A stretch of DNA of 64,000 nt from a virus. The stretch lies in the IMG/VR virus record IMGVR_UViG_3300032267_001484, one strand, 5' to 3'. Positions 1-64,000 of the stretch are shown one piece after another. A model generated the notes under the pieces. The model ran no database searches, had not been told where the DNA came from, and was given only the letters and a program-made list of their open reading frames with translations. The position numbers were made by a program, and so were the translations under genes. How positions within the stretch are numbered: position 1 is the stretch's first letter; the number at the start of each line of letters is the position of its first letter.

Positions 1-440
1 GCTCGTTCTTCGTTTTCACGGCCTATATAAAATGCTGTTCTGTGTTTATCTTCTGTTTTAACCTGGTTATAAATGCGAGGATATTTTTTAAAATATTCAT
101 TGTAACTCTCTGATATTACCTCTGTTTCTGCCTCATACATACCAGGATACGATTTGCTATCAATAAAATGTATATTTAATTTACAATAGTCTTGATATTC
201 ACAACCATAATATTCATCCTGTACTTTTTCAATCAATCTAACACATAACATCATTTTCTCAGCGTCGCGTTTAGCTGATAAATGATTGCCTCTTTTACCA
301 ATATATTTGGCTTGGTTTTTCAGTTTGAATTTAAGTATTTCAAATATATAATAATCATCCCAATCCTGATCCTTCCATATAACCGGAAACCAACGGTATA
401 AGTTGCGGATGCGTCTAAAGAATTGTTTCATTTTATACAT
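1..440 (-). CDS. hypothetical phage protein (runs off the window edge)
   Basis: Open frame from ATG at 440 (MYKMKQFFRRIRNLYRWFPVIWKDQDWDD...), directly after a promoter; not in ORF track. Confidence 0.8.
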   Translation of the reverse strand, partial: MYKMKQFFRRIRNLYRWFPVIWKDQDWDDYYIFEILKFKLKNQAKYIGKRGNHLSAKRDAEKMMLCVRLIEKVQDEYYGCEYQDYCKLNIHFIDSKSYPGMYEAETEVISESYNEYFKKYPRIYNQVKTEDKHRTAFYIGRENEER

Positions 441-444
441 AACT

Positions 445-476
445 TAAATATACGATCTTATTTTGCCTTAAACAAA
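445..476 (-). promoter_or_regulatory. Bacteroidota sigma-A-type promoter
   Basis: TTTG-N20-TATATTTA. Confidence 0.7.
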
Positions 477-620
477 AGTAATTGCTTTAAGTGCACTTAC
501 ACTAACATCACGTAGTGAATCACTACCAGTAAAATCAGCTATTATTAACAAAATATCAAAAAATAAAAGTAAAGATAAATAGCAAAGGAGAGATACGACT
601 AATGATTTTAGGATTTTCAT
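468..620 (-). CDS. small membrane protein (50 aa)
   Basis: MKILKSLVVSLLCYLSLLLFFDILLII..., abuts the upstream stop codon. Confidence 0.55.
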   Translation of the reverse strand: MKILKSLVVSLLCYLSLLLFFDILLIIADFTGSDSLRDVSVSALKAITFV

Positions 621-621
621 G

Positions 622-1038
622 TTATAGTTTTATTAGTACCCAAAGTATACTAAATGTTACAAACAATACAATATCTACTCTAGCTTGTTTTTGGATTTTA
701 TTTTCCCAATATAATTCTCTTTTAGCGTAATACTGCTTATTTAATTCTTCTATATTACCTGTATTACCTTGATTATTCTTTGCTACTTCACTTTGAAAAT
801 AATCTAAATAGGCTTTATTTAATTCTGCTAACCCTTGTTGTTCTCTAAGGCTATCTTTTAGTGTTAGTATTTTAGCTTCTCTATCAGTGTAGTAACTATT
901 AACCTGATTTGCTTGTTTAAGCGTCATTATTACTACAGAATCCTTACCTAATTTTTTGAGTATCGGATATTGGGAGTAGGATAAATTTGATACCAACATT
1001 AGTATCAGTAGCATAATCAAGTTTCTTAGATGTTTCAT
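622..1038 (-). CDS. exported/membrane coiled-coil protein
   Basis: N-terminal signal peptide, coiled coil, C-terminal TM helix. Confidence 0.65.
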   Translation of the reverse strand: MKHLRNLIMLLILMLVSNLSYSQYPILKKLGKDSVVIMTLKQANQVNSYYTDREAKILTLKDSLREQQGLAELNKAYLDYFQSEVAKNNQGNTGNIEELNKQYYAKRELYWENKIQKQARVDIVLFVTFSILWVLIKL

Positions 1039-1291
1039 TTAAGTCTACTTTTAATTCTTTAACATTAGTATTTAAATTTGTTATCCTAGTTTTAGTTTGA
1101 GCAACTATAGCTGTTGTTTTCTGAACTGCTCGCTTTTGTACCTCTTTAGTTTTGGTGATGTTGGATTTTGCTCGTTTTAAAAGAGCAGCGAAACGCTGCT
1201 CCTCTAATAATTCTTTACTCGGTTGTTGTCCTATACTATTTACTGTAAGGATTAAAAATATAACTAATATACCTTTTACTATTGATTTCAT
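944..1291 (-). CDS. signal-anchored coiled-coil protein (possibly spanin-like)
   Basis: N-terminal hydrophobic segment plus heptad-like region; overlaps neighbours. Confidence 0.6.
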   Translation of the reverse strand: MKSIVKGILVIFLILTVNSIGQQPSKELLEEQRFAALLKRAKSNITKTKEVQKRAVQKTTAIVAQTKTRITNLNTNVKELKVDLNETSKKLDYATDTNVGIKFILLPISDTQKIR

Positions 1292-1590
1292 TTTATTTCA
1301 CCTAATGATTCTAATGTTATAATTTTCATATTGGCTGATGACAAGGCACTATCAGTTACTCTTAATAGATCACTTAATACTTCAACTTTAGTTTCTAGTT
1401 TCTCTATTCTTTGTTCTTGCTTAATCGATTGTTCCTCAAATACACCTCGTATGTCTATATACAGATACCCAATAGCTATCAGTACTATAAACATAGTACC
1501 GACAACTGGGTTTTTAGAGAATTCTTTAAATGATATAGGAGGTTTTACATTTTCCGCTACTGCACTCGCTACTGATTTCCTAGGTGCCAT
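1288..1590 (-). CDS. single-TM coiled-coil membrane protein
   Basis: TM VVGTMFIVLIAIGYLYI followed by coiled coil. Confidence 0.65.
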   Translation of the reverse strand: MAPRKSVASAVAENVKPPISFKEFSKNPVVGTMFIVLIAIGYLYIDIRGVFEEQSIKQEQRIEKLETKVEVLSDLLRVTDSALSSANMKIITLESLGEIK

Positions 1591-1594
1591 TTTA

Positions 1595-1852
1595 TTATTG
1601 TATTCCTGGGTTGTTTAAGGTGTCAACTATAACTTGTGTAGCAACAGTATCAACTGCTTTAGTAGATTCACTAAATATCCCTTCTACGTAAGTAACAATA
1701 GAATTAACATCTAACATACTTTCAGAAATGTATCCTTTACTTACAGCAAACACACCTGCAGCTAGAGCTAATACAGAAATAATAATAATTACTGGTTTTT
1801 TTCCTTTAACTGCGTTAATTAAGGAATTGATTTTGTCCATTGGTAAGTTCAT
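1595..1852 (-). CDS. small membrane protein
   Basis: TM helix VIIIISVLALAAGVFAV. Confidence 0.6.
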   Translation of the reverse strand: MNLPMDKINSLINAVKGKKPVIIIISVLALAAGVFAVSKGYISESMLDVNSIVTYVEGIFSESTKAVDTVATQVIVDTLNNPGIQ

Positions 1853-1883
1853 ACTTTTAATTTTTAATAGTTTTTTATTTTAA

Positions 1884-2123
1884 TTATCCTTCTTCAGGTC
1901 CTTGATTCTTTTTATTGATAAATTTATCAACAGAGGATATACCAAAGCAACCCAATGTTAATACCATAAAGGCATTGAATATAAATTCTTGCACTACTAA
2001 TTCTCTACCTAAATAACCAGTAACAATATCGGCTGCAGCAAAGCCAATCATAATAAGGAATGCAATAAACCCAATGATAGATTTTTCATTAATATCATTG
2101 CTGTCTTTAAATAACTTCATCAT
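1884..2123 (-). CDS. two-TM membrane protein, holin-like
   Basis: Two TM helices, charged C-terminus; late motif upstream at ~2198. Confidence 0.55.
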   Translation of the reverse strand: MMKLFKDSNDINEKSIIGFIAFLIMIGFAAADIVTGYLGRELVVQEFIFNAFMVLTLGCFGISSVDKFINKKNQGPEEG

Positions 2124-2151
2124 AGTCTTTTAATTTTTAAATGGTTTAAAT

Positions 2152-2186
2152 AAAAAAAGGTTGCATACTTTTCAGCATACAACCTT
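2152..2186 (-). terminator. intrinsic terminator
   Basis: AAGGTTG...CAACCTT stem followed by a T-run on the minus strand. Confidence 0.6.
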
Positions 2187-2214
2187 GAATTACGGCCATA
2201 AATATGTGAAATAC

Positions 2215-2400
2215 TTATTTCACCTCAGTACCGTCTTGGATTCCTCCACCCACAACAACTGTATCAACTACAACAGCAGTATCTTGTGCAAGGATTGAAT
2301 CAACAATGAATGCTGAGTCACTAGCTACTGTAGATTCTTCTGATCCACTACAAGAAATCAAAGCCATAACCATGGCAATTGCGAAAATTGTCTTTTTCAT
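2215..2400 (-). CDS. small acidic lipoprotein
   Basis: MKK plus hydrophobic core plus lipobox LISC. Confidence 0.7.
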   Translation of the reverse strand: MKKTIFAIAMVMALISCSGSEESTVASDSAFIVDSILAQDTAVVVDTVVVGGGIQDGTEVK

Positions 2401-2422
2401 CTATATTTGGTTTAAAATTTAC

Positions 2423-2614
2423 TTATCCTTCTTCGTGCTCAATAATAACATCAACTGAATCTTTACCATCTATCATAATGGTATCAATTGTAGTTGTGTT
2501 TGAGTCAATTTTCAATGTATCACCTTTACTATTTGAGTAAATGTAAATATTGGTTGTTGACCCCCCACAGGAGACTAAGAATACAGAGGCAATAATAATA
2601 ACTAACTTTTTCAT
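2423..2614 (-). CDS. small acidic lipoprotein
   Basis: MKK plus hydrophobic core plus lipobox LVSC. Confidence 0.7.
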   Translation of the reverse strand: MKKLVIIIASVFLVSCGGSTTNIYIYSNSKGDTLKIDSNTTTIDTIMIDGKDSVDVIIEHEEG

Positions 2615-2627
2615 AATATATTTTGTT

Positions 2628-3017
2628 TGGTGGAGATAGTGGGATTCGAACCCACGTCTTCGAAAGCGACAATAATACTAACGTCTCACATGCTTAGATC
2701 TAAATTGCTTTTGATCAGTAAGGGCTGACCTTTATGGTCGTTTCCACCACTTGATTTTATGACTATCAAGAAAACTAATTCACAGTCCTTATTTAATGAG
2801 TCGATCGTGAATACTCAGTGGTTTTCTGTTCCTAGGTAACTCACACCCGGTGCGGATTAAGCTGCAAGAGCGTAATCGGCGCCTACGAAAGACATCAAGT
2901 CTTCGAAGGTCATAGTTGACATTTCGTCATTTATTGTTTAGTATCTTCTAAGGCGGTATACTCAAACGCCTGCATGTAGTATCATCTCAACATCCGAATC
3001 GATACCATGTTATCCCC
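2628..3017 (-). ncRNA. ssrA: tmRNA
   Basis: 5' GGGGATA / 3' TATCTCC-A-CCA acceptor stem with G3.U wobble; T-arm GTGGG-TTCGAAT-CCCAC; internal tag ORF (2857-2928) ending YALAA*. Confidence 0.95.
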
Positions 3018-3022
3018 ATATG

Positions 3023-3340
3023 TTAAAGAACTTCTTCCTTTTTCTTTCTAGATTTTTTATCTAGGATTTTTTTAATTTCAGCACACAATTCATATTCCTC
3101 AATCGCAATCAAATCATTCATACAATTCTTAAGTAATTCATTGTATTGTGATTTTTCAATACTAAATATTAGACTTGACATATCCTTAAATGTAATATCA
3201 AATATGTCAATTTGTGGTTTACTACGCTTTACAGCACTTATTACACACTTAGTCATTTTTAAGATTAATCCTGGATCTCGATCCTTCATTGCTTTAATGA
3301 ATTCTTGATTATCCTTAAATTGTAAATAATGACATGCCAT
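3023..3340 (-). CDS. protein with C-terminal UVR (UvrB/C)-like helix pair
   Basis: LIAIEEYELCAEIKK motif; paralogue-like to 6829..7128. Confidence 0.65.
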   Translation of the reverse strand: MACHYLQFKDNQEFIKAMKDRDPGLILKMTKCVISAVKRSKPQIDIFDITFKDMSSLIFSIEKSQYNELLKNCMNDLIAIEEYELCAEIKKILDKKSRKKKEEVL

Positions 3341-3350
3341 AATAATAAAT

Positions 3351-3662
3351 ATTAGTTACTGTCTTCGACCTATTTATTTGTTATTTGTTATTTGTTAATT
3401 TGTTTTCTAATTTATCTAAACGTGAATCCATTGAACGAGTAATGTCATCAGCACGATCTGCTATTTCTTTGTAAACATTACTTATTTCATGGCTAAAATA
3501 CCTTTCTGTAGTTTCTAAATATTCTTTTACTTTATTTACCTTAACAAAAGCGTAAACAGCAACTATTGTTGTAGCAATAACCACCACAAACGCTATCCCT
3601 AAAATGAATGATAGTGTTTCCATAATTTGTTTTTCCTTATATGTCAAAGAACAGTAACTAAT
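3351..3662. repeat. inverted repeat pair (3351-3369 / 3643-3662) enclosing one ORF
   Basis: mRNA arms ATTAGTTACTG-T-TCTTTGAC and GTCGAAGA-CAGTAACTAAT: 19 bp, one bulge, one G.U. Confidence 0.8.
3381..3623 (-). CDS. single-TM coiled-coil membrane protein (start reassigned to METLSF)
   Basis: ATG at 3623 after an A-rich leader; TM plus coiled coil. Confidence 0.7.
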   Translation of the reverse strand: METLSFILGIAFVVVIATTIVAVYAFVKVNKVKEYLETTERYFSHEISNVYKEIADRADDITRSMDSRLDKLENKLTNNK

Positions 3663-3663
3663 G

Positions 3664-3748
3664 TACCTGGAGCCGGACTCGAACCGGCACGGTCACTTCT
3701 GACCAACAGATTTTAAGTCTGTCGAGGCTGCCATTACTCCACCCAGGC
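3664..3748 (-). tRNA. tRNA-Leu(TAA)
   Basis: Cloverleaf; anticodon arm ACAGA-CTTAAAA-TCTGT, long variable arm, GTTCGAGT T-loop; CCA not encoded. Confidence 0.93.
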
Positions 3749-3754
3749 ATAATT

Positions 3755-4288
3755 TTAATACAACTTATCTAGTATAATAGATTCTACTACACTTTGTCTA
3801 CTAAATGCTTCTCGTTCCCATGGTCTCCTCTCATATTCTTCTTCCAAGATATAAACTTCACCTTGCCACTTTACTTCTTCATTTTCATATACTAATTCAC
3901 CTGATTCATACTGAAGGATATGAATTATTTCATGTGATAGAACTTCTATTGCTTCTGATTTATTAAGTGCTCCTACAAATAGATAGTATATTCCATTATG
4001 GAGTCTAATATGTGCTTTTAACTCACCATCAAATTGCTTTTTAGCAGCATCACTCATACCATTAATAACAACAGTTACTCCATTTAACCCAACACCATCC
4101 ATCCCTACTGCTAATATTGTATCATAGTAATGTATATTATCTAGTGAATTAACTATTGAATTTGTAGTTGGTAATTCTATTTGATTGAAATATTTTTCTT
4201 CACTATTACTAGTTACAGCTAAAATAGCTACAGTTACTAACCCTATTATTAGTAATGATATTCCTATTTTCTTAAAATCAAATTTCAT
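3755..4288 (-). CDS. membrane-anchored zincin-like (HEXXH) protein
   Basis: N-terminal TM; LSHEIIH and PWEREAF motifs. Confidence 0.7.
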   Translation of the reverse strand: MKFDFKKIGISLLIIGLVTVAILAVTSNSEEKYFNQIELPTTNSIVNSLDNIHYYDTILAVGMDGVGLNGVTVVINGMSDAAKKQFDGELKAHIRLHNGIYYLFVGALNKSEAIEVLSHEIIHILQYESGELVYENEEVKWQGEVYILEEEYERRPWEREAFSRQSVVESIILDKLY

Positions 4289-4444
4289 TATACAAATTTT
4301 ATTTGCAACTCTATTCTCCAGTGGAGTTGCTTTACACCGCTAACTGACGATTTAGAGGGGTAGTGTGCATTGTTAAGAGGCATCCCTGAGTTTTCGTTCC
4401 ACTGGCCTAGTGGCTGATAATTTAGGTGGCTCACTGTGTTCAGG

Positions 4445-4602
4445 CTGTCAAGGGAGGATTCGAACCTCCAAACTGCGATTCGATATTTGACAAAATAAGC
4501 CGGCTTTGTGGTCAACCCATATCTAAATACCTATTTCGTTTTTCAGCGCCCACGAGACGAGTGGGTGTGTTTGCCATGGATATACCCTTTCACCACTTGA
4601 CA
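4445..4602 (-). ncRNA. enlarged tRNA-like RNA (nominal anticodon GTC)
   Basis: Acceptor TGTCAAG/CTTGACA plus G; T-arm GGAGG-TTCGAAT-CCTCC; anticodon-like arm CCCAC-TCGTCTC-GTGGG; ~80-nt insertion in the variable region. Confidence 0.75.
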
Positions 4603-4603
4603 A

Positions 4604-4834
4604 TTAAAAGATTTTACTTTGTTGTCTGCGCTTAGCTTCTTCAGCTTCCTTTACTAAACGAATCCAAGTCAAACTAGCATCTACAACAGCAAGTACAGGA
4701 GCAAATGGAAGAATAAATAATGTTTCAAGACCTGGTGTAGGACCAATTGGGCTATTACCAAAATGGTGTTTGTAACTAACACTCATTCTCCAAATGCAAT
4801 ATACTATGCTTACTATGTAAATGTACCAAATCAT
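4604..4834 (-). CDS. small membrane protein
   Basis: Two hydrophobic segments; promoter directly upstream. Confidence 0.7.
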   Translation of the reverse strand: MIWYIYIVSIVYCIWRMSVSYKHHFGNSPIGPTPGLETLFILPFAPVLAVVDASLTWIRLVKEAEEAKRRQQSKIF

Positions 4835-4853
4835 ATTATTTATTTATATAACG

Positions 4854-4885
4854 TAAATATAATACTTTTCTTTGCTAAAACCAAA
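4854..4885 (-). promoter_or_regulatory. Bacteroidota sigma-A-type promoter
   Basis: TTTG-N20-TATATTTA. Confidence 0.7.
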
Positions 4886-4938
4886 TTTTCTTTAATATTT
4901 ATACTCGATCTATATTTTTTAATTAAAACCAATTTATC

Positions 4939-5109
4939 ATGAAAGATCAAGTATTAGGCCTTGTTAGACACGCACTTACATTTGTAGGTGGTATTATCAT
5001 TGCCAAAGGTTTAGTTGACGACGTATTGTTCCAAGAAATCGCTGGTGGTGTAATAACACTTGTAGGCGCTATCTGGTCTATAGCTTCTAAAAAGAAAGCA
5101 AACGTTTAA
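4939..5109 (+). CDS. putative two-TM holin (56 aa)
   Basis: MKDQVLGLVRHALTFVGGIIIAKG...GAIWSIASKKKANV; own AATATTTATA motif (4894-4903) and terminator; not in ORF track. Confidence 0.75.
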   Translation: MKDQVLGLVRHALTFVGGIIIAKGLVDDVLFQEIAGGVITLVGAIWSIASKKKANV

Positions 5110-5130
5110 TTTATTTCTATTTTATTTACT

Positions 5131-5158
5131 AGCCGGCTGAAAAGCCGGCTTTTTTTAT
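5131..5158 (+). terminator. intrinsic terminator (probably bidirectional)
   Basis: AGCCGGCT-GAAA-AGCCGGCT followed by a T-run, between convergent units. Confidence 0.8.
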
Positions 5159-5166
5159 TAAAAAAC

Positions 5167-5265
5167 AGGAAAGCAGAAGATGGGTGCGTGGACATCTACT
5201 TTTACGATTGGCGTTACTATCCGATCAGGTCAGGTATTACCCTGCAACCCTATCCCAATCAACCT
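5167..5265 (-). ncRNA. candidate structured ncRNA
   Basis: GC-rich intergenic segment; stems GATTGG/CCAATC, CAGG/CCTG, AAAGTAGA/TCTGCTTT, AGG/CCT. Confidence 0.5.
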
Positions 5266-5272
5266 TAAGTAA

Positions 5273-5479
5273 TTAATTAATTACCTCTGCTATAAGAGAC
5301 TCCGAAGCTGCTTTTACTTCAAACGCTTGTTCACCTTGATCGTTTAGATACTGAACCATTCTTGCTTCGGCTTCAGTAACTGATTGTGCATCTACTAGGT
5401 ATAATACGTTTTGTTTTTTTACTTTACCTTTATCGTCTTCTACTTTAAATTGAACTTTAACTTGGAAAAATTGTGCCAT
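5273..5479 (-). CDS. DUF4494-like protein
   Basis: YLVDAQSVTEAEAR motif typical of this Bacteroidota/phage family. Confidence 0.65.
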   Translation of the reverse strand: MAQFFQVKVQFKVEDDKGKVKKQNVLYLVDAQSVTEAEARMVQYLNDQGEQAFEVKAASESLIAEVIN

Positions 5480-5484
5480 AAACT

Positions 5485-5763
5485 TTATTTATTATAAACT
5501 GAATAATCATATAAGTATGATCTGTATTTAAGAAGTACCTTTGATAACTTACCTCTTAATTTCATATCATCATGTGATTCATCTTCCTGGCGTTGTGGTT
5601 TCATAGCCATAAAATAATCAATATCATCATTTGTTAATTTAACTTGATCAGCAAACACCATTGCTTTAGCAAAGTTAAATGAACCTCTCATTTGCATAAC
5701 TGCCATTTTTATTTCTTCAGGCAATTTAAACTCAGAAAATTGTTTAGCTAATTCGTAACGCAT
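5485..5763 (-). CDS. hypothetical protein
   Basis: ORF directly after a promoter. Confidence 0.65.
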   Translation of the reverse strand: MRYELAKQFSEFKLPEEIKMAVMQMRGSFNFAKAMVFADQVKLTNDDIDYFMAMKPQRQEDESHDDMKLRGKLSKVLLKYRSYLYDYSVYNK

Positions 5764-5782
5764 TTTTTAATTATTTATAGAT

Positions 5783-5814
5783 TAAATATACAAAAGTATT
5801 TTGCCCGAATCAAA
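5783..5814 (-). promoter_or_regulatory. Bacteroidota sigma-A-type promoter
   Basis: TTTG-N20-TATATTTA. Confidence 0.7.
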
Positions 5815-6409
5815 TAAGTCCTAAGGCTCTCATGTTTTCTAAATGATCTTCATCTAAATCCCATTCGTGTGTTACTGCTTTCGTTTGAACCACATCTTCA
5901 ACTTCTCTAACTTGGTCTGGGGTAAGTGGATCAGTAATAAGTAGAAAATAATCGTTGTAACAGAGTAACTCAAGATTATCAAGAAGATAATTATACTTAT
6001 TCCCATCCTTAAAATTTAATAGCAATGGTATTTTATAATCAGTTACTCTACGCTCACAGAAACCACAATGATAACATTCATCCTTTAAATAACCCTCAGC
6101 TATTAATCTTGACTTAATTTTTTCAACTGAAAATGATTCCCATCCTGTACCTGTTTCAACTATATTTTTAACATTAGGTTCTCGTCTTCGGTCAGGGAGG
6201 AATTTAGGTATTCCTTTTCCACTTTGGTTTTTATGTGTATCAAATAAAGTAGGTGAATTAGGGTCTAATTCGTCTACTCTAAATAGTTTAGCGTATGGTT
6301 TGTAATGTTGATATGAACATCCTAAGTAACGGGCAGCGGCACGATTTGATTTTGTGAAGCGCATTGCTCGCAGAATGTCTTCCTTACTAAGTGTTTTAGC
6401 TGCCGGCAT
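5810..6409 (-). CDS. HTH plus degenerate HNH-like domain protein
   Basis: SNRAAARYLGCSY HTH; CYHCG...DGNKYNYLLDNLELLCYN with the HNH histidines replaced. Confidence 0.65.
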   Translation of the reverse strand: MPAAKTLSKEDILRAMRFTKSNRAAARYLGCSYQHYKPYAKLFRVDELDPNSPTLFDTHKNQSGKGIPKFLPDRRREPNVKNIVETGTGWESFSVEKIKSRLIAEGYLKDECYHCGFCERRVTDYKIPLLLNFKDGNKYNYLLDNLELLCYNDYFLLITDPLTPDQVREVEDVVQTKAVTHEWDLDEDHLENMRALGLI

Positions 6410-6411
6410 AA

Positions 6412-6825
6412 CTATTTTACTTTTTTATTCTTATCTTTCATGTAGTTAACCAATTCCCATAAATCACTTGGTGATTCAAGTGGAATTGGATGTTCATCCT
6501 TATCTAATAACTGATTTACAGTTCCATCAGGATTCATTCTTTCATATATGTAGAAAAATATAACTTCAGATGCTTCTCTTCCAAAATGAAGAGCAAATAA
6601 TCTATCTATAACTTCATAGAATTTTTCCTCATAATCAAACATATCCATTTTAAACTCAGCATGAAGTAAAGTTGATCTAACTTGTACTTCTTCCATCGTT
6701 AAAATTATCTTTTCAAATGATTCTTTATTAATATCATTTTCAGTTTTTTTCTTACGCTTAAGCACTGTATCAGACCCAATTATACTTTCAATTGATGTCT
6801 TTATTCCTTGAGTATGCTCTTCCAT
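6412..6825 (-). CDS. hypothetical protein
   Basis: Tightly packed ORF. Confidence 0.7.
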   Translation of the reverse strand: MEEHTQGIKTSIESIIGSDTVLKRKKKTENDINKESFEKIILTMEEVQVRSTLLHAEFKMDMFDYEEKFYEVIDRLFALHFGREASEVIFFYIYERMNPDGTVNQLLDKDEHPIPLESPSDLWELVNYMKDKNKKVK

Positions 6826-6828
6826 AAC

Positions 6829-7128
6829 TTAAAGTTTGTTTATTAGATCTCTACATTCAATACACCTATCATATTCTTCCTTTTCAACATAATATTCAAG
6901 TGCTTTTTCTAAAGATATTTTCCACTGATCTTTTTTCAATTCAATATAATATTCTGAGTCGGCAACTGCAAATAGAGATATTGATTTTTTCTTTTTAGTT
7001 ATTCCTTCTTTAATTGCAAATACAGTCTCATCCAGAACAATCTGAACTACTTCTGGTACCTCAGTTAACATATCATATGAGGTTTCAGGTCCTAGGTTAA
7101 CTCTAAATGTGGGTATTTTGCGACGCAT
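6829..7128 (-). CDS. protein with C-terminal UVR-like motif
   Basis: YVEKEEYDRCIECRD. Confidence 0.65.
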   Translation of the reverse strand: MRRKIPTFRVNLGPETSYDMLTEVPEVVQIVLDETVFAIKEGITKKKKSISLFAVADSEYYIELKKDQWKISLEKALEYYVEKEEYDRCIECRDLINKL

Positions 7129-7130
7129 AA

Positions 7131-7574
7131 TTAAACAGGAGGATTAGCTTCGCCGCCTCCGCCTCCGCTAATCGCATTTTTAATGAATAATTTAAAATCA
7201 GCAATTGGAATTAAAAATCCAATTACATTTGAATACGGAACATCCGTGTCTTGACTTACTGTTAAATTATACTGCGATAATCCTTGTGTTAACTTGGATT
7301 GGAGTTTTTGGGTTAGTTGTGCTTTAGCATCACCTTCAATAGCTTGAGGTAATGTAAATTGTACCTTAATACCTTTTTTAGTTGGATTATGATTAACGTC
7401 TACTTTAAGTTTTGGATTTACTGGGGCTTCAGATATACGTTCATCTGGACCAAGTGGATCATTAGGGCCTTCTTGTGGCTCTAAATCAAATTCTTCAGCA
7501 CTTATATAATCACGGTCGCGATCTTCTTTTAAAAGACCAGCCAATGTTTTCATTCTTTTAATTTTACTATCCAT
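7131..7574 (-). CDS. hypothetical protein, possibly virion-internal
   Basis: N-terminal RMKTLAGLLKE; late motif upstream. Confidence 0.65.
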   Translation of the reverse strand: MDSKIKRMKTLAGLLKEDRDRDYISAEEFDLEPQEGPNDPLGPDERISEAPVNPKLKVDVNHNPTKKGIKVQFTLPQAIEGDAKAQLTQKLQSKLTQGLSQYNLTVSQDTDVPYSNVIGFLIPIADFKLFIKNAISGGGGGEANPPV

Positions 7575-7596
7575 TATTTATGTTTACGTATAAATA

Positions 7597-8136
7597 TTAT
7601 AAACTCTCTAATTTCTCATCAACAATACCACAATTAACAGCATCATCTACACCAAAATACCACTCAGATTGCATAATTTTAATATTATTTAATGTTTCCT
7701 GAGTAAGTTTTGTTTTTGATATTAAGTATTCATCACATATCTTATCAATGCGTTCTACTTCTTTTAATTCTTGTCTATGATGTTGTACTTTACCTTCAAT
7801 AGGATATGCCGCTTCATGATACATAAATGTAGCATTTCTACTTGCATAGCGCTCATGCCCAGCCGCGTACACTATCAAACCCATGGACATTGCTGTTCCA
7901 TAGCAAATAGTAAATATTGGAGTTCGCGAATTATCAATTGTATCTATTAAGGCAAGCCCACTATATACCTCTCCCCCAAATGAGTTGATTATTAGTTTTA
8001 TTGGTTCTACTTGCGTTTTTTTAATATCCTCTTCATTAATCTCATAAATAAGGCCTATAATATCGTTAACATTTTCTTGAGTTATTTCTCCTAATGTTAT
8101 TATTCTATTAAGTTTAACCTTATCCTGCTTCGCCAT
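7597..8136 (-). CDS. clpP: ClpP-family protease
   Basis: INSFGGEV, GTAMSMG (catalytic Ser), FMYHE (His); start reassigned to MAKQDK. Confidence 0.88.
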   Translation of the reverse strand: MAKQDKVKLNRIITLGEITQENVNDIIGLIYEINEEDIKKTQVEPIKLIINSFGGEVYSGLALIDTIDNSRTPIFTICYGTAMSMGLIVYAAGHERYASRNATFMYHEAAYPIEGKVQHHRQELKEVERIDKICDEYLISKTKLTQETLNNIKIMQSEWYFGVDDAVNCGIVDEKLESL

Positions 8137-8160
8137 ATTTTTAGGATTTCGCATAAATAT

Positions 8161-9351
8161 TTAATTTAGGAGCTGAGATTGGTAGTAGGGGTTATTATTT
8201 TCAATTAGGTGTTTTTCTAGACGATCCATATTAAATACATCTAATTTAAATATATCTAATTCAAATGTACCTAATCCTCCAGATTCAGCTATAATTTGGG
8301 GGAGCTGCTGTAATAATTGAAAATTATTTTGATTTAATTGTGAAGCATCAAATTCAATTAATATTTGATTTGTTTTAGGATCATTTATATTTTTAATTCT
8401 GTTACTTAAATCAAATCTAGTATTTGGTTGTTCTGCATTAATATAGTCTTGATAAGGACAATCAACATAAATAGTTGATGCAAATAGTTCTAATGTAGGG
8501 ATTAATTGGGGGTTGCAATTTTTTATAAGATAACCTATATCATATTTAGGAGAAACAATAGGATCCATCATTGCAGTATGTTGTACTGATGTACCCCATT
8601 TTCTGATAAAATCCTTGGTTGAATTATCCATTTCTTTTTTCCATTGTTCATGGCGTTTTTCATCTCCCTCAAAGCTACCAGCACCCCTACCTGTCAAATG
8701 ATATACTAATGAACTCCATGACTGGATAAATTTAAATCCATCTAATTTCATTCTATTAAATACATCTGAATCTTCTCTACATGAACGCAATATAGAGTCA
8801 TGCCCTCCTATAGATAGAAATTCATCCCTATACATCATCCAAGGAGCAAATATACCTTCTGTTGTTAAAGTTTCATTTAGTTGAGAATCAACATACTTAT
8901 TAAACTCATCCTTTTTAAATTCCTCAGGCCACATTCCAAAATCAATTTGAATTTTTTCTCCGTTATTAGGGTGGATGGGTGGTTCAATACGAGTTGAACA
9001 TACTACTGTTTTATGAAGTAAGTTTTGATAAGCTTTAAAATCAGCATCTTTACCCAACATCATATCAGCATGAAATATCATAAAAACATCAGTTGTTGAT
9101 TTTTCAATACAGTAATCATATGCTTTACCTATCCCAAACAAGTTTTTACCTAAATCAGGATTTACATAATATGTTAAATTATATTGATCTTTAACTTGTT
9201 CTAACCATTCAACTGTTCTATCTTCATCTGAATCTACAAATATGATAATGTCATGGTCTTTTCTAAATGCATTTTCTCTAATAGAGGGAATACATGTTTT
9301 AAGATAACGTAGATTTGTCTTACTAGGTATACAAAATGTTATTTTTTCCAT
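8161..9351 (-). CDS. GT2-family glycosyltransferase
   Basis: ITFCIPS...FVDSDED...FHADM (GT-A fold). Confidence 0.85.
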   Translation of the reverse strand: MEKITFCIPSKTNLRYLKTCIPSIRENAFRKDHDIIIFVDSDEDRTVEWLEQVKDQYNLTYYVNPDLGKNLFGIGKAYDYCIEKSTTDVFMIFHADMMLGKDADFKAYQNLLHKTVVCSTRIEPPIHPNNGEKIQIDFGMWPEEFKKDEFNKYVDSQLNETLTTEGIFAPWMMYRDEFLSIGGHDSILRSCREDSDVFNRMKLDGFKFIQSWSSLVYHLTGRGAGSFEGDEKRHEQWKKEMDNSTKDFIRKWGTSVQHTAMMDPIVSPKYDIGYLIKNCNPQLIPTLELFASTIYVDCPYQDYINAEQPNTRFDLSNRIKNINDPKTNQILIEFDASQLNQNNFQLLQQLPQIIAESGGLGTFELDIFKLDVFNMDRLEKHLIENNNPYYQSQLLN

Positions 9352-9352
9352 A

Positions 9353-9910
9353 TTATATCCAATGAGTAAATTTAATTCCTAATGCTTTAATTTCTTCAAT
9401 TAATTTAAACGTACTATCTTTATTTTCTCCATTTTCTAAAATAGCATATTCATCTTTATGAGAATGAAATTCAACAAATAAATCATTTATATATTCAAGT
9501 GATCCATCTGCTATCATTTTTCTCAACACAGCATATTCAGCACCTTCAATATCTAATTTAGCTACAATAAAATCATCTTTAGAAAAATTTTCTAATACAA
9601 ATGTACTTAAATCTAGACATTCTACATCTATAGAACCATAATAATTATCTCCTATATGTTTTTTATATATAGAAGAAGCATCAGTGTTTGGGTAAGCAAT
9701 ATTAAAAGTTACCACATCATTGTTAATATATATTGCTTTATTAATATAATGGATATTATCATGAGTATTTTGATCAGCATGTTCTTTCCACAAATAAGTA
9801 TTAGGTTCAAAAGAATATATTTCCCAATTCTCATCCATACTATATGCTTCTGCAAATTTATTTAATCCTTCTCCCATATGGGTTCCACAATCTAAAAATA
9901 CTTTTTTCAT
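9353..9910 (-). CDS. FkbM-family methyltransferase
   Basis: FLDCGTHMG, SFEPN, KLDIEGAEY, VEFH. Confidence 0.88.
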   Translation of the reverse strand: MKKVFLDCGTHMGEGLNKFAEAYSMDENWEIYSFEPNTYLWKEHADQNTHDNIHYINKAIYINNDVVTFNIAYPNTDASSIYKKHIGDNYYGSIDVECLDLSTFVLENFSKDDFIVAKLDIEGAEYAVLRKMIADGSLEYINDLFVEFHSHKDEYAILENGENKDSTFKLIEEIKALGIKFTHWI

Positions 9911-10779
9911 ATTCTATTTATAAAATTTTGAATTTCTAATTGTAAGTTGTTTTCAGCTTGTGTTCTGAATTCAACTTGCTTGTCTATTAATGATAAATAA
10001 TTTTTATAAGGATTCCAACGATATTTAAAATTTTCTATAACAATAGTATTTGTTAAAACATATTGTTGGACTGGGTAATTTTTTTGTTTCATCATATTAC
10101 AACAAATCATTACATATAAATCATCGATCCCATAAGGCCCAAAAGAATCAGGCATATCAGTAATTTTAAGTAATTTTGTAGATAATAGATTAAACCATCC
10201 ACCTCCAAATTTAAATTCAGATATAGGAATCAAATTAATTTCATCATTAGAATTAGTTGTTATTACTTTAAAAGGATCATTAGCATAATATGTTTCCATA
10301 TTAGCTGGGGTATTGAGGTAATTTTTATTGGTGATTATATCCCAACTAGAATCCCACATTCTAACAGTTTGTGGAGATATTATATAATATTCATTTTCTA
10401 TTAGCTTAGAAGCTTCAATAATATAACTTAATAATTCAGGCTTAAATATGATATCGCTATCTAGATACAAAATATTATCGGCTGTTGTTAAACGAATTGC
10501 TTCTCTTCGTTTATCATCACATCCTAAACACTTATTATTTTCATCTACTATAAATCTAGTTTCAGCCCAATCCCATAATTTTTCTATTTGATAAAATTTA
10601 TCAATAAAAAATTGTTTTGGAAGTTGTGATTTATCCCAATCAATTAAATTAAGATTTAAAGTAATATCAATTATCACTTTATCATTTATATAATAACTAC
10701 CTAACTTAAATTGTTTTGATTGCCATTCAAACCAATCAATTTCATGAGGTAGTAAATGTATTACTATTTGTGTAACCAT
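9907..10779 (-). CDS. GT-A fold glycosyltransferase
   Basis: ILYLDSDI DxD motif, GGGWF, YGIDD. Confidence 0.7.
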   Translation of the reverse strand: MVTQIVIHLLPHEIDWFEWQSKQFKLGSYYINDKVIIDITLNLNLIDWDKSQLPKQFFIDKFYQIEKLWDWAETRFIVDENNKCLGCDDKRREAIRLTTADNILYLDSDIIFKPELLSYIIEASKLIENEYYIISPQTVRMWDSSWDIITNKNYLNTPANMETYYANDPFKVITTNSNDEINLIPISEFKFGGGWFNLLSTKLLKITDMPDSFGPYGIDDLYVMICCNMMKQKNYPVQQYVLTNTIVIENFKYRWNPYKNYLSLIDKQVEFRTQAENNLQLEIQNFINRI

Positions 10780-11869
10780 TTGTTTCTTTTTTTATAAAAT
10801 TTAAAGCAGATTCAATAACCTGATGCATATCATAATATTTGTATTCTGCAAGTCTCCCTCCAAATATAATATTTTTTTCTTGCACAGCCAACTCTTTATA
10901 TTTTTGATATTTAGTATTATTAGCATCATCATTTACAGGATACATAGGTTCAGTAAAATCTGCTTTATACTCAGTTGGGTATTCATAAGTAATCCAAGTA
11001 TTAGGTTGAGTCCCAAATTCAAAATGTTTATGTTCAATAATTCTTGTATATGGAGTTTCAATATCAGTATAATTCATCATTGCTGTTCCTTGAAAATTAT
11101 CTCCTCTATACAATTCATGTATAAAAGATGTGGTTTTATACTCCAATTCTCCAAATACGTAATTATAAAATTTATCTATAGCTCCTGTATATATAACTTT
11201 TTTTGCCTGTTTATTCCAATGTTCTTTATTTTTTAAATAATCAGTATCTAATTTGATTTCAATTTTATCTAATAATTTTTCAAATATTTGAGTATAACCT
11301 CCTATAGGAATACCTTGATAAGTATCATTAAAGTAGTTATTATCATAAGTAAATCTAACAGGTAAACGTTTAATTATGGAAGCGGGAAGTAATTTAGGAT
11401 CCTTTTTCCACTGTTTAGTAGTATATCCTTTAATTAATTTTTCATAAACATCTCTACCTACTAGTTTTATTGCTTGTTCTTCTAAATTAGTAGGATTTTT
11501 TATTGTGTCACTTTGTTCTGATATTATTTTTTTGGCCTGGTATGGGTATGATATATTCCATAATTTGTTAAAAGTCCACATATTAAAAGGTAAAGAATAT
11601 ATTTCTCCTTTATAATTAGCTACTGGTCTAAAGATAAAATTATTGAATGAGGTGAATTGGTTTATCCATTTCCATACTTCTTCATTTGATGTATGAAATA
11701 TATGGGGACCATACTCATGAATATTAATTGTATCTTTATTAGATGTATAACAATTTCCTCCAATATGGTTTCTCTTTTCTAATACTAGGCATTTATAACC
11801 TTTATCTGTTAATTCTCTAGCACATATTGAACCAAAAAATCCAGAACCAACTATTATATAATCATACAT
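10742..11869 (-). CDS. glf: UDP-galactopyranose mutase
   Basis: IVGSGFFG FAD motif, HEYGPHIFHT, GRLAEYKYYDMHQ. Confidence 0.96.
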   Translation of the reverse strand: MYDYIIVGSGFFGSICARELTDKGYKCLVLEKRNHIGGNCYTSNKDTINIHEYGPHIFHTSNEEVWKWINQFTSFNNFIFRPVANYKGEIYSLPFNMWTFNKLWNISYPYQAKKIISEQSDTIKNPTNLEEQAIKLVGRDVYEKLIKGYTTKQWKKDPKLLPASIIKRLPVRFTYDNNYFNDTYQGIPIGGYTQIFEKLLDKIEIKLDTDYLKNKEHWNKQAKKVIYTGAIDKFYNYVFGELEYKTTSFIHELYRGDNFQGTAMMNYTDIETPYTRIIEHKHFEFGTQPNTWITYEYPTEYKADFTEPMYPVNDDANNTKYQKYKELAVQEKNIIFGGRLAEYKYYDMHQVIESALNFIKKETNGYTNSNTFTTS

Positions 11870-12416
11870 TTAATATTGACTTTAATTTTTCAAAATTAAC
11901 TTTACAATTTAATTGCCAATCATGTTCACTTCCATTATCTGATATCCATTTATATGAAGTAAATGTAATTTGATGGTGGGAACATATCTGGGCAAGAGCA
12001 AATAATTCCATATCAAATATGCTACATTTTTGTAACATTTCTAAATAATGAGGTGAATATTTCTTTTTTTGTAAAGAATCATAAAAATAATCAGTAGTAA
12101 AACATGTTATTTTACTATTAGGATCTATAGTAATATATTTACATGTATTATTAGAAATAGTCCCATATGGATAAAGAGGAGTACAATCTATATCTTGATA
12201 AACAGCCCCTATTTTAACTATAGATCCTGCTTCTAAATTTAATGAACCACAAGAACCTATATTAATTATTTCAGAAAATCCATCATTAATAGCTTTATAA
12301 GCAGCTATAGATGCATTAATTTTTCCAACTCCACTAAAAATAATAGGATAACCAAATATTAAAGATTGATTATTTACTTCTTCAGGAAGAGCTACTATAA
12401 ATACTTTATTACTCAT
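11862..12416 (-). CDS. MTA/SAH nucleosidase-like (PNP/UDP family)
   Basis: SGVGKINAS, INIGSCG, DMELFA, KWISD. Confidence 0.85.
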   Translation of the reverse strand: MSNKVFIVALPEEVNNQSLIFGYPIIFSGVGKINASIAAYKAINDGFSEIINIGSCGSLNLEAGSIVKIGAVYQDIDCTPLYPYGTISNNTCKYITIDPNSKITCFTTDYFYDSLQKKKYSPHYLEMLQKCSIFDMELFALAQICSHHQITFTSYKWISDNGSEHDWQLNCKVNFEKLKSILNV

Positions 12417-13257
12417 TTGCTATTTTATTATACATTTCTAACACATCATACATTTCATCTTTAGGACGTTGAGTACTAAAAAGAAAATGTACAATTAATG
12501 TATCAGGAATAGTACAATTGTGCATATTTAATTCTTTAGGTCCATCTATTGTAAGATAAGCTTCTTCAGCTGTTGGTAATATTCCATGATTCAAAGGAGA
12601 TATTTTTTTCATAAATTCTCCTGTCCAGCATACACAATTTATACTTACTTGAGAATTTAATTTCCATACTATTTTTTCTGGGGTCATTAATTCTTTATAG
12701 GTATTATTTGAATATTTAGATAGAAAGGTATCATGTAAATGTCTAGCAAACTCTACAGAATATAATCCAACTGGATCATATATTCCTTGGCCAAATAATT
12801 CTTCTTCTTGCCTTACTAAACCATACTGGGTAGAAATTAAGCCTCTATCTTGTAAATTTCTAGAATGTTGGGTGCTATTTATAATAAAAGGATAAATTAA
12901 AAAATATTCGGGATTATTAAGTCTAAATTGAACTAGATTTTCAATAGTATTGTCTGCTATAAACACAACATCATCATCAAATCGCACATATACTGTATCT
13001 TCATCTGTTGCTTTAGTCCAAAAAGGAGTTATAGATAAAGTTTGCTCATAAGGCCATTCAGGAAAAATTAAATTAACAAATGGATCATTTGCTGCTAAAT
13101 TTTTTAAATAATCTATATCAGATTGATGAGGTGTATTTACCCAAATATCCCACCTATCTAAAATATGTTTATTTTTACAAATGTATCTATATAAAATTTC
13201 TAAATATCTTTGTCTACCAGCTGGTGTTACAGCTACTACTTTGTAATTATTTTTCAT
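12409..13257 (-). CDS. GT-A fold glycosyltransferase-like protein
   Basis: VTPAGR..YL, YVRFDDDVVF. Confidence 0.7.
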   Translation of the reverse strand: MKNNYKVVAVTPAGRQRYLEILYRYICKNKHILDRWDIWVNTPHQSDIDYLKNLAANDPFVNLIFPEWPYEQTLSITPFWTKATDEDTVYVRFDDDVVFIADNTIENLVQFRLNNPEYFLIYPFIINSTQHSRNLQDRGLISTQYGLVRQEEELFGQGIYDPVGLYSVEFARHLHDTFLSKYSNNTYKELMTPEKIVWKLNSQVSINCVCWTGEFMKKISPLNHGILPTAEEAYLTIDGPKELNMHNCTIPDTLIVHFLFSTQRPKDEMYDVLEMYNKIANE

Positions 13258-13260
13258 TTT

Positions 13261-14217
13261 TTATTTTGGTTTAATTGTTGCTACATCAGGGAAAGGAGAA
13301 TATTTTTGTATTGCTTTATTATTATAAAAATCATTTTTAATGCAATATTCCTTAAATTCTTTTATACATTCTTCATAACTAAATAATTTACCATCTCTAT
13401 CCATGTAAGTATAACCAGGATAAATATTATACCCACAAGACCAATATCCATCACTTGTATTATGGCGAAGCATGTATTTAGGAGCTATTATATATTTTAG
13501 TGTTTCACTAGTAAGTGAAGGAAATATAGAAAAACTAGAATTAGATACTATTAAATATTTAGCATTTTTTATTATAGCATAATCTTCACCAATCCCAAAA
13601 TCAAAGATATTATCAGATAATTCAGGAAGAAAATGTTTTATAGTTTGTGGATCTTCTGTTATAACTAAAAAGGTAAAATTTGGATTAATATTTAACATAT
13701 GGTTAATAGCATTAATCCAATAATTTCTAGATAAAAATACAGCTTCGTCTAAATTAGCTCTAATATTTAAAATACATACATCTTCTGAACTAAATCTATA
13801 AGTATCATATTCTGGTTTAATTTTAAGCCATTGCTTAATTTCATCTATTCTATGGTAGAAATAGTCAGATCCTTGCATTATTCCTAAGACATGAGAGTTA
13901 TCAGGGATATTTTTTAATTTTTCATCTATTATGTTAACCCAAGCTCCATAATTAATATCATGGAAACAAGAATTATTAAAATATCTATACTCAACTTCAT
14001 TATAAAAGAGTTCTATTTTACTTTCATCTACTTTTTTACCTAAATCTAAATCTATAAAATATAATCCTTTATCATTATATCTCTTATCTCCCCAGCAGCC
14101 ATGAGGATCATGAATTCCAAAATCAACACCTCTATCAGCAGCTAATGCTCTAGTAGTAACATAACATGCTAACTGATTTCCTAATCCTTGTCCATATAAT
14201 ATTTCGGTTGAAATCAT
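13261..14217 (-). CDS. GT11-like glycosyltransferase
   Basis: GQGLGNQL, LNIR, VSNSSFS. Confidence 0.8.
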   Translation of the reverse strand: MISTEILYGQGLGNQLACYVTTRALAADRGVDFGIHDPHGCWGDKRYNDKGLYFIDLDLGKKVDESKIELFYNEVEYRYFNNSCFHDINYGAWVNIIDEKLKNIPDNSHVLGIMQGSDYFYHRIDEIKQWLKIKPEYDTYRFSSEDVCILNIRANLDEAVFLSRNYWINAINHMLNINPNFTFLVITEDPQTIKHFLPELSDNIFDFGIGEDYAIIKNAKYLIVSNSSFSIFPSLTSETLKYIIAPKYMLRHNTSDGYWSCGYNIYPGYTYMDRDGKLFSYEECIKEFKEYCIKNDFYNNKAIQKYSPFPDVATIKPK

Positions 14218-15122
14218 TTAACTAAATGTTTATATTTATTTATATTTTCGATTAAGTATTCAGGATGATCATATCCTATTTCTACCTTAACCGATTTATC
14301 TCCTCTAAAATCATAGATAACATCATTAGTATCCAACATTTTATCAATACTTTCCAAAATATTATTTCTATTATTTTCTTGATGGCTATAAGATTTTAAC
14401 TTAGTTTTAACTCTATCTATACCTCCCATCCAACTAAAATGCCACCCCCCATTCATTATATCATTGTTTGCTTGGGCTCGTAATTCATTAAGAGAATAAG
14501 ATTTCATTTTTTCCCAAGTACCCATTCTAGAACCTTTCCAATTAGTGTTTATTTCAGTATTATATGGAGTATTATCAATATGGGAATAATGCACCATGTT
14601 TAAATAATAACAATAATGAGTTTGATTAAATGTATAAAATTCATCTGATTCAAAGAATTCATTTAATCTCAATAATATTTCAGGATTAGGAATTTCATCC
14701 ACATCTGATGATAGTAATATATCTTCACTATTAGCGTTAACCATTCCTAATTTAACACATTCTTTCTGGAAGAAATCTCTACCAAATCCCCTTTGATTAG
14801 GATCAAATCTGTTAAAAAGTTTAGTTTTACTAATGTCACTGTATATATTGGTAAAACATTGCTCTTTAAAATTAGTAGGAGTAATTTGAGGTATATTTTC
14901 AAAATTATCAGGAATATAATCTAATTTAATATGAATAATTTTATTAAGAAATTTAGAAAATTTTTCTTTATTTTCTTCAAAATAAAAAGGTTTAGGATTA
15001 CCTTGGTGAGTAACGGGGGCTTCAACTAGTATAAAATAATCTACTACGTCATTTAAAACATTTAATCTAATTTCTAATAAATCTAATTCATTAAAAAATA
15101 AAAATCCATCATATATTTTCAT
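14214..15122 (-). CDS. GT17-family (MGAT3-like) glycosyltransferase
   Basis: FFNELDLLEIRL, SDVDEIP, GGWHFSW, KLKSYSHQE. Confidence 0.87.
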   Translation of the reverse strand: MKIYDGFLFFNELDLLEIRLNVLNDVVDYFILVEAPVTHQGNPKPFYFEENKEKFSKFLNKIIHIKLDYIPDNFENIPQITPTNFKEQCFTNIYSDISKTKLFNRFDPNQRGFGRDFFQKECVKLGMVNANSEDILLSSDVDEIPNPEILLRLNEFFESDEFYTFNQTHYCYYLNMVHYSHIDNTPYNTEINTNWKGSRMGTWEKMKSYSLNELRAQANNDIMNGGWHFSWMGGIDRVKTKLKSYSHQENNRNNILESIDKMLDTNDVIYDFRGDKSVKVEIGYDHPEYLIENINKYKHLVK

Positions 15123-15126
15123 ATAC

Positions 15127-15888
15127 TTATTTTTTTGTAAAGTAATAATCATTAATTCCTCCTACACCTTCATTATCAATATTAAATAGAGATGAGGCTA
15201 TATTGAAAAATTCATAGTTAATTCTATTATAGCTAAAATAAGCTAATGTTGAATTTTTTACAATCTTATCAAAATAATTTAGTTGTGTTTCAGTATTACA
15301 TTCGGATATAGCTGCACAGCTTATACATAGATCTACATTAGAAATTTCTGTTAATTCATTACATGGAATAAAAGTAACTTTTTTATATATTTCAGGAAAA
15401 TGACTTAAATATTTTTTATTTAACTCAACCACTTCAGGCAAATCTACTATTACATACTCTTCATATTCACATAAAGAATCCATCATTATACATAAAGCTC
15501 CATACCCAGTTCCTATTTCTACAATTTTATTAAATTTGTTAGTTTTAAATTTATTTATAACATTTAGACCTTGCCAAACATATAAAAAAGTAAAAGGACA
15601 TACATCCCCATATTCTCCATAATTCCTAATTATAGGACCACCATATATATCATTTCTTTTAAATAAAGATAGTTTTTCTTTTAATAAATCACTTCCATGT
15701 TTATCTAATATCATTCTAAGCCATAATTCACCACAATTAGCATCTCCTTCCAAAATACCCCCAGCACTTCCTAATTTTTGTCTAAATGTTTCAAATTCTT
15801 GCTCATTATTTACAAATAATCTGATAGCGCTTATATAGTTGTCTGCTATATTGCTTTTTATATAATCCCACCCATATGATTGTTCCAT
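15127..15888 (-). CDS. putative sugar O-methyltransferase
   Basis: VEIGTGYG, IVDLPEV, AISE. Confidence 0.75.
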   Translation of the reverse strand: MEQSYGWDYIKSNIADNYISAIRLFVNNEQEFETFRQKLGSAGGILEGDANCGELWLRMILDKHGSDLLKEKLSLFKRNDIYGGPIIRNYGEYGDVCPFTFLYVWQGLNVINKFKTNKFNKIVEIGTGYGALCIMMDSLCEYEEYVIVDLPEVVELNKKYLSHFPEIYKKVTFIPCNELTEISNVDLCISCAAISECNTETQLNYFDKIVKNSTLAYFSYNRINYEFFNIASSLFNIDNEGVGGINDYYFTKK

Positions 15889-16583
15889 TATTTATATTTT
15901 TGTATAATGTATTCTAATTCTTTTTTTCTTATATCTTCAGTTGCTAAAGTATTACTTACTTGATTTTTATGTTCTCTATTAACTATAGTAATATAATTAC
16001 AAATACTAGGTAATCCAAACTTATCATATAATCTTTTATAATAGTCTACATCCATCAACCAAAATAAATTTTCATCAAAATATACTATATCTTCATTTTT
16101 AAACATTAATACACTAGGAGAACTAATTGTATTTTCACCATATTGGATATTATCATGGTATTTGGGATAGAAAGGATTATATATATTAATTCCATCTTTA
16201 CTATGGCAACAAGCAGTAATTAACCATGGGTTGTGATTACCCAATAAATGAACTAACTGAGTTTCTAGGCTCATGTTATCATATAGATAGTCATCTTGGA
16301 ATAATACTTTTATTACTTCACCATTTGCTTTTTTTAAAGCGTTATTAATATTAAAAGATGAAATTCCTCTATTTTCATTATTATAATAATGTTTAATACT
16401 TAATTTGTTACTCCATTTGTCACATAATTCTTCTATTAATGATGTTTGACTATGATCCGATATAACTACTTCAAAGTTAGAATATGTTTGCTGTGAGAAT
16501 AAATTAAAAGAATGTTCTAGATATTCTACTCCTTTTCCTTTCATTTCATAAGTAGGAATACAAATACTAACTAAAGGATGCAT
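15888..16583 (-). CDS. GT2-family glycosyltransferase
   Basis: VSICIPTY, VVISDHS, LFQDD, LMDVDYY. Confidence 0.87.
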   Translation of the reverse strand: MHPLVSICIPTYEMKGKGVEYLEHSFNLFSQQTYSNFEVVISDHSQTSLIEELCDKWSNKLSIKHYYNNENRGISSFNINNALKKANGEVIKVLFQDDYLYDNMSLETQLVHLLGNHNPWLITACCHSKDGINIYNPFYPKYHDNIQYGENTISSPSVLMFKNEDIVYFDENLFWLMDVDYYKRLYDKFGLPSICNYITIVNREHKNQVSNTLATEDIRKKELEYIIQKYK

Positions 16584-16584
16584 A

Positions 16585-17109
16585 TTAACTATTTTTAGAA
16601 CAAAATAAAACACCCATATGTGGAGCACTTACAAATCCAAATTTTGCTTCTGTATGAATTGTAAATCCCCATTCTTGGATTTTATTAGTAATTTTTTCTA
16701 AAATATCTAAACTATGATATTCAAGACCTAATTCTACTACATTTTTCATATCTTCCTTAGTTAAAGGATAAAAATTTGTTTCATGTCCTTCTATATCACA
16801 TTTAATAACTGATGGGTTATATGTCTCTATTAGTTCTTTTATTGATTCTGGTGAGTCAATATATCTTCCAAAAAATGTGTATTTTTCTGGATTTATATTG
16901 TTGCTGTTAAAATAGTCTATTTCAGATGGAGAGGCATCAATAGCTATAATTTTAGTTGCTCCTTTTTCTCCTAGATATACAGCACTAGATTGATATATGT
17001 CATGTGTATCATGTCGACCACATCCTAGATCCAATAATATTTTTCCTTCTGTATTTAGATAAGGCCAATGATGCTCTGAATTTTCTGATAAAATTGTGTG
17101 TTGGTTCAT
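16585..17109 (-). CDS. class I SAM methyltransferase (FkbM-like)
   Basis: LLDLGCG, KCDIEGHE, LEYH. Confidence 0.75.
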   Translation of the reverse strand: MNQHTILSENSEHHWPYLNTEGKILLDLGCGRHDTHDIYQSSAVYLGEKGATKIIAIDASPSEIDYFNSNNINPEKYTFFGRYIDSPESIKELIETYNPSVIKCDIEGHETNFYPLTKEDMKNVVELGLEYHSLDILEKITNKIQEWGFTIHTEAKFGFVSAPHMGVLFCSKNS

Positions 17110-17112
17110 TTT

Positions 17113-17727
17113 TTATTTAGATTTGAAAACTCCTACTCTTTGGAATTGTGTTATAAATTCTATTTTATTTTCTTCTATAGCTTGATCACAAGCCTGTTTT
17201 ACTCCTGTCCACATCCCACATCCATAATCATGGAAAACTAAATATCCATCTTTTTTAAGTTTAGGTAAATAGGCATTTATATCTCCATAAACCCCCTCAT
17301 ATGAGTGATCAGCATCTATTAATATTATATCAAAAGATTCATTTTCAAAATTATCTACAACATCTAATGTTTTTCCTTTTACATATTTAATTTTACCAGA
17401 GTCTATAAATGGTTTACAGTTTTTTTTAAATTGACCAAAAATATCATTTTTATTTACTTCTTTGTCTTGGTATAATTTTTGATCACTTAAATAAACTGTT
17501 TTTTGTCTTAAATCATTATTTAAGTGTTCATAAGTATCATCCCAAGCATCAACACAAGTAACATTATCAGCAACATCTGCCATTACATAGGCACTTTGCC
17601 CCATTTCTGATCCTAATTCTAGAATGGTTTTATTGTGAGATATGTCATATACAAATTTCAATTCTTCTTTTTCCATTCCTCCAAATCCAAAAGACCACAC
17701 ATATTCTACTAATTCATTTCTTTCCAT
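17113..17727 (-). CDS. Methyltransf_24-type methyltransferase
   Basis: LELGSEMGQS, IDADHSYE, VFHDY. Confidence 0.87.
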   Translation of the reverse strand: MERNELVEYVWSFGFGGMEKEELKFVYDISHNKTILELGSEMGQSAYVMADVADNVTCVDAWDDTYEHLNNDLRQKTVYLSDQKLYQDKEVNKNDIFGQFKKNCKPFIDSGKIKYVKGKTLDVVDNFENESFDIILIDADHSYEGVYGDINAYLPKLKKDGYLVFHDYGCGMWTGVKQACDQAIEENKIEFITQFQRVGVFKSK

Positions 17728-17729
17728 TA

Positions 17730-18359
17730 TTATTTACTTTTTGTTATTAAAAAAAATCCATTTCCATGTTTATATTGGGGTACCCATTTTTCTTTTATAT
17801 TACCAAAATGATAATTAAAATAAGTTAATTCAAACCCTGCTTTTTTAATCTTATTAATCCACCATTCTTCATCTTTTCTAGTTACGTGAGTTTTATCAAT
17901 TTCATATTCTCTGATTCTAAAAGCATCATTATCTCCAAGAGGGATTACAAGTAAAGCCTGATTGCATACTTTAAAAAATTCAGATAGGGTTTCATCTATA
18001 TCTTCTTCAGGGATATGTTCAAGTACATCTTTAGCTATGAGCAAATCTGTTTTTAAACCCATTTTTGATAGGGGTTTATCAAGTAGAAATAATTGATCTT
18101 TTACTTGAGGTAAACAGTTTTGTAAGGCGTACTCACTAATATCTACACCTACTGCTTTTTTTCCAAGAAGAGTTAAGGCATGTACTAGAAATCCTTTTGC
18201 ACATCCAAAATCCAAAACAGAAGTAAATCCTATATTTTCACATATAGTAATAGCTTCGGGTATACTTCTAGTAGGCATCCATTTATAACTTTCATACCCA
18301 CTTATACCTTTTTTAATACCATTTTCGTAATAATCCTGATTAAATTTATTATTTTTCAT
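17730..18359 (-). CDS. class I SAM methyltransferase
   Basis: VLDFGCAKG, GVDISEY, DVLEHI. Confidence 0.87.
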   Translation of the reverse strand: MKNNKFNQDYYENGIKKGISGYESYKWMPTRSIPEAITICENIGFTSVLDFGCAKGFLVHALTLLGKKAVGVDISEYALQNCLPQVKDQLFLLDKPLSKMGLKTDLLIAKDVLEHIPEEDIDETLSEFFKVCNQALLVIPLGDNDAFRIREYEIDKTHVTRKDEEWWINKIKKAGFELTYFNYHFGNIKEKWVPQYKHGNGFFLITKSK

Positions 18360-18360
18360 A

Positions 18361-19416
18361 TTATGCAAATTCATTGTGTTTAGTTGGTCTAACAATATCA
18401 TCAATTAGCTCATTTTGAAGAGCATATTTACAAAAAGAACATCCGTGGTGTCTTCTTGTAACTCCTCCTTTTTCATAAAAATCTAAAATACCATCAATAT
18501 CACATATTTTAAATTCATCATTAACTTGATAATTATTTTCAGGGGCTAATTCAGCAGAGGGACATACATAAACATTACCATCTGTAAAGACACATGGTTT
18601 TACCATATGCATATAGCAATGATCATTTCTACGTTCTCCTTTAAAATTAAAATCAGATAAAAAAGCATATTTTAAATCTCTACCATTTAAAACTTCACGT
18701 ATAGAATTAATATCTTTTTTTACTTCCTCTACAGGTTTAATAGCATTAAAGGCAATACGAGTTGGTATTTTATTTTCTTCAACCCAATCAATCATCCTTA
18801 AAAAACTTTCTCTTTTTTGGAAGTTTTTAGAAAGCTTTTTCTTTGAAGCATCAGACCACTGTCCTGTAATATTAGGATTAGTTGAGGTTTCAATTGCTTC
18901 ATCCCAAACATAAGCAGCACTTATTTCTATATCTAATCCTTCAAATACACTCAAATCATAATCATATCCTTCATAAAACCCATACATTCCTAAACGTACC
19001 CATGCCATTTTATCCCAAGATTTAATTTTATTAAGTTTAGTACCATTAGTACAAACTCCTATTTTAAAACCTTTAGAATAAGCATATTCTACAACTTCAT
19101 CAAAATCTGGGTGGAGTGTGGGTTCTCCCCCTCCTGTCAATTCCATTCCTGTTACTCCTAGTTTGGCAAATGAATCAATAGCTTTTTTCATTTGTTCTAA
19201 GGTTAACATTTCTTTCATTGCTCTATTAGCAAAGCAACAAAAAGTACATGTTAAATTACATGGATTACATGGAGACATATGAAACATTACAGGAGATGGA
19301 ACTCTAAATTCTCCTGCCATTCCCTCCTGAATTGTTTGAAGTTTATCTAGATGTTTTAGAAGTTTAACATGGTTACTAGTGTAACTACGTCCTTCTGTTT
19401 TTTCTGTTTGACTCAT
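18361..19416 (-). CDS. radical SAM enzyme with Cys-rich C-terminal (SPASM/twitch-like) domain
   Basis: CNLTCTFC, TGGGEPTLHP, TNG, CY...DGNVYVC...CSFC. Confidence 0.9.
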   Translation of the reverse strand: MSQTEKTEGRSYTSNHVKLLKHLDKLQTIQEGMAGEFRVPSPVMFHMSPCNPCNLTCTFCCFANRAMKEMLTLEQMKKAIDSFAKLGVTGMELTGGGEPTLHPDFDEVVEYAYSKGFKIGVCTNGTKLNKIKSWDKMAWVRLGMYGFYEGYDYDLSVFEGLDIEISAAYVWDEAIETSTNPNITGQWSDASKKKLSKNFQKRESFLRMIDWVEENKIPTRIAFNAIKPVEEVKKDINSIREVLNGRDLKYAFLSDFNFKGERRNDHCYMHMVKPCVFTDGNVYVCPSAELAPENNYQVNDEFKICDIDGILDFYEKGGVTRRHHGCSFCKYALQNELIDDIVRPTKHNEFA

Positions 19417-19419
19417 AAA

Positions 19420-20088
19420 TTATTGTTTTTCTTTATATTTGTTTTCAAAAATAATTTGCATTGATCTTTCTATAATATGTGTTTCTCTTCCACCATTCAT
19501 TCCTATTTCTTGACATACAGCATTCATAAGTTTATTCCAAAAATTCTTAGAATAAAATAAACATCTTTCTTTTTCAACAATAAGCTGGGAGCCAGGAGGA
19601 AAAGTTACTGTATCTTGATGAGTATAATTTTCAAATATATGGTTGGCGTAGTCATCAAAACTTAAAAATTTGCTTGGAGGTTTATGTGAATTCCAAGGTT
19701 CATTTAAATACCAACTATTATTACTTTCCCAATAGGGTTTCCCATCATGATAATTTCCCTCAGGATAAGCACTATCTCCAAACAATAATGTAAAACTATT
19801 ATTGTATATTAATTTATAAAATCTATCAGATAGACAATGGTCAAATGGATTTCCCTGAACAAAGGCCATTAGTTCAGGTAAATTATCATAGTTATCATGT
19901 ATATAACGAAATACATCATATTGATTGCCTCCAAAATTGGGGGCTATAATTTGTTTATATTCAGAAGGTAATTCTTCTCCTTTATTATAAATAATATAAT
20001 TATCTGTTAAAGATTTAACCCAACTAACATCTTCTTTATACCTAGATATAACTAGGAAAGCATTTAGTTTATTTTCTATTATATTCAT
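19420..20088 (-). CDS. DUF3431-like glycan-related protein
   Basis: VISRYKEDVSW, YNKG, FVQGNPFDH, HIIER. Confidence 0.75.
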   Translation of the reverse strand: MNIIENKLNAFLVISRYKEDVSWVKSLTDNYIIYNKGEELPSEYKQIIAPNFGGNQYDVFRYIHDNYDNLPELMAFVQGNPFDHCLSDRFYKLIYNNSFTLLFGDSAYPEGNYHDGKPYWESNNSWYLNEPWNSHKPPSKFLSFDDYANHIFENYTHQDTVTFPPGSQLIVEKERCLFYSKNFWNKLMNAVCQEIGMNGGRETHIIERSMQIIFENKYKEKQ

Positions 20089-20094
20089 TATTAT

Positions 20095-20910
20095 TTATAT
20101 ATTATTTAACTCAATTATTTCTTTCAATATTGCTTTAAATCTCATAAAATATTCAGCATAATGTATTGACATTTGGTAGTTATACTCAATATATTCTTTC
20201 CTTGAATGATAATCATTTTCAGTTAAAGAATTAATAATATTAAAAAATTCTTCTTCTGTGTTAAATATAATAAATCCTCTTGGATCAAAAAAATCTCCTA
20301 TATTTGGGCAGCCCCAATAGATAGGAATAGTCTTAGTTATAAAACTGTCTACTATTTTCTCACTAAAATAATTTTGGTTTTGAGAATTTTCTATAGCAAT
20401 ATGAAACATATTATTTCCAAAACATATATCTTTAGGTCCCTCTATAGTGTAATACCATTTTTTAGGAATAGTAACCTGGTCTTGTTTTGAGTATATTTTT
20501 TGTCTTAATTTTTGTCCTTCTATATTATTTTTTGTTCCACATAAATATGTTACTTCAAATTTTTTTTCTATATTTGCTAATTCTTTATATTTATCTTTAC
20601 CATGTAGAAAAGTAGTGCCAAAAGGTAATAAAATAGAATTATCGCATTTTTCCAAAATCTGAGAGCTCCAGGTTAATATACAGTTAAAATAGTTTTGAGA
20701 TGAAATAGCCCAATTATGTAACCCAAATAATTGGTCTGGTTCTAATATTATTAGTATATTGTAAGGATTAATATTTAACTCATCTGCAGTAGGAATATAA
20801 TCATTAAAAATGCTAATTGGTTTATTTTTAAACCAAGGATCATCCCCTATAAATTTATTATATAATTCAGGGGGCATAAAATTACTTTTAATAATCATAT
20901 ATTGATCCAC
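20095..20910 (-). CDS. GT10 (fucosyltransferase-like) glycosyltransferase
   Basis: FHIAIENS...YFSEKI...TIPIYWG. Confidence 0.85.
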   Translation of the reverse strand: MDQYMIIKSNFMPPELYNKFIGDDPWFKNKPISIFNDYIPTADELNINPYNILIILEPDQLFGLHNWAISSQNYFNCILTWSSQILEKCDNSILLPFGTTFLHGKDKYKELANIEKKFEVTYLCGTKNNIEGQKLRQKIYSKQDQVTIPKKWYYTIEGPKDICFGNNMFHIAIENSQNQNYFSEKIVDSFITKTIPIYWGCPNIGDFFDPRGFIIFNTEEEFFNIINSLTENDYHSRKEYIEYNYQMSIHYAEYFMRFKAILKEIIELNNI

Positions 20911-21692
20911 TTAAAAGGATATAAATCAGTTAAAGATTTAGGGTTAGTAAACCACTTGCTGGGTGCTATTGTTTTTTTATTTGGGTTATTATTTAAATAT
21001 GCTCCCCACCATGAAAAAGAACTATTAGAAATTATATTATGATTACATAAAGACATTAAACATAGATCTTCAAAAGCATTATTTCCTTCTATAAAAATAA
21101 CACCCTCAGGAAATACTTGTTTACACCAACTAATATCATCAGAAAATATTAAAAAAGTATATTCATCATCGTTAAAATGATTTAATGATTCTTGAATATA
21201 CTCTGGTGTTATGGTCCAGTAATCGGGGTGCTTTACATAATCTCCTCTGCGAACATGGATAGAGACAGGATTAATGTAAGAAGAAATAGTTTTAGAGCTT
21301 TTAGTTAGAATTTCTTGTTTAAATGTAAATTCTTTTTTTATTTCATTATCATATTCTAAAAAGTATTTATATGATTGAAAATACCCCTCTATAGAAACAT
21401 TATCAGAAACATTAAATATATTAGAATCAAAATTAAAGCTTTGTTCTTGATACCCTAAAGGAAGATTTATATCTAACAAAGGACAATTAATTTCAAAACA
21501 ATCTAATAAATCTAGTTTATATTCTATCCATTTATTATTGGTAAAATCAAAAACACCATCTTGTTTTATTTTTATATTGTTCGGTAAAAAACAATCAAAC
21601 CCTGTTTTTAAAGAAACTGCTTTTAAAGCAGCATATTGAAACATTTGATTACCTAAACGACCACTATATCCTATACTTTTATGAGTTATCAT
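20895..21692 (-). CDS. GT11 alpha-1,2-fucosyltransferase-like
   Basis: GRLGNQMFQYA, HVRRGDY, FSDD, NSSFSWWGA. Confidence 0.92.
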   Translation of the reverse strand: MITHKSIGYSGRLGNQMFQYAALKAVSLKTGFDCFLPNNIKIKQDGVFDFTNNKWIEYKLDLLDCFEINCPLLDINLPLGYQEQSFNFDSNIFNVSDNVSIEGYFQSYKYFLEYDNEIKKEFTFKQEILTKSSKTISSYINPVSIHVRRGDYVKHPDYWTITPEYIQESLNHFNDDEYTFLIFSDDISWCKQVFPEGVIFIEGNNAFEDLCLMSLCNHNIISNSSFSWWGAYLNNNPNKKTIAPSKWFTNPKSLTDLYPFKWINI

Positions 21693-22303
21693 AATGTATT
21701 ATAAAATTGATTTTGTTTTTCTTGTCTTTCTATTGTTTTGGGATGAATCAAATCATATCCTTCTGGTAAATGGGATCCATTTTTAGCCCCAACTAAACGC
21801 TCATGAACTTTATTTATCCAATTTATCTCAGGAATATTTTTAAGTATACGTGTTTGGTAATCAGGATAATTAACCCACCCATTTTCGTTAACATACCATC
21901 CCCACTTTTGAATGTGTTCTTGAGTTAATCCTTCTACTGTATTAATTCTAGGAACAGCAAATAATTCAATTTCAGGATTTAATTCTAATATTTCTGGGAG
22001 TGATAGGAGTAACTCTTCTGAGAGGTATTCATCAGCATCTATTTGGAAGATATAATCTTTAGTGCAGTGTTTTTTAAGATTATTTTTAAAAGAAGCAAAA
22101 TCTTTATTCAATCCAAACTCTATAACATGCCAATTATCTCCCATATAGTCAAGACATAATGCTTTTATCTCAGAAGTAGCGGTTGTATCTATTTGAATTA
22201 CAACTTCATCTTCAGGGCGAATATTATCTATTAATTGAGTAAATAAACGCTCTAATTCTTCATGTTCATTATGAGCAGTGATAGCATAACTAATTAAAGG
22301 CAT
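21689..22303 (-). CDS. GT2-family glycosyltransferase
   Basis: ISYAITAHNE, FQIDADE, PDYQTR, VHE. Confidence 0.87.
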   Translation of the reverse strand: MPLISYAITAHNEHEELERLFTQLIDNIRPEDEVVIQIDTTATSEIKALCLDYMGDNWHVIEFGLNKDFASFKNNLKKHCTKDYIFQIDADEYLSEELLLSLPEILELNPEIELFAVPRINTVEGLTQEHIQKWGWYVNENGWVNYPDYQTRILKNIPEINWINKVHERLVGAKNGSHLPEGYDLIHPKTIERQEKQNQFYNTL

Positions 22304-22306
22304 AAC

Positions 22307-22702
22307 TTATTTTTGTTTAGTGAAGAAATCTATATAATCTAGAGCTTCTATAAATTCTTTTTCTCCAAAATATTTTAGAGTTTCCATATCTGCTTTTCCT
22401 TCTTTAGATTGAACAGCAGCCCATTTCCATTCATCTATATTTCTTCCATCAGCAAATATCATAGATTTATCTTCTAAAATTACTGTACTTGGATACCAAT
22501 GTAATCCTTTTTCATCTTGAAATTTGAGATCCTTATATAGCTGTGGGATTACAGATTCTACTTCTTCTAGTTTATCCTCTGTTAAAGTTGAATTGGATGT
22601 GAAACCACATCCAAAACAACTCCAAACAGTTAATTTATCATTAGAAACCTCATGACAAGCATTTCCACCACAACGAGGACAATCAATAAGTGATTCTTTC
22701 AT
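22307..22702 (-). CDS. zinc-ribbon protein
   Basis: CPRC...CFGCG. Confidence 0.7.
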   Translation of the reverse strand: MKESLIDCPRCGGNACHEVSNDKLTVWSCFGCGFTSNSTLTEDKLEEVESVIPQLYKDLKFQDEKGLHWYPSTVILEDKSMIFADGRNIDEWKWAAVQSKEGKADMETLKYFGEKEFIEALDYIDFFTKQK

Positions 22703-23997
22703 TAGTCTACTTTTTTAAGTTTAGGTAGTTCAATTTTTTTCAATTGAGGAAGCTTAAGCTGTACTGGTTTGGGTACTTTATTTTCAAGAATAAAGGTTAA
22801 TTTCTCACCCATTTTTTCTAGACTAAATTCAGTACGTGAACGATAAGCTTGTCTTTTTGCCCCATCAACATATTTTTTATGGTTTTTATAAACATCTTCA
22901 AGAGTTTCAGATGCTTTTTTATAATTAACAGTAAACCATCCACTTTCAGGAAGTAACATATCTTGAACTACAGCTGAGGAATGGATTGGGGTAATTTCCC
23001 CAGGTAGAAGAATTGACATTTCCGGATCAAGAAAATCTAAATGACCACTCCAATTACTAACAATTACTGGTTTTTGTGACACTGATGCTTCAAGTAATGG
23101 ACGACCATAACCTTCGCCTTTAGTGAACGATACGTGTGCTTTTACTTTAGAATGATTATATAATTCATTTATTTCAATATCTGACAATTCACCATGGATT
23201 AAATATATGCTTGGTAAATCACCTTCCACCATACTTTCAATTTGTCTAATTCGATCTAATATTTCTTCTCTATCCATTATAGAGTGATTAACATTAGATG
23301 TTTTAAGGATAAGTCCTGGTTTTTGTTTTTTGTCTTTAAAAGTTTCAAGGAATGTTTTAATCAGCATACCTGTATCTTTTCTATCTTGACCCAATTCACC
23401 TTGCAACCAATGGCCTACATAAAGGAAATTAAAATCTTCTTTAATATCATCTACTATATTCCATAATTCACTATCATTGACAGCATCTATTTTTTGATAG
23501 ATATTAGTATTAACACCTTCAAATAATACTTCAACTGGTTTTTCAAGTCTAATTTGTCTTACTACTTGTCCTTGTTGATTTTTTTCTTCAAATGTGCTAT
23601 TTTCAAATACTTTTTTAGCATGCTCTGATGAAGCTAAAATTAGATCCATTCTATTGCAACCATCAATCCATTGAGGAGCACAAATTGTAGTCTCAATACC
23701 TGCTGTGATACCAATATTAAATTTACCTACTGGTTGGAATTCATTTGGTACTGTAATCTGAATCCAACAATCTGGTTGTTTTGGGAGTTGGGGTTGACTC
23801 CAAATACAATTAATCATTAATTGATGATCAAGATTATTTGGGTTAAGAAACCCAAATGGGGTACTTCCCCATCTTTGAGGTACTATTTTTACCTCATATT
23901 TTTCTGACTTGATGATTGATAAGGCAATATCTCGAGAACGAGCCCCATACCCAGAATAGGTATCGATAGGGCAACTTATAAAAACTAGTGGTTTCAT
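22702..23997 (-). CDS. GT4-family glycosyltransferase
   Basis: SGYG, RKD, KGEGYGRPLLEA. Confidence 0.88.
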   Translation of the reverse strand: MKPLVFISCPIDTYSGYGARSRDIALSIIKSEKYEVKIVPQRWGSTPFGFLNPNNLDHQLMINCIWSQPQLPKQPDCWIQITVPNEFQPVGKFNIGITAGIETTICAPQWIDGCNRMDLILASSEHAKKVFENSTFEEKNQQGQVVRQIRLEKPVEVLFEGVNTNIYQKIDAVNDSELWNIVDDIKEDFNFLYVGHWLQGELGQDRKDTGMLIKTFLETFKDKKQKPGLILKTSNVNHSIMDREEILDRIRQIESMVEGDLPSIYLIHGELSDIEINELYNHSKVKAHVSFTKGEGYGRPLLEASVSQKPVIVSNWSGHLDFLDPEMSILLPGEITPIHSSAVVQDMLLPESGWFTVNYKKASETLEDVYKNHKKYVDGAKRQAYRSRTEFSLEKMGEKLTFILENKVPKPVQLKLPQLKKIELPKLKKVD

Positions 23998-23998
23998 A

Positions 23999-25459
23999 TT
24001 ATTGTGCTATAGGGAATTTTACAAAATGTTTAGGTTGTTCAAGTGGTTCTACTTGTATTAATTCAAAAGCATGTCTTGGAGTCCATTTTTGGAATGTTTC
24101 ATCAATCCCATCAATTACATTTTTAGACATTAACCTTGCAGACTGCATTGATTCATCTGAGGTGGCCCATTCACGAGCTGCTCTACCTAGTTCTTCAAAT
24201 TGTTTAGGAGATGTCATTTTGATATCATATGCTTTTCTAATTTGCTCAGCTACATCATGTGGGCTAGGTCTATCATCATAAATGTAAGGTGTAGGAACAG
24301 AACCAATCAAACTAATATTACTCGGAAATACGGGAAAAGCCCATTTACCGTGTTTTTTATACTTACCTCTATGGTTAGAACCAAATTCTTCAGTGAATTT
24401 AATCCATTCTCCATTTTCGTCTTCAAATCGCATTTGATCTTGCATACCACCAGTTACTGTAGCAATAATTGGTTTTCTACACATCATTCCCTCGGTCAAT
24501 GATAATCCCCAACCTTCGTTTGAACTAATCAAAGCAACTATATCTGATGAATTATATAATAAATTCATTACATTTGCTGGGTAACGGCCTGTTGAGAATA
24601 TAATATTATATTTAGGATCATTTCCAAACAACATTTGTTGTACTGCTGGAAGGTCTGTTCCGTTATCGTCTACAGGTTGGGTATGAAGTGTGAATACACA
24701 TTCTTTTGCTTGTTCTTCTGTTATGCTGTCAATAAATATTTTCCAAGCCAACATCAGATCAGGAACAGATTTACGGCGAATATTTCTTGCATTATATAAA
24801 AGATTAAATTTATATGCTTTATCTTTATATAATTGTTTTTTAAATTCTCTTAAAGCGAGATATTCAGGATGAGATAAATCAATCGGGAAGAAAATATTTT
24901 CATTTATTCCATGAGGAACATATTTAATTACCTTTTCAGCTGCTAATTCAGGACCTAATACCCATCTATTAATATTTTCTGTTTGTTTACTAATAGCAAG
25001 TAAGGTATCGCATGATTCATAAAATGATTTATTATACATTGGATAAGGTAAATCATCCCAGATATTAAGATAAATCATAGGAATATATTTCCTAATTTCA
25101 TGTTCCATTTGAAACAACCAAACCCAATACCTAGGATCAGTAAAAAACATAATAGCATCTGGTCTTTCAATTTGTAGTAATTGGCGGATTAGTTCTGGGG
25201 AGCCATAACCATCAACAGGGTATAGGGTAACATTAGCATCAGTAAGACCAACTGTTTTGTTAGTATCTTCATTAAGATCAAAACGTTTACCCTTATCAGG
25301 ATGATTAATAGCACCTCCTACATTTACCCAATTGTAATGATGAGCTGTACCTAAAACGATTTCACGAGCCATAGTGGAGATACCACTTGTCATTCTAATA
25401 TCGTCACAAAGTAATAGAATTTTCTTACGTTGTGCTTGAGGAATATAACCTTCTTTCAT
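23999..25459 (-). CDS. GT4-family glycosyltransferase
   Basis: VPHGIN, RNIRRK, NEGWGLSLTE. Confidence 0.88.
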   Translation of the reverse strand: MKEGYIPQAQRKKILLLCDDIRMTSGISTMAREIVLGTAHHYNWVNVGGAINHPDKGKRFDLNEDTNKTVGLTDANVTLYPVDGYGSPELIRQLLQIERPDAIMFFTDPRYWVWLFQMEHEIRKYIPMIYLNIWDDLPYPMYNKSFYESCDTLLAISKQTENINRWVLGPELAAEKVIKYVPHGINENIFFPIDLSHPEYLALREFKKQLYKDKAYKFNLLYNARNIRRKSVPDLMLAWKIFIDSITEEQAKECVFTLHTQPVDDNGTDLPAVQQMLFGNDPKYNIIFSTGRYPANVMNLLYNSSDIVALISSNEGWGLSLTEGMMCRKPIIATVTGGMQDQMRFEDENGEWIKFTEEFGSNHRGKYKKHGKWAFPVFPSNISLIGSVPTPYIYDDRPSPHDVAEQIRKAYDIKMTSPKQFEELGRAAREWATSDESMQSARLMSKNVIDGIDETFQKWTPRHAFELIQVEPLEQPKHFVKFPIAQ

Positions 25460-25469
25460 GTAACTAATT

Positions 25470-25664
25470 TTAAATACTTCCTGTAAATTGTGTGTCTAAA
25501 GTGTTGTGTAATTGTTTTCTAAAATCTTCATTTGTTAAGTATAAAAACATACCTCGTTCTGTTAATTTTTGAACACTGAATTTATATTTTACGCAAGCTA
25601 TTTTAAATTGCTCAAATAAATCTTCAGGGATCTTTACACTTGTTAATTGCATTTTGTTTCCCAT
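25470..25664 (-). CDS. small ribbon-helix-helix-like DNA-binding protein
   Basis: LTSVKIPEDLFEQFK; start reassigned to follow the ATATTTATA motif. Confidence 0.6.
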   Translation of the reverse strand: MGNKMQLTSVKIPEDLFEQFKIACVKYKFSVQKLTERGMFLYLTNEDFRKQLHNTLDTQFTGSI

Positions 25665-25698
25665 AAATAATATATTTTGATATAAATATATATACTTA

Positions 25699-26640
25699 TT
25701 AAGAGACTGCAATTTTGTTACAAAGTTCATTGTTATTATTGTAGGGACACCACTTACAAGCGCTTTCACCTACATTTTTAATATACGACTTTATTTGAGG
25801 TTTACCAACTTCATCAAAACAATCTTCAATAAAATCTTCAAAACGCTCTATTGTTTGTCTTCGCTTGGTTTTTCCACTAGCGGGTTTAAAGGATTGAACC
25901 CTGGGAATTGGGTACTCAGCTTCTTCATAGATCTTGCGCTTAACAATGAAGAATTCAACTTCGATTTGTTCAACGTCCCATCCGAATTGTCTTGAGAAAT
26001 ATTCTTTGTATAGTAAGACTTGAGCAGTTTTTTGATCGTCTCTTTTCTCACTGTCACTCCACCCGCGTGTTGATGTTTTGATATCATATATGTAAACTTT
26101 ATTTAAATCCTCATCATATAAAGCAAAATCAATAAATGCTTTGTAATAGATGTTATTTGCTACTTTTAGGAGTAAAGGTAATTCAATACCCAATAACTTC
26201 ATTCTGCGAATAGTGAATATTTTGTTTCGTCTTGCCTTAATCCATTTTAATATAGCAATACCATCATCAAAGAAATCAGCCATTTCCTCAGCATTAGTAA
26301 AGTGAGTACCTGCTGCTTTATATTCACTAGCATATACCTCCCTAAATCGCTCTTGAAATATAGTATCCAGATCCATTTTATCAGCAGCAGCTCCACTTTG
26401 TTCATACATTACTGTAATATATTGTTGAAGTGTCTCATGAAACGCCGTACCAAACACAGTATGAATACTAGCTTGATACGGCTGTTTCTTCTCTACGTAG
26501 GTGAGATACCACTGATGTGGACATTTAGACCACATTGAGAATTGAGAATAAGAGACGCTGCGCTGGAAACTATAGTTTACCTCTGGAGGTTGGTAATTTT
26601 TAATCTTGAGTTCAATCTCAGATAATTTTTTCTTGGCCAC
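25699..26640 (-). CDS. PD-(D/E)XK Cas4/RecB-like nuclease
   Basis: SYSQ..CP, GTAFHE, FID, YDIKTS, QVLLY, CKWC..C. Confidence 0.85.
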   Translation of the reverse strand: MAKKKLSEIELKIKNYQPPEVNYSFQRSVSYSQFSMWSKCPHQWYLTYVEKKQPYQASIHTVFGTAFHETLQQYITVMYEQSGAAADKMDLDTIFQERFREVYASEYKAAGTHFTNAEEMADFFDDGIAILKWIKARRNKIFTIRRMKLLGIELPLLLKVANNIYYKAFIDFALYDEDLNKVYIYDIKTSTRGWSDSEKRDDQKTAQVLLYKEYFSRQFGWDVEQIEVEFFIVKRKIYEEAEYPIPRVQSFKPASGKTKRRQTIERFEDFIEDCFDEVGKPQIKSYIKNVGESACKWCPYNNNNELCNKIAVS

Positions 26641-26827
26641 TGATTTCTTGTTTAATTTTTTCTAGATATAGAATAGCATCCATGTGTTCTTGTTTAGCAT
26701 GTTCTATCCATTCTAGTAAAGATAAATCAGTACGATCTAGATCAACTCCATATTTTTCCTTACCTTTAACAGCACGAGTTCTAAATTGCTCTATAATTGA
26801 TGTAACAATTGAATCTAGATTATCCAT
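26618..26827 (-). CDS. small helical phage protein (possible MazG-like fold)
   Basis: KGKEKYG...EWIEHAKQEHMDAILY. Confidence 0.6.
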   Translation of the reverse strand: MDNLDSIVTSIIEQFRTRAVKGKEKYGVDLDRTDLSLLEWIEHAKQEHMDAILYLEKIKQEISGQEKII

Positions 26828-27191
26828 TAATTTGATTTAATATGTTTTCTAATTCTTCTTTAGTGAGCATATCAATATACTCTTTAGCTTCATGTTTACT
26901 TACTTCATAGTAAGTAGCAACTGCTTCTACTTGTTCAGTCTTATATTCCTTTTTATTTTTAGCCTTAATATATTTAAGGTATTTATATTGTTGAGGAATA
27001 AGATCTTTATACAAATTATAAAGGTATTCACCTTTCATTTGCCAAGTATTCTTTTGAACATAGTTAACTACTTCACAATAATCAGGATCCATACTTAGAT
27101 AACGATTGATCATCCAGTTATTCCAACCTTCATCACCCAAGTAGGCTCCTTTATTTGTAGTAATATTCTTAAGATGATCAAATATATTCAT
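26820..27191 (-). CDS. clamp loader small subunit (gp62-like)
   Basis: WMINRYLSM...KYLKYIK; near the large subunit. Confidence 0.75.
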   Translation of the reverse strand: MNIFDHLKNITTNKGAYLGDEGWNNWMINRYLSMDPDYCEVVNYVQKNTWQMKGEYLYNLYKDLIPQQYKYLKYIKAKNKKEYKTEQVEAVATYYEVSKHEAKEYIDMLTKEELENILNQING

Positions 27192-27430
27192 TAGTAGTAT
27201 CTTGAATCGTTTTGGTTTTTATTAGCAGTTGTAGCAAGCATAGTAAGATGCTTTATTTCAGATTGAAGCTGAGTGATTTGAACTTTCATAGCATCAATTT
27301 GAGTTTCATATTGTGCATTTTTTTTATCTGCTACTCCAAGATTAAAAGCAATCCCTACAATTTGGGCTTTAAGTGCTTCATTTTCTTGTCTAAGTTGTTC
27401 TATTTCCATTTTGTATTTTTTATTGAACAT
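27191..27430 (-). CDS. coiled-coil hypothetical protein
   Basis: Coupled ORF. Confidence 0.6.
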   Translation of the reverse strand: MFNKKYKMEIEQLRQENEALKAQIVGIAFNLGVADKKNAQYETQIDAMKVQITQLQSEIKHLTMLATTANKNQNDSRYY

Positions 27431-27656
27431 CTTTATTTCTCAATTGTGTTGGAAGAAATTCATCGTTTACATGGTTACAGGATGTACAAGCAAATACTTG
27501 AATAGGAATAAGGGCATCTTGTGCTGTACCTGTTACAAAGCGAGATGCTTTCCTAAGCATTACTACATCTTTAAATGTTTGCCCACCACATTTATCACAC
27601 TCAACTGCTGTTGTTTTATCCAAAGTGATGTTCATGTTAATTGTCTCTTGACTCAT
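27420..27656 (-). CDS. zinc-finger protein
   Basis: CDKC...CTSC. Confidence 0.7.
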   Translation of the reverse strand: MSQETINMNITLDKTTAVECDKCGGQTFKDVVMLRKASRFVTGTAQDALIPIQVFACTSCNHVNDEFLPTQLRNKDVQ

Positions 27657-28573
27657 ATTACTTGTTTTTTAGTTGTTTCTAGTATTTTTGCTATTGCTGC
27701 TGCAAAGTTAATTTCTTTATCTGGCACAACCCCACTTCTCCAAATAAAATCATCTAATATAACTGATAGCTCAGCATCATGTCCGTAGCTAAATTCGGGT
27801 AGTTGTTCAAACATATATCTATAAGCTACTTGAAAATCATCTACTTGCTCGTCAGCTACAAGTTGGCGAACTTGATACCAAGCATCTTTATCGCGCTTTT
27901 TTAATATTTGAATCAGCTGTTTAGTCCAATTATCATTTAGTACAGTAACAACTAAACTATTATCTCTAATATTTTGTTGTAGTGTTTTAATAATAGAACG
28001 AACATCAGGATAGAAGTTATTAACTATTTGAGCGATATCTTTCATTTCATATTTTACACCTTCAACATCAAGAATATTTGTGCAAATATGTCTTGCAACA
28101 TCACCTTTGGATGGTGGTTTTAAAATATGGAGTTCGCAGCGTGATTGAAGTGGTTCAATCAAACGTTCAATATAATTACAAGTAAGAATAAAACGAGTAT
28201 TAATTGAATATTCCTCAATCAAATTACGAAGTGCTGCTTGAGCGGGTTGGGTTAAGAAATCAGCCTCATCTAAAATAACTATTTTAAGTGGTTTAAATGA
28301 AGATGTAGCAGCAAATGTTTTTACTTTTTCCCTAATAACATCAATTCCATTTTCATCACTAGCATTAAGGTAAAGATAAACACAATTAAGATTATTAACT
28401 AATAGTTTAGCTAATGTAGTTTTACCTGTACCAGCAGTACCATTGAAAATAAAATGTGGTATGTCATTTTTTGCAAGACAATCGGAGATGCGGTTTTTAA
28501 CCGCATCATTTCCGATATATTGCTCTAATGTTTGTGAACGATATTTTTCAATCCAAAGCGAATGTTGCTTCAT
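27653..28573 (-). CDS. clamp loader AAA+ subunit (gp44/RFC-like)
   Basis: WIEKYR, GTAGTGKTT, LNASDE, LDEAD, SRC. Confidence 0.95.
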   Translation of the reverse strand: MKQHSLWIEKYRSQTLEQYIGNDAVKNRISDCLAKNDIPHFIFNGTAGTGKTTLAKLLVNNLNCVYLYLNASDENGIDVIREKVKTFAATSSFKPLKIVILDEADFLTQPAQAALRNLIEEYSINTRFILTCNYIERLIEPLQSRCELHILKPPSKGDVARHICTNILDVEGVKYEMKDIAQIVNNFYPDVRSIIKTLQQNIRDNSLVVTVLNDNWTKQLIQILKKRDKDAWYQVRQLVADEQVDDFQVAYRYMFEQLPEFSYGHDAELSVILDDFIWRSGVVPDKEINFAAAIAKILETTKKQVI

Positions 28574-28593
28574 AACTTATTATTTTATTGAAT

Positions 28594-30204
28594 TTACATT
28601 CCAAATGCTGACAAATCAACTTCTTCTTTCTTTTTATCTGTTGGTTTATCGTGAATTACACATTCCGTCATTAGAAGTGTAACGGCAGCTGCTGCTGCAT
28701 TCTCAAGTGCACAGCGTACTACTTTAGTTGGATCAATGATACCTGATTTAAAAGCATCTATTGTTCTATCCCCTACAATATCAGGGACAGCATTTTTTTC
28801 TTTTAGAATTGAAGCCCATTCATAATAATCCTCACCAGCATTAGTTAGAATTTTATTAAGTGGAGTAGAACATGCCTTATATACAATTTGTCCTCCTAAT
28901 CCAGAATCACTATTATCCCTATTAATAATAGCATTTTTAGCACTAAATAGGGCTACACCAGCACCTGGTACAATACCTTCTTCAAGAGCAGCTTTTGTTG
29001 CTTGGAGTGCATCATCAATGCGATCTTTTCTTTCTCTCATTTCAACCTCAGTACCTCCACCTACATTAATGATAGCTACACCACCAATAATTTTAGCAAG
29101 GCGATCTTGTAGACGTTCTACTTCATAAGGTGAATTATTAGTATCAATTTGTGCTTTTAATTCTTCAATACGAGCATCAATTTGTTCAGTTTCGCCTTTA
29201 CCATCAACAATAGTAGTTGTTTCTTTACCTACAGTGATAGTTCTAGCCTGACCAAACCAACTAGTACTGAACTTTTCTAGTTTCATTCCTTTTTGAGGTG
29301 AAACTACAGTACCACCAGTCACAATAGCAATGTCTTCTAAAACTAAAGTCCTACGCTCACCAAAGTCAGGAGCCTTAACAGCAGCTACTTTCAAAATACC
29401 CCTCATTTTATTTACAATGAGTGTTGAAAGTGCTTCACCATCGATATCCTCAGCAATAATAAGCAATGACTTATTTTCCTGTGATACACGCTCAAGAATA
29501 GGAAGTAAATCCTTTACAGTACTAATCCTACCATCAAACAATAAAATCAAGGAATCATTAAGAACAGCTTGCATTGTGTTATTATCGGTTACCATATAAG
29601 GCGATTTATAACCACGATCAAATTGAAGACCTTCTACTACTTCGAGTGACGTTTCACCTGAACGAGATTCTTCTACTGTTACTACTCCATCTCTTCCTAC
29701 TTTATCAATAGCTGTAGCTACTAATTCACCAATTTCAGTATCACCATTAGCTGAGAGTGTAGCAATTTGTCTGATTTGTTTTTCATCTGTAATATCTACA
29801 GATATTGTTTTTAATTCACTAACAATATTCTTAACAGCAGTCTCAATACCATATTTTACTTGAGTAACATTAACCGATGGTTTTGAGGTCAATTCAAGTG
29901 CTTGATTTGCAATACTATATGCTAACAACGTAGATGTAGTTGTACCATCACCTGCTTGATCAACTGTTTTTTGTGCTGCTTGTTTAATTACAGTTGCAGC
30001 CATATTTTCAATTGGATCTTCTAAAGTAATGGTTTTAGCAACTGTAACACCATCCTTAGTTGAGGCTACTTGCCCATGTTCTTTTTCAATCAATACATTA
30101 CGTCCAAAAGGACCCATAGTTACAGTTACGGCATCATGTACTTTCTTAATACCTTCCTGTAGTTTTTCTTTCGCGTCGCGATCAAATTTAATTATTTTAC
30201 TCAT
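28594..30204 (-). CDS. groEL: chaperonin GroEL
   Basis: TKDGVTVAK, GDGTTT, GLQFDRGY, AVKAPDFG, GIIDPTKV. Confidence 0.97.
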   Translation of the reverse strand: MSKIIKFDRDAKEKLQEGIKKVHDAVTVTMGPFGRNVLIEKEHGQVASTKDGVTVAKTITLEDPIENMAATVIKQAAQKTVDQAGDGTTTSTLLAYSIANQALELTSKPSVNVTQVKYGIETAVKNIVSELKTISVDITDEKQIRQIATLSANGDTEIGELVATAIDKVGRDGVVTVEESRSGETSLEVVEGLQFDRGYKSPYMVTDNNTMQAVLNDSLILLFDGRISTVKDLLPILERVSQENKSLLIIAEDIDGEALSTLIVNKMRGILKVAAVKAPDFGERRTLVLEDIAIVTGGTVVSPQKGMKLEKFSTSWFGQARTITVGKETTTIVDGKGETEQIDARIEELKAQIDTNNSPYEVERLQDRLAKIIGGVAIINVGGGTEVEMRERKDRIDDALQATKAALEEGIVPGAGVALFSAKNAIINRDNSDSGLGGQIVYKACSTPLNKILTNAGEDYYEWASILKEKNAVPDIVGDRTIDAFKSGIIDPTKVVRCALENAAAAAVTLLMTECVIHDKPTDKKKEEVDLSAFGM

Positions 30205-30207
30205 ATG

Positions 30208-30498
30208 TTATTTTTCTAAAACGGCCAATAAATCTTGTTCTTTCATTACAACGTATTCTTCACCTTCAACGGTCATTTTGGTTCCACCAAAGGCAGGAAA
30301 TACTACAATTTCACCTACTTTAATGCTAGTATCAATCCAAGTCCCTGTAACCGAATAAATCCCAGGTCCTACAGCTAGTACTTCACCCATAAGTGGTTTC
30401 TCTTTACCCATGTCAGGAACAATAATGTTCCCATACATTGTGTCTGTTTCATCTTGTTGTTTAATCACCACGTGATTATGCAATGGTATTATTTTCAT
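30208..30498 (-). CDS. groES: co-chaperonin GroES
   Basis: PLHNHV, GEVLAVGPG, EQDLLAV. Confidence 0.95.
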   Translation of the reverse strand: MKIIPLHNHVVIKQQDETDTMYGNIIVPDMGKEKPLMGEVLAVGPGIYSVTGTWIDTSIKVGEIVVFPAFGGTKMTVEGEEYVVMKEQDLLAVLEK

Positions 30499-30667
30499 TT
30501 TCTATATTTTGTTTATGTTTTAAAATTGCTTCCTCTAGTATTGATAAATCAAATTCAATCGGACCATATTCCTCCATTGAATCATCAAATACTACTTTAT
30601 TATCTACTAGTTTTAAATAAGCAATCCTATCCCAGTTTGCTTCTTTTCGTATAACTAATGTTTCCAT
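30476..30667 (-). CDS. hypothetical protein
   Basis: ORF after promoter-like TTTG-N19-TATCTTCA (30672-30702). Confidence 0.6.
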   Translation of the reverse strand: METLVIRKEANWDRIAYLKLVDNKVVFDDSMEEYGPIEFDLSILEEAILKHKQNIENENNTIA

Positions 30668-30672
30668 AAAAT

Positions 30673-31198
30673 GAAGATAATGACAGGTCTTCGATTTTCA
30701 AAACTTATTTAATTGTAACCTTTTTAGGTGCTTTTTCCTCTGCATAAGGAATATCTATAATAAGCAAGCCCTTATCCATATTAGCCTCTAGTTTATTTAA
30801 ATTAAGTTTAGAAGCTATCTTCCAAGCCAAATCAAAGGAGCGGCGAGCAATACCTCTTTGGAGATATTTGCCAATAGGCACTTCTTGATCTGGTCTTTCA
30901 TGTTTAATACGTAAAATATCGCTTTCTACTTGGATGTCGAGGTCCTCTTTATTAAGACCTACTACTGCGAGTTCGAATCGTAAACCTGTTTCTGTTTCGT
31001 AAATATCAACTGGGTAGTTGATTTTATTTTCAATTGTGTTAAATTTTGAGTTGCTGTCTAGGATGTTTTTCCAAACAACATCAAATGGATCAAATGTCCA
31101 ATTACTGTGGTAACTGTTTAGTTGTGTCATAGTTTTTGTTTTGTGCTTCCCTAAGGTAAGCGGTTAATTAATAATATGAAGACCTGTCATGTATCTTC
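30673..31198. repeat. inverted repeat pair (30673-30692 / 31178-31198) enclosing hsp20
   Basis: GAAGATA-ATGACAGGTCTTC versus reverse complement GAAGATACATGACAGGTCTTC: 20 matches, one bulge. Confidence 0.85.
30705..31130 (-). CDS. small heat-shock protein (Hsp20)
   Basis: NYPVDI, ELAVVG, RGIARRSF, MDKGLLII. Confidence 0.92.
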   Translation of the reverse strand: MTQLNSYHSNWTFDPFDVVWKNILDSNSKFNTIENKINYPVDIYETETGLRFELAVVGLNKEDLDIQVESDILRIKHERPDQEVPIGKYLQRGIARRSFDLAWKIASKLNLNKLEANMDKGLLIIDIPYAEEKAPKKVTIK

Positions 31199-31217
31199 GA
31201 TAATAAATATATACGGA

Positions 31218-31949
31218 TTAATCTTTGGGTGGGAGATAATATGTGCTTTTAATAAGACTTTCACTTGTAAATACTATCTTCAATATTCCATTTTCATCAA
31301 ACCAACCTGTTCCTTTATCACCCTTATTTTCGGTGAATATTTCAAACAGATAATTTGCATTATACTGGAATTTAGTTGATGGAATTGTAAATGAAGGGGC
31401 ATTAGTTTGGAAGCTAATCTTATCATCATGTGATGTTTTACCTCCTAATGTGAAATAAATGCCCTTATCACCGTCTTCATTAAATAGTGCTTGAAGTGTT
31501 ACCTCATCACTACCTAATGCTTTCTTTGCTTTATTATAGCGTTCAATAAATTCATTATCAATTTCAAATGAATAAATAAAGTCAATTTGGCTTTCATCTA
31601 GTACCATTGTTTCAATTGGTATCATTCTTAAATCAGCCAAATTGTAAGTTAAATCATATTCATTATCAGCAATGTGGAGTTTAGTTGAAATATCACCTTT
31701 ACTTTCAACATTCAATTGAATAAAGTGATTTGTGATGTTAACTAATTTAAGTAGTTTATTTGTGTCGTAGATACCTAAAACACAATCATCTATATCAATT
31801 CCTTCTGCTTCTACTATACCACATAAATCCATGGTAAGAGATGTAAATGGAATTTGTACTTTTTTATCTTTAATTATCCATTTTACTTTTTCGTGTATTC
31901 CACCTAAGTAATACTTTTCGATAACCGATGTGAGTAGTTGTTTGTCCAT
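31218..31949 (-). CDS. sliding clamp (gp45-like)
   Basis: LGIYDT..L motif, size, position between PolB and clamp loader. Confidence 0.7.
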   Translation of the reverse strand: MDKQLLTSVIEKYYLGGIHEKVKWIIKDKKVQIPFTSLTMDLCGIVEAEGIDIDDCVLGIYDTNKLLKLVNITNHFIQLNVESKGDISTKLHIADNEYDLTYNLADLRMIPIETMVLDESQIDFIYSFEIDNEFIERYNKAKKALGSDEVTLQALFNEDGDKGIYFTLGGKTSHDDKISFQTNAPSFTIPSTKFQYNANYLFEIFTENKGDKGTGWFDENGILKIVFTSESLIKSTYYLPPKD

Positions 31950-31950
31950 A

Positions 31951-32286
31951 TTATTTCCAAAATATTTGTAGTAAAACTATGATAAAAGCTAGGCCTAAAC
32001 AAGTAAGTGTTTTAGGTGTTGGATGTTCTTGAAATATAAGCCAACTCATTACTGTAAACACAATAACACCAATTCCAAAACCAATCAAACGACCAGGCCA
32101 ATTAGTATCGTAGTGTGAGTTAAACATTTTAGTTGTGTTAATTAAAATAAGAGATATAGGTAACCCCATTAACATCATTATGTATGGGTTTTCTTTTGGA
32201 AACTTCCATGCCATTTGTCCTTGTAATTGAACGAATGATAACACTTGAGCTAATGTTGCTAATAATAAAGCGTATATTATTTTCAT
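31951..32286 (-). CDS. four-TM membrane protein
   Basis: Hydrophobic helices, WPGRLIGF. Confidence 0.7.
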   Translation of the reverse strand: MKIIYALLLATLAQVLSFVQLQGQMAWKFPKENPYIMMLMGLPISLILINTTKMFNSHYDTNWPGRLIGFGIGVIVFTVMSWLIFQEHPTPKTLTCLGLAFIIVLLQIFWK

Positions 32287-34862
32287 TGTATAAATTTAAA
32301 GAATTTATTTACTTTTTCATTTAAACTGGGGAAATGCCATCCTAGGTCTTCATAAATAGATTTGAGTTTATTTAATAGTGCTGATTCAAATCCTTCTTCT
32401 CTGTCAGCAAATTTATCAATTAATTCAGTGATGAATTCAGGATCATTGCCTGTAAATCCAATTACATCAATTTTATATGGATTTTCTTTTAATTGAATGT
32501 ATTTCATTTTATCACCAGCAGTGAATAGAGGATATTGATTTTGTACTTGTTTGAATTTGAGTAGATCATTATAGTAAATAGCAGCTTTGGTATTAATAGG
32601 ACATTTTAATTTCAATGTGCTAAATATATTACCTGCTCTAGGAGATGATTTAATATACGATTCAATTTGCTTTACTCCTGTAGGTTTAGCTATTTCCTCT
32701 ATAGATAATGTTTTAACATGTTTTTTAAAATTAATTATCTTTTGATCAATTTCTAATTTAGGTTTACCAAACATAATATCTTTAATTAGATTTTCTCCAA
32801 ATTCACTATACAGTGGAGTCATATTTGATTTCATCAAATCCAACCCTTTCATATCTAATTCATCAACAGTAACACCTTCTTTATTTACAATATACATTGC
32901 ATAACGACGTTTACCTGCAAAGTATCCCCTTTCAATAATTACCTCTTGCTTTAATTCGAAGTAATGATCACGTTTACCTACATTAAAATAATTTCTAGTT
33001 ATACGATCAATGTTATCGTTTGCTGCTTTTTGTATTTCAGTAGTGATTTCTAATGTTGCTTTAATATATTCATCCTTGGTTTTAGTTTCAGGATAACGTT
33101 GTAATACTAAATCTTTAACTTGAATGAATAATGAATCTGTATCTGAGGTGACAACGTAGTCTTTATCTTCGGTACCTAATTGTTTATTCATCCAATCATT
33201 ACAGAATTTAATTGATTCTTGAGTTACACGCTGTCCTGTTAATGTAATGGCTTTAGATATCATTTTATGACCATCTGTATAACGCCATCCATTAATAGCA
33301 TAACAACCATAGACGTCATTCAATTTAATTTTGTAAGCATGTTGTCGTCTATTGTAGAATTCACCTTTAACAGCATCACCTGATTTATATGCTTTTTTCA
33401 TCAGGTTTTTATATTCAACACGTTTATTAAACCAATCAGTTAATACTTCACATACTACTGATGATTTATCTGTTCTAAACATAGCACCAGAAGCAGCAAT
33501 TAACCAATTATTTTCTTCGATTAGAGCAATTAATGTTCCTACTTTTACTTGTGCTTGTTGAGTAGTTTGTTTTGATGTTAGTTTTTCAATAGTAATTACT
33601 TCTTCAGGATTCATTTGTTTGAGATCCTCTAATGACCAACTATTATCGTATTTATCTTTATTTACAATACGACCAACAAATGTTTCAATACCAATATTAA
33701 GTGATCTAATAATTGAAGGATACAATGAAGTAAAATCCAAATCAATAACCCATTCATATAATCCAGGTACAGGATCTTTAAGATAACCACCAGCATATTC
33801 TTCATGTGCATCTTTAAGTGCTGGGTTTATAGTTGTAGGTTTATTTGGTGAAACTATACCTTGACGTTTTAAATAAGTAAGGATAGCTCCATCATTCAAT
33901 ACAGTTGATAAGTAAATTTGTTCATAAGGTACATGACACAAATGACAAATAGCAACTGTTAGTTCAATGAATTTAAATTTCTTCTCTAATTCAATGATAA
34001 TTTCTACGTCGCGAAGGTTATATTCGATAAATTTATTTACATCTTCTCTAAATAATCTATCCAAATTACCTTCATAATCTACTTTACCTAATTTAACGTA
34101 TTTGGTTCCTATATCACCTAACTTATAAGATGGTTCGTTTTTAGGATTATATTTTTTATACAGTAGTAGATAATCAAGATGATTAATGCCCCCAATTTCA
34201 ATTGGTTGACTTTGATCCCATTCAGTAAATTTAAATTTACGAATTGGAGATAAACGAGCAGCTTCATCTGTTCCTAATACATTACATAATCTGTAATACA
34301 AATAAGGTACATCAAAGAAACCACTATTCCATCCTGTAATGATAGTTGGATCAACAGATTCCCATAGTTCAAGGAATAGTGATAATAGTTCCTCTTCACT
34401 ACTACAAGGTACTACTTGTCTATTATCTTCCTTTATAGATTGTAATTGTTTCTTTTCATCTAATATAAGACAATAATATACTTTAGATGTAGCATCATAT
34501 AATGCTATTGATGTAATCTTTTTAGGAGCAGATTTAATATACTCTGAAGTTAAGGCTCCACCAATTTCACACTCAATATCGAAATAAACTACATTTTGCC
34601 ATTCAGGAGTATCATCAGTATCTTTGTATTTATCAATTAATACTGCTGTATAGCGATCAATATCATACTCATATAGTGAAGTATCGTTCCATTCATATTT
34701 AGTAGTTAATTTTGCTCGCTTACCATCTAATGTAGGAAGATCACCAGTATTGCTTATTTGATAACGAGGAATAGTGTATTTAAATTCACTCCATCCTGTT
34801 TTATCATCACGTAGATGGAAACTGTAATTAGGTTTACCGTCGTAAAATATTGCTTGATACAT
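32283..34862 (-). CDS. family B DNA polymerase
   Basis: FDIECE exonuclease motif, DFTSLYPSII, KIKLNDVYG, SDTDS, KRRY. Confidence 0.97.
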   Translation of the reverse strand: MYQAIFYDGKPNYSFHLRDDKTGWSEFKYTIPRYQISNTGDLPTLDGKRAKLTTKYEWNDTSLYEYDIDRYTAVLIDKYKDTDDTPEWQNVVYFDIECEIGGALTSEYIKSAPKKITSIALYDATSKVYYCLILDEKKQLQSIKEDNRQVVPCSSEEELLSLFLELWESVDPTIITGWNSGFFDVPYLYYRLCNVLGTDEAARLSPIRKFKFTEWDQSQPIEIGGINHLDYLLLYKKYNPKNEPSYKLGDIGTKYVKLGKVDYEGNLDRLFREDVNKFIEYNLRDVEIIIELEKKFKFIELTVAICHLCHVPYEQIYLSTVLNDGAILTYLKRQGIVSPNKPTTINPALKDAHEEYAGGYLKDPVPGLYEWVIDLDFTSLYPSIIRSLNIGIETFVGRIVNKDKYDNSWSLEDLKQMNPEEVITIEKLTSKQTTQQAQVKVGTLIALIEENNWLIAASGAMFRTDKSSVVCEVLTDWFNKRVEYKNLMKKAYKSGDAVKGEFYNRRQHAYKIKLNDVYGCYAINGWRYTDGHKMISKAITLTGQRVTQESIKFCNDWMNKQLGTEDKDYVVTSDTDSLFIQVKDLVLQRYPETKTKDEYIKATLEITTEIQKAANDNIDRITRNYFNVGKRDHYFELKQEVIIERGYFAGKRRYAMYIVNKEGVTVDELDMKGLDLMKSNMTPLYSEFGENLIKDIMFGKPKLEIDQKIINFKKHVKTLSIEEIAKPTGVKQIESYIKSSPRAGNIFSTLKLKCPINTKAAIYYNDLLKFKQVQNQYPLFTAGDKMKYIQLKENPYKIDVIGFTGNDPEFITELIDKFADREEGFESALLNKLKSIYEDLGWHFPSLNEKVNKFFKFIQ

Positions 34863-34900
34863 ACTTAAATGTAAGATGGGGGTTTTGACACCCCCATTTT

Positions 34901-35437
34901 TTATAATGAACTTCTCTGTTTATCATTTTGCCATTGCCCGTCGTACTTATCTGCAGGATCACATTCGTGGAAATAGATTTGTGCTACACGAGCATCTTTT
35001 TCGATGAAAATCGTTTCATGTACATAAAGTAAAGTACCCATATTTTGGGTTTCAAATCCAGGGTCAAAAACAGGGCTATTTATGATGGCACCATTACGGT
35101 ACAGAGAAGATCGTTGTTTAATAAATGCTACTCTATTATCGGGAATTTTACATCCTTCATTAAATGTAATATCATGTACACCTTTATAAAGTAACCATCC
35201 TTCAGCACCGTCTAAATTGATAGTATCAATAGGAGCATAAGTAGTTAATTCAGTTTTATCCTTAAGTACCTTACCTATTTTACCATCTTTAGACACATTG
35301 TAAGGATTATTCGATATGCTAATACCCACTCGTTGTACTGCTTTAAGTGATAAATCATAACCAACTTGTGCTGGTTTGCCTTTTGTGTTTTCTAGAAGGA
35401 GTAAACCTTCATCAATAATTTGTTTTGCGTTTAACAT
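34901..35437 (-). CDS. dCTP deaminase / trimeric dUTPase family
   Basis: GYDL, RSSLYRNG, FDPGF, RVAQ, YDGQWQ. Confidence 0.85.
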   Translation of the reverse strand: MLNAKQIIDEGLLLLENTKGKPAQVGYDLSLKAVQRVGISISNNPYNVSKDGKIGKVLKDKTELTTYAPIDTINLDGAEGWLLYKGVHDITFNEGCKIPDNRVAFIKQRSSLYRNGAIINSPVFDPGFETQNMGTLLYVHETIFIEKDARVAQIYFHECDPADKYDGQWQNDKQRSSL

Positions 35438-35449
35438 AATATAAATTTA

Positions 35450-35611
35450 TTAAAATTCTTCTGCTATTCCAAGTACTTCTGCTAATATCAATAATGTACC
35501 AGTGATCACAAATTCGCCTTTAATCGTAGCAACTCCTGCTACTATTCGAAGACATGATTTAAAAAGACTAATTTTAAAATGCCAATTTGTTTTACTTTCC
35601 TTTGGTTGCAT
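35450..35611 (-). CDS. small membrane protein (53 aa)
   Basis: MQPKESKTNWHFKISLFKSCLRIVAG...AEVLGIAEEF; not in ORF track. Confidence 0.7.
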   Translation of the reverse strand: MQPKESKTNWHFKISLFKSCLRIVAGVATIKGEFVITGTLLILAEVLGIAEEF

Positions 35612-35993
35612 AGTCTGCTATTGTTTTTGAATCTTTTTGTTCCCACGGATAAACTATCCATTTATCTTCAGGTACTAAACTATAATAAAAATCAGGTTTA
35701 GTAATAGCTGATTGTTTGTGATGAATAGTAGCTGTAAAACATTTATATTTTTGGGTTTCAAATATTGTTTTTCCACTATCACATATATCATCTACTACTA
35801 ACATACTATTATCTAGTACTCCATTAGTAACTAACGGAATGTTAAGTTTGTGAGAAAGAAGCACAGCGGGGATTAAACCCCCACGCTGTATTCCTTTGAT
35901 ATATGATGGTTTAAAACTACTAGTTCTAATTTGATGTGCTAGATTCTCAACAGCATTATCAATATCATCCCAACTTAAAAATATCTTTTCCAT
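35592..35993 (-). CDS. purine phosphoribosyltransferase (Gpt-like)
   Basis: GIQRGGLIPA, LVVDDICDSGKT, WIVYPWE. Confidence 0.9.
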   Translation of the reverse strand: MEKIFLSWDDIDNAVENLAHQIRTSSFKPSYIKGIQRGGLIPAVLLSHKLNIPLVTNGVLDNSMLVVDDICDSGKTIFETQKYKCFTATIHHKQSAITKPDFYYSLVPEDKWIVYPWEQKDSKTIADYATKGK

Positions 35994-36628
35994 TATCTAA
36001 ATTTAGCTCCGTTTACTTCAATTGCATGTAAAAATTCCTCACGAATTAAATTATCCTTTTCCATAAACACACCACTAAATTTATTTGTAGTCATTACAGA
36101 TGGATGTTTAATACCTCTATGTGAGCAACAAGTGTGTTTACAAGCAATACTAACTGCTACTGAGGGGCAATCCATTTTAGTAGCCAGATAATCATGAATC
36201 TGCTGTGTAAGTGATTCTTGCATTTGTGGTCTACGAGAAAACCACTCAACAATACGATTTAATTTACTCAATCCAATTACATTTTCGCCTGGTACATAAG
36301 CAACAGTTGCAAATCCAGTAAATGCAAGGTTGTGATGTGCACACATGCTAACGATAGGAATGCCTGATTGGATTACTAATCCATCATAATGATCATCATT
36401 AGGGAATACTGTGATATTAGGTTCATTAGTAATTGATCCTACAATAAGATCTTTTAACCATGCTTTAGCTACACGACGAGGTGTATCTACTGTTTGTCTA
36501 TCTGCTTGATAATCAAATCCTACTGCAGTAAGAAACTGAGCATATGCTTCAGATGCTTTTTCTATCATTTGCTCGATTTCTTCTGGTGTACGAGCGAGGC
36601 TACCGTTTGATTTCTTTAATAGTTCCAT
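35993..36628 (-). CDS. folE: GTP cyclohydrolase I
   Basis: TPRRVA, SMCAHH, GLSKLNR, RPQMQE, HTCCSHRG. Confidence 0.95.
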   Translation of the reverse strand: MELLKKSNGSLARTPEEIEQMIEKASEAYAQFLTAVGFDYQADRQTVDTPRRVAKAWLKDLIVGSITNEPNITVFPNDDHYDGLVIQSGIPIVSMCAHHNLAFTGFATVAYVPGENVIGLSKLNRIVEWFSRRPQMQESLTQQIHDYLATKMDCPSVAVSIACKHTCCSHRGIKHPSVMTTNKFSGVFMEKDNLIREEFLHAIEVNGAKFR

Positions 36629-36631
36629 ATT

Positions 36632-36892
36632 TTATTTTTTCGATTGCCAATATAATTCTCTTACTTTGCCCCCCAACTCAAAATCATTAGGTGTATTTGC
36701 TATTATATCTTCACCTACACACACTAATTGTGTTGGTTCATAATTAACAGTTGTAGGTATATTAGTATAGCAACTATAACATAATTGTCCTGCTCCTTCA
36801 ATATAGCCTACTCTATAGTCGATGTGTGTTTCAAAATCATAAGCGGTTTCTCCACCGCACATTATACATTTATCTTTTGCCATATTATACAT
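36632..36892 (-). CDS. small Zn-binding hypothetical protein
   Basis: CIMC...YIEGAGQLCYSC. Confidence 0.7.
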   Translation of the reverse strand: MYNMAKDKCIMCGGETAYDFETHIDYRVGYIEGAGQLCYSCYTNIPTTVNYEPTQLVCVGEDIIANTPNDFELGGKVRELYWQSKK

Positions 36893-37760
36893 TTAGTGTT
36901 TTATTCCAAGCAGCAATGTGCAAACGAGTTAATCCTCTAAATTTATACTTTTTAGCCATTTCAAGAACAAATTGAGTACGTTCTTCAAAGTTAGCTACAT
37001 CATCTAATCCTGGCATGCAAACCACGTTGGAAAAAGGTATGCTAAATGGTACGACAAAATCACGGAATAATTCTTGAACATCTTCTTCATTAGATATAAC
37101 AAATTTAAATTGATAAGTTCTATAACTGTTCATTATTTTCTTAATCGCTTCTGGGACAATGCGTTGTTTTTCAGTCATTCCGGAATTTGATAACTTAGGA
37201 GAGCAGTTAATCTGATCTATGTAGACTCTAAGTTCATCGGTAATTTCAATAGTTCCGTTCGTTTCTATTTCACTGTAAGCAGTAACAGCATCTGTATAGA
37301 TTAAACCTCCGGATAAAACTTTTTTAACAGAAGGATCTACTAATTTCCAATATCTAAAGAAATTAACAATTGCTTCTTGATGTCCTTTAATTGTCGGTTC
37401 ACCGCCAGTCCAAATAATGTGAATAGTACCATTTTTAATATCTTCATAGATACCTTCTTCTTTCCATCTATCAATTAGATATTGGAATTCTTTATTTTCA
37501 CCTCTCCATAGCCATTGACTTGTAGAATCACAAGTCCAGGTTGCTTTACCTTCTTTAACTAAATCACCTTCAAATATTTCTCCGTCTTCTAGTGATTGTT
37601 CTTTCATTAGTTGATTTGCAAATTGACGGCTCATTCCGCAAGTCAAGTTACAAATACCTAAACGAACAAAGTAAGAGGGCACTCCAGAGGAGATACCCTC
37701 ACCTTGGACAGAGTAGAAGTCAGAACTTATAAGTAGTTTGTTAGGATCTATTTTACTCAT
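36885..37760 (-). CDS. queE: 7-carboxy-7-deazaguanine synthase (radical SAM)
   Basis: FYSVQGEG, FVRLGICN, TGGEP, ETNG, SPKL, FKFV, RLH. Confidence 0.92.
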   Translation of the reverse strand: MSKIDPNKLLISSDFYSVQGEGISSGVPSYFVRLGICNLTCGMSRQFANQLMKEQSLEDGEIFEGDLVKEGKATWTCDSTSQWLWRGENKEFQYLIDRWKEEGIYEDIKNGTIHIIWTGGEPTIKGHQEAIVNFFRYWKLVDPSVKKVLSGGLIYTDAVTAYSEIETNGTIEITDELRVYIDQINCSPKLSNSGMTEKQRIVPEAIKKIMNSYRTYQFKFVISNEEDVQELFRDFVVPFSIPFSNVVCMPGLDDVANFEERTQFVLEMAKKYKFRGLTRLHIAAWNKTLNV

Positions 37761-37882
37761 TTTAATAATGTTTTTATGTAAGTAAATATAGGATTAAAAT
37801 TTTGCCAATCAAATATTACTGATGCAATACTTAAATGCTTTTCTCCACATAATCCTAAAATATGTTGTATTTCGTGAATCAT
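37757..37882 (-). CDS. small protein (41 aa)
   Basis: MIHEIQHILGLCGEKH...; ATGA overlap with queE; contains a promoter at 37783-37813. Confidence 0.55.
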   Translation of the reverse strand: MIHEIQHILGLCGEKHLSIASVIFDWQNFNPIFTYIKTLLK

Positions 37883-38130
37883 TTTTTTCTATTTTTATAC
37901 CATACTGTACCTGCAGTTCCTAAAAAAGCACCTATAACAGCAGCTGGTACTAATGATTTGTCTTCAACATATGAAGTAGTGATAAAAGCACTTACTACAA
38001 TAATAGCTGCTGACCAAATGCCTGCTGCTATTGCTTTGTTTTCTCCTACTTTAATAAAGTAATAAGTCCAGCATATGTCAGCTATAATCATAGCTAACAT
38101 TACTAGAATAAATTGTATTGGATAAATCAT
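37879..38130 (-). CDS. three-TM membrane protein
   Basis: Hydrophobic helices. Confidence 0.7.
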   Translation of the reverse strand: MIYPIQFILVMLAMIIADICWTYYFIKVGENKAIAAGIWSAAIIVVSAFITTSYVEDKSLVPAAVIGAFLGTAGTVWYKNRKK

Positions 38131-38150
38131 AAAATTAAATTTAAATTAAA

Positions 38151-38180
38151 ATGTCCCCCTGCCATTAAGCAGAGGGACAT
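38151..38180 (-). terminator. intrinsic terminator
   Basis: ATGTCCC/GGGACAT stem with inner CTGC/GCAG, T-rich tail. Confidence 0.65.
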
Positions 38181-38188
38181 TGGGTGAA

Positions 38189-38425
38189 TTAACCTTTAGT
38201 CAACTCGGTGTTCTTGGTACGACGGCGAGTCAAATTGTACATTGCATTAGCAATAGTGTCAGTTACCTTTCGAGTACCACTAGTTACATTTGAAATGTGA
38301 CTTTCAGAATAACCAGTTGTTTCTGCAAGACGGGTGTTGTCACCTTGACGTCTACGAGCTTTGTAAAAGGCCAACTTTGCTGTGCGATTCAATTTGTTTG
38401 CACGAACGTTTGTTTGATAACTCAT
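38189..38425 (-). CDS. basic HTH DNA-binding protein
   Basis: LAETTGYSESHISNV HTH; own TATATTTA element and terminator. Confidence 0.7.
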   Translation of the reverse strand: MSYQTNVRANKLNRTAKLAFYKARRRQGDNTRLAETTGYSESHISNVTSGTRKVTDTIANAMYNLTRRRTKNTELTKG

Positions 38426-38476
38426 AACTACTATATTGGGTTTTTGATTACGATTTATAGAGTAAATATACAATCT

Positions 38477-38899
38477 TTACTTTGCCAAATAATCTTCTAT
38501 TTTAATATTTAAGTAATGGAATTCACGATGGCAATTAGAACATAAAGGGATACACTTTTTTAATTCTAATTTAGTTACATTTATTCCTCTTATTGATGTG
38601 CCTACACTAAAATCTTTTTTAGTAGGATCTAAATGATGAGCATCAATAACATAATATCTTTTATCTCCACATTTAGCACATCCTTGAGATTTCCATTCAT
38701 CAATAGCGTTTTTGCGTCTTGCTGAGTGGGTTTTACTTTGTTCTTTCCATTTGTCTTTATGTTGCTGTCTATAATTTTCTGTTCTAACAGCAGTACATTT
38801 TTTACAAACACTTAAATATCGGTTTCTGCTTTTATCAAACGGAAACTCATTTAATTCTTTATTTGATTTACAATCGATACAATGTTTTAGGGTATTCAT
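38477..38899 (-). mobile_element. free-standing HNH homing endonuclease
   Basis: CxxC zinc fingers, DAHHLDP...CIPLCSNCHREFH. Confidence 0.85.
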
Positions 38900-38932
38900 G
38901 ATAATAAATATTATGAATACCCCAAAGACATT
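38881..38932 (-). promoter_or_regulatory. start-codon-sequestering hairpin with late motif in its loop
   Basis: AATGTCTTTGGGGTATTCAT-AATATTTATTATC-ATGAATACCCTAAAACATT. Confidence 0.75.
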
Positions 38933-39776
38933 ATTTATTTTTATATTCTTCTAATACTTTAGTAACATGAGCTACTACTTTATCCCATGAAGCTAAACCA
39001 TCTTCATCTTCATACTGTACTGAATCTGGGCGTCCTAGTTTAATAAATGCTTCTACACGTTCAACAGATGCTGCTGATTTATAGTCGCTATTACCTGAAG
39101 GGTATGGTTTGTAAGAAGTATTAGTATGTTTATATACTTCATTAAAATCTAAACCTAGTTTTTTACAACATTCTTCACCATCTTGAAGAATAGTAAATTT
39201 ATTACCTTCCATATAAGGAGTATAAAAATTTACTAATTCAGAATCCCAATTTCCAATTCTAAAAGCATGCATATCAGCATCACGAAATTCAGCCTTACAG
39301 TCTGGGTAAATTTGATGGTCTCCACTATGTACACCTAGCGCGATAGCTACTTCTTGACCTACAGTACAATCATCTGTAATAGGTTTAGTTGCAATTGAGA
39401 GTGCTACTGCTTGAATAAGTGAAGCAAAGATTTTATTACGATTAGGAACAACAGTATCTTTCATATTGTCTTGTTCGTAATGTCCTTCAGGAACATCCCA
39501 TCCACCTTCAACTAATGCTGAATTGAGTAATTGAGACAATCCATCTAATTTAATAATTTGGTGGGTTAAGTTACCATAAATAGGTTTACCACCACATCCA
39601 CAATTTTTTTCATTTACATAAGCAACCAATGATTGTGCTCGCTCGAGTTCTACTCGGTGTTTTTGACCATAATCAAATGAGAGAGCTGTTACATCGTAAT
39701 CATTTGCAAGGAGGTGGAGAAGTAATGTTGATGAATCCATTCCACCTGAGAGGGATAAAACTGCTTGTTTTTTCAT
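38931..39776 (-). CDS. queC: 7-cyano-7-deazaguanine synthase
   Basis: SGGMDS, FDYGQKH, VPNRN, IYPDC. Confidence 0.93.
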   Translation of the reverse strand: MKKQAVLSLSGGMDSSTLLLHLLANDYDVTALSFDYGQKHRVELERAQSLVAYVNEKNCGCGGKPIYGNLTHQIIKLDGLSQLLNSALVEGGWDVPEGHYEQDNMKDTVVPNRNKIFASLIQAVALSIATKPITDDCTVGQEVAIALGVHSGDHQIYPDCKAEFRDADMHAFRIGNWDSELVNFYTPYMEGNKFTILQDGEECCKKLGLDFNEVYKHTNTSYKPYPSGNSDYKSAASVERVEAFIKLGRPDSVQYEDEDGLASWDKVVAHVTKVLEEYKNK

Positions 39777-39836
39777 TTTTAAAACAATTAATTGAAACTG
39801 TATTTATTTATTAAACGCTTACGTTTCGTTCAAGCG

Positions 39837-40622
39837 TTATTTAATATATTCTTTAAACTTTTGCACATTAAAGATAATATCTTCTTTTTGCTCGCTCAAA
39901 TCTTTTTCAAAATAATAAGCAAGTTTTTCTTTTGGTTTATAAGTTAAACCATTTTCTTGATATCTATTTCCTTCAGCTCCAACTAAAATTGGATTTGATG
40001 TATCACATGAGCGAATAAATTTCCAATCCTTATAAACCATAAATTCTTGGGGTAAGGAACAACCTAACAGATGATGGTAGTAGTTTTCATGTATAGTTCC
40101 TTTTTCAACTAATCGTCTAATAAACTCCATTCTACCATACATTTGATTCTTTAATGGATCCTCATATCCTAATTCTTGATAAGCAATACTAGAATGATTA
40201 AATGCTATGTGTTTGTAACCTAAATCAACTAGTGTTTGGTATGTAGATATTAATTCACCCATATCTCTACCTTGGCATACAGCCATTAATTCAACATCTA
40301 ATTCTTTTAGTTGTTTACTATAATTAATCATCCAATGCTTAGCACTTCTTATAGTTGTAATACTATCATTCCAAGCATCAGGAACAATGAATATATTAGG
40401 ATGTAATAATTCAATTTTTGAAAGTAAATCTTCTATTGTATGTGTTACTCCTTCAAACAATCCATTATCCATAATAATGAATCGTTTATCTTTTTTAGCT
40501 TTAGTAAAGAATAAATTATACTGTTGTGATTTATCTAATAAGTGAGGAAGACAATAATCATAATCATTCCACTCATAAGCATATTGCATTAGGCTAAGAG
40601 GTAATTCGTGTGAGATTTTCAT
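39837..40622 (-). CDS. TGT/DpdA-like TIM-barrel protein (candidate deazaguanine transglycosylase)
   Basis: IMDNG, VPD, AVCQG, HHLLG, SCDTS match the TGT motif order; lies between queD and queC. Confidence 0.65.
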   Translation of the reverse strand: MKISHELPLSLMQYAYEWNDYDYCLPHLLDKSQQYNLFFTKAKKDKRFIIMDNGLFEGVTHTIEDLLSKIELLHPNIFIVPDAWNDSITTIRSAKHWMINYSKQLKELDVELMAVCQGRDMGELISTYQTLVDLGYKHIAFNHSSIAYQELGYEDPLKNQMYGRMEFIRRLVEKGTIHENYYHHLLGCSLPQEFMVYKDWKFIRSCDTSNPILVGAEGNRYQENGLTYKPKEKLAYYFEKDLSEQKEDIIFNVQKFKEYIK

Positions 40623-40807
40623 TTACAATGCTTTAACTTTGACTTTAATTTATCTAATTTAATTTGTTTCCACCATTTACCCATATTACCTGATGGTTGA
40701 AAGTCTTCCCAATTTTCAAATTCATCTTCCCAATACCCTTCAGTATAAGGAGGAGCAATAATTAATTCGTGTTTTTTAAGAGGAGTTTTTTTCTTTTTAT
40801 CCTTCAT
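40619..40807 (-). CDS. hypothetical protein
   Basis: Likely start MKDKKK; overlaps the relic queD stop. Confidence 0.5.
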   Translation of the reverse strand: MKDKKKKTPLKKHELIIAPPYTEGYWEDEFENWEDFQPSGNMGKWWKQIKLDKLKSKLKHCK

Positions 40808-40947
40808 AAATAGCAGTATTCTTTCCATTCCTTGCTTCGTCCTGTAATAAAGTTATATGGTCTGTCTTTAAGACCTAATCCAATATAAAATACTTCTCCT
40901 GTTATTGGATTAGAATGTTGGTATATACAATGCAGTGTTTTTTTCAT
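40804..40947 (-). pseudogene. truncated GIY-YIG endonuclease remnant
   Basis: MKKTLHCIYQHSNPITGEVFYIGLGLKDRPY...RSKEW, 47 aa, overlapping the queD 3' end. Confidence 0.7.
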
Positions 40948-41374
40948 GTTCTCTTACTTCCACTTGTTTTATTTTAACTCTTCCATTGGAGTCACTTATA
41001 ACCCATGGATTAAGTTTACTATAAATATATTCAGCAAACTTCTCACACCCAACAGCTGGAATTATTCTTAGCTGAATGATACCTAATTGGTCCATGGTTT
41101 TAAATCCCCCCAAGCCAGGGTCATCTTCAGCTACAATTGTAGTATGATCAAACATATAATCCATCCATTCTTTAGGGCTCAATCCATCTATTTTATATTG
41201 TGAGCGCTTAGCATGTCCAAAATCCCAAACCCAATTACGTTCATCGAGTTCGCCTTCGAACCATACTCTGAATGATATTCCATAACCGTGGAGGAATCTG
41301 CAATGTGTTCCTTCTGCCTTCCATTGACGAAACACTGTACTATAACCGTCAAATAATTTAGTTGATTGAAACAT
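40910..41374 (-). CDS. queD: 6-carboxytetrahydropterin synthase
   Basis: HCRFLHGY, WDFG, FDHT, GCEKFA, EHEKNTA. Confidence 0.92.
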   Translation of the reverse strand: MFQSTKLFDGYSTVFRQWKAEGTHCRFLHGYGISFRVWFEGELDERNWVWDFGHAKRSQYKIDGLSPKEWMDYMFDHTTIVAEDDPGLGGFKTMDQLGIIQLRIIPAVGCEKFAEYIYSKLNPWVISDSNGRVKIKQVEVREHEKNTALYIPTF

Positions 41375-41375
41375 A

Positions 41376-41565
41376 TTAATCTTTTTTTACATTAATTGAG
41401 GGTCTAAAAAGAATTGTACAAAGGATATTTAAACCAATTGCTTGCCAAAATGTAACTTCAGATAACCCAAATAGTTCAGGCATTAACCAATTCCATAACA
41501 ACATAACCGGGTAACCCAACAACACTACTATAATGGCTATTGTTCCAAAGAAGAGTGCGATTGCT

Positions 41566-41582
<17 letters not shown>
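41376..41582 (-). CDS. small membrane protein
   Basis: LWNWLMPELFGL..TFWQA. Confidence 0.7.
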
Positions 41583-43802
<2,220 letters not shown>

Positions 43803-43864
43803 TGTTTGTTTTTTAAATAAATAATTTGATAAAATTGTAGTTATAAATATAGTATATACCGTAA

Positions 43865-45241
43865 TTAGCTTTCAAGTCTAAAAAACTTCTTTTGAAGCAT
43901 TTGTCTTTCTTCAACGTCAACACTTGAAAAGTCATTTACAGGTTTACCATTAGAAGTTGTTTCAATATCATCATCATCAATCGGATTAGAATCTACTTCA
44001 ATAAATCCATTTGATGTGTTGATTTTGGTTTTAAAGGTCATTCCATCGGCTCCATATCTATTTTTCATAATATGAAAACGACCTGTGCCCTCAATTTTAT
44101 CTTTACGTTTACGAGCTAAGGATATAATAATATCACCAATCATAATTTTTTCATATGATCCAGCTGCATTATCACCTTCAATAATATCTGATTTAGCAGC
44201 ACCTCTATTTGCTTGAGATGGTGATATCAGAGGTATACCTTTTTCTTTAGCAAATGCTTTAGCAGCAACATAAACATCGTCAATTTCTTCTTTACGATCT
44301 TTTCTAGAACGTGTACGCATGTAATCCAAATAGTCTATAATGATCATATCTGGTTTAAATTCGTTTTGATGTTCTAGTTGCTGGAGGTGTGCTTCGATTG
44401 TATCGAATGATGCTCTTTTAGGTGGATATTCTTTAATAATAACCTTACCTTTTACTTTACCTACTATTTCATCTACTTCTTTACGGTGTAGATGAAGTTT
44501 ATCTACCTCAATACCAGAGAAGATAGCATCGTAGCGTTTACCAACATATCCTTCACCTAATTCAAGTGAATAATGTACTACATTATACCCTAATGCTGCT
44601 GCATAAGCACCCATTGCTGATATAGCCCATGATTTACCCCCACCTGGATTGCCAAACATAAGTACTAAATCACCTTTACCATACCCACCTTGAGTTAATT
44701 CGTTAAATGTAGCCCAAGGGAATGGAATTGTGTTTCTATCATCTTCACGGTATCTAGCTTCAATATCTAGATTGTAATCTAGACCTACAGTTTTGTCTTC
44801 ACCCGACTTTACTGCTTTACTAATTAATTGAAGGATACTATCAAAATCGTTTACTTCGAGTAGTTGTACTGAATTTAGAATTGCTGTTTTAACTTGTTGG
44901 TTACGACAGAATGAACTAAATTCGGCTTCAACCCACTCAATATCACGCTGATCAGCCATTTTATAGGCATCTTTAAGTGCTTCTACGATTGATATCCTTA
45001 ATACTTCATTTTCAATCTTTTTCACCTCAATAGACATTGTTTCTACTGTTGGTGTAGTATGATATTCTGAGAAGTATTTTTGAATGTATTCAACAACCCA
45101 TTTATGTGCTGATGATTCAAAATATTCTGAGTCTAGTGAATCAATAATATTGATTAGAAACTGTCGTTGTGTTAGGAGAGCACCCAATACTTTAATTTGG
45201 AATGCTGACCCGTATTGATTTAATTTACTTAATGTTGTGAT
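43865..45241 (-). CDS. dnaB: DnaB-like replicative helicase (start extended to ATC at 45241)
   Basis: GNPGGGKS, IIDYLD, SQANR, KNRYG; frame open upstream of the track's TTG start. Confidence 0.88.
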   Translation of the reverse strand: MTTLSKLNQYGSAFQIKVLGALLTQRQFLINIIDSLDSEYFESSAHKWVVEYIQKYFSEYHTTPTVETMSIEVKKIENEVLRISIVEALKDAYKMADQRDIEWVEAEFSSFCRNQQVKTAILNSVQLLEVNDFDSILQLISKAVKSGEDKTVGLDYNLDIEARYREDDRNTIPFPWATFNELTQGGYGKGDLVLMFGNPGGGKSWAISAMGAYAAALGYNVVHYSLELGEGYVGKRYDAIFSGIEVDKLHLHRKEVDEIVGKVKGKVIIKEYPPKRASFDTIEAHLQQLEHQNEFKPDMIIIDYLDYMRTRSRKDRKEEIDDVYVAAKAFAKEKGIPLISPSQANRGAAKSDIIEGDNAAGSYEKIMIGDIIISLARKRKDKIEGTGRFHIMKNRYGADGMTFKTKINTSNGFIEVDSNPIDDDDIETTSNGKPVNDFSSVDVEERQMLQKKFFRLES

Positions 45242-45268
45242 AGGTACCTCCTTTATTTTATAACCTTA

Positions 45269-45949
45269 TTAATTGTATTTCCACATAAATCCACCTGCTG
45301 TCTTTGCTAGTCCTGTTACTACGTTTTTGATTCCTTTTATACCAGTTTCATTTCTAGCTTCAGTAATAGATTTATATTCTTTTAATATATTGTTGTTTTT
45401 ATCTAATTGTATTACAGGTTTAGATTTAACTTCAATACATTTTTGTCTATTATTTTTAATATTCAAACACCAATCTAAATTATGTTTTTTGCCTATCCTA
45501 ACTAAAGATATATTCTTTCTATGTTGTTCACTTTTAGGTTTATTATAATTTCCATGCTCACTTCCTTGTTTATAATTTAATGATGTTAAACCAATTCTAC
45601 CTTTACTAATTTTATCACCGTGATTTAAAGCAATACCTTTTTTAGCTTTGCTTATTTTTTCTTTTGTTTCTTCAGATAATCCTGAATTTCCAAAGGGTTT
45701 ATTTGTTTTATTATAGAAATTAGGATTATTTTCAACATCATAATAATTTAACCAGTATGTTTCTCGTTCTATAAGATGATTAATACTATCACAGTGTTCA
45801 ATTATTTCTTTTTTAAAACTATGTTTACCATATTCTTTAATAGCAATCTTTAAATCAGCACCAGAACCAATATAATTAGGATCATTATTTTTGTCTTTAC
45901 CTATATACTGTTTACCAGTAATTAGATTTGTTGTTTTATATATTACCAT
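45269..45949 (-). mobile_element. GIY-YIG homing endonuclease with NUMOD3/NUMOD1-like domains
   Basis: IYKTTN...YIG...YIGSG, SEETKEKISKA, KSITEA...TAGGFMW. Confidence 0.9.
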
Positions 45950-46000
45950 AATATTATTTATAATAAATATATGACAATACTAGATAAATTAAATCCTATA

Positions 46001-46225
46001 TTATTCTTTGTTATAAGTTTCGTTATAATATTGTTCTGCTTCTGATATTCTTGATTCTAGGCTAAAATGAGGGGTTTTTTGTCCATTTATATTAGCATTA
46101 GTTATCTGCTCTTTTTCCATTGCTTTGGCTTGTTGAATAGCATTATATGTTGTTGCGTCATATTTAGCCATTGCTTTTGGTATTAGTTGTTCAACTAACC
46201 AATCTACTGCTGTTTGTTGTACCAT
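46001..46225 (-). CDS. hypothetical phage protein
   Basis: QTAVDWL...AKAMEKEQI...AEQYYNETY. Confidence 0.7.
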   Translation of the reverse strand: MVQQTAVDWLVEQLIPKAMAKYDATTYNAIQQAKAMEKEQITNANINGQKTPHFSLESRISEAEQYYNETYNKE

Positions 46226-46252
46226 ATTTTATTTAATTTTTATAACCTAAAT

Positions 46253-47284
46253 TTATTTGAAAGAATTTGGATAACCAAATAGTTGAGTTAACCACGATTG
46301 TACATTAGGAATACTTTCTCCTAATTTATCATTATGATATAATTGCAAAAATATAGGTATATTTAATTCATAAGAATTAGTAAATGCTTGTTTAACTAAC
46401 TGTTTGTTATCCGGTGATAAAAAATCTCCATCCAAAGACATCAGCCTTCTATTAATTTCTAGTTGATGTCTTCTTTCTACAACAGATAGATATAATTTAT
46501 TTTCATTGATTAGTTCAGCGGATTTTTCTATTATACTCTCTAAAGTAACCCTATTACCTGTTAACTCAGGAAACAGCTTGATTATTTTTTTAGGACCTAA
46601 ACCACTAATACCAGGAACATTATCAGATTGATCACCTAACAATATTTTGTAGTTGATAAAATTATTACAACTAACACCATATTCTTCTTTTACTTCTTTA
46701 GGTGTGTATGTTTTCTTTTTAGTAGGAGAATAACAATGAACTTTATTACTTACTAATTGTAAGAAGTCCTTATCAGCAGACATAATAGTTACTTTTTGAG
46801 TTTCTTCATGTGGCTCAAATTTAGTAGCTACATATCCAATAATATCATCTGCTTCTAGTCCATCAATACTAATTACAGTTACAGGTAGGCATTTTAAATA
46901 TTGAACCAATCTTTCCATTTGGTTACTGATGCTTTCCTGTTCTTCATCCTTAGAACTAAAAATATCATAATTAGTAATACGGCTCGTATTACGATTTGTT
47001 TTATAATCAGGGAATAAGTTACGTCTAGCATTTGAACCTCCTACGCCATCAAATACAATGACAATTTTAGTTGGGTCTACCATTCTGATAGCATAACCAA
47101 CTGATTTTAAAAACCCGGTAAGACCACCTATGTGGTGGCCATCCGGGTTTATGTGGTTTACCATAGTGAAGTTTCTCAAAAAGGTATTGAGACCGTCTAT
47201 GATTAAAATTGAATTGAGTTCTTTGCGTATATCAGGTTGGATGTTAGAGAGTAATTCTTGGTATTTACTCGACATCAGCTTCAA
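46253..47284 (-). CDS. 5'-3' exonuclease (PolI N-terminal/RNase H-like)
   Basis: IIDGLN, VFDG, EADDII, SADKDFLQL, GDQSDNVPG. Confidence 0.92.
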   Translation of the reverse strand: MKLMSSKYQELLSNIQPDIRKELNSILIIDGLNTFLRNFTMVNHINPDGHHIGGLTGFLKSVGYAIRMVDPTKIVIVFDGVGGSNARRNLFPDYKTNRNTSRITNYDIFSSKDEEQESISNQMERLVQYLKCLPVTVISIDGLEADDIIGYVATKFEPHEETQKVTIMSADKDFLQLVSNKVHCYSPTKKKTYTPKEVKEEYGVSCNNFINYKILLGDQSDNVPGISGLGPKKIIKLFPELTGNRVTLESIIEKSAELINENKLYLSVVERRHQLEINRRLMSLDGDFLSPDNKQLVKQAFTNSYELNIPIFLQLYHNDKLGESIPNVQSWLTQLFGYPNSFK

Positions 47285-48344
47285 TTACGTCTTTAATATT
47301 TTCGTTCATTTCATCTTCTTCAACAATATCAAAGTCAGTTGAACCAAGAATTTGGAGCCAATTACTAGAATTAGCCTTTTTATACTCGTCAATTGCTTTT
47401 TTATCATCTTCAATAAATCCGTGAACGGTCATTACTGTTGTACCTTTTGTTTGCACTCCGGTAATGTGATTCTTGTCTACTGAGATTTTGGTGCGTTTAG
47501 CAAACTCAACATCTTTACCATTCTTAGTTGCTTTGATTTTACTTGTACCACTATTGGTTACATTACCAAATGTTACTACAAGTGATGAATCAAAGAACAT
47601 AGTATCACCGCCTTTATTTTTAATTTTAGGCATTTCCATTGGTACTGATGGTTTAGCTACCCATACTTTATTTACAGCAATAAACGTATTCGTATACGGT
47701 TTATTTTCTTTACGTGATAGCGTAATTTGCTGATTGATAAAATTACCAAATGTTTGAGACATTGCTCCAGCGTTCCATTCGTTGTTATTGCTAGATTTTT
47801 CAACACTTAATCTACATGGAATAGATCCAACTGAGTCCCATAGGAAGCAGATATCATATGGTAGTTTGCCTTTGGCTTGTTCATTTAGTAAATCAGCCAT
47901 AAACGCACCTACATCTTCAATTGTGTTAAGTGAGCCTCTGTCTACATAAATAAAGAATCCTTTATAATCTGTAATTTCACCTGTTTCTTCATTAACTACA
48001 GGTTGCATTTCAAATCCCATTGTTTGAGCATGTTCCCAATTCCATTTCATTTCAGTAACAATAAACACAGGCAATATACCCATCTTTTGTGCTGCTACTG
48101 CTGCTTCAAGCATGGCTGTTGTTTTGCCGGTATCCGAGTGACCACGTAACAAAGTTATGTGGCCCATCGGAATGCCAGGCAATGACAGTACATCTTGGAA
48201 TGCTTTAGAAAGCGGAATCCAGCGTTGTGGTTTGAACTTAACAGACTGATCTAGAAATTTGGATTTTTTAAACGAGTCAATGTCGAATGACTTTTTAAGT
48301 GACTCAGATACCACTGACGTTAAACTGTCTTTACTTTTTGCCAT
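47265..48344 (-). CDS. RecA/UvsX-like recombinase
   Basis: GHSDTGKTT, WDSVGS, KGG. Confidence 0.87.
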   Translation of the reverse strand: MAKSKDSLTSVVSESLKKSFDIDSFKKSKFLDQSVKFKPQRWIPLSKAFQDVLSLPGIPMGHITLLRGHSDTGKTTAMLEAAVAAQKMGILPVFIVTEMKWNWEHAQTMGFEMQPVVNEETGEITDYKGFFIYVDRGSLNTIEDVGAFMADLLNEQAKGKLPYDICFLWDSVGSIPCRLSVEKSSNNNEWNAGAMSQTFGNFINQQITLSRKENKPYTNTFIAVNKVWVAKPSVPMEMPKIKNKGGDTMFFDSSLVVTFGNVTNSGTSKIKATKNGKDVEFAKRTKISVDKNHITGVQTKGTTVMTVHGFIEDDKKAIDEYKKANSSNWLQILGSTDFDIVEEDEMNENIKDVIEADVE

Positions 48345-48346
48345 TA

Positions 48347-49171
48347 TTAGTCGTTAAATAGGTCATTAAATTTATCTGCATTGCTTGTTTTAGCAGGTGC
48401 TGTTTCGAGTGAATAAGCAGGTGTTACTGATTTATTCATCTCAGCAATAAAATCATCACTACTTTCTACTTTAGGTGCAGATGGGGTTTCAGATGTTGAT
48501 TCATCTTCAGGATTTAACCACTTAGTCAACACTTCTTTAAGTTGATCATAAGAATATTTACGATTAATAGCAAGGATATCAGGTTGTTCTTCAAGTGCTT
48601 TTTCTACCAAGGTAGCATCTTCAGAAATTGGAGTTGATTTTACTTTAGGACGAAGAGTACATTTAATACCTTTCCTACCAGCAACCATATCTTCAGTTGC
48701 TTCGATTGTAAAATCACGACCATCAGTGATGTCTGTAAAATCACCATAATCATCATCAGCAGCGATGCCAAGAAGTTGATCATGAGTCAATTTACCAAAT
48801 TCCCACAAACGAGCACCCAAATGTTCTTCACCACGTACTAGTACAGCTGCAAAGAAACGAGATTTAGGACTAATTTTGTTTGCCAATTGCCAATCTTCTT
48901 TATCAGATGACTTACGAAGATTTTTAGCGAAATCAGCAATTGGATCAGCTTCTTGCCAATTGGTAAGAGCCAAAATTGGTCCTTTAGCAAACCCATAATG
49001 GAATTGTACTTCGCGGATAGGCCATGACTTATCATACTTGTTAGGTAGGATACGTACTTGATACTTACCGGCTTTTGGTTTAAAGAAAATTTTACTGTAA
49101 TCAATTTTTTCACGTTGTTGCCCTTTGTTTTGAGCAGCGGCTAACTTCTGCTTTACCAGATTAAGATCCAT
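48347..49171 (-). CDS. single-stranded DNA-binding protein (gp32-like)
   Basis: VRILP, D..GRDF, acidic tail DLFND. Confidence 0.82.
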   Translation of the reverse strand: MDLNLVKQKLAAAQNKGQQREKIDYSKIFFKPKAGKYQVRILPNKYDKSWPIREVQFHYGFAKGPILALTNWQEADPIADFAKNLRKSSDKEDWQLANKISPKSRFFAAVLVRGEEHLGARLWEFGKLTHDQLLGIAADDDYGDFTDITDGRDFTIEATEDMVAGRKGIKCTLRPKVKSTPISEDATLVEKALEEQPDILAINRKYSYDQLKEVLTKWLNPEDESTSETPSAPKVESSDDFIAEMNKSVTPAYSLETAPAKTSNADKFNDLFND

Positions 49172-49190
49172 AACTATTATAATTTAGAAT

Positions 49191-49222
49191 TAAATATAAG
49201 ATTTTTTGTTTGGACAACCAAA
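49191..49222 (-). promoter_or_regulatory. Bacteroidota sigma-A-type promoter
   Basis: TTTG-N20-TATATTTA. Confidence 0.7.
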
Positions 49223-49226
49223 CTTC

Positions 49227-49961
49227 TTAAGACTGAGCAGCCATTTTTACTTTATCTGCTTTGGAGCCAATTATTTCCCCTGCATCTTTTCTATCGTCTA
49301 TTGCAATATTGAATAGGGAATTAGTGTCTGTATTTCCTTGCCTAATTTCTCTCTTTATAGAGTTGGCGAATTTTCTAAACCATCCTGGTCCATTCCATGT
49401 AGCATAAGCGAAATGGAAGAACAATCTAGGATCAGATTTAATTATTTGTTGTTCTTTGGGACTGAAGTGTACTTTAAAAAGTCTTTCAAATTCAGGTTCC
49501 ATCATCTGGGAGGCTAGGTCTTGTAATTGTCCTTTTATTTCACCTCCGTCATAATATCTTGTCCATTTTTCAGGATTTTTCTTTTTATTAGCATCGATTA
49601 ACTCCCAAAACTTCCTACCAGCATCCGATGTATTTAATTTACCACCTGTTTTTCTATCAATGCCAAACATAGTTTCGCCTGATTTGCTAAATACTCGTTT
49701 TTCACGTTTGTTAGTTAATTGAGATGGATTAACATATGCTCCTTCTAGACTATCGATAACGCTTTTAGTAGCTTTATTAAATTCAGATTGAACACTTACT
49801 ATTTTTTCATCAGGAGCTTTATCACGATTTAAATAAGTTAAACCTCCAGCGGCAGCAGCTGCTGCAAACATAGGAGCCATAATTTTTGATTTCCAATTTG
49901 CTTCATCAACTTGTTGTTGCTCTTCTAAAACTTGATTAGCTATGTCTAGTAGTTTGATCAT
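49227..49961 (-). CDS. GH108-like lysozyme-domain protein
   Basis: LEGAYVNP...GETMFGID resembles GH108 EGGY..GxTxxGI. Confidence 0.65.
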   Translation of the reverse strand: MIKLLDIANQVLEEQQQVDEANWKSKIMAPMFAAAAAAGGLTYLNRDKAPDEKIVSVQSEFNKATKSVIDSLEGAYVNPSQLTNKREKRVFSKSGETMFGIDRKTGGKLNTSDAGRKFWELIDANKKKNPEKWTRYYDGGEIKGQLQDLASQMMEPEFERLFKVHFSPKEQQIIKSDPRLFFHFAYATWNGPGWFRKFANSIKREIRQGNTDTNSLFNIAIDDRKDAGEIIGSKADKVKMAAQS

Positions 49962-50311
49962 TAAGAAATTGTTAAATTAAAATTACCAGTTCCTTTTAAA
50001 TAGTATGTAGTTCCAATAACATTAGACGTTGGAGTAAATGTTAAAGATGAAACACCAACAGGAATAATAACAGAAGCAATATATGGAGATGAAACAAATT
50101 CCATAGAAGCAGGTACAACCCAAGCCCCTTCAGTATTTTTTGGAGAAGAACCACTAACATAAAACCCATCAGGATTAGGTATTGTTTCTATAGTAAAATA
50201 GTTAACAGTATTTCCTGAATTGGTGAAGGTAAATGTTTTTAATCCTGCTGCTGTGAAATTTTCACCTAATGTTCCTTGTCCAGATAGTTGTGCTGCTGTA
50301 TAAGTTGCCAT
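49961..50311 (-). CDS. beta-rich probable virion protein
   Basis: Thr/Ser/Gly-rich, few charged residues. Confidence 0.55.
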   Translation of the reverse strand: MATYTAAQLSGQGTLGENFTAAGLKTFTFTNSGNTVNYFTIETIPNPDGFYVSGSSPKNTEGAWVVPASMEFVSSPYIASVIIPVGVSSLTFTPTSNVIGTTYYLKGTGNFNLTIS

Positions 50312-50781
50312 TATTTATTAAGGTCTATAATTTTATAAATAGCAGTGTCTAATTTACGCAATTCAGGGCCAGTATTAAGTAATATACAGTTTTTATAATC
50401 AGCCCAATTAATAATATATTTGGTATCTAGTATACCACCATTTAATTGTCTAATCAATGCATTGAGTGCATTAATAGTATATAGTGTATTACTTTCCTTT
50501 TTACGATGCAATAGAATAGTATTAGGCAATGGATCTTCAGATACATTACCTGTATCGATGTTATAAGTACACATCAATTCCTTACTTTGAGGTGATTCAA
50601 GAATGAATACCTTGTTGTAAAGTATTGTATAGCGACGATTTATATTGCTAACTGTTGCTTCTAGCTCGTCTTGTGTAGTAAAGGTGCAGAATAATTTATT
50701 CATTAAAAGATCTGAGTTGAATAGCATCTCATTACTTATAAATATGTCTGGAGTAAGGATAAATGATGTTTTTTGATCCAT
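50311..50781 (-). CDS. conserved-type phage hypothetical protein (start uncertain, possibly 50703)
   Basis: NKLFCTF...HRKKESNTLYTINALN. Confidence 0.7.
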   Translation of the reverse strand: MDQKTSFILTPDIFISNEMLFNSDLLMNKLFCTFTTQDELEATVSNINRRYTILYNKVFILESPQSKELMCTYNIDTGNVSEDPLPNTILLHRKKESNTLYTINALNALIRQLNGGILDTKYIINWADYKNCILLNTGPELRKLDTAIYKIIDLNK

Positions 50782-51431
50782 TGTATTGTTTCGTTTAGGT
50801 ATGTTTTATTAATGTTAAATTTTATATATTTATTTTTTACTTTTCTGTTTTCTTCTTTAGATAATGGATACAAGTTTCTTAAATCATTTATTATAGAGGG
50901 GGGAGTGTTTGGTTCAAACCAACTTACAGGTATATTGTGATGTACTTCCCACTCTCCTATATTATTCCAGTTCATCCAAGATTCAAATAATGATTCTATG
51001 TGGTTTTTTAAATCATTACTTGTATAATCTACTCTATCATCGTTAATGTCATTCAAACATCGTCTCTTAATATTCAAACATATTAAAACATGAGGATTAT
51101 CTCTATAATATTGCTTTTTGTATGCTTTTTGATATTGTTTATAATAGTCTTCATTTTCGTATACCCATTCCTTTATATATTTAGCTTGTTTTAATTTTAT
51201 TTCTGGTTTGTTTCTATATTGTTTTAGTTTGGGTAATATTATGTTTTTATTGTTATGGTAATAGTTATTTACTTGTTGTTTTATATTTTCATTATTATCA
51301 ATGTATATCTTTTTATTATTGTCACTAACACATTGTTTGCACCATACATGATAACCATCTACTTTATTTTTATTTTTATTAAATTCAGTTAGTGGTTTAA
51401 TAATATTGCACTTATTACATATTCTATCCAT
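50736..51431 (-). mobile_element. HNH-like homing endonuclease
   Basis: CNKC..CKQC; WEVHHNIPVS...NLYPL..EN..KNK. Confidence 0.8.
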
Positions 51432-51462
51432 GCGTATAAATATATGAAGGGTGCAGAAGAAC

Positions 51463-52767
51463 TTATATCCTTTCTAAGCCGTGATATGATTTGCCTTGCT
51501 TTATACTTACAGGATATTCTAGGATTTTGGTTAGGTCGGATATTATATTACCGTCTTCTTTACTATAGTCGAATAAAAATGCATCATATGTGTATAATAC
51601 TAATTTGGTTTTTTTATTTTCTAAATATAAATAGTCTAATACTGATCTGAGTAACTGTACATTAGTTGATGTTTCATAACTTTGAACGATATAATTAAAC
51701 AATTTATTGCGAGCAACATTTTCATTACCACGTATAAATATCTTATTAGCAGTTGTATATGAGTTGCCATATTGATAGGTATCCCATATATTATCAATAA
51801 ACATATTTACTTGTTTGAAGAATGGTTTATCTTGATATTCATTCCAAACACCACCATATAACTGTTTAAATGTTAATTCTTTAGCTTCTTGTTTAGATAC
51901 ACCTAATATTTCACCAAGATATTCATATGTGTTTTTATCTTTAGGAAACTCAAAATCAACCATTTCACCAATCAGTCGTGGATGATATCCTTGAAAATCG
52001 ATTTCAATGAATGCATCATTCTCTGGTTTGTAGCATGTACGCTCGCCATTATCTTTATTTAATGCTGCAAAGTTGATATTATTAAATGTATTAGATGGGC
52101 GCGAAGTGGTTGTGTATAAATTATATTGAGTATATATTCTGCCCTTACTAATATTAAATTCGGGATGGTCAATCTTATCTTTATAGTGTTCTATAAAGCA
52201 GTTTTTATCTAATTTAATGCCGTTTTTTTCAATTTCATGAAATATCTCTGTGGTGTTATTATTTTGAAATTCAAACTGTAGAGTAATGGGATTATTTTTA
52301 ATTACAGGCAATGTGGCTTCAAATATTTTTTCACATTCCTCAAAATGTTTACTAATTGGAATTAGGCAACTTATATTAGGTAAATTCCTATGATGCATAT
52401 AATAAAAATCAAGACACGGAGAATCAGATAATGCATCAGTTAAATCAACAAACTCAAGTAAGTGAGCATCAAACAATTTATGTCTGATAGGATAAATCCA
52501 ATGCATAGCTGCTTTTTTATCTAACAACCATAATCTACCGTTATTAGATAACCATTTTACAACATCAATTTGATTTAACTTAAATGCTTCGTTGTGATCA
52601 ATACACAGCATGTATCCTTTTCTTCCATCAAGTGGTCTAATATAGACTAGACTTAGTTGGGTGAGCGAAGGATGGAAATTACTGTTACATGGAATAAGAT
52701 GAATGAAGCAATCTTCAAACGGACCTAATTTATCTAATTGGTCTTTACGTTCAATAATATAAAACAT
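51463..52767 (-). CDS. compact family A DNA polymerase-like protein
   Basis: TTTSRPS, motif A IDFQGYHPRL, motif B AKELTFKQLYG, motif C YTYDAFL. Confidence 0.8.
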   Translation of the reverse strand: MFYIIERKDQLDKLGPFEDCFIHLIPCNSNFHPSLTQLSLVYIRPLDGRKGYMLCIDHNEAFKLNQIDVVKWLSNNGRLWLLDKKAAMHWIYPIRHKLFDAHLLEFVDLTDALSDSPCLDFYYMHHRNLPNISCLIPISKHFEECEKIFEATLPVIKNNPITLQFEFQNNNTTEIFHEIEKNGIKLDKNCFIEHYKDKIDHPEFNISKGRIYTQYNLYTTTSRPSNTFNNINFAALNKDNGERTCYKPENDAFIEIDFQGYHPRLIGEMVDFEFPKDKNTYEYLGEILGVSKQEAKELTFKQLYGGVWNEYQDKPFFKQVNMFIDNIWDTYQYGNSYTTANKIFIRGNENVARNKLFNYIVQSYETSTNVQLLRSVLDYLYLENKKTKLVLYTYDAFLFDYSKEDGNIISDLTKILEYPVSIKQGKSYHGLERI

Positions 52768-52821
52768 ATTTCATAACCTTTAAGCCTAAATATAATAAGA
52801 AAATTTAGCCTAATAAAATCT

Positions 52822-53331
52822 TTAATCTGGAGGGAGTTCTGATAATATGAAGGTTTTTATTCCTGGCATTTGCTTTTCAGCATCGTCTAAAGTTTTCTGG
52901 TTTGCAAAGTAACCACCTTCAGGAAAGTCTATACTTATAGTTTGATAAATAGGATTATTTTGTAATTCACTAAATGTATCTTTATTAATTTCTCTTATTA
53001 GTATAGGATTGTTATTAATTTTTTTAGTAAAATATCTTGTTTTAGCGTAAATATCTCCTTTACTGATGACTGAAGGGAAAGAGATATTATTTATTTTAGT
53101 ATTAGATAATTTCCCAAATATATAAGTTGCTGCTCTTGTTAGTAAAGTATTAGTTTTATTAGTTTCTATCCTTATTAATTCAGAAGAATTTGTTTTAAAT
53201 ATTTTCCCAGCAAAAAATTTACCGTTTATTTCATAATAATATCCTTGATATTCTTTATATGAAATAGCATACATATACTCTTTACCTATAGTATATTTAT
53301 TTTCTTTTATTATATTAGAAGGTACTCTCAT
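52822..53331 (-). CDS. hypothetical protein (tail region)
   Basis: YQGYYY; follows the hub gene. Confidence 0.65.
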   Translation of the reverse strand: MRVPSNIIKENKYTIGKEYMYAISYKEYQGYYYEINGKFFAGKIFKTNSSELIRIETNKTNTLLTRAATYIFGKLSNTKINNISFPSVISKGDIYAKTRYFTKKINNNPILIREINKDTFSELQNNPIYQTISIDFPEGGYFANQKTLDDAEKQMPGIKTFILSELPPD

Positions 53332-53334
53332 ATT

Positions 53335-56300
53335 TTAAAAAGGTGCGTCTGCTACTTGAAAGTGCATCCAGTCATAATTTAATTCTCTTCCAAAACTTTT
53401 CCACCCATGCTTATACCAAATATTAATAAAAGGTATATATTCTGGTTTTGAGAATAGGGCGCTTCCTGTTTTTTGTTTATAAGCATTTTCAGAAGCGCAT
53501 AAATCTATTGCTATTCCCCAAGAGTGGATTGATGGTTCCCCAGGACAACATCTTTTATCTCTAGCATTATATAATCCTGAGTATCGGTTTAGCCTTAATG
53601 TTTTGATTTTTTCTAGGCCATAAGTTGCCAATATTTCTTTAAATATTTGTTCTAGACTATCTTTAGCTAATCTATGGACTTTGATAGAATTAATTGGAGC
53701 TGTTCCGTAATATAAAGTATATGGTAAATTGAGAGTAACTAATTGACTTGTATCTCCGGGTTCTCCATATTTGGCAACTACAGCAGACTGGCTTGTTTTT
53801 GCTTTTATATTTGATTTTTTCTTTTCAGTTTCTTCAGGATTAGGAGTTGGTGTTGTTGATTTTTTATCTTCTTTTTTTATCAAATCACTATATTTTAATT
53901 CTTCTCCTGAGGGGTCATCTAATGGAATAGTTTGAGCATCTATGTTAGTAGTCCAATCATTATTAGAAACTGAGTGGCCTATGCCTGTTACTGTATATCC
54001 TAGTTTGGAGCCAAGTGTTTCTCCTTTATATCCTTTAGGCAGTAATTCTTCAGGTATTTTAAACATATGTCCTATAACTAAACCACCTATGCCATCCATA
54101 GTAATAGACAATTTAGTAGGAATAATAGATCTATTTTTTACATCAGATTTAGTTAGGTTTTTATAGAAATTAATCAAATCTTTTAAAGCATTTTTATAAC
54201 TATCTGCTTTATCTGTATTATAATCTGAGTCTTCTACAAAACTCCACCAGGTGTTAAGTCTTTCAAAAAACCCATAGAATATATCTAAAATTGAGGCTAA
54301 ATTTGATAATTGTTCAGTAGTATTATTAGTTTTATTTGGGTTGGTTAAAGGATCTATTTTTTTAGGTATAATTCTATCTTCTAATCCTTTATTAAAATCC
54401 AACATTGTATTATTATCAGTAGCCATAGCACCTCCTCCTACTTGAGCCCCAATAGCTATTATAGAAGATTGGTCTGGGAATATTTGGGATTCTAATTTAT
54501 AAGACCTAACTGTAGATTTAGTATTATGCATCTCTAATTGGAAGAGATTTTTAAATACATCTTTTCTTGATTGGGTATCTACATAATTAATGTCTACCAT
54601 CCTTATAACACTATCAATAGGATCAACATGCAAATCAAAATTATTTACACGACCAATAGCGGATGATATTTCAGATAATATTCTTTTTAAGAAATCATAT
54701 AAGTTTATATCATTTTTCTCTTTTGTATCTGTAGATTGTAAATTATTATCTAAAGATAATCTATATAAAAAATTTACATTAACATATATATTTCCTATGA
54801 TTCCTATTTCTGTAGTAGGATCATTTTTGTAAAAATATGGATTTAATTTTTTTAAATAGGAAGAACTACTAGCTTCTTTAATGGTTTTTTCTTGTTGTTT
54901 TACTGCTTCTTTCTTTTTTTCCTCTAATTTTTCTTTTTCTACTATTGATGGATCTTTTCTTAAAAAATCAACATTATTTTTTCCTACAGCTCGCTCTATT
55001 TCCCCAGAAGTAAGACCTTTATCTAAATAACCATATAAATTTTTTCCTCCTCTTGCATGCCATATACGAGATAATTCTTTTACTTCGTTTGCATCCCCAT
55101 TTAATTTAGATGATAATTCTTTTATTAATGCTTCTTCATCTGTAAAAGTAGCTTCTATTTCTTTTTTTATATATTCAATTAATTTATTATATACAGAAAC
55201 GTTTGTGTTAGTGTAACGTACTACATTTGTATCTGCGGGGGAATTTAGTTCTTTTACTACATCTGGGGAAGGTATTGTCCCATCAGCCCAAGTAGGGCTA
55301 TTAATAAGACAAACAGAAGGATCCATGGATATTTGTAAAGGATGACCTAAACACAATAAATATCCTCCTTCTCCTGTATTAGGGTCGGGGGTGTTAGGGC
55401 TAGATTTATCATATTCTCTATCAAATACAGAACAAGTTACATAAGCTGAGTTGCTGTTGGAATCTTTAAATATGACATAGTTATTAATTAGGCTGCTTAG
55501 ACTTTCTAATGTAATATAAACTTGTACATCACTTGCTCCTACATCTCCTTCACTATTTGATTCCCCTACTCCCCCATGTATATTGATTTTTTTTCTAAAA
55601 GCATGATATTTAGTATTTTTTCCTTTATCCTCAATATCAAAAGCAGTTTCATCACCTTTTTCTTTTCCTAAATACCACAATTCATAAAATAAACCAGCTA
55701 AAATATTTTTAGAATATTGGTCTTTTAAATCATCTTCATCAGCACCGGACTGTAGTAACCCTCCATTACCTATTACTTGATCTATATTGTTAAGAGGAGA
55801 ATAATTTACTTTTAAAGATTCCATTATTTCCCCTACTGAGATAATTGTGGTAGTACAATCATATCCTCCATCTTCTCTAGCAGCCCAGCTATAATTTTTT
55901 ACATATCCAAATAAAGCATCATAATTACCGTTGTATTTTTTAACAGCAGTATCGTATAAGTCTTTAAATATTTGTTCTTTTGTTGGAGTTTTATTTATTA
56001 TATCGTAAAAATCAACAAATGTTTTTAATTTTTCATCATTTCCTAAATAAGGTGCCCATCCCCATTCAACTAATACTGTGTATCCGGGGCGCATATAGAG
56101 AAGCTCTAAATCTTCAAGTTGCTTAATATCCCAGGCATTAAAATTAACTGTTACTTCTTTTAAAGAACCATATGCTGATTTGGATTTAACCTCAATATTA
56201 GTAATACCAGGCATAGGGCGCATACCCAATCTATTGTATTTATTTCCAGGAGAAAGTAAACTATATGCTTGTCCTTCAACCCCTACTCCTGAGCGTACTG

Positions 56301-56529
56301 TGTTATTGGGGTATAATGTTCCTCCTTGTAAGATATATTGGGAAGCTAAGGTATTTGTTGGTTCTTGGTCAGGTCCTTCTTTAACATTAACAGCAGAACT
56401 CATTCTAACCCAAGCATTGCGAGCATTAAAATATTGAATTGCATCAGGAGTGCGTTCAAATATAGCTTTTTGCCTTGCTTCTAATTGCCTTGCTATCTCA
56501 GGTTTGAATGTATCTTTAAATATTGACAT
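53335..56529 (-). CDS. baseplate hub-like protein with C-terminal M15 peptidase
   Basis: RPMPGI..LYMRPG..EWGW N-terminal domain; SIHSWGIAIDL...DWMHFQ. Confidence 0.75.
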   Translation of the reverse strand: MSIFKDTFKPEIARQLEARQKAIFERTPDAIQYFNARNAWVRMSSAVNVKEGPDQEPTNTLASQYILQGGTLYPNNTVRSGVGVEGQAYSLLSPGNKYNRLGMRPMPGITNIEVKSKSAYGSLKEVTVNFNAWDIKQLEDLELLYMRPGYTVLVEWGWAPYLGNDEKLKTFVDFYDIINKTPTKEQIFKDLYDTAVKKYNGNYDALFGYVKNYSWAAREDGGYDCTTTIISVGEIMESLKVNYSPLNNIDQVIGNGGLLQSGADEDDLKDQYSKNILAGLFYELWYLGKEKGDETAFDIEDKGKNTKYHAFRKKINIHGGVGESNSEGDVGASDVQVYITLESLSSLINNYVIFKDSNSNSAYVTCSVFDREYDKSSPNTPDPNTGEGGYLLCLGHPLQISMDPSVCLINSPTWADGTIPSPDVVKELNSPADTNVVRYTNTNVSVYNKLIEYIKKEIEATFTDEEALIKELSSKLNGDANEVKELSRIWHARGGKNLYGYLDKGLTSGEIERAVGKNNVDFLRKDPSIVEKEKLEEKKKEAVKQQEKTIKEASSSSYLKKLNPYFYKNDPTTEIGIIGNIYVNVNFLYRLSLDNNLQSTDTKEKNDINLYDFLKRILSEISSAIGRVNNFDLHVDPIDSVIRMVDINYVDTQSRKDVFKNLFQLEMHNTKSTVRSYKLESQIFPDQSSIIAIGAQVGGGAMATDNNTMLDFNKGLEDRIIPKKIDPLTNPNKTNNTTEQLSNLASILDIFYGFFERLNTWWSFVEDSDYNTDKADSYKNALKDLINFYKNLTKSDVKNRSIIPTKLSITMDGIGGLVIGHMFKIPEELLPKGYKGETLGSKLGYTVTGIGHSVSNNDWTTNIDAQTIPLDDPSGEELKYSDLIKKEDKKSTTPTPNPEETEKKKSNIKAKTSQSAVVAKYGEPGDTSQLVTLNLPYTLYYGTAPINSIKVHRLAKDSLEQIFKEILATYGLEKIKTLRLNRYSGLYNARDKRCCPGEPSIHSWGIAIDLCASENAYKQKTGSALFSKPEYIPFINIWYKHGWKSFGRELNYDWMHFQVADAPF

Positions 56530-56534
56530 AACAT

Positions 56535-56837
56535 TTATCTTGCTTTATTGAATTGATCAAATAATTTCAAAACAGTTCCTAAATCAGTTGGTATTCTTAA
56601 TTGAGTACCAGGTGTTGGGTATAATGCTCCTTTAGTAGCATTATTATTAGCCATTGATATTACCCACCATAAAGTAGCATCTTGATAATAACTATATGCT
56701 AATGAATCTAATCTGTCACCTACAGTAGTAATAACATATACATCACTTTCTGATAAAGGTATATTCGGATAGAATTTACTTTTATAGTAAGGTCTATAGT
56801 TTCTTGTTAATATAGGAGTATTATCGTATCGATTCAT
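56535..56837 (-). CDS. LysM-like baseplate wedge protein
   Basis: GDRLDSLAY.YY.D.LWWVI..AN...GTQLRIP. Confidence 0.82.
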   Translation of the reverse strand: MNRYDNTPILTRNYRPYYKSKFYPNIPLSESDVYVITTVGDRLDSLAYSYYQDATLWWVISMANNNATKGALYPTPGTQLRIPTDLGTVLKLFDQFNKAR

Positions 56838-59143
56838 TATTGACGACTATTTTTATTGAAAAAATCTCTAAGTGCTTGATCCTGTTCTTTAGTAAATGGT
56901 TTAGCACCACCTTTTTTCTTTTCTAAAGCATCTGCTCTCATTTTAACTTTATCCCTATCAGTAGCCGCAGTATATGATGTATCTTTTCTATCCGGTGGTA
57001 TATCATTTATAGTTTTTACCACTGGTTTTGGATCAGGTTGTTTTGGTTTTGGTGGTAGCTCTGGTTTGGGGTCAGGTTGTGGTGGAACTGGATCTGGTGT
57101 TTTGGTTCTAAATCCACAATCGTAGTGTTGAGGTAAGAAATTATGAATTAGAGTAAACCCAAATGTTACTTTTATATAGAATGCTATACCTTCATCTAAG
57201 TCCCAAGATGAATCTTGTATAGGAGTAAAAGTTAAGTTATTTATAATTCCTGGTTGGTAGTCAACATAGCCTCCTATTTTTAGTTTGGTTATAATTCCAC
57301 CTAATAATAGATTATTTTGGTATTTTCCAGCTAAAGTAGAAGCTAGTTCACTTAAAGTGCAATGTTTGCTTATTAATTCTTCTTTATTAAAACAAGGAAT
57401 ATTAAATCCTACATTTAATGAACGTTTGAAACTATTAAATATATAAAAATTTTCTGCTCTACCTACATATTTTACATCACTCCATCCACTATCATATGCT
57501 TCAGAATAATCTGTTAAATAACCTAAAAATTTTAATTCTTTTAAAGAAAGACCAGTAAATGGATCTAATGGATTAAATATTAAAGCCAACTTATCTTCAC
57601 TAACAGCAGTATCATTAGTTCTCTCAAATTTATTTTCTAATTCAGCTTTTACATAATTAAAATCTTTATCACTTCTATTTACATTAACTGTTACTACACT
57701 TTTACTAGTATCTTTAGATGAATTGTAATTAGGAAAAAGTTGTACTTTATTTTGATTAGTATTTCTACTTAATGCTGTAAGGCCATCATAAGATGAAGTC
57801 ATTTCATTTACCCTAACAGGATTAGGTAAATTATAATCATCTACTGGATTAATGATTTCAAGCAGATCAGAAGCGTTACCTGAAGGGCTAATTCCTGGTT
57901 TGTCTGTATATAATTTATATTTATTGTTTCTTTTATCAACTGTTTCTTTTATTCTACTGTATATAGCTTGGGGGCTATTATCTGTGGGAGAATATTTGAC
58001 AGCTGTTTTAAGAGGATGATTAACTAATTTTAATAGTTCTGGGGATAATTTTGATATTTCTAGATCAGCCTCTTTATTTACCTTTTTAGGTCCAGTTGAT
58101 GGAGTCCATGTAACTTTTCCAGAATAAGTTTCTGCTTTAGTAATTTCATTTGTTCCATTACTAGGAGAAGATATAGAACCATAAGAAACAGCTGATGTAA
58201 AAGTAGAGGTAGAATAAAGAGAGGCTTCTCTAAACCCACCATTACGAACTTTTTCATCAATTGTGGGGATATGTTGTTCGTTATATTTTTTATTTTTGGC
58301 AGCCTCTATTCTAAGGTTATCATTGGTGTGTTCTGGTATTCTTTTAATTAGGGTTCTTCCTATTCCATAGACTGAATTAGGACCTCCTATATAGTCAGCA
58401 ATTCTGCTACTTTGAATATCATTATAAACAGAGTTAGCAAAAGGTATTCCACCTTCAAAGGTAGCGGCAATAACACTTAAAGTTTTTTGTTCTTTTTTTC
58501 TTAATTTAATATTACCTTTATAAAGATCATAATTAATACCTAAACCAAATCTATTTCTTAAACCTTCTAATTTATTATTAGGAGCTCCTTCTCCTTCATT
58601 ATTATTTTGAGCAACTGCTAAGTACTTAGTTTGATCATCTTGAACAGGTAATAAACCATGTCTGTTGAAATGTTGACCAAAAGCATTAACAGGTACTTGT
58701 GCTAATGTATTAATTCCTAAATTATAAATACGAGTAGGACCTACAGCATTTACTATTTTATTTGCTGTGTTTAGAATAAAATTGCCTACATTTCGCAATA
58801 ATCCATTACCCCTAGTAGGTGAATCTGTTTTAAGTTTTTTAGTTTCTAATTGGGGATTAGATAGTTGTAACCCTACTTGTTTAACAATAAACAATGGACC
58901 TTTTGGGAAATCCTTAAGAAATTTCCCTATACGAAGTGTATCAACAATTGAAGCATTAGCAGCACCTACAGCACCCCCTCTAACTAACCCATCATCAAAT
59001 TTGGTTAATCTAAATTGGTTAAAACCACTATCAACTTTATTTATATCTACTTGTTGATAAGGTTGTCCGCTATTACCTCCACCAGGTTGATCTTGTCCGT
59101 ACTTAAGTGATTTTAAGTTTGTTTTTAGATCTAGTAGGGCCAT
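56837..59143 (-). CDS. baseplate/tube-initiator-like structural protein
   Basis: C-terminal W..VKYVGRAENFYIF..FKR domain; position after the tape measure gene. Confidence 0.6.
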   Translation of the reverse strand: MALLDLKTNLKSLKYGQDQPGGGNSGQPYQQVDINKVDSGFNQFRLTKFDDGLVRGGAVGAANASIVDTLRIGKFLKDFPKGPLFIVKQVGLQLSNPQLETKKLKTDSPTRGNGLLRNVGNFILNTANKIVNAVGPTRIYNLGINTLAQVPVNAFGQHFNRHGLLPVQDDQTKYLAVAQNNNEGEGAPNNKLEGLRNRFGLGINYDLYKGNIKLRKKEQKTLSVIAATFEGGIPFANSVYNDIQSSRIADYIGGPNSVYGIGRTLIKRIPEHTNDNLRIEAAKNKKYNEQHIPTIDEKVRNGGFREASLYSTSTFTSAVSYGSISSPSNGTNEITKAETYSGKVTWTPSTGPKKVNKEADLEISKLSPELLKLVNHPLKTAVKYSPTDNSPQAIYSRIKETVDKRNNKYKLYTDKPGISPSGNASDLLEIINPVDDYNLPNPVRVNEMTSSYDGLTALSRNTNQNKVQLFPNYNSSKDTSKSVVTVNVNRSDKDFNYVKAELENKFERTNDTAVSEDKLALIFNPLDPFTGLSLKELKFLGYLTDYSEAYDSGWSDVKYVGRAENFYIFNSFKRSLNVGFNIPCFNKEELISKHCTLSELASTLAGKYQNNLLLGGIITKLKIGGYVDYQPGIINNLTFTPIQDSSWDLDEGIAFYIKVTFGFTLIHNFLPQHYDCGFRTKTPDPVPPQPDPKPELPPKPKQPDPKPVVKTINDIPPDRKDTSYTAATDRDKVKMRADALEKKKGGAKPFTKEQDQALRDFFNKNSRQ

Positions 59144-59153
59144 TTATATTATA

Positions 59154-59450
59154 TTAATAACGTCCTCCGTCAGGTCCTAAATCCTTATATTGACGTCCTG
59201 TTTTAGATTTATATACTTGTGATACAACTCCAACTGGACTTAGGTTTGGGGCTTGAGGGTCTAACTCATCCATTCTAGATGGTCTAGGAATAATTCCTGC
59301 ATTTCCATTGCTTGATATCCATCTTACGTTTGGAGTACCATCAATTGAATAAACATTGTGAAGAGCAGTTGCAGGGCTAACATCAAATGTTGCTGGTCTA
59401 ATACCTTTTAAACCTAGAGGGCTGTTTGGTAATTTTTCTAATAATGCCAT
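59154..59450 (-). CDS. hypothetical virion protein
   Basis: Late motif upstream. Confidence 0.6.
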   Translation of the reverse strand: MALLEKLPNSPLGLKGIRPATFDVSPATALHNVYSIDGTPNVRWISSNGNAGIIPRPSRMDELDPQAPNLSPVGVVSQVYKSKTGRQYKDLGPDGGRY

Positions 59451-59484
59451 GGTTCTATTGTTTTATACGAATAAATATTTAAAA

Positions 59485-62313
59485 TTATCGTGGTTTGTAT
59501 GAATTTTGTACTAATGTAGTGCCTACTTTTGTACCATCCATATTGATAGATGTATCTTTATTATATAACCTGTCAATAGCTGTTTTAACTTCATTAATTG
59601 CTGTTACCATAGGGGTAAGATCTAATGATAGAGTTGCATTGCTAATTGCTGCTGCTATTAAGTTAGAATCTAATGCCGGAGCTGAGTTGATATTTGGAGA
59701 AACAGCTAATCCATCACCTTTTTTAGTGACAGCCATCTTTCCAAATTTATCTTCAATTTTAAAAGGTCCAGAATTTGAAAATGCAACTCCATCTTCTACT
59801 TCTTGTACTTCTTCATTTTCATTATCAGATAGTAATGATCCTAAACCTCCTATTAATCCACCAACACCTGCTCCAATTGCTGTACCAATACCTGGGATTA
59901 TGCTTCCTATCATTGCTCCTATTCCTGCTCCACTTAAAGCGCCACTACCTACTCCTAATGTTTTTGCTAAATTTTTATTTCCAGCTTCTGCTGCTTTTTC
60001 AGCTCCATAATCTAAAGCCATACCTCCTAATATGCCACCAACAGAGGCTTTTCCTAAAAACCTACCAGCACCTTTAGCTATTCCTTTAATTCCAGGTTTA
60101 ACCATTCTTGATAATGATTTACCAGCACCTTTTACTCCACCTCCTTGATAAGCTTGTTTTAATCTTCCAAAAATACCACCTCTACTTTTAGTTACACTTC
60201 CTTCTTTTCCACCTAATAAATCTCCTAAACCACCACCCCCACCAGCAGCACTAATATCTCTTGTAACCATTGGGTTTAAAATAGTACCTTTAGTCATTGA
60301 TTTGGCAACCAATGCTATTAAAGTACCAATTGTAGCTACAGAAGCAATTCCACCTAATAATCCTCCTAATCCAGGAATACTTTTAATAAAAGACCCTATC
60401 TTACCAAAATAACCAAATATTTTGGCTACATAATTTAAACCATCAGATAATGAATCTACAAATGATCCAAGAGGCCCTGCTAATAAATTACCAACTATGC
60501 TTTGTAGTTTAAGCATAGCAGCGTTAAACTTATCTTGTATATTTTGTCTTTCAAGTGCTTTTATTCTTTCTTCTTCAGTAACTTGAGCTAATGATTTACC
60601 ACTAGCTAAAGCTTCTTCTCTTTTCCTTAATGTATTTGCAAGTTCATCAGCTGTCATTCCAACAGCTTCAGCTAATGCTTTCTGTTGTAATACATTCATT
60701 TTAGAAAAATCAGCTGCTGTACCTACATTTTTGGCTAACTCTTCAGCTAATGCTATTTGATCACCAGCCAAAGCAGCTGCTCTAGCTCTTTCTAAGTTAA
60801 GTTGTTTACCAGTTAATAACTCAGCTTTTAATTCATTTTCAATTGATGATTCAAAGTTAAGAAGAGACTCACCTGCTTTAGCAACCTGATCTAAAGTCAT
60901 TCCAAATGCTTTAGCAGTAACAATAGCTTTAGCTATACGTTCTGGGTTGAATCCTAGATTGGCTGCTAGCTGTCCGGATACTTTTACTGCTTCTGCTAAT
61001 GTGGCTTTAAAATTAATTCCAACTTTAAGTTGATTAGCAGTTGCATTTAATCCTTTAACAAAGGATTTATATGTTTGTTCTGAGGTTTTCCCATTTAAAA
61101 CAGCAAAACGTTGTATTTGTGCTGCTTCATCTGCTTGTAACCCAACTTGTTTAGTTAATTTAATTTGAGTTTCAAGTTGATCAGCAGTAAATTCATATGA
61201 AAAACCTATTGCTTCAGATAGTTGTCCAAATGCTTCTACTAAATTAGCAGTATTAACATTTAAATTATTTGAAACACTTTCTATTTGTACTAAACTCTCT
61301 CTAAAAGCATCTGCTCTTTCAGCTCCATATCCTAAAGATTTTCCTAATTCTACGGATTGAGCATTTGCATTTAATGCTGATTTAAAGAAGAAATTGGCAA
61401 GCTTTAACATTATTCCCAATTGAGTAACTGGGTCTTTGAGTGCTTCCCCTATTCCTTTAAATATGCCTTTAGTTGCTGTAGATACAACAGCCCATTTATC
61501 CCCAGACTTAGCAGCTTCTTTCATATCATCTTTGAGATCTTCAAAGAAACCACTACTAATTCCTAATTTACCTAGAGAACCTACAATTCCATCTATTATC
61601 TGCCCAGTAAATCCTAAAGTTTTTTGAATTTTCTTTTCAGTATTTAATCTTTCTTCAGTAAGTTGTTCTATTTTTCTAATACCATATTCTTCATCTTCTA
61701 ATAAACCTTTTACTTCATTGTTTGCTTGAATTATTTTTCTTGCTAAACTTTCTTCTTTAGCTATTGAATTTATTATTTCATCTATTCTTTTTTGTTGTTC
61801 TTTAGTAAGATTACCATTTTGTCTTTCTAAAGCAACATATCTATCATATTCCTCATTTAACTTTTGTTGAATTTCTAATGATGCTCTAAGTGATTCTTCA
61901 TTTAATTCTAAAGCTTTAGTTAATTCAGTACGCTGAATATTGGTTTTTTTCTTAATAGTTTCCAGCTCTTTTTTAGATAAGTCTGATATTCCATCTTGAT
62001 CATATTTTAGTTTATTAGCTATTGATGATAATTTGGAATAAGAACTGGTTATATCTTTATTAAAGGATTTTTGTCCTTTTAATTCTGCTGTAACTCGTTT
62101 TAAAGATTCATAAAAGTAGTTAGTATCCGTGTCCAAACCATCCATTTCTTTTCTAATGGATTTTAAAGCAGATTCTGCTCCTCTAACCCCACCACCAAAA
62201 CTAGCTATAGCTTGATCTACATCTTTAAAAAATTGTCCACCTAACGAAGCAACACGCTGGTTAAGGTCATCTATTTGTTTTCTAAGTTGTTCTAATTGTT
62301 CTTTTGGATCCAT
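59485..62313 (-). CDS. tape measure protein
   Basis: 942 aa, helical and Ala/Gly-rich, glycine-zipper C-terminus, downstream of tube and chaperone. Confidence 0.85.
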   Translation of the reverse strand: MDPKEQLEQLRKQIDDLNQRVASLGGQFFKDVDQAIASFGGGVRGAESALKSIRKEMDGLDTDTNYFYESLKRVTAELKGQKSFNKDITSSYSKLSSIANKLKYDQDGISDLSKKELETIKKKTNIQRTELTKALELNEESLRASLEIQQKLNEEYDRYVALERQNGNLTKEQQKRIDEIINSIAKEESLARKIIQANNEVKGLLEDEEYGIRKIEQLTEERLNTEKKIQKTLGFTGQIIDGIVGSLGKLGISSGFFEDLKDDMKEAAKSGDKWAVVSTATKGIFKGIGEALKDPVTQLGIMLKLANFFFKSALNANAQSVELGKSLGYGAERADAFRESLVQIESVSNNLNVNTANLVEAFGQLSEAIGFSYEFTADQLETQIKLTKQVGLQADEAAQIQRFAVLNGKTSEQTYKSFVKGLNATANQLKVGINFKATLAEAVKVSGQLAANLGFNPERIAKAIVTAKAFGMTLDQVAKAGESLLNFESSIENELKAELLTGKQLNLERARAAALAGDQIALAEELAKNVGTAADFSKMNVLQQKALAEAVGMTADELANTLRKREEALASGKSLAQVTEEERIKALERQNIQDKFNAAMLKLQSIVGNLLAGPLGSFVDSLSDGLNYVAKIFGYFGKIGSFIKSIPGLGGLLGGIASVATIGTLIALVAKSMTKGTILNPMVTRDISAAGGGGGLGDLLGGKEGSVTKSRGGIFGRLKQAYQGGGVKGAGKSLSRMVKPGIKGIAKGAGRFLGKASVGGILGGMALDYGAEKAAEAGNKNLAKTLGVGSGALSGAGIGAMIGSIIPGIGTAIGAGVGGLIGGLGSLLSDNENEEVQEVEDGVAFSNSGPFKIEDKFGKMAVTKKGDGLAVSPNINSAPALDSNLIAAAISNATLSLDLTPMVTAINEVKTAIDRLYNKDTSINMDGTKVGTTLVQNSYKPR

Positions 62314-62348
62314 AAGTAAATAATACTACATATAAATATTAAAGCGCC

Positions 62349-62630
62349 CTATTTCTTGGGCGCTTTAGCTACATATGTGGGCTTTTTAGGAGCTATATTT
62401 GGTCGTGATAATTCCTTATTAGATGTATTGTTTCTTAATAGATTTTGTTGTTTTTCTGCTTCTTCTTTTTGTTTTTCAAAATATTCCTTTAATGTTTCAA
62501 ACGTAAATCTACGTAACCATATAGGCATATTATATATAGTATCCCAATCATATCCACCATTACCATGGAATACTATTTGATGTATTTGAGAAAATAATTG
62601 AAGTCTATAACTAGGCGTCAGGCCAAAAAA
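62349..62630 (-). CDS. frameshift-accessed extension of the tail chaperone (gp51-like)
   Basis: FFGLTPSYRLQLFSQIHQIVFHGNGGYDWDTIYNMPIWLRRF...*; no start codon at the 5' end; begins in a T7 run. Confidence 0.7.
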   Translation of the reverse strand, partial: FFGLTPSYRLQLFSQIHQIVFHGNGGYDWDTIYNMPIWLRRFTFETLKEYFEKQKEEAEKQQNLLRNNTSNKELSRPNIAPKKPTYVAKAPKK

Positions 62631-63348
62631 AGTTAATAGATACTGGAATATCTATACCCTCCTTTGTATAGTCATCTCCTTCAGGGTAATAAATTGTATC
62701 TATATCTGGGGTTATTTCGTTATAATATTTACGTAATGCTCTTGAATCTTGAGCTAATAAATAATTGTCAACAAAATCACGAATATCTTTTTGTTCACGT
62801 TTACCCTCAACTGAAGTAACCATATATTTTAGTCGAGTAGTAAGATCTGATGATGAATTAGGGTTAATTTTTTGTAATCCCCTAATTTCAGCTTCTATTT
62901 TTTGTTCATCACCGTGAGTTAATAATTTAAAAGTAACAACATTTCCTGATTGAGGCAATGTAAATAAGAATTCATTTACTCCTCTTTTATATAATGAATA
63001 ATCAACTTTTTTATCTTCTAATTTAGATAAATCAGCAGTATATTCTTTTCCTCCATTATTAAATTTATAATCCTTACCATAACCTAAAACACGAGCAGCA
63101 ATAATAATTGCATTTTTGTCACCAATTAATAATTCATTATAATCAATAGGTGTAACAATTAACGATTGAAGCAATTTATCAATTACTGTACCTTGACGAA
63201 TGTAGTTAGCATTAGTAAGAATATCTTCTTCCCTTGCTGTCATATACTTCATTTCAATTTCACCTTTAGCTAGTGGTGATGTTTCGGGATACAATAAACC
63301 TTTTGAAGGAAGCGAAACTGTTTCTGTTGGAATTTTTAATTCAGCCAT
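62611..63348 (-). CDS. tail assembly chaperone / gp26-like hub assembly protein
   Basis: LPSKGLLY, YMTAREEDIL, ends NFFWPDA. Confidence 0.78.
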   Translation of the reverse strand: MAELKIPTETVSLPSKGLLYPETSPLAKGEIEMKYMTAREEDILTNANYIRQGTVIDKLLQSLIVTPIDYNELLIGDKNAIIIAARVLGYGKDYKFNNGGKEYTADLSKLEDKKVDYSLYKRGVNEFLFTLPQSGNVVTFKLLTHGDEQKIEAEIRGLQKINPNSSSDLTTRLKYMVTSVEGKREQKDIRDFVDNYLLAQDSRALRKYYNEITPDIDTIYYPEGDDYTKEGIDIPVSINFFWPDA

Positions 63349-63388
63349 ATAACGTTTTATTTATTTTATATATATAAATATACAAAAA

Positions 63389-63419
63389 GAAAAGACGTTT
63401 GCCGAAGCAAACGCCTTTT
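63389..63419 (-). terminator. intrinsic terminator after tail tube
   Basis: GGCGTTTGC-TTCG-GCAAACGTC followed by a T-run. Confidence 0.8.
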
Positions 63420-63441
63420 TTAAGAGGAATATAGGGAATGG

Positions 63442-63927
63442 TTAGAAATTCAATACACAGTAATCCATAGCGATTGTTACAGCTAAACTAACTGCAGCAT
63501 CTGCACTCCAATCATAATCTCCAAAAGTAGCTGTTTTTACATAAGCTCCTTTTACAATCCACTCACCTACGATATCACCTACAGGGCCTAAGATATTCAA
63601 TGCTAAATCTTTCTTATAGAAATCAGAATAACCATCACGACCAGTTACTGATTCGTGTGCTAAACGAGCCCATTCCATTACGGCTTGTCCACCGGATGGG
63701 GTTACAGGATCGTATAATTCTAAAGTCATATCATTCCACTTAACTTTACCTTTTACTTTACGGTAAACGTTAATGTGGTCTAATATAATTTCACCAGCGT
63801 CAAATCCAGGAGCAGATGCTTTTTTAATCAAGTATGCAGGAATACCATCAATATACATGATAAAGCGATTCTGAACTTTAGGTTCAAATGCTGTGAACAT
63901 TATTTCGTTTGCGTCTAATACTGCCAT
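63442..63927 (-). CDS. tail tube protein (gp19-like)
   Basis: FEPKVQNRF, W..MTLELYDP, QAVMEW, GDYDW. Confidence 0.87.
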   Translation of the reverse strand: MAVLDANEIMFTAFEPKVQNRFIMYIDGIPAYLIKKASAPGFDAGEIILDHINVYRKVKGKVKWNDMTLELYDPVTPSGGQAVMEWARLAHESVTGRDGYSDFYKKDLALNILGPVGDIVGEWIVKGAYVKTATFGDYDWSADAAVSLAVTIAMDYCVLNF

Positions 63928-63975
63928 TTTATTTTAATTTTATTGCTATTAATAAATATTAGCAACTACATTCCC

Positions 63976-64000
63976 CTATCCAGGGAATGTAGCGCCGGTT
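63976..64000 (-). CDS. 3' end of tail sheath protein (partial)
   Basis: ...TGATFPG* immediately upstream of the tube gene. Confidence 0.6.

Follow-up and report, generated by a model that had tools for sequence, protein, structure and literature searches.

Why should a phage enclose the gene of a small membrane protein in a long-range helix that starts directly behind a tRNA, and why should the upstream strand of this helix contain a word resembling the boxA of rRNA leaders? An earlier note on this locus, made from the sequence, had proposed that the mRNA mimics an rRNA processing stalk, acting through RNase III, Nus antitermination or both, and that the message is in this way excised, stabilised or circularised. 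Here we follow up this proposal using the window (the whole 64,000-nt stretch of viral DNA that was analysed), related viral loci and the rRNA (rrn) operons of Bacteroidota.

The locus and its viral context

The window is phage-like in sequence, contains approximately 30% G+C and has every gene on the minus strand, among them genes for a T4-type DNA polymerase, RNR, a DnaB-type helicase, Hsp20 and a probable GroES/GroEL pair. The closest cultured relative is Microcystis phage Mel-JY01, with a polymerase identity of just 35.7%. A DNA search with positions 2000-6000 gave tRNA-Leu genes as the sole matches among cultured phages, and viral relatives were not found in a neighbour search with protein P0003. 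One phage here combines a set of proteostasis genes (2628-3017, 7597-8154, 28594-31130), namely tmRNA, ClpP protease (Pfam E = 1e-27), GroES/GroEL and Hsp20, the GroES/GroEL pair being called probable from sequence likeness alone. The features around the enclosed gene are as follows.

3664..3748, minus: tRNA-Leu(UAA), with its 3' processing site 1-2 nt ahead of the 5' arm (ARAGORN, Rfam RF00005, sequence)
3643..3662, minus: 5' arm of the helix, variable in its outer part (3662-3653) and conserved in its inner core (sequence, repeats, fold, covariation)
3642..3652, minus: boxA core (window sequence, host rrn loci, published consensus)
3634..3638, minus: Shine-Dalgarno-like AAGGA (alignment of cassettes, fold)
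3381..3623, minus: ORF of 80 aa (P0001); TM helix at the N-terminus, coiled coil, conserved motif at the C-terminus
3351..3369, minus: 3' arm of the helix, pairing in a wobble-tolerant manner with the boxA core (sequence, repeats, fold, covariation)
3345..3352, minus: promoter-like motif ATATTTAT for the next gene (ATG 3340) (motif recurrence in the window)

Homologues of the enclosed protein, 80 to 123 aa in size and with a long, conserved coiled coil in common, are encoded on 61 viral contigs of IMG/VR, the largest of which measures 183 kb. The protein gave no tblastn match among 50,697 deposited phage records and no PHROG match, and its Pfam matches (E at least 0.0096) all fall under the curated cut-offs, so that it belongs to no known family. 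In the ESM Atlas, the nearest named clusters carry holin- or releasin-like Pfam families on some of their members, at sub-threshold level (scores below 0.9).

The promoter-like motif ATATTTAT at 3345-3352 shares 2 nt with the tail of the 3' arm. It lies on the coding strand 4-40 nt 5' of approximately 17 genes (for example at 3345-3352, 31203, 38903, 43843, 51436 and 62332), and the cases in which it is merely 4 nt from the ATG would imply leaderless transcripts or very short leaders. A second recurrent word, TCGAAGAC, has five copies in the window against 0.4 expected; two lie within the tmRNA (2656-2663 and 2899-2906), the others at 3361-3368, 30687-30694 and 35546-35553, and each of the two 3' arms that bracket a gene in the window (that of the boxA cassette and that of hsp20) holds a single copy.

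A 19-bp helix brackets the gene

On the minus strand, positions 3662-3651 form 12 perfect base pairs with 3351-3362, a segment that was also recovered by an inverted-repeat search, and beyond a bulged U3650 another 7 bp join 3649-3643 to 3363-3369, including the wobble pair U3646.G3366. The helix totals 19 bp (12+7) with one bulged U and one G.U, and an optional extension past a 1x1 mismatch (3641-3639 with 3374-3372) provides three more. The 5' arm starts at A3662, 2 nt past the tRNA-Leu discriminator (A3664; CCA is not encoded), and the 3' arm begins 11 nt past the stop codon TAA at 3383-3381, or 6 nt when the extension is counted. The earlier note had reported a 19-bp stem around a membrane-protein gene right after tRNA-Leu, with its arms 2 nt after the discriminator and just past the stop codon and with a single non-Watson-Crick pair, G.U on the transcribed strand; in its coordinates and its description this account is correct, U3646.G3366 being the pair in question, and the stem lies far beyond chance.

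Folding of 3664-3345 predicts the helix in the MFE as well as the centroid structure (z = -3.4; 0/100 shuffles as stable). The duplex has an energy of -24.9 kcal/mol, whereas 27,254 arm pairs sampled from the window had a mean of -6.5 (sd 3.0), and only the stem and one other, unrelated pair reached -24.9 kcal/mol or below. This other pair, 63971-64000 with approximately 63679-63708 (minus strand, below -25 kcal/mol), includes a terminator-like hairpin at the window edge. When approximately 88 ORFs of the window were scanned, a bracketing helix beat all mismatched controls only for hsp20 and the 80-aa ORF, with gene-by-gene flank pairing energies of -28.5 and -24.1, respectively, against a control minimum of -20.7. 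Neither the Shine-Dalgarno sequence of the cassette, which reads AAGGAG in most relatives, nor its AUG takes part in pairing in the MFE or the centroid fold. The conserved, strong Shine-Dalgarno sequence of the cassette contrasts with most other leaders of this phage, which are A/T-rich and SD-less.

The helix is maintained at the level of RNA

The stem is kept in approximately 35-40 distinct versions among the 61 viral loci, and in nearly all loci a helix of 18-27 bp, a length compatible with putative cleavage by RNase III, connects the leader with the sequence just past the stop codon, although related loci are phylogenetically non-independent and such counts overstate the number of evolutionary events. 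When the pairs of 35 distinct stems are tabulated with the core as anchor, the ten outermost positions vary freely yet remain paired: position -15 is G-C in 21 stems and A-U in 11, position -14 is occupied by U-A, C-G, G-C or A-U, and position -11 by C-G, U-A, A-U or U.G. The earlier note had asked for covariation of the two arms across homologous loci, and this is what was found; on a MAFFT alignment of whole cassettes, changes on both sides occur at 14 of 22 pairs, with 93 double-change cells compared with 35.9 in shuffles (0/500) and a covariation score of 0.308, against 0.171 for shuffles and at most 0.109 for slid partners. Long-range pairing that flanks a cargo and is kept by covariation, as in an rRNA stalk, is thus present at these loci; the cargo is a conserved protein-coding ORF and not rRNA.

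The kind of mismatch that is tolerated identifies the nucleic acid in which the helix acts. When leaders were aligned with reverse-complemented trailers in a fold-agnostic manner, the transition mismatches on the mRNA strand were 24 G.U and 0 A.C, and inside the folded arms the ratio was 61 to 6. This bias towards G.U on the transcribed strand, which bears out the RNA-level pairing suggested earlier from a single pair, means that the helix acts in RNA and is not a DNA repeat.

The two strands of the core behave differently. The 5' core is near-invariant, whereas its 3' partners drift by wobble, so that position -3 is U-A in 22 stems and U.G in 11, and position -2 is G.U in 23, G-C in 6 and A-U in 4 of the 35. 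An invariant 5' core facing wobbling partners indicates that this core is constrained in sequence beyond its pairing. In some relatives (L016, L019 and L055) the helix persists although the core has diverged.

We also considered whether parts of the arms are promoter elements. As an upstream box of the next promoter the 3' arm core was rejected, because its spacing to the promoter-like motif varies between 10 and 16 nt, because it is kept where a tRNA follows instead, and because the invariant core is the 5' and not the 3' one. Likewise, TTGACA as a -35 box would leave no space for a -10 box and a leader ahead of the AUG.

The ends of the helix coincide with expected RNA ends

Upstream tRNAs of seven species (Leu-UAA, Leu-UAG, Ala, Asp, Ser, Gln and Thr) end no more than 3 nt before the 5' arm in 17 distinct loci. 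The 3' arm ends at most 5 nt from the next tRNA (Met or Glu) in 10 loci. In six further distinct loci (L005, L007, L009, L013, L015 and L061) the 5' arm comes directly after a tRNA-like RNA, behind its T-arm and 3' strand, and in the remaining loci the arm is preceded by an intrinsic terminator together with a short, AT-rich word that resembles a promoter. The outer helix end therefore always lies at an expected RNA end, be it a tRNA processing site or a promoter-like word. The inner end is found 14-25 nt 5' of the AUG and 0-13 nt 3' of the stop codon, and the cassette gene is co-oriented with the flanking tRNAs in all loci.

The tRNA-like RNA is also present in the window (4443-4602, minus strand), where it is approximately 160 nt long, combines an acceptor stem of 7 bp with a canonical T-arm, and is called by neither ARAGORN nor Rfam. 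That cassettes start right behind RNAs of this type suggests that such RNAs are processed like tRNAs. Two ORF-free stretches adjoin this tRNA mimic, 4289-4442 and 5130-5275 (both minus strand), the latter ending with a strong GC hairpin followed by T's, and both may be small RNAs.

The boxA core is identical to that of Bacteroidota rRNA spacers

The boxA consensus is UGCUCUUUAACA in E. coli, GYTCTTTAANA in gamma-proteobacteria and AUGAUCUUUGAAA in B. subtilis (PMC5725501, PMC13753749). To place the core of the cassette, approximately 80 Bacteroidota rrn loci retrieved via a 16S signature were used for comparison. Their 16S-23S spacers contain AGTTCTTTGACATATTGG or the same word ending in TTGA, while the 16S leaders carry the variant ending in GAAAATATTGA. 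Positions 3652-3639 of the window (GTTCTTTGACATAT) are identical at 14/14 nt to the spacer boxA, which occurs in this identical form in nine rrn loci of Pedobacter, Sphingobacterium, Mucilaginibacter and Bacteroidia MAGs. What the earlier note had called a boxA-like word in the 5' arm accordingly matches the 23S-proximal boxA of Bacteroidota without a difference over 14 nt, and there too this word opens the 23S stalk: in Pedobacter and Sphingobacterium it lies 51-98 nt past tRNA-Ala, and its 3' half opens a long helix with sequence approximately 3,050 nt downstream, just past 23S, which is the 23S processing stalk.

Two of the phage loci (L016 and L019) carry the cassette directly after a tRNA-Ala that is 83% identical to the host spacer tRNA-Ala, and the stem of L037-type loci continues on the downstream side of boxA, which is also the arrangement in the host. 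The cassette may reasonably be derived from a host rrn spacer that was captured. The boxA match also supports a Bacteroidota host, and the host of this phage is probably a member of this phylum. The phage GroEL was uninformative for host inference, as it gave pattern-biased Sphingomonas matches only, with 41-51% identity.

Further boxA copies precede tmRNAs and tRNA arrays

The word is not confined to the cassette. Two additional features of the window are relevant here.

3021..3031, minus: second boxA, a perfect match to the gamma-proteobacterial consensus given above
2628..3017, minus: phage tmRNA, downstream of and co-directional with the cassette (ARAGORN; Rfam RF00023, 84.6 bits)

The second boxA with 3 nt adjoins the 5' end of the tmRNA (3017) and holds the stop codon of a 105-aa ORF (3340-3023). 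A boxA lies just before the 5' end of the tmRNA in 8/8 distinct phage loci with a tmRNA (for example L001, L003, L006, L008, L012 and L017), and stand-alone copies occupy early positions in large arrays, which comprise up to 24 tRNAs (L022:1854, L024:1081, L036:750, L036:3689, L038:905 and L046:1124). Four of these six follow tRNA-Ala, which is the host-like order tRNA-Ala, boxA, and 4/6 are identical to the host spacer boxA across 17 nt. A long-range partner was sought for the stand-alone copies and for the tmRNA boxA, and none was found. Of the 68 boxA copies in the phage loci, every one lies on the strand that is transcribed; the opposite strand has none. From their sequence and placement, the copies at tmRNAs and tRNA arrays would thus be maintained functional elements, standing ahead of long untranslated RNA that would otherwise be exposed to Rho.

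A second bracketed message, hsp20

The hsp20 gene of the window is bracketed by a 20-bp long-range helix with one bulge (5' arm from 31198, 3' arm to 30673, minus strand), which begins approximately 4 nt past ATATTTAT, contains no boxA and is kept, with compensatory changes, in approximately 20 distinct viral loci (L212-L244). End-clamping therefore recurs in these phages and may work independently of Nus, and the boxA would be an addition to the cassette or ancestral in it.

A model for the cassette and its alternatives

In the model that we favour and consider reasonably probable, the cassette is an rrn-style module in which a copy of the 23S-proximal host boxA, placed in a leader-trailer helix, packages the mRNA of a small membrane protein within a tRNA/tmRNA cluster. 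The helix exists, it covaries, it is stranded as RNA, it is fixed in position relative to tRNA ends and its core is identical to Bacteroidota boxA; Nus binding, antitermination, the cleaving enzymes (RNase III) and stabilisation would be plausible consequences. The boxA would emerge approximately 300 nt ahead of its complement and load host NusB-S10 and other Nus factors on RNA polymerase. The loaded factors could confer Rho resistance on the largely untranslated tRNA/tmRNA cluster, although a translated ORF would itself need no protection from Rho, and could hold the 5' arm near the RNA exit channel until the 3' arm emerges past the stop codon and a helix of 19-22 bp closes. Transcript release would then be brought about by tRNA maturation, by RNase III cleavage or by both, yielding a monocistronic mRNA with an open Shine-Dalgarno sequence and start codon and with both ends in duplex, where they would be shielded from end-dependent nucleases. 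As the outer helix end is a 3' or 5' tRNA processing site or a transcript start, ordinary tRNA maturation could be sufficient for release, and as boxA is fully base-paired in the finished helix, it could act co-transcriptionally only.

The functions proposed for boxA in this model have precedents. The boxA/Nus system provides antitermination and acts as an RNA chaperone, and boxA is also active outside rrn (PMC5725501, PMC13753749, PMC10250234, PMC8632103). The rrn complex suppresses Rho and chaperones the formation of long-range helices (PMC10250234, PMC8632103, PMC6614797), holding the leader near the exit channel and in this way enabling the leader-trailer helix to form (PMC8632103, PMC10250234).

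It is also conceivable that the helix does nothing but clamp the ends of the mRNA, for stability or to define the 3' end, and that the boxA is a relic of a captured host rrn spacer without a current Nus role. The hsp20 helix, equally conserved and covarying without a boxA, fits this idea, as does the persistence of the helix in the three loci with a divergent core. A relic would not, however, be expected to show an invariant 5' core opposite a wobbling 3' partner, which points to selection on the core sequence, and the stand-alone copies at tmRNAs and tRNA arrays argue that boxA is retained for its own sake. We therefore think this explanation unlikely, while granting it a real chance of being correct.

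Alternatively, the boxA could form part of a Nus-dependent translational or dosage switch like that of E. coli suhB, where a boxA within 50 nt of the start codon represses (PMC5725501). In the cassette, the boxA complex would hinder the ribosome until the 3' arm masks boxA and lifts the repression, thereby limiting the production of a potentially toxic membrane protein. The distance between boxA and the AUG (14-25 nt) is inside the suhB repression distance (PMC5725501), the product is a small TM/coiled-coil protein whose nearest Atlas clusters are holin- or releasin-like, if below threshold, and its Shine-Dalgarno sequence is strong in a phage with mostly SD-less leaders. Against this, a switch leaves unexplained both the coincidence of the helix end with the tRNA processing site and the hsp20 helix, the mechanism has been established in enterobacteria only, and the toxicity of this protein is putative. 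On balance we regard such a switch as rather improbable.

The earlier note had also envisaged circularisation. After tRNA excision, the adjacent 5'-phosphate and 3'-hydroxyl could be ligated to give an exonuclease-proof circular mRNA, or the ends could form a closed loop returning ribosomes to the Shine-Dalgarno sequence approximately 20 nt away. If true, either form would add a new way in which bacteria or phages make mRNA, common to the hsp20 message. Nothing was found in support of circularisation, and we consider it very improbable; mimicry of an rRNA stalk, the other part of that proposal, is supported by the helix, its covariation and the boxA identity.

There is hardly any room for a DNA-level function of the repeats, either as termini of a cassette that moves or inverts or as PeSL-type recombination sites. 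The occurrence of the cassette behind different tRNAs in different phages does suggest shuffling, but the transition mismatches (24 G.U and 0 A.C) are those of RNA, the variable outer ends and conserved inner core are the reverse of transposon ends, and the repeats are inverted whereas PeSL repeats are direct. The gene keeps a constant orientation relative to the tRNAs, and the conserved termini and variable orientation of an inverted-repeat DNA cassette are not seen.

Duplexes at mRNA ends are known to govern processing and stability in the RNase III-processed mRNAs of T7 and in the hok fold-back, the T7 sites being local intergenic hairpins and the hok fold-back blocking translation. The cassette resembles both in having duplex structure at the ends of its mRNA, but its pairing is long-range and the Shine-Dalgarno sequence is free in the predicted fold. 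A type I toxin mRNA folded back in the manner of hok and inert until processed, as a small hydrophobic protein inside a 5'-3' helix might suggest, is scarcely credible here, because the Shine-Dalgarno sequence and AUG are unpaired (MFE and centroid) where such a toxin has a sequestered start, no antisense promoter or cis antisense RNA was noticed, the protein has 80-123 aa with a long conserved coiled coil, and the same architecture is found on hsp20.

Comparison with known boxA systems

We return to the model of an rrn-style module, for which the nearest counterpart is the Bacteroidota 23S stalk, arranged in the order tRNA-Ile, tRNA-Ala, boxA, 23S. Both share a boxA word that is identical over 14-17 nt and that lies within the 5' strand of a helix pairing just 3' of the cargo, and in both a tRNA is directly upstream (tRNA-Ala in L016 and L019). 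They differ in their cargo, which is an mRNA of 240-370 nt in the phages and a 2.9-kb rRNA in the host, and in the course of the helix, which in the window extends from boxA in the upstream direction, as far as the end of the tRNA, but in the host extends downstream; the phage helix is also shorter (approximately 20 bp) and almost uninterrupted. The cassette would work like a stalk, yet it is not an rrn element.

The E. coli rrn leader-trailer system with its antitermination complex (NusA/B/E/G, SuhB and S4) is similar in having a boxA upstream or in the leader strand, long-range pairing and flanking tRNAs. It differs in that boxB and boxC were not identified in the phage cassette, in that the phage cargo is translated, and in that RNase III cleavage of the cassette is putative. 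Outside rrn, CRISPR operons have been mentioned as boxA sites (PMC13753749); the boxA of the suhB 5' UTR and of CRISPR operons likewise stands on a non-rRNA transcript, near a start codon (suhB) or ahead of long untranslated arrays, but these elements have no complementary trailer strand and are bacterial and not phage-borne. In the lambdoid nut sites, boxA and boxB act with the N protein, and the phage boxA recruits host Nus factors (PMC2724277). Here too a phage transcript carries a boxA, which in the cassette would similarly recruit Nus, but the cassette is without an evident boxB hairpin or an N-like protein and has an exact host rrn boxA set in a long-range helix.

Neither boxA in phage tRNA arrays nor an mRNA in an rrn-type stalk was found described in the literature, which is no proof of novelty. 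The types of component are known; their putative use on a phage mRNA appears to be new.

Implications

BoxA/Nus antitermination and leader-trailer helices have been regarded as devices for making rRNA. Widespread uncultivated phages appear to put this complete rRNA device on a protein-coding message among tRNA genes, in a compact natural module made up of a boxA, a 20-bp clamp and tRNA punctuation. If this is confirmed, phages can take over the machinery of rrn transcription and processing to produce mRNA, and protein genes could be expressed inside tRNA operons without terminators of their own. The boxA word could in that case also mark, by its sequence, the host phylum of these phages.

Follow-up and report, generated by a model that had tools for sequence, protein, structure and literature searches.

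The window analysed here, a 64,000-nt stretch of DNA from IMG/VR virus record IMGVR_UViG_3300032267_001484, is part of a large phage of the Bacteroidota type, with a G+C content of about 30% and small, densely packed genes. Among these are genes for a family B DNA polymerase, a ribonucleotide reductase, an endolysin and a GroEL, the top match of which is in Flavobacterium phage immuto (57% identity). The RNA genes of the window are a tRNA-Leu, a tmRNA and a gene for a tRNA-like RNA with a giant variable arm, and these three alone. The last of these, referred to below as the element, is flanked by two small ORFs without a named function. The features of the locus are as follows, with tRNA numbering in brackets.

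2628..3017, minus strand: phage tmRNA gene, in the same RNA-gene cluster as the element (ARAGORN; Rfam, 84.6 bits)
3663..3748, minus strand, as the element: tRNA-Leu(UAA) (ARAGORN, Rfam)
4445..4602, minus strand: whole tRNA-like RNA gene, 158 nt, with U1 at 4602 and discriminator G73 at 4445
4596..4602, minus strand: 5' strand of the acceptor stem, UGUCAAG (tRNA 1-7), pairing with 4446-4452
4595-4594, minus strand: U8 G9, linking acceptor and D stem
4567..4595, minus strand: D arm of tRNA-Leu type, comprising U8 G9, D stem, A14 A15, inserted hairpin and G18 G19
4593-4591 / 4569-4567, minus strand: D stem GUG/CAC, 3 bp (tRNA 10-12/23-25)
4578..4587, minus strand: hairpin GGGUAUAUCC within the D loop, optional in the family
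4549..4565, minus strand: anticodon-like arm, stem plus 7-nt loop
4565-4561 / 4553-4549, minus strand: anticodon-like stem CCCAC/GUGGG, 5 bp (tRNA 27-31/39-43)
4560-4554, minus strand: anticodon-like loop UCGUCUC (tRNA 32-38), with C33, G34 U35 C36, U37 and C38
4472..4547, minus strand: variable arm, 76 nt, from tRNA position 45
4508..4519, minus strand: apex motif UGGGUUGACCAC of the variable arm
4497..4506, minus strand: perfect palindrome AAGCCGGCUU, the arm tip
4470, minus strand: U48, Levitt partner of A15
4453..4469, minus strand: T arm GGAGG-UUCGAAU-CCUCC (tRNA 49-65)
4446..4452, minus strand: 3' strand of the acceptor stem, CUUGACA (tRNA 66-72), followed by G73 at 4445

The element folds as a complete cloverleaf. 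A preliminary description of this DNA had reported a 158-nt element with a perfect 7-bp acceptor stem and T arm, and these are present on the minus strand; the expanded D region described there corresponds to the hairpin GGGUAUAUCC inserted in the D loop (4587-4578). The loop, given there as TCGTCTC and said to lack U33 and a purine at position 37, does carry C33 and U37, and a pyrimidine is found at position 37 in all relatives. C74 at 4444 is invariant in the family, and CCA is not encoded at the 3' end of the element. ARAGORN did not call the element, its calls in the window being the tRNA-Leu(UAA) and the tmRNA alone. Rfam 15 identified the same two genes in the window and gave zero matches over the element even at E≤10, RF00005 included. 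The single-sequence fold energy of the element is ordinary (z = -1.0). Because the fold energy is unremarkable, support for the element rests on comparison between sequences.

Conservation and covariation of the element in phages

Exact-pattern scans of IMG/VR with three motifs gave 3, 62 and 90 contigs, and a looser three-block pattern gave at least 120 matches. After a covariance-model check, at least 91 distinct relatives stood among the IMG/VR phage contigs, all of them within tRNA clusters. An alignment (A1) of 61 distinct members, the window row among them, was used to build covariance model R1; a second model, R2, was built from the chromosomal copies described below. The E-values of both models are rough, and the bit scores are unaffected by this. 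The window element scores 167 bits with the full R1 model, as expected by construction for a member of the training set, and independent phage members score 125–162 bits. A blastn search for cultured relatives found none in 50,697 phage records, an R1 search of Flavobacterium phage immuto found no family member, and a search for related loci by flanking proteins recovered no relatives.

RNAalifold recovered the cloverleaf together with a four-helix variable arm from the 61-member alignment. In a structure of 37 pairs, standard pairs occupy 98.9% of cells across the 61 members, compared with 39–47% when the partners are slid by 1–3 columns, and compensatory changes on both sides are found in 24 of the 37 pairs. 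The observed values for pairing and covariation were reached by 0 of 500 shuffles. The acceptor stem (7 pairs) and the T stem (5 pairs) are paired in 100% of cells, with compensatory changes in six pairs of the former and three of the latter. The D-stem pair 11:24 changes from U-A to C-G in six sequences, and pair 30:40 of the anticodon-like stem covaries (A-U 40, U-A 12, G-C 4, C-G 2). Invariant or nearly so are U1-A72, G73, C74, U8, A14, A15, G18G19, the T loop, the loop sequence CGUCU and the apex sequence UUGACCAC; U1-A72 is present in 61/61 aligned and 91/91 distinct members. The family thereby shows the cloverleaf, the 7-bp acceptor stem, the 5-bp T stem and the conserved core nucleotides of a tRNA, and the window element carries the marks of the family, namely U1-A72, G73, a loop of the YYGUCUM type and GGGUUGACCAC in the arm.

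Two regions of the cloverleaf depart from the canonical tRNA. The anticodon-like loop of the 91 members is UCGUCUC in 69, UCGUCUA in 9, CCGUCUC in 6, CCGUCUA in 3, UUGUCUC in 3 and CUGUCUC in 1, so that U37 is found in 91/91 and C33 in 87/91, and the canonical combination of U33 with a purine at position 37 is missing. The D loop has 3 nt between G19 and position 22 and, in most phage copies, an inserted hairpin as well. This hairpin is missing from some relatives (loci L086 and L103); in others another hairpin, in most cases palindromic, takes its place, or a longer one that has the loop CUCAGUU.

That all of these unusual features are kept by at least 91 distinct relatives places the element far beyond chance. 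Judged by this comparison of sequences, the element is a genuine and strongly conserved gene for an RNA of tRNA shape. The giant arm, CGUCU and a pyrimidine at 37 are common to the relatives, and none is an ordinary tRNA-Asp; the case that the preliminary description named as refuting its reading, ordinary tRNA-Asp homologues with this copy as a lone degenerate, does not apply. Its reading of the element as a functional, non-decoding tRNA mimic rather than the product of simple decay is well supported. Our literature searches found no publication that describes this giant-arm RNA family, and the conservation, together with the presence of the family in Bacteroidota chromosomes beside an AsnC-like regulator (below), points to what is probably an undescribed tRNA-like helper RNA rather than a decayed tRNA.

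The variable arm and its palindromic tip

From its base, the variable arm of the element consists of helix V1 (GCUG/CAGU), a 5-nt bulge, helix V2 (CGA/UCG), an internal loop (AAUA/GAA), helix V3 (about 11 bp, in two parts) and the apex. The same plan holds family-wide, with a bulge of 4–5 nt after V1 and an internal loop RAYA/GAA. The four arm helices (V1, V2 and the two parts of V3) are 94–100% paired, with compensatory changes in 12 of 17 pairs. The long hairpin that the preliminary description placed in the variable region is present, as a 76-nt arm with covarying helices. The TTGAC/GTCAA pairing proposed within it is not borne out: UUGACCAC never varies, but the relatives do not conserve the segment with which it was proposed to pair. 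The arm pairs that covariation across the family does back are GAUA/UGUC and GGUAUUU/AAAUAUC. Two further readings of the arm were set aside: a small ribozyme of the self-cleaving kind or a riboswitch, for want of an Rfam match, and an apical mini-ORF (AUG-GGU-UGA), since its AUG is not conserved.

UUGACCAC is identical in 61/61 aligned phage members. It is followed by a perfect palindrome of at least 8 nt (8–12 nt) in 98% of 54 distinct segments, compared with 5.5% of shuffles. The palindromic cores include about 10 unrelated ones, or 14 strings if nested variants are counted; examples are GCCGGC, GCUUGCAAGC, GCUAGCUAGC, GCUGCAGC, GCUCGAGC, AGCAUGCU, GCGCGCGC and GCAUGCAUGC. Cofolding of the tips predicted an intermolecular duplex favoured by 12–20 kcal/mol at standard state, and as monomer hairpins the tips are marginal (-0.2 to -5.6 kcal/mol). 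Self-complementarity is kept through the very centre of the tip element, which fits selection for RNA homodimers, and the modelled energies suggest that the phage RNA forms such homodimers. A neutral alternative is that a mutational bias turning near-palindromes into perfect ones could have produced the tip. A strictly palindromic tip of this kind is a rare and clear comparative signal for RNA self-association.

Genomic setting in phages

In many related loci the element begins 3–6 nt downstream of a tRNA, often tRNA-Ser(UGA), and tRNA-Leu(UAA) begins 1–6 nt after its end (L091, L034, L038, L021). This spacing of 1–6 nt to tRNAs, taken with the intact tRNA core, suggests that the RNA is processed by RNase P, trimmed at its 3' end and given CCA. 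A tmRNA is present in the DNA analysed around most related loci. The possibility that the element is itself a second or two-piece tmRNA was rejected, as it lacks both a G3-U70 pair and a tag-coding part and as the window has a complete tmRNA close by; a pairing of its loop with the phage tmRNA amounts to a 6-nt match only, the chance expectation. A few RNase-P-like words in the DNA had raised the possibility of an RNase P RNA or of a plastid source; Rfam gave no match, and the genes encoded are those of a large phage.

Phages with 20–26 tRNAs also encode a normal tRNA-Asp(GUC) (L005, L027, L064, L089, L099), from which it follows that the element is an addition to tRNA-Asp and not a substitute for it. 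Five near-complete phage genomes that carry the RNA were searched for genes of asparagine metabolism and charging. An AsnB-like protein is encoded in two of the five; GatB and class II synthetases of the Asp/Lys/Asn type (Pfam tRNA-synt_2) were found in none of them, so that the RNA, whatever it does, must rely on host enzymes.

Chromosomal copies in Bacteroidota

We surveyed a sample of 151 Bacteroidota genomes with both models. R1 gave full-length matches of 111–214 nt in 13 chromosomes, at 53–115 bits, with ordinary tRNAs at 43 bits or below. R2 recovered the same genomes and one more (14/151), and nothing else above class II tRNAs; over both models the 14 RNA-bearing genomes score 53–148 bits and ordinary tRNAs at most 59. 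A DNA-pattern scan of 185,579 representative genomes gave 113 places, and the covariance model passed one of the 100 that were scored, a place on a 3.6-kb contig of a Bacteroidetes bin. Rfam and ARAGORN detected none of the chromosomal copies.

The chromosomal copies retain U1, G73, C74, the Leu-type D arm and an arm plan like that of the phage copies. Their loops are UUGUCUC, UCGUCUC or CUGUCUC; position 37 is a pyrimidine in all of them, and position 33 is U in most. GGGUUGACCAC is kept in 9 of 16 chromosomal copies and GGGUCGACCAC is found in a tenth. The palindrome is absent from most of these copies, which have other hairpins in its place.

At 8 of 13 chromosomal loci, a gene of the Lrp/AsnC family encoding 154–167 aa is divergent from the RNA gene. 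Five of these regulators were compared with NCBIfam models, and all matched the AsnC equivalog best and over its full length, at 152–170 bits as against 45–54 bits for Lrp, with the AsnC scores lying below the curated cut-off of that model. The genes on the other side of the RNA are varied and mutually unrelated; in one genome (G073) the class II synthetase next to the RNA gene is a LysRS rather than an AspRS or AsnRS. The asnC gene of E. coli is transcribed divergently from asnA, the asparagine synthetase gene, and the RNA gene holds in these hosts the place of asnA. The presence of chromosomal family members beside an AsnC-like regulator points to a cellular role linked to an amino acid and not to a purely anti-defence decoy.

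Comparison with known RNAs

The closest canonical relatives of the element, by sequence and structure, are class II tRNAs, tRNA-Leu above all. With class II tRNAs, and especially the bacterial tRNA-Leu contained in RF00005, the element shares the cloverleaf core, the 3-bp D stem and A15-U48; with these tRNAs it also has in common the D-region pattern UGGYG(R)AA...GGYAKAC and a variable arm that starts from position 45. Among canonical tRNAs, class II tRNAs score best with R1 and R2, tRNA-Leu coming first where the tRNA was identified (window tRNA-Leu 32.9 bits, T4 tRNA-Leu 33.5, T4 tRNA-Ser 29.2). The element differs from class II tRNAs in an arm of 76 nt rather than 13–21 nt, in C33, U37 and the D-loop hairpin, and in being missed by ARAGORN and RF00005. 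It also has G73 where tRNA-Leu has A73. This discriminator is Ser-like (A73 being that of Leu and Tyr), yet the anticodon triplet is GUC. A tRNA-Sec or allo-tRNA was rejected, the arms being 7/5 and a UCA anticodon absent.

Among phage RNAs, the nearest precedent is a pair of stable RNAs from T4, species 1 and 2 (rnaC, 139 nt, and rnaD, 119 nt), which are not homologous to the element. Neither is a tRNA; both are encoded where the phage tRNA cluster ends, and the T arm and terminus of rnaC are tRNA-like. Unlike the element, they have no full cloverleaf and no known chromosomal counterpart; R1 gives 13 bits on rnaC and no match covering rnaD. Neither has a known function. Bacillus cereus tRNA-Other is another tRNA mimic outside normal decoding. 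YrlA-type RNAs are reported to be non-coding mimics of tRNA shape that are handled by tRNA enzymes and act outside normal decoding (PMC4201824). Their termini form a Ro-binding stem, whereas those of the element form an acceptor stem. The Rfam YrlA model gave no match to the element at E≤10, and the Y-RNA-like scaffold suggested in the preliminary description accordingly found no support.

If the lead mechanism discussed below is right, the closest functional analogy is tRNA-Asn in transamidation, where a non-discriminating AspRS acts with GatCAB. The element shares U1-A72, G73, G34 and U35 with this tRNA; in addition, GatB is found in all RNA-bearing host genomes, and the AsnC-like neighbour provides a link to asparagine. 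It differs from tRNA-Asn in its triplet (GUC rather than GUU), its non-decoding loop, its giant arm and its enlarged D loop, an antideterminant in tRNA-Asp (PMC1635274), and in that its product would miscode in translation.

Discussion

Taken together, the covariation, the intact tRNA core and the genomic setting make it very probable that the element is a functional, non-decoding tRNA-like RNA that is handled by the tRNA machinery; its family spans large phages of Bacteroidota as well as a number of Bacteroidota chromosomes. As to what such an RNA might do, an asparagine-linked carrier acting off the ribosome is our leading mechanism, and we put it forward tentatively from the conserved nucleotides. 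RNase P and 3' processing enzymes would release the RNA, and CCA would then be added as for a tRNA. G34-U35-C36 and G73 would let the host aspartyl-tRNA synthetase load aspartate, G34, U35, C36 and G73 being aspartate identity elements (PMC9976931). U1-A72 would be the signal for GatCAB to amidate this aspartate to asparagine; in bacterial tRNA-dependent amidation, U1-A72 promotes the reaction and makes GatCAB take Asp-tRNA(Asn) and reject tRNA-Asp (PMC1635274). The fit of the conserved U1-A72, G73 and G34-U35-C36 to both charging with Asp and recognition by GatCAB is what places the asparagine carrier in the lead. C33, U37 and the giant arm would bar the charged RNA from the ribosome. Selection for all three would make sense because, on the ribosome, a GUC-bearing RNA charged with Asn would insert Asn at Asp codons. 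The RNA could then serve as an off-ribosome carrier or as a cofactor in the supply of asparagine. Host copies would be switched by the adjoining AsnC-like regulator; AT-rich phages with asparagine-rich proteins would carry the RNA as an auxiliary gene, and the phage form would act as a homodimer through the palindromic arm tip.

A potential concern with the carrier is that several observations are neutral or point the other way. GatB is present in 14/14 RNA-bearing genomes, compared with 126/151 overall (p about 0.07); since GatB is near-universal, this is not significant and does not discriminate. AsnA is rare (4/151 genomes, three of these four without GatB). The prediction that AsnB-type enzymes should be missing from RNA-bearing genomes failed: asparagine synthetases of this type, above the curated cut-off, are found in 12 of 14 such genomes and in 83 of 151 overall, so that the RNA is not the sole route to asparagine. 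The extra D-loop nucleotide after G19, in phages often a whole hairpin, also counts against the carrier, being at odds with a GatCAB substrate; a supernumerary D-loop nucleotide (U20A) blocks the amidation of tRNA-Asp (PMC1635274). G1-C72 is strictly conserved in bacterial tRNA-Asp and is a normal requirement of AspRS (PMC9976931), and in its place the family has U1-A72 in 61/61 aligned members. The varied, mutually unrelated genes on the other side of the host RNA gene count against the carrier as well. In addition, SerRS disregards the anticodon, and a long variable arm, G73 and G2-C71 make up the serine identity set (PMC9976931); the long arm, G73 and G2-C71 of the element fit this set equally, so SerRS may charge the RNA. 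The most elaborate form of the proposal, in which a dedicated Asp-to-Asn carrier is switched by AsnC, has been captured by phages and is homodimeric through its arm tip, for example as a transamidosome-like scaffold, we consider distinctly unlikely.

Other roles have to be weighed against the asparagine carrier. As a decoy or sponge in phage–host conflict, the RNA would bind and titrate a nuclease, toxin or modifying enzyme that the host directs at tRNAs and that has affinity for the GUC-type loop or the tRNA body, with C33 and U37 making it a poor substrate and the arm adding affinity or dimerisation. A conserved CGUCU with non-canonical flanks is consistent with this, as are the location in phage tRNA clusters, retention even by phages with very few tRNAs, and a palindromic tip suited to a dimeric target; phage tRNAs are also known to change their anticodon loops and so evade host nucleases (PMC10264068). 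The family is nevertheless carried by 14/151 Bacteroidota chromosomes, beside an AsnC-like regulator, which is hard to fit to a purely anti-defence origin and leaves the anticodon-nuclease decoy of the preliminary description unsupported. No defence gene was seen adjoining the element, and we think a decoy rather unlikely. We judge a protein-binding or architectural RNA to be rather unlikely as well. Here the tRNA body would provide processing and stability and the arm would be the working part, its RAYA/GAA loop, UGGGUUGACCAC and tip binding a conserved protein or assembling dimers or multimers. The best-conserved nucleotides outside the tRNA core do sit in the arm and are common to phage and host copies, and palindromy is preserved across about 10 unrelated cores with a dimer favoured in cofolding. 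Such a role leaves the invariant U1-A72, G73 and CGUCU loop unexplained, however; the phages have no linked gene for a partner protein, the flanking ORFs being without known function, and the palindromes could stem from mutational bias towards perfect ones.

The readings closest to an ordinary tRNA gene fare less well. An unusual but true decoding tRNA, charged with Asp or Ser, would read GAY codons and perhaps recode during infection. The full tRNA core speaks for it, together with a GUC triplet at the anticodon position in nearly all members, U33 in a few phage members and in most host copies, and the long arm, G73 and G2-C71 of the serine identity set (PMC9976931). Yet every family member has a pyrimidine at 37, and phage copies carry C33 as a rule; known class II tRNAs have arms only about one-quarter as long, the element occurs alongside a normal tRNA-Asp, and Ser at Asp codons would do harm. 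We regard decoding as improbable. That standard finders give no call would be expected of a decaying tRNA pseudogene or of a mere cis-acting processing or termination signal of a tRNA operon. Either is hardly credible for a family that numbers at least 91 distinct copies, has invariant loops and covariation in 24 pairs, and is conserved between phages and chromosomes, and the processing signal suggested in the preliminary description would also leave the conserved arm and loop unexplained.

Few tRNA-like RNAs are known to act outside decoding, YrlA, the T4 stable RNAs and tRNA-Other among them, and most are poorly understood. The giant-arm RNA adds a large and cleanly defined family, with at least 91 distinct phage sequences and representatives in about one-tenth of the sampled Bacteroidota genomes. 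It retains all the signals required by the tRNA maturation and charging machinery, together with features expected to exclude it from the ribosome, and phages that are nearly without tRNAs still retain it, near their tmRNA. The family thus offers a testable lead to what may be a new connection of tRNA-like RNAs with the supply of amino acids and with phage infection.

Surroundings of the element in the phage genome

The RNA-gene cluster of the window, which comprises the 158-nt tRNA-like element, tRNA-Leu(UAA) and a tmRNA, is accompanied by the following features:

2628-3017, minus strand: phage-encoded tmRNA, with CCA encoded
About 3655: motif GTTACYGTTCTTTGACATATAAGGAGAAAC, just 3' of tRNA-Leu
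3755-4288, minus strand: 177-aa ORF with an HEIIH motif (HExxH), between the element and tRNA-Leu
4289-4442, minus strand: second conserved non-coding block, beginning CUGAACACAGUG, immediately 3' of the element
5810-6409, minus strand: ORF of 199 aa that matches an HNH endonuclease (phrog_14736, E 5e-10), near the RNA-gene cluster

The element and tRNA-Leu are separated by just 1-6 nt in relatives, whereas in the window the 177-aa ORF lies between them. This ORF matched solely PHROG families of unknown function. Near-identical copies of the non-coding block were found in five related loci (L014, L039, L057, L006 and L037), in each case after the element, and the copies have in common a GCGGUGUAAAGCAACUCCACUGGAGAAUAGAGUUGC stretch and a covarying hairpin (CCACU-AGGCC-AGUGG versus CCG-CAGGCCA-CGG). 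A search of the block against Rfam returned no family, the only match being a weak one to abiF (20 bits). The ORF and the block together look like an insertion. The position of the HNH ORF near the cluster is reminiscent of the T4 tRNA cluster, inside which homing endonuclease genes (segB) are found.

The tmRNA has an unusually long predicted tag, DEMSTMTFEDLMSFVGADYALAA, and most related phage loci carry near-identical tags; in some relatives the tag is short, for example ANEYALAA. The motif found 3' of tRNA-Leu is conserved 3' of the RNA genes in many loci, among them L002 (at about 1650-1700), L001, L003, L004 and L013. A small membrane-protein gene, homologous to window ORF 3381-3647, lies just downstream of the motif, whose appearance is that of a promoter or ribosome-binding region of the phage.

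Variant forms of the RNA

In one subgroup of the family (L113, L252, L265, L267, L231, L257 and L246), the D-loop hairpin is longer and is capped by a conserved 6-7-nt loop, CUCAGU(U). This amounts to a second loop of anticodon-loop size. Some Bacteroidota chromosomes contain two copies of the RNA gene (locus L287 in genome G041, L288 in G145 and L289 in G137). The distance between the two copies is 100-220 nt in G041 and G137, against about 2.4 kb in G145. A minimal 111-nt form of the RNA, lacking the GGGUUGACCAC module, occurs in G137.

Amidation and asparagine enzymes in Bacteroidota

Of the 151 Bacteroidota genomes sampled (G001-G152), 126 have GatB and 83 have AsnB-type enzymes; AsnA is rare, being found in four genomes, three of which are missing GatB. 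These distributions suggest tRNA-dependent amidation as the usual condition in the phylum.
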